Shown piece after piece: positions 1 to 64,000 of a stretch of DNA of 64,000 nt; the first letter of the stretch is position 1; each line of letters starts with the position of its first letter. The notes under the pieces are model-generated. The model was not told where the DNA came from. It searched no databases and saw nothing but the letters and a program-made list of their open reading frames with translations. The translations under genes were made by a program, and so were the position numbers. The stretch spans positions 6,554,761 to 6,618,760 of the forward strand of contig SMSO01000031.1 in assembly GCA_004764695.1 (NCBI GenBank), read 5' to 3'. The stretch comes from Schizochytrium sp. TIO01 (Eukaryota > Protista > Bigyra: Labyrinthulomycetes).

Positions 1-1046
1 AAGATTTGAGATGCATATGTTACTTCTAGTTGATGTGGCCGAAATTGAAGTCAGACGCATTATTTTCCAAGAATCCTGTTATCAGGAACCAGCGGAGCAT
101 ACAGTAAGATATTTGATAGCCCTTCTTAACTCGGAGTTAGTAGGCACGATGAAGTGGGTACTTATGTTAGGTATTAAGGCCAGAAGAGAATAACAAGCGC
201 ACTTGTAAACTCTCCATAGGATCCAGCTTTCTAAATCTTAAGCTTGTTATTTTAGATATACATGAAATCTTTTACTCGATAGAATATTTGTAAGCCATGC
301 TTCATGTCTTACAAATAAATGATTAAGATCACGGTGTCTGCTGTAATTCATATTAATTCATATTGAAGCCGCGATAGTGCTAATCAGGTGCATACACCTT
401 TCCTCCTTTCAAGCCTCTCGCTCTCGTTCAAAATCAATGACATCATCCATAGCTATCCGCTAAAGCATAAATTTCCCATGAGTTGATTGGCACCGACATA
501 AGTATGCTTTCATAGTTCTATGCGAAGAAGATGATTATATTCTGGTGCTTGCTTGCTTGCTTGCTTGAAATCAAGTATCTTCAAACATTTTGTGGATGAC
601 AATTCACAAGATACAACAAGCAATGTAAGAAAGAGACTTTTGGAGGTGACGTCGTACAGAAGTAAATCATAAAAATTAATATTATTTCACCAAATAGGGG
701 TACTGTATAACAACAATACACGATCATGTCTGGACAAGAAAATTAACACGTGTAGTTTCCAATTGTGATGTCTATAGTTTTGTCATAGTATTTGGAGTAT
801 TCTATCAATTGTTTAATGGTGAAATTTAAGGTAAATCAAGTGCACTGAAAAGAACAAAGAAACGAAAGCAGAGCCTTCTGATAAGTGTCGAGAATTCAGA
901 TGGGTCATACTTTTTTCTTTGGAAGAAAAGGACAAACTAGTTAAGAGAGAGAAGAACGGATTGGCTCAGCATATGCTCATAGATCATCCATTTTGGGATA
1001 CTTCCATGGATTTATCTTTGAAAACAAGCGAAGCGCTGTTGTAGGT

Positions 1047-2921
1047 TCACGAAGATTCACTCTTAGCACGCTTCACTTCGGCAGTTTCTTCTGCTGCAAG
1101 ACCCTCAGCTTTGCGTTTCCCGGCGTCTGTGGTCTCAGAGCTTTCAGGTTTATCGTCATTGGAGGTTTCCTTAGTAGACTCATCCGACTCTTGGGATGGA
1201 GCCGCTGCCTTCTTGCGAACTTGCAAAAGGTTTGTCGGTGCTGCAGAAACAGACTCTGCTGCGGTACTTGAGGGCTTATCGAAAGCGCTCGATGTAGTTT
1301 CATTGTTTTCGTTTTCATTATTAGACGCTGACCCGATAGCATCCTCAACAACATCACCGGCGGATCCAGTCAAAGCCCGTGTGGCCTCTGGATTCTCAAG
1401 CACAATGTAAATATCATCCACCTTCATCTTGAGCTCATCAATCATAATCACAAATCTCTCAGCACCCTCGGCTTCCTCCTTCAGATCGTCCTTGGAAGGT
1501 AAAGTGCCGAGAAGCTTATCAAGCTGAACCTTTGCCTTCGCAAGTGCGGATTTTTCGGCACTGGACAAGGGGGGGTCTTCGCCCTCCTCAGATTTCTTGG
1601 CTGGGGCCTTTGATGGGCTAGTTTTAGCAGGTTCCTTGCCACTGCTATCCATTTTAGCGTCGCCATCGTCTTCATCATCGTCGTTTGCATCATCGTTAGC
1701 CTTAGCTTCATCATCGCCAGCGGCTTTCTCGCTATCAACCCGCACCTCATCAAGGGCAGAGATGATATCTTCAAGGCCAGTCTTGTCGGCCTTGAGCAAG
1801 TACTGGCGGTGGATTGCGATATGCACCATGGCGGCGAGGTAGTGTCGCAGGGAGTGAATCTGATGCACGCGCATTTCACTGACAGTGTCTACACTGGAAG
1901 AACAGAATACATGAGCTGTGGCAAGATGAGTGTGAATATCAGCCAGATCAAGGTGGGGAGAGTTATCTTGGGACGTTTCCTCCTTACGCTCCAAAGCCTT
2001 TGCTAGACTCTTGGCATAGTCTTCTACGGAAGCCTCGAAGAGGCCCCGCTCCATGCTTAGGTCACCCAGGCGAAGATAAATGTTCACCATGATCTTATGG
2101 ACGTAATCATTGACCTCCTTGCTGTGATCTGCGTCTTCGACTTTGCCAAAGATGACTCGAGCGCTCTCCATTGTCTCCCAGGCAATGCTCATGATTTCCT
2201 CAATGTCGTCGGCAGTCATGCTAGAGTCATTTCCTTCCTCACCCTCTGCAGGTGCTTCCGCCTGGTCATCCTTAGAATCGTCTTCTTCCTCGGCATCGCC
2301 GTCTTCTGCGGCAGTAGCATCTTTAGGAGCGGACTCTGCCTCAGATGCCGGAGCGGCTCCACCCATGAGAGCACTCAGATCAGCACCAGCAAGAGACTCT
2401 TGCCATTGTTTCAGGACGTCGTCGGTGGGGTCTTCGTTATGCTCAGACTTGTATGCGTTGATAAGTTCTTGAAGAATTGCGTCAACGTCGAATCCGCCAG
2501 CAGGGGCGCCAACATCACCAGCAGCAGAACTCTCATCCTTGGACTTCTCTTCAGGCTTATCCTCGGATTCCTTCTCTACCTCAGCGGGGGCAGCAGAAGA
2601 TGAAGAGGAGGATGAAGAAGACGCAGCAGGCTGGTCACCCTTTGATTCACCAGTCTCTTCTGTTTGCTTTTTGTGCTTGACAGATTCTCCAAAAACATTT
2701 GAAGAGCTTTCAACTTGAAGCAACAGAGCGTTGCCGTACTCGAAGTAAGCCTTTGCAACAGGGGTGCCGAGGTCTCCGTGTTCCTCCACAAGTTCTGCAA
2801 CAGCTTCTCCAAGCTTATCAACAGCCTCGCCGTACTTCTTCTCCTTCAGGAGTTTCTTGCCCTCCTTGTACGACTCTAGTTTCTCCACGAGAGTAAGCTG
2901 CTCCATGACGGAATCTGCCAT
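1047..2921 (-). CDS. NASP: NASP/Sim3/Hif1-family histone chaperone (SHNi-TPR protein)
   Basis: 624-aa intact ORF. TPR1/2 (YGEAVDKLGEA...AYFEYGNALL) is interrupted by a long acidic insert, followed by AWETMESARVIF and IYLRLGDLSMERGLFEASVEDYAKSL (SHNi-TPR) and a C-terminal bipartite NLS (KRKA...KRAK). Confidence 0.85.
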   Translation of the reverse strand: MADSVMEQLTLVEKLESYKEGKKLLKEKKYGEAVDKLGEAVAELVEEHGDLGTPVAKAYFEYGNALLLQVESSSNVFGESVKHKKQTEETGESKGDQPAASSSSSSSSSAAPAEVEKESEDKPEEKSKDESSAAGDVGAPAGGFDVDAILQELINAYKSEHNEDPTDDVLKQWQESLAGADLSALMGGAAPASEAESAPKDATAAEDGDAEEEDDSKDDQAEAPAEGEEGNDSSMTADDIEEIMSIAWETMESARVIFGKVEDADHSKEVNDYVHKIMVNIYLRLGDLSMERGLFEASVEDYAKSLAKALERKEETSQDNSPHLDLADIHTHLATAHVFCSSSVDTVSEMRVHQIHSLRHYLAAMVHIAIHRQYLLKADKTGLEDIISALDEVRVDSEKAAGDDEAKANDDANDDDEDDGDAKMDSSGKEPAKTSPSKAPAKKSEEGEDPPLSSAEKSALAKAKVQLDKLLGTLPSKDDLKEEAEGAERFVIMIDELKMKVDDIYIVLENPEATRALTGSAGDVVEDAIGSASNNENENNETTSSAFDKPSSTAAESVSAAPTNLLQVRKKAAAPSQESDESTKETSNDDKPESSETTDAGKRKAEGLAAEETAEVKRAKSESS

Positions 2922-3917
2922 TTTATCTCAACTCAAATCTATCCTAGGTAGCTCTTCCCCAACCCGTTGCTGTTCTACCGTCCCAACGCAACAAACAACA
3001 CAGCGGAGGAAACGAGTCACCGCGATCCGTCAGAACCGGCAACGGGATCAAACCACCGAAGTGCTCGTGTCTAAACTCGAGTGCTTTGCCACCGTGGTTA
3101 GGATTCTGCTTCGCCTTTTTTGCTTTGCTCTTTTATTCCAAAGGAACTCTCAGAGGCGCGAACTCACTGAGTCAAACTGCGAATTTGCTAACAGTTTACA
3201 TATCATTAACTATAGGAATAGCACGTAGTTGTTGGAAGAAGGCAAGCAGGAGTCTAACGACGACTTTGAGGAAATTTGGGAGCATAGTGAAATAGCGAAA
3301 ATCTTCGCGAAGTACCGCAAGATTGAGGACAGCAAATGTGCAGCTTGTTAGAGCATATGGGCAATGCTCGCAGTGTGGGTCGGGTTTTGAATGTAGAATA
3401 AAAGCACATTTGTATTGATTGTGCAACAGAAGCTGCATTGGATTGTACCTTTAGGCCGAACTTTTCAGGGTCGAACATGTTATTCTCCTGCAATGGCGAA
3501 GGCATGACTCGTCTTTGGCCTATGCAGAAGATTTAGAGAGGAGTTGAATTTAAACAAACACATTGCGAACTGAAGAACTGAATTGCACTCCAATCGCCTT
3601 TCTCTGGAATTCATTATTCTAAGGAGTACCAAGTAAGGCGAAGTACTCCTTATTAACAGGAAGTGCAAAGATTTGATTATGTGTTACTAGAACTGTAAAG
3701 CTTTCACTACCCTCCTAGATGTTCAAGCTATGTACAGATCTGTACCTTAGTTGCCCATATCATCTGAATAGATTCTAATACCATCTCAATCGGAAAAGTC
3801 GTGAACATGATAACCAGACAAGAACAACACTGTTTAATATGTGAAGCAGTAAATGCATTACCTTGGAAAACCATGCAACAGTATGAAGAAATCCGTGTGC
3901 TTGAGACAATGTCAGTG

Positions 3918-5685
3918 CTAAATAAGAGTAACAATCTCAATTCCAAAGAGCTTCAGTTTTGAAAGTGCATGAAATGAATCACCTTGCGAACATATCCGGA
4001 TATAAAGAGGGCAATTCGGTCGCTGTGATAGAAGGGATAAGTCCTGATTAAGCATTCGCGTGACACTTTGTGATGATTTGTCATCCCACTTACAGTTAAC
4101 AGTCTCCCTGTAAAATGGAACAGTGCTATCTAATTCGCTTTTATCTACTCTTTTCTGACAAGATGGAGGCTGAAGAAGGCTGACCTCTGCCCGACTAATA
4201 TTCACATAAGTATGCAAAAGATTCAGGGAAATGAGAGATACAGGTTCACGCAGCTTAGTGTTTATCATCATACAACTATCGCTGCTCATGGTTAGTGCTG
4301 CTTTTGGCTTATTTTGTAAATCTGTCCCAAAAGTCCAATTGAAAGTGAGTTCTGGCATGGTGTATTTATCATAGTTCTTCTGCGTGTCAAATCGGATTAC
4401 TTTTTTGGGCTTTTTTTGAATTAAGCGGTCAAGTGTTTCACTCATTGTTAGAGGAGCAGGTGATATGTTGATCGGAGACATCATGTTGGGCCAAAATACA
4501 AGACCTCCTGTTTCCAAGCGATTAATCATTTTCGCGAAAGTCCAACCAAGCACAGAGGCCCCTAAGTTGTGCCCAAGTTTTGTTGGATGCCAGAGGTCAC
4601 TATAAAAGCACTCCATTAGAAATCTTGCAAACTATCTGAATGCAAAGGTCCAAGCATTCGCATAACATTAACTTGGGGTAAATCATAATATTCAAGCACA
4701 CGCAAATGCGCGTTTGCTGCGTTTGTGCTGTACGGAGGAGGATGGTTTCCAAGTCCAGTCTCGTGTAACAAGTTCAAACCACAGCATTGCAACGCTTGGA
4801 TGAGAAACTCGCATATATCTAATGATCGCTTCTGTCCAGAATTCGCCTGGGACTAAATTATGAGAACTGCCTTCCGCAGAATTCTTAAACTTGCCAAGCA
4901 TCATATCAACATCATTGGAAGCTGCTTCAAAGATAACTAAATCAACTGTCTGAAGATAAGAAGAACTCGATTTATCCCGTAGAATTCGAAAGTGAACATC
5001 TGACCCGCAAGCATGCTTGCTCCAGTTATCAACAGTATGTTGTTGCTCGACTGGAGAGCCTGTTTTGGAGTTAGTAGAGCATGGGTATCTTTCATTGAGC
5101 AACTCTGCAAGGCGAGTAGGCCATGCATCTTTTCTGCCTCCGGGACCATCTGTTTCAGTTCCGTTTCCGGAATAGCCGACGGAGACAGAGCCTCCCATGG
5201 CTAAAATTCGCACACACTGGCCACTAGCAAGCTTCTCTAGAAATTTGGCAAAATGTGCCTCATTCCCAACATTTGTTTGGGTTCGCAAGCACATGTTGGA
5301 GCTCAGATTTTCCATGATTTGAGCGCAGGTTGGTTTCTTCTGAATCAAATACTCGCCAAACAAAGAAGCATCATAACAAGGAACATCCCTGGTACTATGG
5401 TTGGATGCGATGAATACACTCATTGTTATTAGTGTCGTTGATAACATTTTCTTGATAGCTCCCGATGTTGCTAGTAGAGGTATTGAAAACTTCAATTGAA
5501 GTACTGTTGACACTGAGAGGTAGGAGAGGTAGTTCCTTATTCTCGCATATCGTTAAAGACGTATGGGTCTGCGATCGCTGTCCTGCCAGAAACGCAAAGA
5601 CCAGGAGTATGCTTAAAATACCTAGTTTCGCTCTTGTATGAAAAATGCTTTCGTCACTTCCTGTGCAGTTGAAAACCTTTCTCAT
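3918..5685 (-). CDS. SGNH/GDSL-hydrolase-like type II membrane protein, interrupted by about 3 frameshifts (assembly error or pseudogene)
   Basis: Consecutive ORFs join into one protein: signal anchor LGILSILLVFAFLAG (5395-5685); block I ILAMGGSVS and block III DLVIFEAASND (4692-5513); an out-of-frame linker HLRVLEYYDLPQVNVM (about 4745-4620); block V DLWHP (3918-4616). No intron signals at the breaks. Confidence 0.7.
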
Positions 5686-7180
5686 TCTTTTGCTTCACAA
5701 CAGTCGTGCACTGAGCGTACTAGACTCCTCAACTTCGTCTCAAGAGTTATGCCCTTTGCCCGCGCTGCCTCCACAGCAGAGAGTCGTCTTCCGGCCTCCA
5801 AATGATACTTGGCCATGCAACACGTGCAGCTAAATAGGCGTAACTGTGCATTTTCTGTGGCACTTGCGCATACACAGTCTACTCCAGTAGCTATTATTTA
5901 GGTAGAATCCTAAGCCACAGTTAAGCTCTGTGGCATCTAATGAGTCCGTTAGGGCCCGATGTAGCAGAACTGCGCAACAAGGTTTGCTAGTTTTATGAAG
6001 TTTGAGGAGTAAAATGGTTATTGTGTAGGAGCGTTTATCAGGAGAGTTGCCAGCGTTATCTTTTGAAAGAGCGCAGATGCGGGGTTTGGACGGAAAAAAC
6101 ATATTCGATTGATTGACTGGTGTAACGTTGAGTGAAATGTTTTAATAGAACACCTACAGAGTAGAGAATATATTTATAAGGACTAATTGATAACCTTGTG
6201 GGATAAACTAATACCTAGCAGGTAAAGGTCTTCACTCTAAGCGGAGTTTGCTCATGTTAGGTGAATTACATACATACTAAATCTATGGTGCTTCCTTGAG
6301 ATGTTGAAAGAATATTTTGCGGGATGAACCGTGCAAGTTCGATTCAAAGCTAAACTCTCAAAATATTGTATGGCTTTGCTACCCTTTAGCACAATATGGG
6401 TCAATGAAAAGGGTTAATATATGCAACAAACAGGTTGCCTAATCTCCAGCTGAAGAAATATTCAAAAATTATACAGCTTGCGCTGATATCGAACCGTTTG
6501 ATACTAAATTCATTTTTCGAGCGTGTGAGAATGACTTTTCAGTAAGCCAAAATGAAAAAGAGTGACACTCTGACTTGTTGATCAACATTATCAGCACCAC
6601 TAGAAACATCTCGGTACGCTCACATAAGCAGGAAACATGCAACAGTTTACTGTAAGTGGGGACATGACCAGCAAATGTAGGCTTCAATCGTGAGCCCCAT
6701 GGTGACTCTAAGATGGATAGCTTCCATGAATCTCACCCCACGAAAGCCCACGAAAGGGAGGGAAGCACCTTTAGACAATCCTGTTATTCCTTTCCCTCCT
6801 CGAAAGATATTTGGTCTCATCGCAACGCGAGGATTTCAGATTTTGAGTGAGTCATTTCTCTCACGTGCGATCAGTCTTTCAGGAATTGTAGGTCCCTCTA
6901 AAAATGCACACTAGTTACTCCTAATTTATAGCTAGTAGCCTCTCTGAGAGTATAGTGCTACCTACTATATGGAGAAAAAAGGGGAGAACTATCAAAGCGA
7001 GAAGCGCCCGAGCAAGGCCATGTTCTGAAACGGCGATGATTTGGTGAGGATTTGGTTTGAGCAATTCCCAAACAAGAATATTTCCAAACCAGTTCCTTTC
7101 TTGGAAGCTTGATACGACCTGCCCGTCGTCACTACGTTCAAAGCCAAGGTGGCACAGGGGTTGGCTATAGCTCATCCACC

Positions 7181-8459
7181 ATGACACGTATTCGGGCGAT
7201 CTTCTCAGACCTTGACGTAAGTTAGAGAGCAGACTTGACTAGGGAACTTGAAGACTCACGCACAATATTGCGTTATCGCCTGTTTTGACTGTGATCCTTT
7301 ACAATTGTTAATATCGACAATAATTACTCTGGCTGTTTGCTTTGTCGAGATAATTGTATCGTGGTGTGGAGCGTGAACCTTTGTTATTATTACAGGGGAC
7401 CCTCACCCACTTTGAAAAATACTTTAACAAGCAAGGTGCCCGTGTGGAGGATATGTGCTCTGAAAAAGGAACCGCCAAGTTTGTAATGGGCGATGAAACA
7501 GTGAGTCAGTCTAATGGTATGATTTTTTCTTGGTTCACCACAAACTGCCATGATGCTGACTAATTAATTTTCATGTAATGCGATTTGTAGCGGGAGTGTG
7601 TTTTATTGCCGACTACAACGATGGGTTCTGGACTGATGAGCAAGAAGTCCATTAAGCTTATTCGCTCCCTTCGAGACCATGGTGTGCATTTCGTTTATGT
7701 CACAGGTGCGAGAAAGTCAACACTCATGGAGCGCCTCCCGATCATGGGCCATGTTGACGCCGCCTTTGGGGAAACTGGTGGTAGATACCTAACAGACAAT
7801 TGCATCAATCTGGACAAGGAATGGTAAGTAAAACCAATCCAAACATAAAACCTCTACACTGCCATGTACTAATTTTATGCTTCATGCAATCGTACGAAAT
7901 TGTTGTAGGACTTCCCTGATGGAGAAATTCTGTGGACCTGAGTCAACAGAGCTCCCGCCCTTAGAGCGTGAGGGTGTTCTTTGGGACTGGGCTCGTAAAC
8001 TCTCTGAACGCGGCTATGAAATAGACGCCCGTAGCTACTACTTTGGTTTTCGAGTAGATCTGGAGAAGCAGTCAAATGACGAGTGTAAATCTGATGAGGC
8101 TTTTTGTGACTTTGTAAACAAGAATTTACCTGAGGATTTAGCAACTTCAACCAATATTGGAAAATATGACTTCTTCCCTAAAGTGTCTGGTAAAGGGAAA
8201 TGCGGTGCGACACTACATGAAGAAGTTCGACATTAAGCCTGAAGAAGCAGTTGCACTTTTTGATGACGAAAATGACCTGCCAATGGCAGACGCTGTCGAA
8301 CATTGCTACGTCATGCAGGCGACGCACCATACTATTGAGAAAGCTCTTGAAACAAACCCACACTGGCATCAGGCAAAAGGCGTAGGAGTAATTGCAACGG
8401 AGGAGGTTCTTCAGACACTGCTCGATCAGTGCGAAAAAGACGCTAGAAGCACAAACTAA
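7181..8459 (+). CDS. HAD-superfamily IIB (Cof/sucrose-phosphatase-like) hydrolase, 4 exons
   Basis: Exons 7181-7216, 7396-7500, 7591-7823, 7909-8459 with GT..AG introns. Splicing rebuilds motif I (FSDLD|GTL). Motif II VTGAR, motif III SGKGNAV and motif IV LFDDENDLPM are present. One extra base in AAAGGGAAA (about 8195-8200) shifts the frame. Confidence 0.85.
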
Positions 8460-9782
8460 GCAGAACTCCCCCACTCGGATAACGTTTATGGCATTTCTAG
8501 ACTGCTGTGCTGTCTGCATTTCTATGCACATGTAGGTGCCAAGCATTAAGTAAACTTATTTGCTCTTTCCTTTTCTCAACTGCCAAAACTTTCCTACATC
8601 ATTGTTCTTCCTGAGTATACCTTAAATTCAGGCAGTCTCTAATCCATCTTTGTCTCAGGATAATGAAGTTGATCTACTTGCCATCAGCAATGCGAAAGAT
8701 ACAATCAAACGTCTTGCTACCTGAAAGTGTATTTTATAATTTACCCATGCCAATCATAGTACACTCCGTCTTCCAGACTTAGGACATCTTCGCCCAATCG
8801 AGGGAGGGAGTGCTTGTCAATGATTAGTATATCTGTTAGCCCTCGCAAAAGTCAGAATCAGGTCTTTATGTGGAAATAATAAGCACGGACCATTTCTTCG
8901 CTTCTGCTTCCAAGCCAGCTCGTAAAGCATTATTCTAGCTCCATAGTTCCGACATCTAACGCCCCAGAACCGTAGAATACTTAATGCTTTCCACGGATAA
9001 GCTCAGCTAAGAGGTCCTAGGAGTTTTGCTATCACGCATGTTGAAATCAATATGGAAAGTCTTTCAGCAGATCCTCACGGATTGATGCAGAAAGCCTGTT
9101 CGCACCTCGAATTCGCGCGTGAATCGAGTCTCGACCCTTGCAGTACCTGAATGTAGAGAAAACTCGTTGCTGCCTTTGCTGGTCGTCGCAAGTCCCTCGC
9201 AAGCTACGAACTCGACTGAAAGCAGCTGAGAAACCATTGGAAAATGTATAAAGCTAACCTTGATCTAATGTATGATTATTAATTATATACTAGGTAGTAC
9301 GACCATTGCCACCTTCGATCGAGCGAACAAAACCCAAACACGAAATCCAACGAAGCGAGTTCTTTGCGGCGAGCCTTGCTTTGGGCTCCTCGCTTGACGG
9401 TGGCGCTGGATTTACGTCGACGAGAGCTGCAGAGGGGTGCTCTCAGCACCAGGAAAATAGAAGTTCCTCGGACTTGACCAGTACGAACCTACTGACCTAA
9501 GCTAAATTGGAGTACCAGCTGGCAAGGGTTGAGAGCATTTCTGTTTTGGGGAGGCGATACAGCGACTGCTCCGCGCAGACTCGTTTGCAAAAGTTGCAGT
9601 AACTGGTGGAGTTACGGAGTCTTGTTGTAAACTTTCGTTTGTTTGAGTGTTTGTTTATATATTGTGGAAACTGGGCTTTCTGAAACTCTGAGATCTGCTA
9701 CGTATTGATAACAGCGGATTGTAAACAGGAAAAGTCTAGAGGACTTTAACTATTGAGAGCAGTTGCGTCAGAATAGTGCATA

Positions 9783-11924
9783 ATGAAGTTTGGCAAGCGC
9801 CTCGAAGATGATCTCGCAGAACCGCGCTGGGAAGAACATTATGTGCGTTACCGGGTCTTGAAGAAGATGATCAAGGTCCTCTCATTGCTGGGCAAAGATG
9901 CGAATGAGCAACTACTTGAGGAAACCCTGATGCTTTTTCCCCGCAAGAAGAAGAAGAAGTTGCTCCGCGGATTGCGGGACACTGAGGTGAATTGCACGGT
10001 GTGCAAACGGTGGAACCTTTTCTCCTCCATTCTGCTCGAGGACGTTGCACACGTGCGTGGTTTTCTGAGCTCCACTGTGCACGGTTTGCAAGTATCTTTC
10101 TATAACAACATCCACCCTCAAGTAGCAGCGCTGCTCAACGACATCCGTATGGGCGGAGAACCCCGTCTTTATCCTGGCAGTAAAGAAACAATTTTGCTCG
10201 CAAGGTTTGCCGTCTTCCTGGATACATTAGAGGCACTGCGGCGTTTTGTTGTGGTCAACGACATGGCCATGGTTAAGGTTATCAAAAAGTTTAAGAAACG
10301 CGTCCTATCCTCAGTGGATGTTGATGCACCTGCTTGCTGCGAACAGTGTGCTAAGCATATGCTCAAACGTCGCGCTTTCTCTTTGGAACACCTCCTGAAG
10401 TCCTCGATGGGAAGTAGCGATGTGGAGCCTGATGAGGAAGCTGATCTGTACAGCAGCAGTGATGACGAAGCTATGGGACGTCTCAAGACCCAGAGTGCTC
10501 CGAGTTCAAAGGTTGAAGGTTTTGCTGATACTCAGATTCCTCAGGAGGGTTGCATTAAGACGGCGGCTTCAGAAGTAGTTCTTTCACAGAAACCCTTTTT
10601 ACGAAAATTAGAGAACGAATGCAGCTCGGAGTGTGACACTATTGCTAAGCTCGAGGCTGCAGCAGAAACTCTTTTGTCTCGCACAATGGTGTCAAGCAGT
10701 GTATATCATGATTTCATTGTAGATCAACAGACTCAGTTGCAGGGGCAACGGCAGCAGGAGAAGCTTGCCCGCGTAGAAGCTCGTGCAAAGATGCTCACCC
10801 GTCTTACTCGCCACATCGATATGGAAAACCAAGTGCGCCCTGCAACGTTTCTACTTGTGGGAGTGATCCTGCCTCTCCTAACTCTTGTTGCTACATACTA
10901 CGTTTCAAGCACCATTTATATTGATGAAAACAAGAGTATGACCATCTTCGATGAGAAGGGTTTTTTCATTAGCGCAAGTCTAGATGTTGCTCCGGCATCT
11001 AACATTGGCACGTTAGGTCTAACCACTACTTTGATGATGCTGTCGGTAATTATCTTTGTCAAACATAAGCTTGTGAAAAAGCAACTTCGAGGTCGCCAGT
11101 GGATGCGCACACATCGTATTGCCACGGCCTTTGGCATGATGTCTCTCTTTTGTGGCAATGGTGTGGCGGCCTTTCAACATAATGCCAATGCCACCGCCCA
11201 CAATACCTTTGCTGCACTTTTTTTTGTATTTGGCATGATTCATGTCGTCCTTGAGACTATGTTGGACCTGATGTTTAGTTTGTCAATGCCATTCACGCGC
11301 AAAGCTCGAGTGACCATCGCTATTGTATTGATTATCTCCGTTCTAGGGTTTCTTGGACCAATGTCCTATGTTTTAGTTCACGAGCCTCCTCCGGATGTTT
11401 TGCGGTACTACAAGCACGTTGCGGCATGCTTCGAAATCACTGCCTTCGCCTGCTTTGTTCTTTGGTTCGGTAGCTATTACTCGATAATGAAGGCCAGTCA
11501 GTTCAAATTGCACGTAGTGCACCGTGTGCGCCTCGACAGCTCAGAAGACCTTACGAACTTGCGTTTCTCGCACCACATTCACCGTCGTCAAAATTCAATG
11601 GACTCTCTAGAGTCTTTTGACTCGGACCTTGGTTCTGCGGAGGATAATAGCCCTAAAATGCTCTCTTTCGAAGATGCTGTTGCAGAACAAGAGGCGCGTG
11701 CGCATGCTTCCAGTATTGATGCGTCCTATGTATCCGATGATGACGATGACGACGATGACGACGACGATGATGAAAACGACGAGGACACAGCTGCTGGCAA
11801 CCGTTTCTTTAAGCGTCAGAGGAGTATTGTACATGTGGAGAGCAATCCACGGATGGGCCTTGATCTTGATGATATTGCGTTTCACGAGGCTCGTCAAAAT
11901 TCTGGCAAACTGAAAGCCATGTAA
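9783..11924 (+). CDS. SPX-domain protein fused to a Frag1/DRAM/Sfk1 (TMEM150-like) 6-TM domain with an acidic tail
   Basis: N-terminal MKFGKRL..W..HYVRYRVLKKMIK and LRRFVVVNDMAMVKVIKKFKKR (SPX helices and Lys cluster). About 6 hydrophobic segments with FISASLDVAPASNIG, AHNTFAALFF and ACFEITAF, which resemble the Frag1/DRAM family. Poly-Asp tail. Confidence 0.8.
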   Translation: MKFGKRLEDDLAEPRWEEHYVRYRVLKKMIKVLSLLGKDANEQLLEETLMLFPRKKKKKLLRGLRDTEVNCTVCKRWNLFSSILLEDVAHVRGFLSSTVHGLQVSFYNNIHPQVAALLNDIRMGGEPRLYPGSKETILLARFAVFLDTLEALRRFVVVNDMAMVKVIKKFKKRVLSSVDVDAPACCEQCAKHMLKRRAFSLEHLLKSSMGSSDVEPDEEADLYSSSDDEAMGRLKTQSAPSSKVEGFADTQIPQEGCIKTAASEVVLSQKPFLRKLENECSSECDTIAKLEAAAETLLSRTMVSSSVYHDFIVDQQTQLQGQRQQEKLARVEARAKMLTRLTRHIDMENQVRPATFLLVGVILPLLTLVATYYVSSTIYIDENKSMTIFDEKGFFISASLDVAPASNIGTLGLTTTLMMLSVIIFVKHKLVKKQLRGRQWMRTHRIATAFGMMSLFCGNGVAAFQHNANATAHNTFAALFFVFGMIHVVLETMLDLMFSLSMPFTRKARVTIAIVLIISVLGFLGPMSYVLVHEPPPDVLRYYKHVAACFEITAFACFVLWFGSYYSIMKASQFKLHVVHRVRLDSSEDLTNLRFSHHIHRRQNSMDSLESFDSDLGSAEDNSPKMLSFEDAVAEQEARAHASSIDASYVSDDDDDDDDDDDDENDEDTAAGNRFFKRQRSIVHVESNPRMGLDLDDIAFHEARQNSGKLKAM

Positions 11925-12324
11925 AGTAAACTTATTCCGTCACCAATTGTCGAATGTCGAATGTAGATTGTAGATTGTAGATGATCGTTTTTTGTCTAAT
12001 CCAAGATTGTATCTTTCTTTCCTTCCCGAATAATTCACCTCCACAAATGCATGCATGAATAACTATCATTTTGCCTTTATTATAGTCACAAGACCGAAAA
12101 GATCACTCAACCAAAATTTTCAATTGTATCGAAGCACTAACTCGTTTCCGGATTCAGGTTAATTTGTATTTTCGATTTAGTAGGGTAAACTCGGTGTCAG
12201 GGTACGCGTCGTGATTCTTTGTTCAGTCACATGAATAGGATTGGATAATCAGCATAGACATTAGCATATATCATGGTGTTCAAGGGATTTCATATTCTGA
12301 GTGGTGTGTGTGTGGGGGGGGGGC

Positions 12325-24381: not shown

Positions 24382-27300
24382 CCCGCTGCTTCGTATAACG
24401 TGCAAGACTGCACCAAGTGCTGCAGTCCTAGCCCAAGTGAAGCACCCTGTTCACTCTAGTGACTCGCAAGCCACCAATCCTGCACTCTTCTAGGTTTCCT
24501 TCGTAATCGTGAGCAAAGAAGAGAAGCAGAATTGCTGCTAAATTAGCTCTGACAAAGCTGCGGCGCTCTAATTGCTGCTGGCTGAGGAATTCCCTCGCAA
24601 ACTCGCCTAAAACTCGTTCCGCACGTGCTTATCCTTTTCTGCCAAGTCCTCCCAAATATCGAGTCTCGTCCTCCCACGTCGGCAAACAAGCTCGCAATAA
24701 ACTTGTAGACACAAGCAAATCGCAAGAGTACGCTGAGACAAGCAAGCAAGTTATCGCTGGAGCTGCTAGAAGAACTAGCGCTTTCGAGTTGTAACAATGG
24801 GAGCCTGTCCCGCCTGCGAGTAGAGTACGTCCTTGCTCACCGTGTCGTACTCCTCGCAAACCACGCAAGCGCAAAACCGAATACTTGGAACGCCTTCTGC
24901 TGCGGCAAAGGGTGACAGCAAAAGTACAACTGAGCGACGTTGATCAGTACTTTGATGACTGCCCTGCAAGCCCAGATCTTCAACTTGAGCTGTGCACGAG
25001 CTCCTCACTGTTGCTCCTCCAATAAGGCACACCGCCACTTCTACCACAACGACTATGCGGTCCCTACCTTGAACTATAGCACTCCCTGTGGCAGTCAGTA
25101 GTACCTTCATTTTTTTGCTTCTTCATTCACGTGCTAAAACCGCGATGATGATAAGTGTGGCTGAAGAAGCAGGGAGACTTACTAATAAGTAGTCCAGGGC
25201 TGAAGTCTTTCGCACCCTCAAGCTGGGCGCGCTCTTAACCTGGTCGGAAACATGCCTTGGCTGTGCGTCGAGCTCCCGTAGAGATTTCGTGGTCGCGAGA
25301 GAGCGCGGGAGAAAGACCAGGGATGCCGCTGCACGCGCGGGGGATTTGGCTTCGAGTAGGTGAGGGTGTGCACTGGAGGTGAATGGATATTTGAATAAAT
25401 GAATAATTAAGAGTAAAGAAAAACTACTAAATAAATGAATGTTTGAATGAGATGAAAGCACGTGCCATCTTAAAGTTCAAGTTGATTGATGTGCTGATAT
25501 GGAATGGATAAAGGTGATATCATCGGCATACTTCACAGCATCAGAAATTGAGAAGGGAAGTAATTGGTGATGCACAATGATGCACGAATGGTTGAAGTGA
25601 CGATGAATCGTTGGCGATGAACTTTGCAAGCTTGATAATGAACTTAAGATAGTCAGCTGATCATGATGACGAACGACGAGGAAGTGGGAATGGTTAGTGA
25701 AAGATCAGCTTGGCCGCAGGCATGTGGGATGAATTCATCAGTAGAAATAGCGCTCAGTCAAAGGGGGCAGGGCAATGAAAGCAATTTAGCTATGTAGATA
25801 CTGGCAGCTTCGACGATCAGGAAATGTATGGTCATGTTTATGATTTTGTTGGGGAAAGGACTTGCGAAAGGACTTGGAACTTGCGCTAAATATTTCTTTA
25901 CTTCGAACAAAACATATACTTCAAGAATCATTCGAAATAGACAGTTCGAGCTAATGTGCAGAGGGCGACGGCGACAACGACGGCGACAAGTTGCTGTAGT
26001 AGTTTTGTTGGGCATGTGGACACTACCTAGTGCTTTTGAGCACCTGCCTTTGCTGCTAGTACCTGCATGCCTGACTGATAACCTTATGTCGATGACATCA
26101 ACTTGAAGGGGGAAATTACGCAAGTATTGCGGAAGACCCATTCCATAGATAAGCGGACATATTTGCGAGCCCACTTGCGATTGCAAAGCTTTGGACACAA
26201 CTATTAGGCAAGCCATATATACCTAGATATGCGGTTTAAAAGCATGGTGTTTGTTTGTGTCCAGGACTACTAGTAGGTAGTGATTGGTGCAGAGGCTGAA
26301 GGGCCTTCAAATGTGTGTCGTTTGAGGAGGAACTTTTCTCAATTGGAACCAACAGCAATTTGGGGGCTAGTTGCGCTACAAGTTTGCAACTAGAGAGGAT
26401 AGCAACAAAAAGAGTGTCGTGAAGCTTGGTCAATTTAAGGTGAACCCTTAAGCAGGCTGGACTAAGAATCTACAACAGTACCAGAATGAAGCTAGTGGTC
26501 ACTCGTAGATCACATTTATATCTATCAGAAGACTCTCAAACAAGCGCTGGCTTACTTTATTGCTGATTTGCTTGTAGTAAACTATCATGTTATTTTGCTG
26601 CAAAAGCTTGCATTTGCCTTTTATTGGTTCATCAAGCTTTCCAACCTAAAATTTAATCAAAAAATGCCCTTACTAGTTGAAATTAACAGAGAAAATGTGC
26701 CCAAAGGGGGACTATTTACATAAGATTTTAGCACAGATGTAGAGAAGAGGTGATGAGAATAGCAAGGTTGTAGACTAACACGCACAAGTTGTACTTGAAA
26801 TATAATGTCTCTTAAACATTTCGTCGACTTTTATGCAAACGAGCAGAGCTTGCGCTCTAGAACTCTAGAAATTAGACTAGGATAAGAGTAGCCAATATTC
26901 ACTAGATCGCTTCAACGCACTCGCTGGCTATTTTGTTCCAGGCTTACTAGGCTGACAGAATCTAGCAAAGGTTCATGAGTTGCTCGGGCTAATTATAGCT
27001 TGAACAAAGACACAAAAATACATTGGTACAATCGTTAGGTAAAGTGCCTTATTCTTTCGAAAGCGGCCGCAAACGCTATAACTTCATCACGAATTCATGT
27101 TCTTATACTACGTAGCTATCGTGCAGGTACCAGACCCAACCCTTCATCTAAAGCAATAGTTTAAGGTTTGTTGATAGAGTTTCAATAGAATGTCATGAAT
27201 TTGGTGAGAGGTTCATGTAATATAAATAGGCATATTAAATACCCCCCTCATGTATTGTTCAATGTGAGTAATACGGGGTTATCTTGCGACTACACTCTTG

Positions 27301-27695
27301 GAACAATTAGGTCTTTTAGCTATGGACAGATGATCTCAAGCTTTAAGTCGTGCGCAGAAGGCCTTCAAGTTATCTTGTCCTCTGCGACTCAGCCTGAAGG
27401 TTATTGTTTGACTAGCCTAACTAAACTAAATCTGGTGGACACTCTCTAAATCTAAACCAAAGAACCAAAACAGCGAGGTCTTTGGTTGTGTTGGGAACGT
27501 CTTCCCAACGCTTCGAAAGAAAAGTCCTTCACCATCGTTCAGTCCGCGGCAAGAGGTTTGGGTCTCACTCTACAACTCTTGACCAGATCTCGAGCTGGGT
27601 TAACAAGTGCCAGCTAGTACACAGTTCAGGTGTTAAAGTCCTCTCTTTTGCGTTTATAAGTGAGGCGCCAGGAACTTCAACATACTATAGCTGCA

Positions 27696-30252
27696 ATGGT
27701 CTTTCCGAAAGCTTTGGAGGCAGTCATTGCTGCGGTCCAGGACGGCGCTAGAGATGTTCAGTAAGTTCAGTCATTGTAATGCACCTAGATTTACAGAAAT
27801 TAACAGCAAATGAAATGCAATGTGCTAGGCTTGCAGACACCAACCTTGACACGTCTCAGATTCAAGCGCTTCTTGCAGCAGTCACCTATCAAGACGAACC
27901 ATTTACTCTAGAGTACGTTCATGATACAGTCAGGAGCAGAGTTTGTCCCATTTGCTAATCTTAATCATACTCTTAATCATATTGTGTGTGTATTTATACA
28001 CACAACTTGCAGGCTGGCATTTTGCAAAATTAGCGGTGACAATGTCTGTATGATTGCTGATGTGCTTCAGAAAAGCAATGGATTGACCAAGCTAAAGTAA
28101 GTATGATACAAAAACGCAATAGTAAAGAAAAATTGTACTCACAATTTTGAAATATGGTATTAGCCTTTGGGGAAATGAAGTAGGAGATGCCGGAGCGTCA
28201 GTGCTTGCTAATGGACTACGTGAGAGTGACTCGCTCGAAGAACTCAAGTAAGTTGCTATCGCTGCACGATCTAAGCAAAATCAGCAATAGTGTTAACGAA
28301 CTTTTGCTACCATTGCCCGTTCAGTCTATTTTTAAATAAAATTGGTCCTCAAGGCGCATCTGCAATTGCAGACGCTCTTATTGTGAATCACAGCCTACTT
28401 TGCCTCAAGTAAGTTCGCCTACTTCCTGCCGTACTTGCTCAATCTCTAACTCTTTGTGGCATGATTAACTTTGCAGCTTGTCACACAACTCGATCGGTCC
28501 AGAAGGTATAGTAGCTTTGTCAGAAGCTTTGCGATCAAACAAAACCTTGTTATCTCTCTTGTAAGTTGTTGTTAGTGAAGATAGGAATGCTGAGTCAACT
28601 ATCGTTATTTGATTACTAATATTACTTCATGCCTAGCTTGCAAGCAGTTCCTGTCGTGCAAGAGAGTGCGCAGTGCCTAGCAAATGCTCTAGAAGTTAAC
28701 AGTTCTCTTCAGGAGTTGGAGTAAGTGCTTCAGGGTTTGTAGCTGAAGATCGTCATTCAACAAATTCCAGGAAAACTAACCTCTTTTTCTTCCTATAGCC
28801 TCAATGGTGCTCGCCTCGATGCGCAGACAGCATCTATTTTAGTACACGCCTTAGAGACCAATACGTCTCTGTCTGTTTTGGAGTAAGTATGCCAACTATT
28901 TTAACAGCCTGAAATGCTTCATGACATCTAACACTCCATTTGTATCTCCTGAAATCAAAGTCTTTCGTATAACAAAATAGAATTCGAAGGCTTCGAAGCG
29001 CTTGCAGCCGTTTTGCACAGTAACCACACTCTTACAAACTTGAAGTAAGTATGCACTACTAGAACAGAGAACTCCCAAGTCTCTTCGGGAAATTTACTAA
29101 CTTTTTCTCATGCACACATGTTTTGTATTTCAGACTCAGAAGGACATATCCGAGCACAAACGGAATCGTCGCTCTTGCAAGTGCAATGCACAGTAACCAA
29201 TCCCTGACGTCGCTAGAGTAAGTTCTGCTGATGGATGGATCACTGAATTAAACGATTATTGACATTTATCACTTAGTCTTGCACAAAATAATATCTCAAG
29301 CGAAAGTGTAACAACATTAGTTCATTTCCTGTACCAGAATAAAACACTCTCTACTCTGAAGTAAGTCTTTAGTGAATAGAATTTAATTTGCATTATGGTG
29401 ACCTCACTGAGATTGAGCAAATAAACTAACGAGAATGAGTATTGGTAAAACTGTTAGTCTCGAGGATAATGACATTACAGACGACGGGGTATTCGCTATC
29501 GCTGAACTTTTAAAAATGAGCAAGCATCTCACAAACCTCGTGTAAGTTGTGTTATTTATTATGCTCTCTTTACTCTGAGCAGTTGCTTTGTAGTACAAAC
29601 GTATAAGATGACGCACTAATGATACCTAAATTCTTGGCTTTGGTTTGTGAGTTAACAGACTCTCAGACAATGAAATTACAGACGAGGGAGCTGCTGCACT
29701 TGCAGAAGCTTTACGTTTAAATGATTCCCTGGAGTTACTGAAGTAAGTTTGCACTTTTCCATTTCTCTCTCAGTCTTAATTGTTTGGAACTTGATCTCAA
29801 ATTAAACAGGTGTAACTAATTTAGGCACTAAATATCGTAGTCTGGAAAACAGTGAGGTTGGGGATAACGGAGCCCGTGCATTTGCAGGTGCTCTTCGAGA
29901 TAATAAAACTCTTTTGACTTTGATGTAAGTTGGCTGTTGCTTTACATAAATAATCGAAAAGAGATTTACCGACGAGAAGTTAATTCTAACATATTAATGG
30001 TGTTTCCTTACATTATGATTAGGCTGGACTGGACATGCATTGAAGCAGATGGGGCATCTGCGCTTGCAGATGCTCTGAATGATTCTACTACTATGCATTC
30101 TTTGATGTAAGTATATAATGTTTCACCTGAAGACAGGTTGATGTACTAACTAGGTACCGTTTGATTTTCTTGAAAGACTTGGAGATAACATTCCGGACGA
30201 AATTCTGGAGAGAATAAAAGCTCGCCTAGAGGCTATAAATAATGCAGAATAA
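27696..30252 (+). CDS. Ribonuclease-inhibitor/NLRC3-type LRR-only protein (438 aa), 16 exons, one LRR per 84-nt exon
   Basis: Reconstructed manually, absent from the ORF track. Exons 27696-27760, 27829-27912, 28013-28096, 28164-28247, 28325-28408, 28477-28560, 28637-28720, 28799-28882, 28961-29044, 29134-29217, 29277-29360, 29458-29541, 29659-29742, 29841-29924, 30023-30106, 30177-30252. The spliced frame is open to TAA. Example repeats: LWGNEVGDAGASVLANGLRESDSLEEL, LSDNEITDEGAAALAEALRLNDSLELL. Confidence 0.93.
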
Positions 30253-30938
30253 GTTTATATTTACCCCATTTTTATTTCTGCGCGATACCTGACTTTGGAA
30301 TTCTTTCCTCTAGTCTAGAGAGTGGTACGCCTAACTCTACCTAGCTGTCTAGTATGATATTCTTGCTAAAATGGTGCAAATGTAAAAGTTGGCTTTGTAC
30401 GTCGTATTTGCTAGGTTGCTCGCGCAAGGACCACATATACTATTAATTTCTTTATTAGGTACTCTTCCCCGAACTTCCAAAGCCTAGTGTCCGTAGGAGA
30501 GGGGAAACGTTAGATCTTATACAACCTCCAAGTGGTAGTTTTTATTCCATATAAATGATATATTATAATTATTTAGGTCTCTGTTAAGAAGTGGAACCTA
30601 CTGGGCACCTACAAACGACGATATTGATGAGTACCAGAACGAAAATAGAAGAATCCCACCGCTTTCTCCTCTGCTGGTGGTGGACGTAGTTGAGATAGGT
30701 TTGCCTCTTCCATTTCACTCTTGTGCAGGGATTCGGTCTTTGGGCTCTGATAAGAGACTCCGGTCTGTACAGTATCGAGACTACTGATTGCGATCAAGTA
30801 GAACCCACTCGACTCAGGACTTTTATAGAACAAAATTAAAGCTCTCGCAAAGATTGGCTGAACAGATTGTCCTTCTTTCTCCCAGAAACTGTGGATTCCT
30901 GCCTCCAAGTTGTGCTTTTGACCAATATATATTCTACT

Positions 30939-31731
30939 ATGTTCGAAAGTCTATTCTCTTTGCCTTTTTTAGGCCAAATAATTGACTTTGCAACACTTGT
31001 TTTTGCCTACCTCATGAGGATTGCGTCAGGTGCATATATTGCGACTAACATTACAAAGTGCCAGCGCCCAGAGCAAATGCTTGTTCTCTATGACCTAGAA
31101 CAGGATATCGACTCTCGAGAAGTGCGTGAAACACTCTGCACGCTTGATCTAGATGTTTTAGTGAAACCTTGTCCTCGCGGAGGGTCTCGATTTACAAATG
31201 AACGGAAGAAGTTGGCCAAGAACGACACTTCCTTGCCACTACTTTATGATCCAAATTCGAACAAGGTGATTTCCAATGCCAAGGCCATCAATGCTTATCT
31301 TTGGAACACTTACGGCAAAAAAGCCACCCCAAACTTGGGATTTCGCTTAGCTTTGTCAGATCTTGTAGGGCCAGTGTCTGGCCACATTACTTCGATGCTT
31401 CGTCCGTGCGACTCTCATGGACGTAAAGCTAAAGCTTCCAAGATCCCCAAGGAACCTCTCTTCTTATGGGGCAATGAGGGTTCACCATTCGTTGCAAGGG
31501 TACGCGAGGCATTAAGTTCACTTGAGATTGCTTACATTTACAAAACTACCCCCAAATTTACTTCTACAAAACGAAAAGAATGGATTCAACGCTTCGGGGA
31601 CCAGCTTTCTGCAGGGAAGAAAGATGGTAGGACTCATCCAGATCCCTTTGTTGGAGGATCCAAACACAGGGAAGAATTTGCTTGAGAGCTGCGATATTGT
31701 AAAGTACCTTTACGCAGAATATTCTGCTTGA
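30939..31731 (+). CDS. Tandem GST-N/glutaredoxin-like (2GST_N-type thioredoxin-fold) protein
   Basis: Two repeats: LYDLEQDIDSREVRETLCTLDLDVLVKPCPRGG..LLYDPNS and LWGNEGSPFVARVREALSSLEIAY..QIPLLEDPNTGKNLLESCDIVKYL. One extra G at about 31614-31616 splits the ORF. Confidence 0.8.
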
Positions 31732-32252
31732 TGCATGAGTGCTGATATAGTTAGTGCCACAGCGCTAAGACTGAGCATATAGGCAAATGACTGTGTTAAG
31801 TGTGTGTCACGCGTTTTCGTAATCCGTTACATCATATCAATGCAATTGTCAGTCCCTCTTTGCTTAGCTTGATGAGTTTTGATAACATCTTAAGATAAAT
31901 ACCTTGCTTCCCTTCAAAATCTCGTAAGCTCGTAGTTCATGTGCGCCTTTTCCTTTGTTGCATATCGACATTTCAACTGACAAAAATATCTTTCATATTT
32001 CAAGTCGATAGCAAAGCAAGCTTTAATGCACTGCCATCACATAGTGAAACACCATAAGAGTGTCTCCTTTGTGTCAGCTCAGATGAAGATCAATTGTGCC
32101 AACAGACGTAGCTACTCCGGTCAGCTGATTTGTGGGGTATACGAGAGAAAAAATGAGGGAAAGGAAAGAAGAAGGCAAAAAATGTATCATCACAGCAAAT
32201 GTCAATTGACTTCGAAAGAAGAGAACTCGCTTAGCGGGCACAACAACTTTCA

Positions 32253-33882
32253 TTAACGTACTCGAGCGGCAGATGCGGTTCCTTTGGAGAATCGGTCTGC
32301 CATGGACTCCGTATTATTATCAGAGGTCTTACGGCGTTTAGCATTCGGCAAGGAATTAGTCATGGATCGTGTCATGCGCCGAGTCGCATTGGGTCCACAG
32401 TTGCTCGAATCCTTGTTTTCTGCATTGTCAGAAGTGTTTTCATCTTTAGAAGATCGCCTCGAGTTTTTTTTTGAAGGTACCCTCTCCCTAGTATTGGCAG
32501 ACTTCTCAGCAATAGAGACGTGTTCCTTTTCAGATTTCTTTCTTCGAGGAACGGGTTTACTAACATCATGTTGAGAAGACAGTTCTCCGCAACGGCGCTT
32601 CGAGGTGGCAACCTTCGGTTCCTCCCGATCATTTCTATCTGAAGTACTGCTTTTGTCGAGATCAGAACTCAAATCCACGACTTCAGGAATTGTTGGCGGT
32701 TTTATTTTAGGCTTCTCCGAAGTTTTCATAGACCGTTTGTTGGTCCTTGAAGCCTTTTTGCGGCCACCATTAGCGGTTAAGCTAACTTCACCCTCGCTAT
32801 CTTCGGCAGCACGTTCGTCTTTGTTAGAATTTTCACCAGCACATGTCCACGACAATTTTTGCTGGCGCAAGGCATCATCCGAGGTCACAGACTTAAGGGG
32901 TCCAGTCAAAGTCGAAAAAAGGTCGTCATAAGGAACCTTATCGTTTTCACCAAGTGCAAGCACACTCTTAAGAAAATTTTCAGCAGCATCATGGATCTTC
33001 TTTGGTTTGATAGAAGCACATAGTTCCTTTGGAGTGGATGACGTTTTCCCGTCCAGGATTTCTTCTTCACTTTTGGCATTAGCCCAAGGCAAGGTCGATG
33101 TAAGCATCTCTACCAAAATGTAAGCAAGGGACTCCAGGTCATCGCGGAAGCAGGGGGGCTCTGAGTTGTGGATACGTGTGCTCATGTATAGTGGAGTCCC
33201 CATCGGTGCTTGTGGGACGCGAGCTCCCTGGTAGTTACGCTCCTTGCACGCGGCACCAAAGTCAACTAGATAGAGGCTATTCTCAGATCCCTCGGCGCGG
33301 CCAAGCATGAAATTGTCTGGCTTAACATCTCTAAACACAAAGCCAAACTTGTGCACAAATTCTAGTCCTCTGAGTAACTGTGCTGCTACATTGAGAGCTG
33401 TTTCGCCAGGTACCTGGCCTTTGCACGCCTTTATTTTTTCACTGAGGCTGGCTCCGAGTCTCTCGATTGCAAGGAAACACCATCCTCCAGGGATGTATTG
33501 GAAAGCAGCTTGGCTGTTGCTAGGCATGCGAGGGATAGGCAAGAACTTCTTCAAATCAGGCTTCAGTTTCCGGTTCTCAAAATCGTGCTGCTGCATCATG
33601 GTCCGGTAAATCGTGTTTTCAAGAGACACTAAATTCGCAGCTGAAGCTTGGTCATTTTTGGATTTCTTGGCCTTTGCTGCGGGCACTGGAGCAGTTTTGA
33701 GAACCCACTCGTTGGTCTCAGTACTGAGAAGCTTCGATCCACTGGAAGGATGCAAGTTTGCTTCATAAACCGAGCTGAAAAGCGCCACTGCCAAGCTTGC
33801 GACCAAGTTTCCAAGGTCCAAGTTCTTCAGGAGCGTCAGAGGCTTGCGTTTTGTTCGCTGCAGGTGCTGCTTTACGAGGCAT
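32253..33882 (-). CDS. Casein kinase 1 / VRK-like Ser/Thr kinase with a long basic disordered tail
   Basis: MPRKAAP..WKLGRKLGSGAF joins SSVYEA when one T is removed at about 33778-33781. Motifs WVLK, FVFRDVKPDNFML, LVDFG, GTPLYMS (no APE, typical of CK1), RDDLESLAY and LPW are present. Confidence 0.85.
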
Positions 33883-34361
33883 TTTTGGATGCAGAACACG
33901 TACAACAGTTATAAGTCTAAACACGTGGATTTCGCTGTTGCGAGCAGTGAGTTGGATTCCACTCCTTGCAACGGATGGCGCCAAGTAATTTCTCAATGAC
34001 GGGACAGCTGACACAGGCGAAAGGCCAACCGACTCGATAGCTTCGTTCGAAGGTTGGCTGTTCAGGCGTAGGTACAACCTGAACCAGCAATCAGCTTTAC
34101 TGGCGCCGAAGCACGAAACCTCTAGGCGATACCAGTTTGCAAGCCACAGGAGCCCGGCTTCTCTTGGACTTGAGGCCTATGCGCCCGTTTCACAAATAAG
34201 AAACCTAACCACATTAATAAAAATAAGAAAACATAGTCGTAACTATACCAATCCCTCTATAGCATAAAGGGAAGGGGAGGATAGTAGGCAGAACTATTCT
34301 AGGAGAGTTACTATTAGAATAGGATAGTAAGACAAATGAGGAGTCAATGCCTCCGCTCCCA

Positions 34362-34419
34362 AAAGTATAAAGTACCTCAAGCCAAAGAAGAAAGTATAAA
34401 GTACCTCAAGCCAAAGAAG
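34362..34419. repeat. Perfect 29-bp tandem duplication AAAGTATAAAGTACCTCAAGCCAAAGAAG x2
   Basis: Direct read. Confidence 0.9.
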
Positions 34420-34716
34420 ATACGCATTACGGTGTGCTGATTTCTTCGTTTTGATTTTACAACGAGCAAGCCAAGCTCGGCTGTTGCCATGCTGGATATG
34501 CTGCTGGAAAATAACCTGTTAAAAAGGTTTTACGTGCTCCATTATTCATTGATTGTGAAATATTTGTTGTAAGAAAGCAAACCAACCATTCTGAGGGTTT
34601 TAGTAATATTCTTCCATCTGAAGACTCTTAGCTCCTATAGGCAGATGGTCCTTTTATCACCATAAAGTGAATTTTACATTTACATTTACATTTACATTTA
34701 CATGTTTAGTATAGCT

Positions 34717-37700
34717 TTAGATATAGTGGCGATCCAAGTTGCCCCAGTTCTTTGTTGGGAGGGCATACTGATGTTGACGCAGGATTGGAATTCGCTCATC
34801 AGGATCCCGTGCGTTGAGAGCGCGTTGCAAAAATGAGGTTCTCTCCATTTCAGCTTTCCTTGCAGCAATTTCTCCCAAGCGTATGGGACGCGGTCTGACT
34901 CCAGCATCAGTGTAGCAAACAGCTTGAGAGCGCTCTTGAATATTTGTTGAATAATGCTGTTTAACCAGATGAAGGGCGCCAAGAATCGATCCCCGATCCA
35001 AGATTCTACCCTGAGCAGCGAGAGGCTTTGTAAGTACTATTTGTTGAGTTTGCAGACGTGGTGGTGCCCCTGTAGCTGCACCCGGATTCTTCACTGCGAG
35101 AGCATCCTCCGCTGGAATAGCATCACGCCCGCGCTGGCCTGTTCGGTCTCGTAGTGGTAGTAACAAATGCTTCTTTTGGTGAGAGTTGTCTTTGCTTTCT
35201 TCGAGAGCTGTAAGGGCAGAAATAGATGGCCTCTGCAAAGGACCCCCTTGCCTCTGCACAAATGTTGGGATAAATATTGTTGAGTGGAGGAACGTATCCG
35301 AGCGAGAAATGTGAGAGTCCTGAGACCGAAATTGGGAACGATAGTCTGATACTTGTGTCATTTCTTTTGCTGCATTTTCATCCAGAGCTTGAAGCATGAT
35401 GCGCGCAACTCGCTTTGTAGATACGGATGAAACCGCCGCCAAAGCAAGAGTATGGGAAGCATCTGCAATCGACATGAACTCTCCAGGTCCCAAACGGGAG
35501 ACTTGATTCCAACGTCGGCCTACAATATCATATTCAAAAACACCAACCTCGCCAGTGATGATGAAATGACACCACGAAGGCTCAAAGAACTCAGCAGCCA
35601 ACGAAAAAACAAAGTCTTTGGGGAAATTAGCATACTCCAAATTATACGCCAGAGGAATAACTGCAATCGGATTACCCAGCCCTCTAGTGCAAGACAATTG
35701 TGCAATTCCCATAATATCTTTAATACGGCGCTGCAACTCAGCCTTAGGTACCCCACATTCCTGATAGGATTCTGCTGGAATAAAAAGGACATCTGTGTCA
35801 CTCATAGCAAGGGCATTATAAACCGCTTGCTTGTATACTTTGCCTTCAGGGTCTAGCAGGGAAAGCTCCCCGAGTGCACCCCCAGCTCCAATAGTTCCCA
35901 TAGATCGCGAACTACTTACAGCAAAACGACGAAATATTGGTCCAAAGCGCTCGGGTACAGATACATGAACCTGCCCACGCAAAATTAGATGGAGTCCAGC
36001 AATTGGCTCTCCTTCTCGCCACAAGGACTGACCAGCTTCAAACTGTGCGAGTTCCGCATATTTAAACAATGATTTTTCCCTACGACTGCCAGCTCCAAGA
36101 GCTAATCGTTTGAGGATCGGGTTGCGGGCAAAAAGACTATGTAATACTTGAAGATCTTCATCTGAGCGTTCGTGCGCAGGTGAGTTGAGAATACCATGAA
36201 TGTGTTTTGCAATTCTACTTGTTAATAGCACAGCTCTTGTGTCCTCACCTGCAGCAGAAAATATAGGTTGGACTTTTCCAGACGTCTGGTCTTGCTTGCC
36301 TCCCTTCTTTTTATTTTTCTTCCTCAATTTTTGAGCTAAGCGTTGACGCTCTTTCAAACGCAAGACAACCTCGCTTACAGAGCCTAGTGTTTCGTGAAGT
36401 ATATCTTGCTTAAGACGCTGGATTGCTACCGGCGTGGGCGGACGACTTGCGACATATTCGCGAGTTTTAGCATAAATATCATTGGGTCTTTCATGTATAT
36501 CCTCATCGTTCATACCCTGATCAAAAGTGCTGACTTCTAAAGGTACGATTTGACGTTCTCGAACTATCTGCGGAGGAGGAACTGCAAAGTCTCGAAGTGC
36601 AAAGGCCTCGTATGCAGACTCGAATGTTGTTCGTTTGGCCTTGGGGGTCTCATTATGGGTCTTATTTATTGCGATCTCATTACCTTCGGGAGACACACTC
36701 AAGTCGATGCTTGTGGCGTAGAGACGGCAATTTAGAAGGTCTAAGCTGAAACAGTGAGCTTGCTCTGTTTTTTGAGCTTCGCTATGCTCAGGAGGTACTG
36801 TGTTCAATGTGATTTCCTGCTTTGCGATATTTGTACATAATTGCGACGCTTGTTCGAGCAAAATGTGTCGCAGGTGGGGAACATGTTCTAGAAATGCCAA
36901 ACGGTGCATGTAGAGACATGTCACTTGAGTTTTGGCGATGATGGTTTCATCAGAGCGACGATCTTGTAAAAGAGCTAACTCCCCCCAAAAGGTGCGTTCA
37001 GGCGATGAACGACCTGATGCTGGCTCGTTATTGCTAACTTCCCCAGTGTCTTTCCCGTTGAGCTGTTCTTTCTCCCCGTATTCTTCTTGCAAGGGCTCTA
37101 AGGTTTCATGTTTGGCGAGTGCAGACCCACGAATAAGAGCGAAAAATACCTCTTCGCGTTCACCACGCGTACAAATAATTTCTCCTGGTTCGAATGTAAT
37201 CGTTCTCATCACATGTAAAACTTGCACGTGTTGCATGGGGTTTAAACCTCTCAGCAATGGTATTTTAGATAAAATACTCACTTCACGAGCCTCACGACGA
37301 AGCTCAAGCACCAAGTTTGGATTAATTGAATTACCGAGCACAGAATCGAATTGCTCCCCATCAAGGAATAAACATAGTGCGTCACCTTCAATGATACGAA
37401 CTGTCTCTACTTGCTCTTCTTCTCCTGTGATAACCACGCGTCCACCATAACAAGCTGGTGCTTGGTCAGCACGAATAATTTTTTCCTGACTATGACGGTC
37501 ATCAGAATTACCTCTCAGTGAAAGCAAAGTCTGGCCTGAGCAGAGTACGATGAGTTGTCGAAGTGCATCGCCTTGTTCCAAGAGTGCAGTACCCTCGGGA
37601 ACGATGGCTACATCCGCTGCTTCAGCGAGCTTGGTACGCAAGCGGATTGGGAGTCTGCGGATGAAATAGACTTGTTCGAGAAGTTTTCTCTTCAATTCAA

Positions 37701-37866
37701 CCCGTTCATGGGCACGCTCACGAGCCGAACCTTTCAAATCTTCGTTCTCTTGCTCACCATCTTGCTCAGGCCCAAGAGGAACTTCAGTTTGCGTCCGTAC
37801 TTCCGCTGCTTCTCGAGCAGCTCGGACAAGACGTGCAACCGTCGAGGCTCGCACAACCGAACCCAT
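34717..37866 (-). CDS. Protein with about 4 cyclic-nucleotide-binding (cNMP/CAP_ED) domains
   Basis: 1049-aa ORF with repeated cNMP signatures (PEGTALLEQGD; FEPGEIICTRGE..FWGELALL..RR; FEAGQSLWREGE..LILRGQV..LGELSLL; IITGEVGV..LGPGEF). No kinase or channel domain evident. Confidence 0.8.
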   Translation of the reverse strand: MGSVVRASTVARLVRAAREAAEVRTQTEVPLGPEQDGEQENEDLKGSARERAHERVELKRKLLEQVYFIRRLPIRLRTKLAEAADVAIVPEGTALLEQGDALRQLIVLCSGQTLLSLRGNSDDRHSQEKIIRADQAPACYGGRVVITGEEEQVETVRIIEGDALCLFLDGEQFDSVLGNSINPNLVLELRREAREVSILSKIPLLRGLNPMQHVQVLHVMRTITFEPGEIICTRGEREEVFFALIRGSALAKHETLEPLQEEYGEKEQLNGKDTGEVSNNEPASGRSSPERTFWGELALLQDRRSDETIIAKTQVTCLYMHRLAFLEHVPHLRHILLEQASQLCTNIAKQEITLNTVPPEHSEAQKTEQAHCFSLDLLNCRLYATSIDLSVSPEGNEIAINKTHNETPKAKRTTFESAYEAFALRDFAVPPPQIVRERQIVPLEVSTFDQGMNDEDIHERPNDIYAKTREYVASRPPTPVAIQRLKQDILHETLGSVSEVVLRLKERQRLAQKLRKKNKKKGGKQDQTSGKVQPIFSAAGEDTRAVLLTSRIAKHIHGILNSPAHERSDEDLQVLHSLFARNPILKRLALGAGSRREKSLFKYAELAQFEAGQSLWREGEPIAGLHLILRGQVHVSVPERFGPIFRRFAVSSSRSMGTIGAGGALGELSLLDPEGKVYKQAVYNALAMSDTDVLFIPAESYQECGVPKAELQRRIKDIMGIAQLSCTRGLGNPIAVIPLAYNLEYANFPKDFVFSLAAEFFEPSWCHFIITGEVGVFEYDIVGRRWNQVSRLGPGEFMSIADASHTLALAAVSSVSTKRVARIMLQALDENAAKEMTQVSDYRSQFRSQDSHISRSDTFLHSTIFIPTFVQRQGGPLQRPSISALTALEESKDNSHQKKHLLLPLRDRTGQRGRDAIPAEDALAVKNPGAATGAPPRLQTQQIVLTKPLAAQGRILDRGSILGALHLVKQHYSTNIQERSQAVCYTDAGVRPRPIRLGEIAARKAEMERTSFLQRALNARDPDERIPILRQHQYALPTKNWGNLDRHYI

Positions 37867-40800
37867 GACCTTTCAGCTTTGTTAGGCCGAAATTATGCAC
37901 AACTCTCAATACTTCATGCAGAGCTACTACTTTCGAAAGTTAATTTTGGACGAGCTGCGTCGCTTTATATTAATACATGAAATGGCAAAATATGAGCAAC
38001 TTAATTGAAGTCCTTGCGAATGTATTCAAGAGAAGCAGCTCATTTGCAAATGAGACAATTGAATATATCAGACTTCACTATATAAAGCGCTCTCAATTAA
38101 CATAAATTATTGTGTCACAGACGCGTTGTTACCCATTTTTATTTTTTCAATTATGAGAACACGGTTGATATGTGCGCATCATTTGCATAATTCTTGGTGT
38201 TTCTGAATATCCAATAGCTTCCTTCTCAGCGTAAAATAGAGACCCCTAGATATTTGTACCCTCTATGCGTCAAAGTATTGAGGGGTGCCTTGTAGATGTC
38301 CATGCTTTTGAATGGCAGGGTTCACAGCAAAGCTTAAGTTCAGAACTTCGTCTCCATAACAAGTTATGATTCGCTTGTAGAAGAGGTGTGCGCCTTCTAT
38401 TCAACGCCTCTATGGTCGCCTCGCAAAGTATTCTATAGAATACACCCCAAAGTTCTCTTCTTTAATCAATATAGGTAGTTAATCGACTGATAGCCGGAGA
38501 AATCATACAAGGGGGGTATATTGTAGTTCTTTCTATTCGGCGCGGAGACGGTCCCACGGTGTGTGTTAGCGGCGACGACATTCATGAACTCAAGCAGATG
38601 TTTCAAAAAATATTGAAGTTATACCTAAGCATCTTAACAACTCCTAGCTCGATTTCTTTATTTGTATTTTTGATAACCTTGACGGAATAATTTCTAACAT
38701 CCAATAAATATCTGCAGAGTAACACCGAGGCATGCCTCGTTCTTCAAAGGCTCTTGATTTGGTCGCCATTTTCGATTTCGCTCTGTCTTTTCTGATTCAT
38801 CACTTCTTCAAATTGTGTTTTTTTTTTGAAATAGATCAACTTCAACGTGAATTCTTTTTATTATTTTATATTCTATGTTTTCCCCCCATGCTTTTTAAAG
38901 TTAAAAGTTAAAAATGAAAATAGAGTTTAATGTATATATTTACTATGATAACAGAAAGAAAGTAAGAAATATCGCATTCGATAATCTTCAAGATATAATA
39001 TCAATTACTATTAGCACCCTACGGATTTTCTTTCACTTCCTTGAAAAAACTAAAATTAAAACATTTTCACAAACGATACTACAGCTACAGAACACGAGCG
39101 CGGCGCGCGCCAAATGTCACGCTTTTGACGGCCTCCTACCGTGTATTTGTTTGATTGTTATCAAAACTGTCACATACTGCAGACCTTGCACGAGTGGTGC
39201 TATTCAAGCTCAACGTCTCGCGCCAGATCTCACAGGAGCCTCTTCGACCCCGCAACGAGTGCCTTGCCTTATCAACGTTGTTTTACTTACTCAACTCCCA
39301 TCACGATGAGCTCGAAGAGAGAAGAATGAAGAAGCAAACCCCTACTACGACCCTACCGTAATCTGTAGGAGTACGCTACTGTGGCTGAGGCAGCCATCTT
39401 GGAGTGTGTGTGCACGCGCTGTCCTTCTCGCACAGCACCGCTGACGGCACCGTTGTTGGACGATCTGCGAAGAGCGCCATTGGCAGGCAGATCCTACTAG
39501 CAGCTGCCTGGGTACCCACCCGCTCAGGGCGCTGAGCAAGAAAGAGAGGACGCGGTTGGTCGCGTTATTTGTTACGGGCTGCGAGACTCTTTTGGCTCGG
39601 TCTCTGGCAGACTGCGTGGGTTTTGGGCTTGCCCATTTTGAGGTTTGGAGCAGGGCAAATACTGCGATTCCTGGATGATCAGTTAAACACAATGAGAACA
39701 CGACGATGGCAGGCAGCTGCAGCTTGGCCCACTCGGGACCTTCACGACCCTCTGGCCTCCAATCTGGAGCAGCTTGAGGGATGGCCAGGTATTCCCTTCT
39801 CTGGCTGGATGAAGATGGGCGTGTAAAGAGCGGTATTTCGCCAGCTCAAGCACCGTTGAGTTGGTAGGACTTTGGGGTGAGTGACGTGTCGGAAGAATGA
39901 AGCGCGTGCAGCGCTTGCGGCGCTTGCAGGTTTTGGAGTTCTGAGAGATTCTCGCGACAAAGTTGTTGTTATTTCTTTCTTGCTACCTACCTATCTATGT
40001 CTTGGCAGCAGTGGATAAATAGAAAGTACGATCACCAGTCAGTCCTTGGTAAGGTTGTTGTCTCCAGCTTGTAAATCTGCCACCTCTCTCGACTGCCTAT
40101 TTGATGGTGAGAGAGGTTTCTGTTTCGAGCCGAGCCCATTTTGGATAAACTCGTGAGCGCATTGCAGCGAGATGATCATCACTTGAATGTCTATTCTATC
40201 TTGAAGCACTACCGCTGCAAATCCTCCCTGCGCTTTTCTGTCAGGCCCCAAGCTGACTAGCTAGTTAGGTATGTAGATAGATTAGCTGTCTACATTGTTC
40301 TTCTCCAGTTCAGCTTGAGCTCCAATTCACTTTCCATAAGTTCGACGGTCGTCCGCTTCTCCAGAACCTTCAAGTTTATCAATTGAACCTGGAGCACTCC
40401 TCGGCCTGGAGCTCACCCACGTCCACGCCATTGTCGCCTTGGTGCCGGTGGAGCAGCTAAGTTCTCGATACGCCCTGGAGCCCAAGGCACGACTGCCGTT
40501 GATGCAGCATAGTTAGTTGTATACTTTTCCAATTGAACTGCGCTTGGGGCAGCTAGCTAGAGACAGCGCGAGTCAGTAATTCGTATGTGCAGGAAGAAGT
40601 GCGCAAGCCCAGATAGATGGAGAAGGAAGGCACTTTTCCTAGAGCGTGAAAACCGGCATCGTGAGCATCGCAGTAAAGTCCATCCACCGCGTTCATGACG
40701 ACCGAGAAGGCCCTGTCAAGATGACGATGGTCTTGCCGAAGAGGTTGGTTCTTGGAGATGAAGGAATGAATGCATATGTAGATTCATAAAAGAGCGACTA

Positions 40801-42230
40801 TGTTCAGAACTCCTACTTACTACCTACCAAGCATTCTGCTAATTCTTTCTTTTTAATTTAAAAACGAGGATGGTTGAAATTGATATTGCAATTGAACGCT
40901 GTTAAAGCTTTTAAAATCAAATACAGTGTTAAATGTCTATCATCGTTGTGACGATGGAAAGCTTTTTTATAAATCTAACTTTTTAAATCATTATTATTAT
41001 ATTATTTTAAAAAAGTATTTTTAAAAAAATAAAAGATGATCGGATGTTGGTTTATAAAGATGGAGCGCAGACGAAAACCCAAGAGGCTCGCAGCTTGGCA
41101 TCTTAAGAGCAGCTTCTGAGTAAGCGAACTCTCTGAATGATCGATGGGCCTGTGCAAATGTGACAACCTCATATTGGAGGCAGGCACGCGAACATCAGCA
41201 AACGACTAGGCGGTCAGCACGGGCACCGCAGCGGGCGCAAGGATCATCGGCGTCGAACAAGAATCCATTTTGGGAAACATTTTTTTAATTTTTTTTTCTC
41301 ATGTACTTTGTGTTGTCTGAGGTACCATTGTTCGTCTGTAAGTAAAAGAGCGATGACATGCACAGATTGCGGCTCCTTTCCACAGTTTGGGCATGCTGAA
41401 GACGTCAATACCGCCCAAGAACGTGAAGCAAAGGTGCTCAGGCTCGCTTATCAACAAAACTGAACACGAACACATGGCTCTGAGTGTGGTCGATTGAATT
41501 ACAGCTTTACAGCTGCAGCTTAAGGGGTTCTTGGGCAGCCTGGTTATCCCCGATATTTATTTGCAAGCAAGACGATCAATCTGTACAGAATATTTGCAGA
41601 CTAGCTAATCTGCTGCCACAGAATGCGCCGCGCAACGAGAGACACGCCTTCAGGCTGGCATGAATTTAAGTGGCCGAGTCTCTGCGGATCCCTTTTATGT
41701 TTGCTCGTGTGACAGGCTTTGCCTCAGTTTTAGAACCCTCGCTCCGTTGCGATTGCCCTTCAGACTTGGCGGAGAACTGAATGCGAGAACCAGAATCTGC
41801 AATGCAGTTGACGAAGAATCAAAACGCACATGCGTCAGTTCTTAAAATTCGTACTCGAGGACGCACCAGAGCACATTTATGCTGGTTACATACATGCGGT
41901 CTGAGCTGCTCTGATGTCCATGAGCTGGTGTTTGCATAGGCAAAGAGCGACGACATCACCGTCAGCGCACGTCTTCTTTCACAACTTGAATTAGCAACAG
42001 TGATTGATGCATTTCGACGTCTTCGTTGGTTTGGCCTTCATCTCCAAGTGACGGGTATCTCCGCGAGTTATGGTGCGCTCGCTATCTGCGACTGTAGCGG
42101 AACAGCGAAGAAGTCCTTCAGAATGCTAACGCGAAGTTTGAGCCATCGGGAAAACTATTTGGAGGCAGAGGAAGCAGGAAGAAAGAAGGCTTTAAAAGCG
42201 TGGCCGATGTTGTGTGCGAAGCGACTGTGT

Positions 42231-42642
42231 GAACAAACAAACAAACAAACAAACAAAGAAATTGATAAACAAATTAATGAACAAATTAATTAATTACTTT
42301 CTGCAGTGGGAAATAGTGCGATGAACAAAGAGCGCAGCACAAGAAGAAGAGCTCTTGCAGATTGCAGACGCTGCTGTGATGAGGCAGAGAGGTTGCAGAA
42401 AAGTGCGACCGTCGGCGCCAAGGATGCTCGTAGAAGAAGGAGGTTTTGTTCTACTCACGCACAGAGCGATCGAATTGCAACCAGCAGCTAATACTACTTT
42501 CGTCGTACATATCGAAAGAATGACCTTTTCTTGTTTTGTTATTTATAACTAAACAACGGAGAACAACATTAAGGTTTCTTAAATCTACGTACTTACTTAC
42601 TTACTTACTTATCAATTTATTTATTTATTTATTTATTTATTA
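42231..42642. repeat. (AAAC)n tract at about 42231-42257 and (ACTT)n/(ATTT)n tracts at about 42590-42642
   Basis: Direct read. Confidence 0.85.
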
Positions 42643-43334
42643 TTACACATTTCTTTTTTAATTTCTAATATTTCTTTTTAAGCCAAATAAAGTTCATCGA
42701 CCATTTCACTGTCGAGTTCAATCAAATTCCATTCCTCTTGAGCCTTTGCGGTCGCGCTTGGAGTCGCGGCTGCGGCGTGGCGATACGGAGGTAGCGTGGT
42801 CGCATCGAAACAGGCTCACTGTATCCTGCAGAGGGAGACCTGCCTTTTTCTCGTCGCAGACGGCCTCCGGCGTGGAGCGGTACACTCGATCGAATCGCCC
42901 CATTGGATTTTGTTTGTTTGTTTGCTTTACAAACATATAAATAAATACAAGGCGGCGCGTGCACTCTTCGAGAGGGCGCTGCGAGACTCTTTAGTTTGTA
43001 AAGACGCGGTCTCAAAGCCCATTCTAATACCTGCTTGTGAGGCGCCAGGTCCTGCGACGCCGCAAAGTAACCGGGTCTCCTTTAGGGTCGCTTGTCGGAG
43101 ATAACGCAAGTTTCGACTCCGGCACCCCTTTCCTGAAAATAGAAGGAAACATACAAATATCACATTATTAGCGCCATTGAAGAGATCCTCAGCAAGGGCT
43201 GTTGCTGAAGGCGCCTTACCTCCTGTCGCTCAAGACACGAGCGAAATTCTGTCCTTTTGACAGAAATATATTGTTGATAGAAATTTCATCTAGCCTGCTT
43301 CTTTTAGACGAAAGTTGTTGTCTGGTCTGTGAAA

Positions 43335-45806
43335 ATGCCAGTCTTAGACGAGGCTACAACTGCTGCTCTGCACGAACCTGTGTTCCAAAGCGGAAAGGAG
43401 GACCGCCATAAGAGCCTCTCAGGCCGCCCAAGCAAAGAAGGTCTCCCTCCTGGATGGTACAAAGGTGTAGACCCCAAGTACAAGAGACCGTACTACTTTA
43501 ACAAAAAGACACGTCGAAGCACTTGGACAAAACCGGCCTCAGATGGCCCAATCAGTCTCCTCGGACCTCGAGAGGAGCAGCCCGTGCACGAACCCGATGC
43601 TGAGTCTGGACCGTCCACGGTCTCTAGTATGCACACAAATAACGAGCAACCTCGACTTTCCAAATCTTCCATGACCAAGTCTGAAGGCCATCTACCTTCT
43701 CATCACCCTGCCGCGTCGTCTTCGTCTCCCACTCAATATGAGCGAAATTCACATGAATTTGCCATGACTACCGCCCCGGTGATTGAACCTCCCAAAGTTC
43801 CAACCTCAGCATACTTAGAAAAACGCAGTTCATCAGGTAAATCTCGGGCAACATGGATCGAAGTTTACTCACCGCAACATCGCCGTACATACTTTTTCAA
43901 TCGTCGCACAAAGGAATCTCGTTGGACAAAGCCCCCTGAACTCCTAGATTCTGATCGTGTTCTTGATGTTAGCGAGCATGCTCACCCTCCTGGGCAAGAC
44001 GATAACCACTTGCAGCGGCATAACAGCAACGGCAACAAAAGCATCACCGTCAATGACTGTGACAGAACTTCGACAAGCTCTGGTGGTACAGTTTCGGCTA
44101 CAGGTGAGGTTCCTGCGTTACGCACAGCCTGGAGCGAGATTGAAGAAGCACGGCGGCAACTGCAACAGGAGCGCGAGCAGCATATGATGCGTCTCAAGTC
44201 AGAATGGAAAGTTCTACAATCACAAATCCAAGAACTTCGTGAACTTACCTTGCAATCTAGCTTTGCCCCGGTTTCTCACCCGAAGGACTCCATGGGTTCG
44301 CATGCTGAAATCAGGCCGCAAGAGGAGAAGGAAGATGCTCCATTAAACATTGCTCCTGCCCCATCGACCACGGATGGTGTTTCCTCATCTGCGCCAGCAG
44401 CAGCCTTTGATGGACCGATGGGTTTTGTCATGATGGAACCCCTTGAGACGAAAGATGTACCTTTGGACACAAATCCAGCAGAGTCTGCTAAAAGCTTCAT
44501 GTCTTCTTCCACAGCAGCTTCAGCCGCAACTGGTGCTACTTCTTCCTCACGTCGAGCTTCCGCATTCTTTGGACAAAATGACATGCTTGATGGCCTGCAC
44601 AGTGGTGCTGACGGCGTGAATGGAGCAGGCGGTGGATCTTATACTGCTGGGTTGCTTTCTGAGCTCGAAGAATATGCTGACAGTCTTATGGAGCGTCGAC
44701 AAAGTATTCATCGTCTTCAAGGGCGTGCTCGTGGCTCTTCAGAGGACTCTGACTTTGACAAAGACGCATATATTGCAGAGGTTTTACAGAGCCTGGGTGG
44801 TAACGAAGAACCTTCTCGCTCTTCAGAAAGGAAATTCAGACCTGGTGCCGCTGTTCGTGAGAACGGAGCCAACTCAGACACTGTTATTCCGTACGGCATT
44901 GAAGAAGAAGAAAAAGATGTCGACGAGCAGCTTAAGGGTGTGCAAGCTGAGGCCGAAGCCGTCGATAAGGCTCATAGACAGGTTCGGGAACTTGAGGAAG
45001 GTTGCTACTACAAATTGCTTGAGGTTGAGCCTGATGCTTCCCCAATTCAGCTCAAGAAAGCGTACCACAAGTCAATGATGAAGTATCACCCTGATAAGTT
45101 CCAGGGTAGCGAGGAGGAGAAGGAGGAGGCCCAAAAGCGCTCTGCGCAGATCGGCCAGGCATACCAGTGCCTCTCTGATCCTTGGGAACGTAAGCTCTAT
45201 GATCGCATGGGCTTGCAGCAATACTCTGTACATGCCTCTGTTGTGCAGAGTTTTATCAACTTTATTGTCTCTGGAACCTCAATTCGCAAACATCCTCACT
45301 CTCGAAAGCGCTATGGCTGGAAATTCCTCGACCGCCAATTCGTCCATCGTCGTCAATTCTGGCTCAGCACTGACCATGAATGGCTCAACATTGCCAAAAA
45401 GCGCAACTTGGAACCCTCGGAGGCTGATCTCGAACATATGAAGCGTATTAATGTCAAGGATGTGATCAAGATCACCAAGGGCATTCAGACAGAAACTCTT
45501 GAGGCCACTGGAAAGCACCGCCAAGAACATAGATATCTCAGCATCCATACTAATGAGCGTTCTTATGATCTAGAGGCCCCAGACCATCGCCAGCGAGAGT
45601 TTCTTTTCTCAAGACTCACACTTCTTGTCATCCATTTGCAAAAGAACGAAGAATGGTTCGAACAATTTTATGCTGAACGCAACCCGAAGAAGAAAAAGAC
45701 TCGCAAGCGGCAGAAGAACCACAAGAGCATGGGATCTACGCCTTCTCGCCGTGATTCTGGTGCCCAGGCACAAGGACCTCGTCGTGCGACGGGTTCATGG
45801 AGCTAG
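43335..45806 (+). CDS. WW-WW-coiled coil-DnaJ(HPD)-PH-like protein
   Basis: LPPGWYKGVDPKYKRPYYFNKKTRRSTWTKP and WIEVYSPQHRRTYFFNRRTKESRWTKP (WW). CYYKLLEV..KYHPDKF..AYQCLSDPWERKLYD (J). INVKDVIKITKGIQT..YLSIHTNERSYDLEA (PLC/Mcp5-type PH). Basic C-terminal tail. Confidence 0.88.
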   Translation: MPVLDEATTAALHEPVFQSGKEDRHKSLSGRPSKEGLPPGWYKGVDPKYKRPYYFNKKTRRSTWTKPASDGPISLLGPREEQPVHEPDAESGPSTVSSMHTNNEQPRLSKSSMTKSEGHLPSHHPAASSSSPTQYERNSHEFAMTTAPVIEPPKVPTSAYLEKRSSSGKSRATWIEVYSPQHRRTYFFNRRTKESRWTKPPELLDSDRVLDVSEHAHPPGQDDNHLQRHNSNGNKSITVNDCDRTSTSSGGTVSATGEVPALRTAWSEIEEARRQLQQEREQHMMRLKSEWKVLQSQIQELRELTLQSSFAPVSHPKDSMGSHAEIRPQEEKEDAPLNIAPAPSTTDGVSSSAPAAAFDGPMGFVMMEPLETKDVPLDTNPAESAKSFMSSSTAASAATGATSSSRRASAFFGQNDMLDGLHSGADGVNGAGGGSYTAGLLSELEEYADSLMERRQSIHRLQGRARGSSEDSDFDKDAYIAEVLQSLGGNEEPSRSSERKFRPGAAVRENGANSDTVIPYGIEEEEKDVDEQLKGVQAEAEAVDKAHRQVRELEEGCYYKLLEVEPDASPIQLKKAYHKSMMKYHPDKFQGSEEEKEEAQKRSAQIGQAYQCLSDPWERKLYDRMGLQQYSVHASVVQSFINFIVSGTSIRKHPHSRKRYGWKFLDRQFVHRRQFWLSTDHEWLNIAKKRNLEPSEADLEHMKRINVKDVIKITKGIQTETLEATGKHRQEHRYLSIHTNERSYDLEAPDHRQREFLFSRLTLLVIHLQKNEEWFEQFYAERNPKKKKTRKRQKNHKSMGSTPSRRDSGAQAQGPRRATGSWS

Positions 45807-46512
45807 AGTTTTTCGTAGCATCGCACCTCTTTGCAATTATAAGTTCGAAGCAATGCAAAATTAGGACAACGTGCTTGTACAAGCTTGATTTCGCATTACC
45901 GTGTGTAATCAATCTTACAGCGTAGTCTGCAGAAACTACAGCACATGACATGTATGGCTTGCAAAGACTCATATTCCAAATTGGGAATGCATATGCATGT
46001 CTGCTATCTATACCCTCATAGTTCGCTAGTTTGTCTATTTCATCAAACTGTCACTCATCTGCTTCCTGTCTAAAACAGCTGGCACGACCTTGTGATCTGT
46101 GTATCACAGTTTATACATCTCTGAATACATACTACCTACTACTCTACTATCATATAATTTTCTAATTGTTGAAAATTCTCTTTCTCAAATTTTTGTCAGA
46201 CTCCATGCATGAACTCCTGTTACATGCAAAAACGAATGTATGCTATTTAGATGCAACATTGCTCGCTCCGAAAGGCTATATTTATTTCATTCGAAACTAA
46301 ATTAATCATTTGATAATAATAATAATAATGATAATAATAAATGAAACTAAACGAAACTAAGAAGTTGTGGGTATCCAAAAGCTCAACAAAACTAGTACTC
46401 TAGGAGGCGCTCCCTACAGCTTGCAGAAGGACGCAGCCTTCCGGTGTAAACTTGAGACATTAGCTTGAGCTACGTCACACATTATATTAAACAAAATCTG
46501 AAGAGTGTAGCA

Positions 46513-47540
46513 ATGCTTCAGATCAAACTCACTTGCAAGAAAGTCCGGGTGCAGCTAGACAACGTGAACGTGGAGTCCACTGTTGGAGAACTTAAGCAAC
46601 GCGTGCAAGAGGAAGGCGACAGTCGTCTTGCACCGGAAGCCCAACGAATTTTGCTCAAGAGTAAAGAGCGAAAAGATAGCGTACAAATTAAAGAAGTACT
46701 CACGGCAAATGACTTGAGAAAGCTTGAGAATGGTGATGACGTCTCACTTAAAGGGATGATCTTGCTGACAGAGCGTTATACAAATGTGCTTGATGAAACT
46801 ACTGAATTAGATGCAGAGGAGCAAGACGAAGAAGATGAGTCTGGGGCTGATCCCGAAGCCCACAAGGCAAATTTAACCCCCCTACTTGATGCAGGTGACC
46901 TAGATGAAGGTGCGATCTTACTCAATGTACAACAAGGAAAAGATCTCTTTCAGGTTGTTGCACCCCGTGACTCTTGGACAATTTTGGACGTGAAGCTTAA
47001 TTTGCAGAGCCGCGTAGGTGTGCCCGTCGCGCAGCAACGTTTGTTAATTAAATCAAAGGTCCGTGACAACAATTCTACACTCGTGGAATGCAGTGTGAGT
47101 TCGCCTGGGCCAGTCAAAGCTATGTAAGTTGAATTGATGCAAAACCTAGTTCATGCACGACGTAGGGTTACACCTACACATGAGATGCTTGTCAATTTAC
47201 TGACTTTCTACAATTTTAACACAGGCTTTTGTTCTCTGCTGGATACCACATCGCCCAAGATGGTGCTGCATACCTCGAAATTGCAGATGAGGAGCTCCAA
47301 CGTTGCCAAGAACTTATGCGCAAGATCAAGTCACAGTTAAGCCACCGTGTGGCAGACGCGTTTGAGCTGTCACTGGAGTTGAGTGCCGCAATCGATCGCT
47401 TAGAAAATGTTCAGAGTGGACTTGATAGACCTGTGCCCCAACAACAACGCGATCGGAAAACCAAGGTTCTCCAAGGACTAGCCGAAACCATTGAGAAGCT
47501 GCAGCACATTAGGAAATACGGAGCCAGAACAGAAAAGTAG
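46513..47540 (+). CDS. Two ubiquitin-like domains + C-terminal BAG-like helical domain (putative Hsp70 co-chaperone), 2 exons
   Basis: STVGELKQRV..PEAQRILLK and TILDVKLNLQSRVGVPVAQQRLLIK (UBL). Phase-2 intron 47124-47224 (GTAAGT..ACTGAC..CAG). C-terminal LENVQ..RDRKTKVLQGLAETIEKL resembles BAG. Confidence 0.7.
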
Positions 47541-47875
47541 CTGTACTATGCAAATCTGTCAAGAACAAAACAAGCATTGCCTTGCTTGATCCAGCCAGCA
47601 TCGCACGCTTTACTTCTTTATTTCAAACACAGAAATCTAAAAGCCAATGTCAATATGTTTATTCATATCAACACATGTCATACTTTATAAACTAGTGCTT
47701 GGCGTACCTAGCACTCCTGAAGTTTGTAATATATCAGCACAGGTTTATACGGAAGAAATAAAACACCGAAACAATCAAAGCAAGACAAAAAAATACTTGG
47801 TTTCCCTATGTAGGGAGATATAGTGTTACATCCTTGGTATATGATTATTCACAGCTCCAATACAAGCATCAGCTT

Positions 47876-50875
47876 TCATTTCCTCTTCTTATAATCCTCA
47901 TCATCAGGATACTCACGCTTCAATTTGGCTATGATTGCACTGTGGCTTCTATCAACAGCTGCAGGGTACCCGTCGAGTCCAAGTGTCGATTCTACAAACT
48001 TTACAGTCTTTTGCGCTGTAACCATTCGCTTCGTTGCTCGTTCCCCGCATCGAGGATTGCAATGCGTGCTTGCATCTACAGGCACTTCACCAATGGTGCT
48101 TTGCCAAAGACTCTGCAAATTAGCGAAGAGGACGCGTTTCCTACGTTCAAAGTCTGATTCATAGTTAACCTCTGGGTCGGTGTGTGCGAAGCGTTCACTC
48201 AAAGCACGACGAGTCTGGCCCATAACACCCATCGACATCCAAGCAGCAAAAATCTCATAACAAAGAAACGCAGTATCTACCAACACATTACGAATGTCTC
48301 GTTTAGTAAGAGCTCGGTTCTGCTCCGCTGCGTCTCCAGCTCCAAATAAACCGTACATGAGGAAAACGCAGCCTACAAGTTTTGAGAACATCGCAAACTC
48401 AAAGATTTTCCCCTCCCACGCAAATTCATAATAGTTCGGGAAATGTATAAGGGACCACATTGTAAGTGTAATTTCGATTGAGAAGATTGACATGTATACT
48501 GTCATGTCAAACTGAGGATGGTAGATCCCGGTGGCCAAGGCGAAAATCTTGAATAAAAACAGAATCACCATCACAAAGGTCTTGTCCCATACCCGTTCAA
48601 TTGAAGCTAGCTGCTGTTTATCTTCGTCACGATACTCATTCCACTTTGTGTCATGTGGCCAACGAACGAACGATAGGACAAGATGCCGTCCTGCGCCACA
48701 TGCCTCCATAGCCGTCGCCAAGGGCTCGTAGTTGGTAGCGTGAAATACACGACCACGAACTGCATATCCATTACCTTCGCCGCTGGGAACCAGCATATCA
48801 CCACATTTGATAGGGCCATGAACCTTAATTGGAACTTGACCTAAGAAACCACACAAAAGACCTTTAGCCCTTGATGCACCTAATGGCACGCCCGCTGCGA
48901 CGGAAGGCGCTGTGCTCACCACCAAAAAAGGACCAAGGCCAGAAGTGTCACGCGTGATTTTTTGTTCAGGCGAACGCAACTGAACTACATCACCCGGCTC
49001 AATAAGTTCATCAGGGTTCAGTTTCTCAAACCATTCTGCGTAATCAGCAGCCTCCGGTGGGGTTACCAACTGGCCATTGATACCACCCTCCACGGTCAAA
49101 GTTCCCATCACATGAAGGTTGCGTACCCAGAGATCGCTCTTGAAAACAGCGTCTCCATGTACTTGGAGGCCACCGTTTACGTGAACGATATCATCTGGCG
49201 CCCCGCTGTCTTTGCTATAGACGTAGGAAAGTAGATTTCCACCAGATTTTGTTTGAGGATTTGCATCCCGAGATCCCATTGAATCGGTCCCTGGTGAAGC
49301 AGGTCCTGGGCGATTAGTCGTTTCTGCATGAGGAGACACGCCCTCCCGTGATTTATAGGATGCAGGTGCGTCAACAGGTGTTGTGCGACCAGATGGAGGG
49401 CGAGATTCACTGCTTCGTGACTCCGTTCCTGCACCTTCCGTGCTGCCACTTTCCAGCTCAGACTTTGCGCGTTTATTGTCGGGATGTTGCGCCAGTGGCC
49501 AGAAATGTACGAGGGATGGTATATCAGGTACAACGTACAATCTACAGTTCGACTTTTTCACTTCTGTATCTACATCAGGTCGCCGAATTAGGTTAAACCA
49601 GCGTCCAGTGTAACCGTGCGAAGGACTTTGATTAGATCCGGTCTTATACGAGCGAACTCGCCTACTCATTTTCCGCGCTACTACACCACACAAATAGTCG
49701 CTTTTAGGAGACCACCAAATCTCACCATTAGAGAAACTTTGGTACTTGACACCTACCAGCAGCTCTGGAGAGCCCAATGATTCTTGCCGTTCTGCTTCTG
49801 TCAATAAATTTGCTGTGTTCTGCACAAAAAAACAGGGGGTATCAGTACAAATAGGCGACGCTTGTGGCCGTGTTGGAATGTCCGCTGCAAGCTGTCCCTG
49901 GCTGGCAGCAACTAACAAGTCATACACTTGGTCAAAGCTAAGAGATGAATCTGTCTCTGGAGAGCTCGTACTTGCTATTTGCGTTGCGCCTCGTTTTGCA
50001 CGCAAAGGCTCTCCAGAGGTAGGGCTTTGCCTATTGGTATCTGATGCTGTCTCCCCAGTTGGACTTGATCCTTCATTTTCGTGTGACGACGACGATGAAG
50101 ATGATGGCGCTGGGCGCAGTTGCTGAGGGCGTGCCCCCTGTGGTGGTGAGTTGGTCGAGGTGTGAGACGCATAAGTGGATGGCATCGTGCCGGCTTGAGA
50201 AGGCCTTGATGGTGAGGATGAAGGTGCTGACGAGGTAGTTGAAGAGGAAGAAGACGAAGACGAAGAAGATCCAATTGGCATTCTTGACGCAGAATTGGAA
50301 GGCGGCATATGTTGACTGCGCTGGATTCCGCGTTCAAAAGAAATTGGCAGCTCATCATCTTCTGATTCTTGTATAATCATTAAATCGTCCAAACCTTCAT
50401 CAAACCCAGAAAAGCTATTGGCGCTCCCACTCGAAGTCATGCCTCTCCCAAAGGGAGCGACTTGAGTATTATCTAATGGTGCAAAGCCTTGGCGCATTTG
50501 CATGTCCACAGTCGCGGGATGCTGCATTGCCTCAGTCGGAAGACTGCTCTTTGAAATAGGTACACTTGAAGCGTTGCTAGAATGGTGACTATGAATAGTT
50601 GGAATGGATGGAACGTACATGTGAGCTCCATAATTAAAATAAGATCCTGCCGAACCAGGTGGGGCACTAGGATGAGCTTGTCGCAGAACATTTTGTTCAG
50701 GCAGTGGACGATGTTGCTGTTGCGAATGCGCTTGGGAATGCATCGAAGTAAACTGTTGGGCAGATATTGCTGCAAGGTTTTGTTTTGACTCATCTGCGCC
50801 TCTTAAGTTCGATGCATCCCTGTTCGATCTGCTGCCATTATTGTTATATGGCAAAGGATAATGTGAAGGATTCAT
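47876..50875 (-). CDS. Putative membrane-tethered, self-cleaving protein: S/Q/P-rich region + globular (CG-1-like?) domain + beta-helix + peptidase G2-like autocleavage domain + 4 TM
   Basis: 999-aa ORF containing ADYAEWFE..IEPGDVVQL..VVSTAPSVAAG..GFLGQVPIKVHGPIKCGDMLVPSG..GYA, preceded by VHVNGGLQVHGD..LHVMGTLTVEG repeats and followed by four hydrophobic helices. Confidence 0.8.
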   Translation of the reverse strand: MNPSHYPLPYNNNGSRSNRDASNLRGADESKQNLAAISAQQFTSMHSQAHSQQQHRPLPEQNVLRQAHPSAPPGSAGSYFNYGAHMYVPSIPTIHSHHSSNASSVPISKSSLPTEAMQHPATVDMQMRQGFAPLDNTQVAPFGRGMTSSGSANSFSGFDEGLDDLMIIQESEDDELPISFERGIQRSQHMPPSNSASRMPIGSSSSSSSSSSTTSSAPSSSPSRPSQAGTMPSTYASHTSTNSPPQGARPQQLRPAPSSSSSSSHENEGSSPTGETASDTNRQSPTSGEPLRAKRGATQIASTSSPETDSSLSFDQVYDLLVAASQGQLAADIPTRPQASPICTDTPCFFVQNTANLLTEAERQESLGSPELLVGVKYQSFSNGEIWWSPKSDYLCGVVARKMSRRVRSYKTGSNQSPSHGYTGRWFNLIRRPDVDTEVKKSNCRLYVVPDIPSLVHFWPLAQHPDNKRAKSELESGSTEGAGTESRSSESRPPSGRTTPVDAPASYKSREGVSPHAETTNRPGPASPGTDSMGSRDANPQTKSGGNLLSYVYSKDSGAPDDIVHVNGGLQVHGDAVFKSDLWVRNLHVMGTLTVEGGINGQLVTPPEAADYAEWFEKLNPDELIEPGDVVQLRSPEQKITRDTSGLGPFLVVSTAPSVAAGVPLGASRAKGLLCGFLGQVPIKVHGPIKCGDMLVPSGEGNGYAVRGRVFHATNYEPLATAMEACGAGRHLVLSFVRWPHDTKWNEYRDEDKQQLASIERVWDKTFVMVILFLFKIFALATGIYHPQFDMTVYMSIFSIEITLTMWSLIHFPNYYEFAWEGKIFEFAMFSKLVGCVFLMYGLFGAGDAAEQNRALTKRDIRNVLVDTAFLCYEIFAAWMSMGVMGQTRRALSERFAHTDPEVNYESDFERRKRVLFANLQSLWQSTIGEVPVDASTHCNPRCGERATKRMVTAQKTVKFVESTLGLDGYPAAVDRSHSAIIAKLKREYPDDEDYKKRK

Positions 50876-51564
50876 AATGGCAACGTGTAGTTTCTCCCAC
50901 TACAAAACCAAAATTGAAGTCTGACTCTTTCCTTTCTCCCGGTCCCTCAGACTTTGATTACACGCCTACGAAAAACCTGCCGGGCTGAGCACCAAAAATA
51001 GATAGAAGACCTTCTTCGCAAATAGTTCACCAAGTTGATCAATTTTGATCGTGTAGAGTGCGTCTACAAATAACGTGCTTGAAACAACAAAGAATAAAAT
51101 GCTGCTCCAGTACCGCCAACCACGTGCAAATTACGGCCGTCTCTAGAGAAGAACAACAGCAAGATCTCTGATCTCAACCCTCGCCAGGGAATTGCGAGCG
51201 TCTTCTTGTCCCTTGCAGACAATACGCAAGGTGCGCGCGCGGAGGAAACTCGGACCACAAGAGCGCCTGCCCGAGCAAAGGAAGGATTAAACGAATAGTC
51301 AATGGCCCCTTCAGTGATCCACCAAGCGATCGCCAATGGCGCAGTGCCGCAGGTTGTCCTCTACTCCCGCTGCTTAACGCAAAGCCCCGCCAGGTCCGAG
51401 GTGTCTCGCAGCCCCTAGGGCTAGCCTCCGCCGCTCCAAGCTCGCTCTCCGCAGGCCTCGAAGTGTCTTTGAGTACTCGCGCGGCTGCCGACCTCAGCGG
51501 ATAGGACTCCGCTATCCGGCGCTACGAGCTCCCTCGTTCAAGAAGGGCCCACGGAAGCCGGCCA

Positions 51565-51650
51565 AAGTGAGTTATAGAGGAGCACAAGTCGACTATAGAC
51601 TCCCGCAAGTGGGTTATAGCGGGGCCGCAAGTGGGTTATAGAGGCGCGTA
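51565..51650. repeat. Four degenerate 21-22-bp direct repeats (AAGTGRGTTATAG core)
   Basis: aagtgagttatagaggagcac / aagtcgactatagactcccgc / aagtgggttatagcggggccgc / aagtgggttatagaggcgcgt. Confidence 0.75.
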
Positions 51651-51812
51651 CAGTGGATTTCGACTTGGAAGCTGCGCGTGGTCATTTGCGATCCAAGGCG
51701 CGGCGGCGTCCTACTATGTGCTATGGTAAAGCATAGGAGGCCACGCCGGCAGGCAGTATCGTCAGCAGAAAGAAAAGGACATCGCAGAGAGTATGGAAAG
51801 AAACAAAGTTAG

Positions 51813-51915
51813 AGCTTACTTACTAATTGACTGACTTATTGACTGACTTATTGACTTACTTCAACTTACTTACTTCAACTTACTTACTAATTAGCTGACA
51901 TATTTACTTACTCAG
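51813..51915. repeat. Degenerate ACTT/ACTG/ATTG simple-repeat tract
   Basis: Direct read. Confidence 0.75.
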
Positions 51916-53237
51916 TGACTTCAAGTTGGATTGAAGGTATTGCGAGGTAAATTAAGCCAAAAAGCACTCACTCAATCACCCACTGACTTCGTTTGCACAC
52001 GTGACGAACAAGATGATCGATCGACGAATTCGTCTCTTATAAAGTTGGAGAGATCTGGCTGGCCAGGACGGGGTAGTTTCTAGAGTGTAATCGCTGGGTA
52101 GGTGGATGGCTTCGTGGTCAGCGAGAATGAATTAAAACAACGAGATTGAATCGATCAGCTACGTACCTAGCTATTTAGCGTTTTCGTAAGGAGTAGAGTA
52201 GAAGAGTGGTTTATGCTTTAGGAATAGACAAAAACGAAACCTTTCATCTTAGGAACACCATGACTGTTTTGAAGAGATCTCTTCGTGGTCGCTCTCGTTC
52301 ACTAGTTCATTCCTTCCTAATAGGTCTTTTCAGGTTGTTGAGCCATAGGACCTACCTTCCGAAGAGTAACTTTATAATTTTTGAGACTGGATTCTTATAA
52401 GCATGCTTTTTCACGGACAACTTGAACAATCAATCTCATATTGCCTTGTGGCAATCCTGATAAGTAAAGATCCACCTACGAAGTATGAAGAAATGGCTCT
52501 ACCTAGATACTTGAAGTTCAAGCAATCTCCATTTGGTAGCGGTCACTAGTAGGTATGGGATTATAGAGCTATGCAAGAAGTGCACTGGTTTTATATACCT
52601 AGGTCCGACCAGCAACACATAGAATGTGTTTCCTTATTTTTATACTGGTAAAAGGAGGTAAGGATCGATAGAAATACCACTGACTCCTTAGTGATAGTGG
52701 ACAACGCTATGTTGGGTAAACTCTCGTGCCTTCTCGAAATGTATTGTCCGTGATAGATAGGGGTTTTGTAATTTTTAAAATGTATTTTTTTTATACCGAG
52801 GCTATTCATTAAGAGGTTATGATTTATGCATCTATTCATTTGTTTGTTTTTTAATGACTGCAGTTTGCTTTCGTGGGCCCCGTAACTCGGCTTGAAATTA
52901 GGTTTCTCCAAGTAAGGGGAGCGTTTGGCTGTCTTGAATTTCAAGACCTTGCGGACTTTCCTCCTCCAAAAGAGAAATAGTAGGTGTTGAATATTGTTAG
53001 GAATGTCACTCATGCACTCGGTGTTTTAAGAACTCCTGCAAGCTAGACATATTATTGAAGGGAAATAAGGGTATCGGCATCATTGCAGAGATGCTGCATT
53101 AAGGGAGCTTTGCAAAATCCTCGTCGAGTCTACTTTGGTGAATTGTAAAATTGAGCTGAAGCATGGGACAAGACTCAAAGGTACATAAACTCTAGTTTAT
53201 ATAAACAAATGGTTTACTACAGAACCATGATCAAGAT

Positions 53238-55382
53238 CTAGCGTGAAGAATGGCGCGACCGAGGCGGTAGAGGTGCTGCAGCATTCCAGGCTGGTTTATG
53301 GGCTGCAGCTGCAATTTCTGAAGCCCGAGCATCGCGACGGCCATCTGTAGCACGCAACTGTTCAGCAGGACCTTCTGCATTAGATAGATCTTGAGTTTCC
53401 ATGAAATCAATTGACGAAGTTCGAGCTGGCTGTTCGCGCCCACGCTTTCCTCCACCATCAAAACGACGTGAATTCGATGAATCTGTGAAGTTCCCATCAT
53501 CATCTGATTTTTCTCTTACAATAAAAGGAGGTGGGGTTTTGCTTCTGCGACGACGCAGTGACGAAATAGTATCTACCTGGTGGCCTAAATACCCTGTCTC
53601 AGAATCTGAACCAACAGATTTAGTACGGTGTCGAGATATCATGGTGTGCTGTCTAGATGGAACACGGGTTGTACGATGACTCGAGCGGCTGGTTGACGCA
53701 GCAGACGCAACTTTAGATTTGGAAGACCTATTCTTCTTTAACTTTGAATTCTCACGGCGCGAAGAGACACGACGTGTGGTCCGCGGAGGTGGGTGGTCTC
53801 CGATATTTTCATCCTCCTCTTCATCTTCGTGGTCGTACAAGTTCAATGAACGCATAGCTAGTTCGTATCTCGATGGGCCGTGCTTGGATTCAGTACCAAG
53901 TCTAGCTGGTTCATGCTCAGACTCCAGAGCTTCGGTAGTTTCTTGCAACATTGCACGTAATCTCTTTTCTTGAATACGGCCTCGACGCACACGCTGAGCC
54001 ATACCCTCCTGCGCTGCGTCAAAAACATCCATGAAATTCTCCACTGTATTCATACTATCTGTCACGAGCCTGCTCTGTTCAGAAAGCTTACGCTCCACAG
54101 CTTCAAGTACATTCCGGAGATTCTTATTAAGGTCCGCCACTGCTCTCTGAATCATCTCTTTTACTTCTTGACGAGAAAGCGGGTGTGATAATGAATGATC
54201 TACCCTATCTTGTTCGCCTTCGCTAACTACAGCTGTACCAGGAGAATAATCTTCATTTGCACCTACAGGTACGTGGCTTGAATTCTCAGCCAACGTCGAG
54301 CTTGTGCGGATTCCGTTTCGCCGAAGCTCCTGACGTAAAGAGCTCACTTGTTCACGAAGGTGAGTATTATCTTGCTCCAGTGTCTCTTGACGGAGTTCCA
54401 TCTCATCAATGCGTCTAACGAGGCGAGCAACCGTTTGTGTGGACGCACTAGGACCATTCAGTTCTCCAAGCTTGCGTTCTAGAGTCTGAATAGTTTCTTC
54501 GAGACGGGTTGTAGTTGTATCTGTATATTGAATTGACTCCTGGCGAACCCGTTCAACCTCGGCTCGCAGAGATGATACTTGCTCAGGAGAATTCTGCGCA
54601 AATTTTACGCGTGAGGTGTTGTTTTTACCACCACGGCCCTTGCCAATATTATTGTCTGCATCTTCAAGCACTGGACGTAAGCCAAAGCCCCCAGCTTCAG
54701 CTGCCTCAAACGACTTGAAGTGCTCTAGCCCGTTTGTTACTCTTGTTTCCAAAGAAGACACCCGCAGATCGAGCTGTTCCCGGAGCGCCTCTACACGAAG
54801 CTCAAGCTTGCTTTGGAGGGTCTCTGCAGCCGCTTTAGATTCTGCTCGGGCCATGTCCCCCAAAGAAACAATCCTCGTTTCATTGGTCTTACTCCTGGCC
54901 TCCTCCAATTCGAGGCGACTACTCATGTCGAGCACCTTTTCTTCGAGACGACGTCGTAGAACTTCCGTAAGATCCTTTTGCCGTTGCTCAAATGTCTCAG
55001 TTTCCGCACGCAGATTTCCAAGTCCTCGATGAGTTTGCTCAATTTTAGTCTCTATTTGTGCCACATCATTTTGCAAATCGTCAAGTTTTCGTGTTGTGGT
55101 TTTGTTTACATCTTGACCTGTGGATTCTGTGAGCTTGACGGCTCTCGCGAGATTGTTGATTCGCTCCTCAAACGAGAGCACAGATGCCTGGACCTCTTCA
55201 ATGCGGTCTCCGAATGACTGTGAAACAAGGCATGCTGAGCTCACGCGCTCCAATTGTACCTCCAGGAAGCTCAAATACGCAGCTCGGTCTGTCAAAAGTC
55301 TTTCATCCTCCAATGGAGACTTTTCGCGTGCCTTGGATCTGCGGTACTCCTCGTAGTACGAGCCACTCTTATTCGCAAGCAT
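53238..55382 (-). CDS. Long coiled-coil protein of unknown function
   Basis: 714-aa intact ORF, heptad-rich for about the first 490 aa, with an S/R-rich disordered tail. Confidence 0.75.
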   Translation of the reverse strand: MLANKSGSYYEEYRRSKAREKSPLEDERLLTDRAAYLSFLEVQLERVSSACLVSQSFGDRIEEVQASVLSFEERINNLARAVKLTESTGQDVNKTTTRKLDDLQNDVAQIETKIEQTHRGLGNLRAETETFEQRQKDLTEVLRRRLEEKVLDMSSRLELEEARSKTNETRIVSLGDMARAESKAAAETLQSKLELRVEALREQLDLRVSSLETRVTNGLEHFKSFEAAEAGGFGLRPVLEDADNNIGKGRGGKNNTSRVKFAQNSPEQVSSLRAEVERVRQESIQYTDTTTTRLEETIQTLERKLGELNGPSASTQTVARLVRRIDEMELRQETLEQDNTHLREQVSSLRQELRRNGIRTSSTLAENSSHVPVGANEDYSPGTAVVSEGEQDRVDHSLSHPLSRQEVKEMIQRAVADLNKNLRNVLEAVERKLSEQSRLVTDSMNTVENFMDVFDAAQEGMAQRVRRGRIQEKRLRAMLQETTEALESEHEPARLGTESKHGPSRYELAMRSLNLYDHEDEEEDENIGDHPPPRTTRRVSSRRENSKLKKNRSSKSKVASAASTSRSSHRTTRVPSRQHTMISRHRTKSVGSDSETGYLGHQVDTISSLRRRRSKTPPPFIVREKSDDDGNFTDSSNSRRFDGGGKRGREQPARTSSIDFMETQDLSNAEGPAEQLRATDGRRDARASEIAAAAHKPAWNAAAPLPPRSRHSSR

Positions 55383-56190
55383 TGCCCAGCCCTCCTCAGA
55401 TAGGTATGCCCAAGGCTATCGAGCAAGCAGAAGGTTTGAAACCAGCGATGAATGAGCAAGTCGTTGATTGCTCGAAGCCAATACAAGAAATAGTGCCCGT
55501 TACATCGAAAGGTGTCCCAATGCATCTCATGCTTGCAGATTAATTAGCACTTTTTATAGTAGTGAGACCTTATTGCACTATTAGTAGCAGAACGTGTGAG
55601 TGTTCTCGTTTTGTGGGAAAAGTGATACTGGAGATTTGAAGAAAAGTCAACACCGAACTTAAGTAAGTGGGTTATGGATTGAGGTTGCAAGTGACGAGAT
55701 AGTCGAGGGGTAGAGTTGAAAAAAGTGAAACAGTTTGAGAAGATATTGTCATACTAATAAGGGTTTCAATAGTTAGGATATCGTGGGGCTTATGAGAATG
55801 TCGCATGGCAAACGGCAACTCCTCGGGTTTCCTGTTCGAAACGTATACTGATGTTTAATGTCTTTTCAAGTTGAACTGTAAAGCTGTACAGTGTTTGGTG
55901 TCATTGTCAGGTGACTGGTATATTTGACTGATCTATAATGATTTATGTTTACTTTGTTTTTTTCAGTATTTGCAGCGACGAATGATGAGTTTCATTAAGC
56001 GTGAAGCCAAGTGTTGAAATTAGTCAACTGTTTGTTCGAGCTAGATGGCCTACCATTAACTCATTATATGTATATATATACATATATGAATGTCGACAGA
56101 GAAACATGTTTTCTCAACTGAAGAAAGGTTTTGATCATCATAGTTTAAACATAACGTAGCTAGGTGTAAGAATATAGTAGAGCAGGTTCT

Positions 56191-57257
56191 TTATTTGCTG
56201 GCGAGACGAATGATGCGAAAGTGAACCGGCCCGTAACGATCAGGGTCGTCACTATCACTCTCGTAGTCCTCTTCGGTTGGGTTCGCGCGCCATGCAATCT
56301 TACGATCAGGACTGACATCAAGACCGTGAACCTCGACAGCCTTGGCGAAGAAACGAGCAGCAGTGCCACGTCCATCATCATGGTTCATGTAAGTGAGAAT
56401 AGCAACTGCTTCGGCATCCTCAGGTGCACGTTTGAGAAAGTCGACACAGGTCTGAAGAAGATTATCATGTTGGTTTCCCATCCAAAGAGTATCTGCCATG
56501 AGAATGATATCAAAGTAATTGTCGGGAACTTTCTCAAGGAGCTCATCGATAGACTCGCCCCACTTAAATCCTTGCACAACAGCAGGAGCATCGGTCTCCG
56601 CCTTGTTCACTTCTACGTTACGCTCCATGTTTTCTACAATGACATCCTCTGGGTAGTCTGTGATTGCAACAAACTTTGCCCCCATCTTCCTTGAGACAAT
56701 TCCAGGCAGAGCAGCGCCAGCACCAAGCTGCAATCAGAAAATGATTATCGAATGTACCCACAAGTGAATTAAACCCCAAACCAATACACCACGGATCGTA
56801 ATTGACACATAGAAGTTAGTGTTATCTGCGCTCATCAATATAAACACTGGTCGTAGATTGACCTTATATTATCTGCACTTACCTCAAGCACACGCTTGCC
56901 CTTAACATTGATAGTATCATTGTAGATCTCCTCAGCCATGGTGATGCTGGATTGCCAGACATGCTGAGCCATAAGATGAACGTTTCCGTTCGCCAGAAAT
57001 AGCTTCACGGGCTTCTCGAAGGCAGCCTTTTTGGCAGCCTCTGCACTGCCATCTTCCTCGCTAGAGTTCTCTTCCGTGGCATCTTTTTTGGCAGCAGATT
57101 TCTTCTGCTTGGGCGGCAGCCACTCAAAGGGCTCCTCTGGGTCGCCATGGTTGACACGCTCGCAGCCGAAGAGCCCGTCAAGATCCATGAGCACCGCGTC
57201 GGGCGCCCCGAGAGCCTCGACCTCCCCGGCTGTCGAGTTGTGGTCTTCCTCCGCCAT
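56191..57257 (-). CDS. Methyltransf_16-family protein lysine/N-terminal methyltransferase (EFM7/NNT1-like), 2 exons
   Basis: HLMAQHVWQSS..KGKRVLE|LGAGAALPGI (motif I rebuilt across intron 56728-56882, GTAAGT..CAG), ITDYPE, FKWGE, FDIILMADTLW. An alternative upstream in-frame ATG lies at about 57338. Confidence 0.88.
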
Positions 57258-58793
57258 GATCCTTTGCCGCACGCCTTTCGAGAAAGAAAGGGTTTTCTGA
57301 TTCTGTGCAATATTGTTGTCTTGGTTATTTTTGCTCATCACAATGTGGCCACTCCATGGTCCTATTGTTTTCCTTAGCTATGTCAATAGGGGTTGTCAGA
57401 GACCACTCTTTCTGGCGAACAACTACAGCTACATCGTCATTGTGAGGTTGTGCGTTTATTTGCTGGGCCATCTACAAACTCTCAAAAGCTGGCCTTGGTA
57501 GAATACGAGGATGTTTCAGAAGTAGAGCGCCTTTAACTAAACCTACTATTGTTGTTGTTGTTGTTGTTGTTGTGACTTGTTCTGCCATAATTTCACATAT
57601 GCCACGATCTCAAAGATCGATTTATTTATCAATCATCAAACCTTCTACGACTCGTTCCTCATTTCTAGTGCGTACCTAGCAGCAATGATGAATTCAATTC
57701 GTCAACCGCATAGACTACGTTGAGAAATTTCGAGATTGGAGAGTGCGTGCCGTTCTCGGAATGGCGCTATCTTCAGAACCCAATCTCTCGTACGAATTAC
57801 TAAGTGGCATTGCTGAGGTTCTCGTACTCATCATTATCTCGCAATGGTCAGCCCACGAAACAATTGAACACTCTACCAGCACATCTGGAGTGGCACTTGG
57901 TTGAAGCCAAGACGTTTCTGCTGACTGCGATTGACTCCAAGTCCTCATCCCTCAAATCCGAGCTGCTCGCTCTGGAGATCCATCCTCAAAACCTCAAAGA
58001 ACTGGGCGGTAGTTCTTTCATATGATGCCGCTCGAAAAGCACAAGCACAGAGAGGAAAGTTGCATGAGTGACGTGCAGCAAATATCTTGGGACTGCTGAC
58101 TTCAACAACACTGCGAACGCAATCAAAATGATGCACAGTCAGAGAATAGGAGGAAGATTGTGCCAAGGACGAGTCGAAGAACCCAAGCGCAATCAGCAAA
58201 AGCCAAAGCCAACCCTGCATATCTCTGCTGCTCCGATACGCAGTAAATCGATCTCGTGCTCCTGCCAGAGGTCTCTCTTACGCCTTTGGTCTTGAACTGT
58301 ACGATTTCGAGGATGGTTTTGATCATCTCGACCTGTTGCCCTTCCGAGAAATGAACAAAGCGTACGCAGTAGCATAATAAGGGATCCGTCAATTCAGGAT
58401 CAAAGCATGCCAGTCCAAGATCACGTCAGCCAGCAGACTAAACGAAGCGAACGCGTCGGACCTAAGTTGGTCCTAAACCTCGCGTCGCAGCCACGCCGGT
58501 TTGTGCGAAGCTTGCGGCCCATTCGCATTTCGGGATTTTGGCATTACTTCACATCCACTTCAGAAGATGGCGGAATCCTTAAAAGGAAAGTCGAAGTCTC
58601 TGTCTCTCCATTCTCCATTCTCCATTCTCCATTCTCTACTGTAGCAAAGTGAACAATGGAGCAGAGACAAGTGAAGAATAGGTTTTGAGGGCACTTGCTA
58701 CAGTGAAATCAAGAAAGCTTAATGAACGAAAGTTCAAGAAAACACAAAAGAAACTTTCAGAATAGTGAAAGAAAAAGAAAAACAGAAACTTGA

Positions 58794-58840
58794 AAAGAAA
58801 AGAAAAGAAAAGAAATTGAATTGAATTGAATTGAATTGAA
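58794..58840. repeat. (AAAAG)n followed by (AATTG)n pentanucleotide repeats just upstream of the TPR gene
   Basis: Direct read. Confidence 0.85.
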
Positions 58841-58888
58841 CAAAGACAATTGAAGCAAACCAGGAACGCGAAGACCGCACTGAGGACC

Positions 58889-60112
58889 ATGCAGCGCCTC
58901 GCCAGGAGCTACGCGCTCGCCGCCGCCGCCGCCAACTACACCTCTGCAGCAGGCGGCCGCGGGGCCTCCCAACCTCTGTGGACGGCCTCCGCCCCGGCGG
59001 CCCGCCGCGGCCTGGCTTCAAGGCCTCCTTCGCCCGCGACTCCACCTCCATCCTCCGCCTCCTCGACTTCCTCGAAATCTTCCTCTTCCTCGCAGACCAA
59101 CGCCTCGTCGGGCTCGGGCCTGCAAATCTCGAGACGCCGCACGGACGCCAAGACGCAGCTGGAGCAGCAGCAAGTCGTGCAACAAATCGCAGCGGCGTCC
59201 TCACAGCAGGCGGCTTCGGCAACATCTGGAGGCCAAAATTTGGGCCTTGGCAGCTCGCATCCTGCGCATTTGCAAGGCCCAGAGCTTGAAATTTCAAACT
59301 TGCAGCAGCAGGTCCACGAGCTTTGGGCTCAAAACAAGGTTAAAGAGGCTCGAGAGGTCGCCGAGGCGGTGAAGCTTACTGTGGAAAGCTTCTATGGAAC
59401 AAATCACCCCGTGTACGCGAGCGTACTCAACAACTTGGCCATTCTGCACAAGCAAGCTGGCGAGTTTGAGGAGGCTGTAAAGACTCTCAGTGAAGCTATT
59501 CGGGTCTACAAGGAGACCGTGGGCGATGAACACATTAGCACAGCCACTGCCATGGGCAATCTCGGCCAGCTGTACAAGACCTTGGCCTTGGGCAGCAAGG
59601 GTGTGGAGAAACACAACTTGCTCACCCATGCCAAGACCTTTTTCACCGAGAGCAAGGATGCTTTGAAAAAGCTCAAGGGCGAAGACTCTCCAGACTACGG
59701 AATGGCGTTGCAAAACTACGGCGCTGTGCTTCGTCTGATTGGCGATAAGGAGAACAGCGCCAAGAACGTCGAGGAGGGCAAAGCGATCATCATCGCTGCT
59801 CTGGAGCCGGACCACCCTCGCGTAGCCACCGCGCGTAACAACATGGGTCTCGAGTACAAGCTTCAAGGCATGTTCGAGAGGGCTGAAGCTGAGTATAAGG
59901 AGGCCCTGCGCATTCGCCAGGAGAAGCTTGGCACTGCTCACAACGAGACCATTATCACTATGCACAACCTTGCCGAGCTCTATGTGGCTTGGGGCCGTGA
60001 GGATCAAGCTAAGGCTTTGCAGCAGCAGGTTCTTGATGAGCTTGGCATCGACGAGGCTGACCTGCAAGATATGGGTGCTGGCGACGGTGCTGCCCCAGCC
60101 TCTCGAGGCTAA
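58889..60112 (+). CDS. KLC-type TPR protein with a probable mitochondrial targeting peptide
   Basis: MQRLARSYALAAAA..RRGLAS (Arg/Ala/Ser-rich, no acidic residues) followed by about 5-6 42-aa TPRs (HPVYASVLNNLAILHK, HPRVATARNNMGLEY, HNETIITMHNLAELY). Strong codon bias. Confidence 0.8.
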   Translation: MQRLARSYALAAAAANYTSAAGGRGASQPLWTASAPAARRGLASRPPSPATPPPSSASSTSSKSSSSSQTNASSGSGLQISRRRTDAKTQLEQQQVVQQIAAASSQQAASATSGGQNLGLGSSHPAHLQGPELEISNLQQQVHELWAQNKVKEAREVAEAVKLTVESFYGTNHPVYASVLNNLAILHKQAGEFEEAVKTLSEAIRVYKETVGDEHISTATAMGNLGQLYKTLALGSKGVEKHNLLTHAKTFFTESKDALKKLKGEDSPDYGMALQNYGAVLRLIGDKENSAKNVEEGKAIIIAALEPDHPRVATARNNMGLEYKLQGMFERAEAEYKEALRIRQEKLGTAHNETIITMHNLAELYVAWGREDQAKALQQQVLDELGIDEADLQDMGAGDGAAPASRG

Positions 60113-60837
60113 GTTCTTCCAAAGCGGAAATCTTACTACGGTTCATTCATTTACTTTCATTCATTGACTCACTCGCTCAACTTTCCCAGCCTCTTCCTTC
60201 CCCTTTTTTCGCACATTTTTTTTCTTTATCGTGGAGCACCCGGCTCATCACCTTGATGTTTTCCACCCCTCTGACCCATCTTCCTATCCAATCTTCAATT
60301 TTCTCGTTTCCTTACCACCTGCATCCAAGCGCCTGCATTTATCTGTTTCGTGATCATGTGTATTTGCAAAAGAACTTAATCAAATATTTTTCCTTTTTCT
60401 TTCTTTTCTTTCCGACGATTGAGATTTGGCACGATAAGACCCTTTCCGAGTACATGAGTAAATGAATGCAGATTCCCTCAAATAGGCTCCACGAGTGATT
60501 CTGAGGAGCGGAGGCCTTTTCTTAACCACGAGTACAGAACCTTTGTGCAGCAGAGGTAGGCGAGTGAGTGCCTGCCTACCTAGCACCTAGGGACCTTCGA
60601 GGAAATAGAAGCGCAAAGATCCAACCTAGAATTGTTTCTATTACATAGGCCTACTAGATAGCACTATGAACTAGTAAGAACATGATTAAAAGTATCTATT
60701 ACATGTTAGGTAGGGGGATAGCAGATTGTCAAATGTGACCGTTGCAGAATATACAGCGACGATTCTACCCTGTATGGTGTTGCGAGTCAATTCATTCTTT
60801 GCAAGTGCTCAAGTTGAGATTCATTTGAAAGCTTGAC

Positions 60838-61892
60838 ATGCCAAAGACACAGAACCCGTCGACAGACGAGCACCTGGCTCTCCTTGAGGGCTTGCATGAG
60901 CTCATCCGCCGTGAAAAACCACGCCGCGAGAAAAACCGCAAGGCACGACACCACCGTACCGCGGTTTTGCAACAACATGAGCAAGAGGAGAACTATGATA
61001 AGAATCTTGCGAAGAGAGAAACAGCCTCCGATCTTCATGAGAGCAGTTCAGAGCTGAGGAGACCACGAGCAGTATCAAGTCCACCGAGAGCTCATCAGTT
61101 TAATCAGTCAGATGATGATGAAAATACACAAGTGAGAAAGATAAAAGCAAGAAGAAACCTCTAGGTGTGCCCCGTTCATGCAGAGGGAGTATGGATCTTC
61201 CTATAAAAGCAATCAAGGAGAAAGACCTCGCTGCGCTACAAGACTGGGTTATGGCAATTGGAATACCCTTTGCAGCCCTCAACGACATTCTACCACGCAC
61301 AGGAAGAACTCTTCTTCATGAAACTTGTATGTATGGAGAGAATGAGAAAATGCTGCGCTTGCTTGTTTCATGTCGTGGTATCGATGTCGATAAAGCAACT
61401 ATTTTAGGACGTTGCACACCTCTGATGTTTGCATCGTTGGAAGGACATAACAATCTTGTTCGGGTTCTCATTAATTCAGGCGCCAACGTTCTTTTACGAA
61501 ACACAAAGGGCGAGGCAGCCTTACATCTTGCTTCTGATCCTTTTGTTGCCCAGACTCTACTCAATGCAGGGGCTGATCCGTTCGGTAAAACCTGCGCTGG
61601 GCTCACACCATCTCAATGTGCTGCCATGCGACAAGACGACAAAGTATACGATGTCCTTGAACGACACGTGCAGTCAAGAATGCGTCAAGACATTGCTTTA
61701 CGCAAGGTTGCAGAGACAAGACGTAGGAGTCATGAGCAGCGCTATGAATTAGAGCGTCAAGGTACAATACGCTCAGAGGTCACACGCAAGTATCGCCGGT
61801 GGCGCACTGGCCTGCATCTGGACCAAGTTCAAGCGAGCCAGGGCAAAACTCGCAAGTCTGGTAGGTCGCCGTCAAAGCGCGGATCAAGTTGA
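60838..61892 (+). CDS. Ankyrin-repeat protein
   Basis: GRTLLHETC, RCTPLMFASLEGH, GEAALHLA, GLTPSQCA. ORFs 60838-61164 and 61167-61892 fuse if one A is restored at about 61155-61157 (RRKPLGVPR). Confidence 0.78.
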
Positions 61893-62118
61893 CAAAGTTC
61901 GAAAGATTAGAATTCGTTTCAAAGGCCCAAAGAACAATATGAAAAGGGACGAAAGGAGCAAAAAATCTCGGATTATAGCTGCTAGATTACTACGATGGGT
62001 GTTCACGACGTGGTGGGTCAGCTACAGCCGGTGAATGCGGTTTCCACTTGGCATCTCGCAATGCGATGAAAGAACATGACTAAACGTTGTATACTCTCCG
62101 TGCACTAAGACACATACA

Positions 62119-62346
62119 TTACGAAGAGGCCTCGGTCTGCTCGCTTGGAGTGGCCTCAGAAGAGGAGGACTTGCCCTTCGGGTTGCGGGACTTGACGTTG
62201 TCGTTCCAAGATTGCATTTCCTCGGAGGAGAACGAAGCAGAGTTCTGCTTTTGGTTGTCATACTGCGTCCAAGCGTACATGGCGGCACCTGCAGTGGCCC
62301 ATGCAGCAATGTTCATGGGCTTGAGCTTGAAGAGATCCCGGATCAT
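62119..62346 (-). CDS. Small (75 aa) single-pass membrane protein of unknown function
   Basis: ATG in ACCATG context, coding-like codon usage, one hydrophobic helix (NIAAWATAGAAMYAW) and a short amphipathic helix (FSSEEMQSWN). Confidence 0.6.
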   Translation of the reverse strand: MIRDLFKLKPMNIAAWATAGAAMYAWTQYDNQKQNSASFSSEEMQSWNDNVKSRNPKGKSSSSEATPSEQTEASS

Positions 62347-63636
62347 GGTGAAAAAAACACAAGAATTTAAGCTAGCTACAAGCTATATGCTCCAAACAAG
62401 ATTGCCCCTTTTTCAAAGACAAAGACCTTCTCTCAAGAGCTTCTAAGCAACTTTGCTGCAATCTCTCTCGAACCCTTTTGCGTCTTTTGCGTCCAGAAGC
62501 TCTTTTCGTGAAGCGCTGCCAGGATTAAACCCACCTTAATCCACATGTAGAACTCTGTATGTAGATATTTATGTAGTAAGGTGGTAAATTGTTCCATCTC
62601 CACCTTGTTCTATTTGTTTTGTTCTTTCTTCCCTTGCACTTTCCTCAGAACCCTCATAAATGCCGAAACTAGTTTTCATTCGTCTGAGAACTCAGTTGGG
62701 TGAATTCAAAAGCGCACATCATCAGCATTGGCAGCTACCGTGTGGTCCCTGTGTCGAGAGCCACCCCAGATGAAATACTAGATATTTATGTATGTGTAGA
62801 TGTGTGTAGATGTATTGGGATTTTTAATACATTGAGCGGCCTGGGTTCATCTTTGGTCTTGCTAAGAAATGCAATTCTCGTAGAGCAGAATGGCTTTGCG
62901 GGAGTATTTTGCACGTGCTTATGTTGTATTTGAAGCAAAGCTCGCGTCATAGATTTATAGCGCAGATCCACGAACTCGATGTAATATGATAAAGCACGGA
63001 CATGAGCTGCGTTGATGAAAATCACGTGTGGAAAACCTTCCGATCAGAATCATGCAAAAGAACACTATTCCCCGATGCGACGACTTCGGAAGAGTTTTCA
63101 GAAGTTCATGTGCACAGCCCATGTTCGACCACCACGTGCGACTGCTTGTTTATTAACCACCTCTGCGCAAACCTACTCAATGATACATCCGAGTTGCAAA
63201 CTTTTGAGAGAAAGAGCCGAAGAAAGAGGAACTGCGAAGTGCAAACACATTAGTGCCACGAGGTGACATGTCTTAGGGACATATGGCCTTTTCGATCACC
63301 GGTGACTGAGACAAAGATCGTGAGGTGTGTAGCAGTCAAGATATAGAGACACGGCTTAGAAGTTCATAAGATGATGTCCCTACGTGGTAGTAGGTAGGTT
63401 GTAGGTAGGTACTGTGCTGTGTACTTTTCCAAGTACGCTCTCTTGCTTGTCTCGAAGGATGACAGCTTGATGAGATGGACCTGCAAACCTTATTTGGTCG
63501 AGCTCTGGCAACGCTCTTTAAGAAGTTACGCGATTGAGGAGACTTTGGCAGGTTGACGAACAGCGGAAGTTCGAAAGCTAGGGTTTGACTTGGCGGGCTA
63601 ACAGGTGCACAAGGGGGTGTGAAGACTTACGACAAG

Positions 63637-64000
63637 ATGGGGTCTGCCAGAATAAAGCAGGTTATTGCATGCATTCAAGACTATGGGGAGGAGGTAAAGT
63701 AAGTTTGGCATAAGAATGCTCTTGATTTATCAATGACGTGTAACACTAACCTTGCAAATTGATTTGCTGGCATTCGCAGTCTTTCTGGAATTCAAGTCAC
63801 CCACGAGGATGCATCTGCTCTAACCAAGGCCATCGCAGATTCCCGTCGACTTCGCCGTGTCTAGTAAGTTTCAAAGCAACCTCATCTCAACAAAAATGAC
63901 CAAGAGTTATACTAACAGTGGGGGGTTTCCTATATTCAGTTTGGATAATATCCGCATAGCGACTACCGATGTATTCCATCTAGTAAAATCTGTTCAAGAG
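63637..64000 (+). CDS. Second one-LRR-per-84-nt-exon gene (5' part only, runs off the window)
   Basis: Exons 63637-63698 (MGSARIKQVIACIQDYGEEV), 63780-63863 (84 nt, LSGIQVTHEDASALTKAIADSRRLRRV) and 63940 onward (LDNIRIATTDVFHLVKSVQE). Phase-2 GTAAGT..ACTAAC..CAG introns. Confidence 0.85.

What the first reader, a model, noticed from the sequence alone, without database searches (positions are those of the whole stretch)
47876..50875. MYRF-like logic from different parts: putative membrane-tethered transcription factor with a phage peptidase-G2-type autocleavage domain
Seen, N to C: S/Q/P-rich low-complexity region (aa 1 to about 310); globular domain (about 312-460); NKRAK NLS-like motif; beta-helix-like repeats VHVNGGLQVHGD..LHVMGTLTVEG (about 563-603); AA|DYAEWFE (D611/E614, nt about 49045) with downstream GDVV, VVSTAP, GFLGQVPIKV and GDMLVP (to about 740); four TM helices (about 765-885). 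Established (recalled, not searched): DYAE..GQVxV..GD is the pattern of the peptidase G2 intramolecular-chaperone domain of Bacillus phage phi29/GA-1 neck-appendage proteins, which trimerises a preceding beta-helix and cleaves itself off just before the Asp using the Glu. Animal MYRF and Dictyostelium MrfA use the analogous phage S74 domain to release a trimeric TF from the ER. Inference: a convergent self-releasing trimeric TF built on a different phage chaperone-protease, with predicted cleavage at about A610/D611.
Basis: partly seen in the sequence, partly recalled or inferred. Interest (0 to 1): 0.9.

Follow-up and report, generated by a model that had tools for sequence, protein, structure and literature searches.

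The report
Self-cleaving membrane-tethered transcription factor candidate
A marine protist (labyrinthulomycete-like) gene joins a plant-NAC-like, probably DNA-binding domain to a phage tail-spike self-cutting chaperone (Peptidase G2 type) and a membrane anchor. This looks like a second, independent invention of the trick by which animal MYRF frees a transcription factor from a membrane.

Summary

- **G2 similarity is real.** Pfam alone is sub-threshold (13.5-18.8 bits; cut-off 25). A family profile matches phage G2 domains in hhalign (96% probability, E 2.5e-9). The AlphaFold model's best PDB matches are phi29 gp12 (3suc, Z 14.0; 3gqh, Z 13.3), with D611 on gp12 D692, the first residue of the released fragment.
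- **Catalytic residues.** D611 and E614 are invariant in 58/58 relatives.
- **Trimer.** A homotrimer is predicted (ipSAE 0.87; best control 0.00).
- **No S74 or NDT80.** This is not MYRF.
- **N-terminal domain.** It defines an unnamed family of about 124 representative clusters, is basic (median +7), and resembles only plant NAC DNA-binding domains (Z 6.9-7.6).
- **G2 tracks the membrane anchor.** 39/42 G2-bearing members have TM helices after G2, against 4/57 members without G2.
- **Paralogues.** This genome has seven: three tethered and four soluble.

Best reading: a MYRF-analogous self-releasing trimeric factor. Cleavage, nuclear entry and DNA binding are untested. The scan noted two paralogues elsewhere in this genome with the same reading.

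The parts
47876..50875 (-). Complete single-exon CDS, 999 aa plus stop
   Evidence: An identical 999-aa protein is in the public collection (P0001). RNA contigs are colinear with the genome.
47672..51447 (-). Approximate transcript extent: about 570 nt 5' UTR and about 200 nt 3' UTR, with no intron
   Evidence: One 3776-nt contig of run X8 covers 47672-51447 without gaps. Run X3 holds spliced RNA, shown by a GT..AG joint in the neighbouring gene, and covers 47724-51578 without joints.
49946..50875 (-). aa 1-310: S/P/A/Q-rich low-complexity region with an acidic patch around aa 160-180 (candidate activation region)
   Evidence: Composition. Not conserved in length among homologues. The activation role is inferred.
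49490..49945 (-). aa 311-462: conserved basic globular domain with a NAC-like fold (candidate DNA-binding domain); invariant ASP 339-341, W388, G397, R401, M403, HG 420-421
   Evidence: AF2 pLDDT 90.1. VIA Z 6.9-7.6 to all seven NAC-domain entries, with the next unrelated fold at 2.6. Net charge median +7 across 124 members. No Pfam family.
49463..49477 (-). aa 467-471 NKRAK: NLS-like basic cluster just after the N-domain
   Evidence: Aligned homologues carry KKRRK, KKRK, KRKKRKR or RKRAK here. Enrichment is modest: 44% of members against a 28% background.
49196..49462 (-). aa 472-560: S/T/P/G-rich, unconserved linker, probably disordered
   Evidence: Alignment A1 is gapped and variable here. 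pLDDT is below 50 at the start of the aa 551-765 model.
49052..49195 (-). aa 561-608: beta-strand stalk predicted to form the intertwined trimer interface (triple beta-helix-like)
   Evidence: Long strands at model residues 14-54. Homotrimer ipSAE 0.87 against best control 0.00, with the interface at model residues 10-62.
49043..49048 (-). Codons A610 and D611: predicted self-cleavage bond. E614 (nt 49036-49034) is the predicted catalytic glutamate.
   Evidence: D611 aligns with gp12 D692, the first residue of the released C-terminal fragment in 3gqh. D and E are invariant in 58/58 relatives.
48656..49051 (-). aa 609-740: compact Peptidase_G2-like autochaperone / self-cleavage domain (tandem beta-tulip)
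   Evidence: Foldseek top hits 3gqh and 3suc. VIA Z 14.0 and 13.3, rmsd 2.4 A, 25-27% identity. hhalign probability 96.2%. PF11962 matched in 13/19 family members at E<=0.1.
48221..48589 (-). aa 763-885: membrane domain with four hydrophobic segments and the conserved H-x-P-x-Y-x-x-F loop, preceded by a juxtamembrane helix at aa 743-764
   Evidence: Hydropathy. Helix at model residues 193-214. Conserved W763 and the HxPxY motif.
47879..48220 (-). aa 886-999: variable, charged C-terminal tail (RRKR 911, KKRK 996)
   Evidence: Not conserved among homologues.

Best explanation
The gene encodes a membrane-tethered transcription-factor precursor that frees itself.

**Proposed mechanism**
1. The protein has no signal peptide, so its first 760 residues face the cytosol. 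It is held in a membrane, probably the ER or nuclear envelope, by a four-helix C-terminal domain.
2. Three chains assemble through the beta-strand stalk (aa 561-608) and the Peptidase_G2-type tandem beta-tulip autochaperone (aa 609-740).
3. As in phage phi29 gp12, trimerisation positions the invariant Asp611/Glu614 pair to cut the chain between Ala610 and Asp611.
4. The protease domain stays on the membrane. A trimeric N-terminal fragment (aa 1-610) is released. It carries a low-complexity region, a basic NAC-like domain, an NLS-like cluster and the stalk.
5. The fragment enters the nucleus and binds DNA.

**Shown here**
- Gene integrity and transcription.
- G2 homology at profile and fold level.
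- Register of the cleavage site and invariance of D and E.
- Predicted homotrimer.
- Near-perfect co-occurrence of G2 with TM helices.
- NAC-like fold and positive charge of the N-domain.

**Inferred**
- Cleavage itself.
- Which membrane holds the protein.
- Nuclear import.
- Sequence-specific DNA binding.
- Any regulation by the conserved membrane domain.

**Component odds**
- G2 homologue: about 0.95.
- Self-cleaves: about 0.75.
- Released fragment is a nuclear DNA-binding factor: about 0.6.
For: - **Pfam.** PF11962 is the only recurrent family. It matches 13/19 members at E<=0.1 and always the same profile region, 31-99. The relative P0119 passes the cut-off at 26.1 bits.
- **Profile comparison.** hhalign of the family against nine phage G2 domains gives probability 96.2% and E 2.5e-9. 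It pairs AADYAEWF with SDFAEYFE and GQVP with GQIAV.
- **Fold.** The AF2 model (pLDDT 80.5) has 3gqh and 3suc as best Foldseek hits (E 1.7e-4 and 2.5e-4). VIA gives Z 14.0 and 13.3, rmsd 2.4 A and 25-27% identity. Model residue 61 (D611) aligns with gp12 residue 692, and D692 is the D of SDFAEYFE.
- **Catalytic residues.** D and E are invariant in 58/58 relatives.
- **Trimer.** Homotrimer ipSAE 0.87 against best control 0.00. The three runs agree in at least 81% of contacts and pLDDT is at least 79.
- **G2 tracks TM.** 39/42 G2-bearing members have TM helices after G2, against 4/57 members without G2.
- **N-domain fold.** All seven NAC entries score Z 6.9-7.6 over 111-125 residues. SSR4, a chromatin-remodelling subunit, scores 4.3-4.8 and the next fold 2.6.
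- **N-domain charge.** Net charge is positive in 98% of members, median +7.
- **Soluble paralogues.** The four in this genome consist of the N-domain plus long low-complexity (Q-, N- or S-rich) regions, typical of transcription factors.
- **NLS-like cluster.** Basic KKRRK-type clusters follow the N-domain in many homologues.
- **Expression.** The gene is transcribed and unspliced.
Against: - No experiment of any kind exists.
- This protein's own Pfam score is below the gathering cut-off.
- The NAC resemblance is at fold level only: Z is under 8, identity is 6-10%, and there is no sequence-profile link.
- The NLS-like cluster is only modestly enriched, 44% against a 28% background.
- Helices 2-4 of the membrane domain are only moderately hydrophobic, and only a hydropathy scale was used.
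- The eukaryotic G2 domain lacks the roughly 50-residue insertion of gp12. Its release step may therefore differ; in phi29, as recalled, release needs ATP.
- The trimer prediction may draw on the model's memory of the solved gp12 trimer (caveat stated).
Confidence: 0.55

Rival explanations
1. The module works as described, with membrane tether, trimerisation and G2 self-cleavage. The released N-terminal trimer is not a sequence-specific transcription factor. It could be a chromatin-associated, RNA-binding or cytosolic signalling or scaffold protein.
For: The NAC match is fold-level only (Z 6.9-7.6, 6-10% identity). The next-best match, SSR4, is a chromatin-remodeller subunit rather than a classical DBD. 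No Pfam DBD is detected. NLS enrichment is modest.
Against: The domain is strongly basic across the family. NAC entries stand well clear of every other fold and cover the whole domain. Soluble paralogues look like typical poly-Q/N transcription factors.
Confidence: 0.2
2. The G2-like domain serves only as a trimerisation chaperone and no longer cuts. The protein stays an integral membrane trimer, for example a nuclear-envelope or ER protein that holds chromatin or another partner through its N-domain.
For: Cleavage was not observed. The domain is a compact variant that lacks the gp12 insertion. It is internal rather than C-terminal.
Against: The catalytic Asp and Glu and their neighbours (A-D-Y-A-E-W-F) are invariant or nearly so in 58 relatives that are otherwise 25-50% identical. 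That is hard to explain without catalysis. G2 occurs only where there is a tether to be cut.
Confidence: 0.13
3. The N-terminal 760 residues face the lumen or the outside. The protein then sheds an extracellular trimeric fibre, as bacterial adhesins and phage spikes with G2 domains do.
For: All characterised G2 and beta-tulip autochaperones belong to extracellular or virion fibres. The closest non-family relatives are FG-GAP fibre-like proteins.
Against: There is no signal peptide or hydrophobic segment before aa 766. The N-terminal region is low-complexity, and basic NLS-like clusters are present. The same N-domain occurs in soluble proteins without a signal peptide.
Confidence: 0.05
4. The gene is a recently endogenised viral or bacterial structural gene with no host function.
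For: The G2 domain is of phage or bacterial type, and weak tblastn hits fall in a jumbo-phage virion protein.
Against: The architecture is conserved across Labyrinthulomycetes and Pelagophyceae. This genome has three tethered and four soluble paralogues. Base composition is host-like. The gene is transcribed. The N-domain is unknown in viruses.
Confidence: 0.02

Closest known systems
MYRF (animals) and MrfA (Dictyostelium): membrane-bound transcription factors released by an intramolecular chaperone auto-processing domain (PMC3742443, PMC3742440, PMC3828593, PMC8326128)
   Same: The same N-to-C logic: low-complexity or activation region, DNA-binding domain, NLS, triple-beta-helix stalk, phage-derived self-cleaving trimerisation chaperone, then transmembrane anchor. 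Cleavage just before the chaperone would release a trimeric N-fragment.
   Different: The protease module is of the Peptidase_G2 (beta-tulip, Asp/Glu) type rather than Peptidase_S74 (Ser/Lys); no S74 hit was found. The DBD is NAC-like rather than NDT80/Ig-like. NDT80 gave no match in this genome, but that search's controls did not ring either. The anchor has four helices with a conserved loop rather than one TM plus a large luminal domain. The lineage is stramenopiles. It is not a family member.
Bacillus phage phi29 gp12 pre-neck appendage, domain D4 (Peptidase_G2, PF11962; PDB 3suc, 3gqh)
   Same: Homologous fold (Z 14.0, rmsd 2.4 A, 25% identity). The D-[YF]-A-E-[WY]-F motif is in the same register at the start of the domain, as are the GQ[VI] and GD motifs. 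It is preceded by a trimeric beta-stalk and predicted to form a trimer.
   Different: The domain here is compact, about 130 aa against 163, and lacks the roughly 50-residue insertion. It is internal and followed by a membrane domain rather than being C-terminal and discarded. It is cytosolic in a eukaryote. The useful product is a presumed nuclear factor rather than a virion spike. This protein is below Pfam's gathering score.
Plant membrane-tethered NAC transcription factors (NTL/NTM type)
   Same: A NAC-like fold at the N-terminal end of the conserved part and a C-terminal membrane anchor. The family also has soluble members, as NACs do.
   Different: No sequence-level relation to NAM PF02365. 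From general knowledge, plant NTLs are released by separate proteases rather than by a built-in one, and they act as dimers rather than trimers.
Bacterial-looking FG-GAP fibre proteins with a C-terminal compact G2 domain (P0144, P0145, P0147) and the Pseudomonas jumbo phage PA5oct virion protein gp359
   Same: They carry the same compact G2 variant: 43-46% identity to aa 590-745 with the motif GGADYAEW[LV]. The PA5oct protein gives a weak tblastn hit, E 0.03.
   Different: They have no N-domain and no TM after the G2 domain. The G2 domain is terminal, as in classical fibre autochaperones.

Membership tests
Peptidase_G2 (Pfam PF11962 / MEROPS G2) | Pfam HMM score above the gathering cut-off (25 bits) | tested here: not met
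   13.5 bits for the whole protein and 18.8 bits for the domain alone. The relatives P0119 (26.1 bits) and P0006 (24.3 bits) reach or approach the cut-off.
Peptidase_G2 (Pfam PF11962 / MEROPS G2) | Profile-level homology to bona fide phage G2 domains | tested here: met
   hhalign of the family profile against nine phage G2 domains: probability 96.2%, E 2.5e-9, 103 columns.
Peptidase_G2 (Pfam PF11962 / MEROPS G2) | Tandem beta-tulip fold of gp12 domain D4 | tested here: met
   3suc Z 14.0 and 3gqh Z 13.3, rmsd 2.4 A. The next rows are beta-tulip capsid decoration proteins at Z 10.6 or less. The D4 tandem beta-tulip description is from 10.1101/216911.
Peptidase_G2 (Pfam PF11962 / MEROPS G2) | Asp at P1' and Glu three residues later at the domain's N-terminal boundary (gp12 D692/E695) | tested here: met
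   D611 and E614 align with D692 and E695 and are invariant in 58/58 relatives. The catalytic role in gp12 is recalled from Xiang et al. 2009, which could not be fetched.
Peptidase_G2 (Pfam PF11962 / MEROPS G2) | Homotrimer with a preceding beta-helical stalk | tested here: met
   Complex prediction with three copies: ipSAE 0.87 against best control 0.00, interface at aa 560-612. This is a prediction only and may reflect memory of gp12.
Peptidase_G2 (Pfam PF11962 / MEROPS G2) | Autocatalytic cleavage after trimerisation | not testable with these tools
   Needs protein expression with D611 and E614 mutants.
MYRF / MrfA | Peptidase_S74 (ICA) domain | tested here: not met
   No PF13884 hit in the protein at E<=1. 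S74 domains exist elsewhere in this genome, in other proteins.
MYRF / MrfA | NDT80/PhoG-type DNA-binding domain | tested here: not met
   No PF05224 hit in the protein or in the genome (the controls did not ring either, so genome absence is weak). The N-domain fold matches NAC rather than Ig-like NDT80.
MYRF / MrfA | Transmembrane segment C-terminal to the self-cleaving domain, with the N-terminus in the cytosol | tested here: met
   Hydropathy peaks at 766-882 and none before. This is an analogous feature, not evidence of homology.
NAC (NAM, PF02365) transcription factors | NAM HMM or sequence-profile match | tested here: not met
   No NAM hit in the protein, in 77 relatives or in the genome. 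Profile searches of PDB sequences find no NAC.
NAC (NAM, PF02365) transcription factors | NAC-domain fold: N-terminal helix packed on a twisted antiparallel sheet | tested here: inconclusive
   All seven NAC entries score Z 6.9-7.6, rmsd 3.5-5.0 A, 111-125 of about 145 residues, covering the whole domain. NAC is the only fold at Z 5 or more among 48,161 chains. Z is under 8 and identity is 6-10%.
NAC (NAM, PF02365) transcription factors | Sequence-specific DNA binding | not testable with these tools
   Only the indirect evidence of net charge, median +7.

The most novel reading that the evidence does not exclude
Stramenopiles independently built a MYRF-like self-releasing trimeric transcription factor from entirely different parts. 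The parts are a previously unnamed NAC-like DNA-binding domain family, which would extend the NAC/WRKY-GCM-type fold outside plants, and a phage or bacterial Peptidase_G2 beta-tulip autochaperone acting as a cytosolic, membrane-proximal protease. This would be the first eukaryotic cellular use of a glutamic G2 peptidase and the second known capture of a phage tail-spike chaperone for transcription-factor release. The conserved four-helix membrane domain would act as a sensor that gates trimerisation or cleavage.
Probability: 0.45. Interest if true: 0.88.

Novelty: new variant of a known kind. Interest (0 to 1): 0.8.

Why it matters
MYRF and MrfA have stood as a singular case of a phage tail-spike chaperone reused to release a transcription factor from a membrane. 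A second system built on a non-homologous phage chaperone-protease (G2 instead of S74) and a different DNA-binding fold would show that this solution is evolutionarily accessible and recurrent.

It would also:
- give the Peptidase_G2 family its first cellular eukaryotic role;
- define a new candidate transcription-factor family, NAC-like and of about 124 representative clusters, in Labyrinthulomycetes and Pelagophyceae, groups with few characterised regulators and with biotechnological (thraustochytrid oils) and ecological (brown-tide algae) importance;
- offer a compact self-cleaving trimerisation module, about 180 aa, for protein engineering.

The tethered and soluble paralogues within one genome form a natural experiment on what the tether adds.

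Tried and rejected
- **PDB sequence searches.** Neither the single sequence nor the whole-family profile found gp12. The link needed hhalign and fold comparison.
- **PF11962 against the genome.** A six-frame search found nothing, not even this gene. The Pfam model is too far from this compact variant, so that blank means nothing.
- **tblastn against 50,697 phage records.** This gave only weak hits (E 0.03) to a PA5oct-group virion protein that has no Pfam match of its own.
- **ESM Atlas.** No usable hit for the N-domain or the membrane domain.
- **LGFP repeat.** The hit is weak (PF08310, E 0.016-0.078, about 18 residues: VKYQSFxNGxVWWS). One bacterial LGFP protein, P0083, was drawn into the N-domain search. 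I take this as a short beta-hairpin motif resemblance, not homology.
- **Histone H2A and SnoaL 'fusions'.** In P0142 and P0146 the extra domains lie after the membrane region, and the H2A piece covers only the C-terminal part of the histone fold. They were not used as evidence. I suspect, but did not check, that the H2A piece comes from a merged gene model.
- **MYRF in this genome.** S74 exists here but in unrelated architectures, and no NDT80 domain was found.
- **Xiang et al. 2009.** The paper could not be fetched. The gp12 mechanism is therefore cited from memory, plus the residue range of 3gqh.
- **Literature.** No paper in the held library links Peptidase_G2 to eukaryotic proteins or membrane-bound transcription factors.


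Full report
**1. The gene**

Window 47876-50875 (minus strand) is one uninterrupted 999-codon ORF that starts at the first ATG of a 1007-codon open frame. An identical 999-aa protein is already in the public protein collection, unnamed (P0001). Base composition matches the surrounding DNA.

Public-run contigs show transcription without splicing:
- Run X3 carries a GT..AG joint that skips 47124-47224 in the neighbouring gene, so it holds spliced RNA. It covers 47724-51578 with no joint.
- Run X8 has one 3776-nt contig colinear over 47672-51447.

These bound an mRNA with about 570 nt of 5' UTR and about 200 nt of 3' UTR. Contigs cannot give expression level or strand.

**2.

The first 310 residues are S/P/A/Q-rich. 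Four hydropathy peaks lie between 766 and 882 and none precede them, so there is no signal peptide and the long N-terminal part should be cytosolic.

**3. The self-cleavage module is of the Peptidase_G2 type; no S74 match was found**

- **Pfam.** It gives only a sub-threshold PF11962 hit: 13.5 bits for the whole protein and 18.8 bits for the domain alone, against a cut-off of 25. The same profile region is hit in 13 of 19 homologues. The relative P0119 passes the cut-off at 26.1 bits. No S74 hit appears.
- **Profile comparison.** I took nine bona fide G2 domains from phage records. These are phi29 gp12, which scores 325 bits on PF11962, Nf, SPbeta-like, and Clostridium, Staphylococcus, Cobetia, Xanthomonas, Prochlorococcus and Synechococcus phages. 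I compared their alignment with the family's aa 575-745 columns by hhalign. The result was probability 96.2%, E 2.5e-9 over 103 columns. AADYAEWF pairs with SDFAEYFE, GQVP with GQIAV, and GD.L with GD.I.
- **Fold.** An AlphaFold2 model of aa 551-765 (pLDDT 80.5) has the gp12 C-terminal fragment 3gqh and premature gp12 3suc as its two best PDB matches in Foldseek (E 1.7e-4 and 2.5e-4). VIA-align gives Z 14.0 and 13.3, rmsd 2.4 A over 118 and 112 residues, and 25-27% identity.
- **Lower rows.** These are beta-tulip capsid decoration proteins and MoeA. That fits the published description of gp12 D4 as tandem beta-tulips (10.1101/216911).
- **Register.** Model residue 61, which is D611, aligns with gp12 residue 692. 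That residue is the first of the crystallised released fragment and the D of SDFAEYFE.
- **Conservation.** Across 58 G2-bearing relatives that are otherwise 25-50% identical, this Asp and the Glu three residues later are invariant. The flanking A, Y, A, W and F are nearly so.
- **Compactness.** The domain lacks a gp12 insertion of about 50 residues.
- **Same variant elsewhere.** It ends long FG-GAP fibre-like proteins that look bacterial (43-46% identity). It also gives a weak hit in a jumbo-phage virion protein.

**4. Trimerisation**

Three copies of aa 551-765 fold into one complex with ipSAE 0.87 in all three runs, against 0.00 for the best of three controls. The runs agree in at least 81% of contacts, and pLDDT is at least 79. 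The interface runs through aa 560-612, which is the stalk and the cleavage site, plus parts of the tulips. The calibration used dimers, and the solved gp12 trimer may have been memorised. This supports binding but does not prove it.

**5. The N-terminal globular domain**

- **Model.** aa 301-470 fold with pLDDT 90.1 and pTM 0.84.
- **Fold search.** An exhaustive comparison with 48,161 PDB representatives finds a single fold at Z 5 or more, the NAC domain of ORE1 at Z 6.9. A second look scores all seven NAC entries at Z 6.9-7.6, with 111-125 aligned residues covering the whole domain. SSR4 follows at 4.3-4.8 and everything else is at 2.6 or less.
- **Sequence level.** There is no link to NAM, so this is a fold resemblance only.
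- **Family size.** A profile of the seven paralogous N-domains (A4) finds only 124 proteins among 1.84 billion representatives. None has a known Pfam domain apart from G2.
- **Charge.** The domain is basic: median net charge +7, positive in 98% of members.

**6. Family logic**

This genome has seven N-domain genes.
- Three have stalk, G2 and TM helices: this one, C33 (684 aa) and C36 (798 aa).
- Four are soluble. They consist of the N-domain followed by long low-complexity regions that are Q-, N- or S-rich, and they have no G2 and no TM.

Across all relatives with room after the last domain, 39/42 G2-bearing proteins have TM helices after G2. Only 4/57 proteins without G2 have any. G2 therefore appears essentially only where there is a tether to cut. 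This is the strongest comparative argument that it is the release device.

Basic KKRRK-type clusters follow the N-domain in many homologues. Their enrichment is modest, 44% against a 28% background.

Named relatives come from Labyrinthulomycetes (Mucochytrium, Hondaea, Aplanochytrium) and Pelagophyceae (Aureococcus, Aureoumbra, Chrysophaeum). The window's organism is therefore most likely a labyrinthulomycete.

**7. Mechanism proposed**

The mechanism is a cytosolic N-terminus and a four-helix anchor, then trimerisation through the stalk and beta-tulips, then Asp611/Glu614-dependent cleavage at A610|D611. This releases a trimeric fragment, aa 1-610, that carries the NAC-like domain and the NLS-like cluster, followed by nuclear entry and DNA binding. 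The G2 domain stays on the membrane.

The conserved membrane domain (W763, HxPxYxxF loop) may regulate the process. That last point is pure inference.

**8. Comparison with known systems**

It works like MYRF/MrfA (PMC3742443, PMC3742440, PMC3828593, PMC8326128) but is not a member. S74 and NDT80 are both absent from the protein. In this genome S74 occurs only in unrelated architectures and NDT80 was not found.

By profile, fold and catalytic motif it is a divergent member of the Peptidase_G2 superfamily, although it falls below Pfam's cut-off.

It resembles plant membrane-tethered NACs in fold and topology only.

No paper in the held library connects G2 peptidases with eukaryotic proteins or membrane-bound transcription factors. 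That includes a 2026 survey of such factors.

The scan's own index holds notes on the two tethered paralogues of this genome with the same reading. I re-derived each claim here, and those notes are not independent evidence.

**9. Verdict**

Observation confirmed and interpretation supported. This is a new variant of a known kind.

Cleavage, localisation and DNA binding remain to be tested. My confidence is about 0.55 for the full chain, about 0.95 for G2 homology and about 0.75 for self-cleavage.

Noticed in passing
Own genome: L019:2491-4803:- (C4), L022:1814-4018:- (C4, tandem neighbour), L021:2544-4643:- (C35), L020:3783-6179:+ (C13): Four soluble paralogues carry the NAC-like N-domain but no G2 or TM. 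Three of them (L019, L022, L021) share a second conserved C-terminal domain of about 180 aa (AFD.FK..C....EFA.WY...) that has no Pfam match. L020 is almost entirely poly-Q/N/S/T outside the N-domain.
   Followed up: partly
window 46465-47540 (+): The neighbouring gene encodes a protein with ubiquitin-like domains (PF00240, E 2.8e-11). It has a 101-nt GT..AG intron at 47124-47224, confirmed by a spliced contig in run X3.
   Followed up: partly
Own genome C36:3324256-3327192 (L023:1257-4193:-): A 979-aa ORF has a Peptidase_S74 chaperone domain at its N-terminus (aa 46-106), followed by ATAD3_N and an AAA ATPase domain. This is an unusual placement for a tail-spike chaperone.
   Followed up: partly
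Own genome C24:1489361-1491337 (-); C6 (L024:3869-7591:-); C34 (L025:1811-3058:+): Further S74 domains occur in this genome. There are two in a 10,882-codon open frame on C24. One lies at the C-terminus of a 1241-aa protein with an N-terminal hydrophobic segment. One lies in a 416-aa ORF. None has an NDT80 domain or a TM after the S74 domain.
   Followed up: partly
P0144, P0145, P0147 (925-1061 aa), P0143: FG-GAP repeat proteins that look bacterial have long Ala/Gly/Val-rich repeats and end in the same compact G2 variant (GGADYAEW[LV], FVGRAPVKV). They are candidate relatives of the donor of the eukaryotic domain.
   Followed up: no
P0142 and P0146 (Chrysophaeum taylorii): These family members are annotated as histone H2A C-terminal and SnoaL-like proteins. 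The extra domains lie after the membrane region. The H2A piece may come from a merged gene model (not checked). Such names should not be propagated. P0005 of Hondaea is likewise named F-box/WD repeat protein 7 on the strength of a weak N-terminal WD hit.
   Followed up: partly
window 49700-49760 (aa 373-392): The motif VKYQSFSNGEIWWS gives weak hits to the bacterial LGFP repeat (PF08310; PS1 protein 6swz). It pulled one LGFP protein (P0083) into the N-domain search. This is probably a beta-hairpin motif resemblance.
   Followed up: partly
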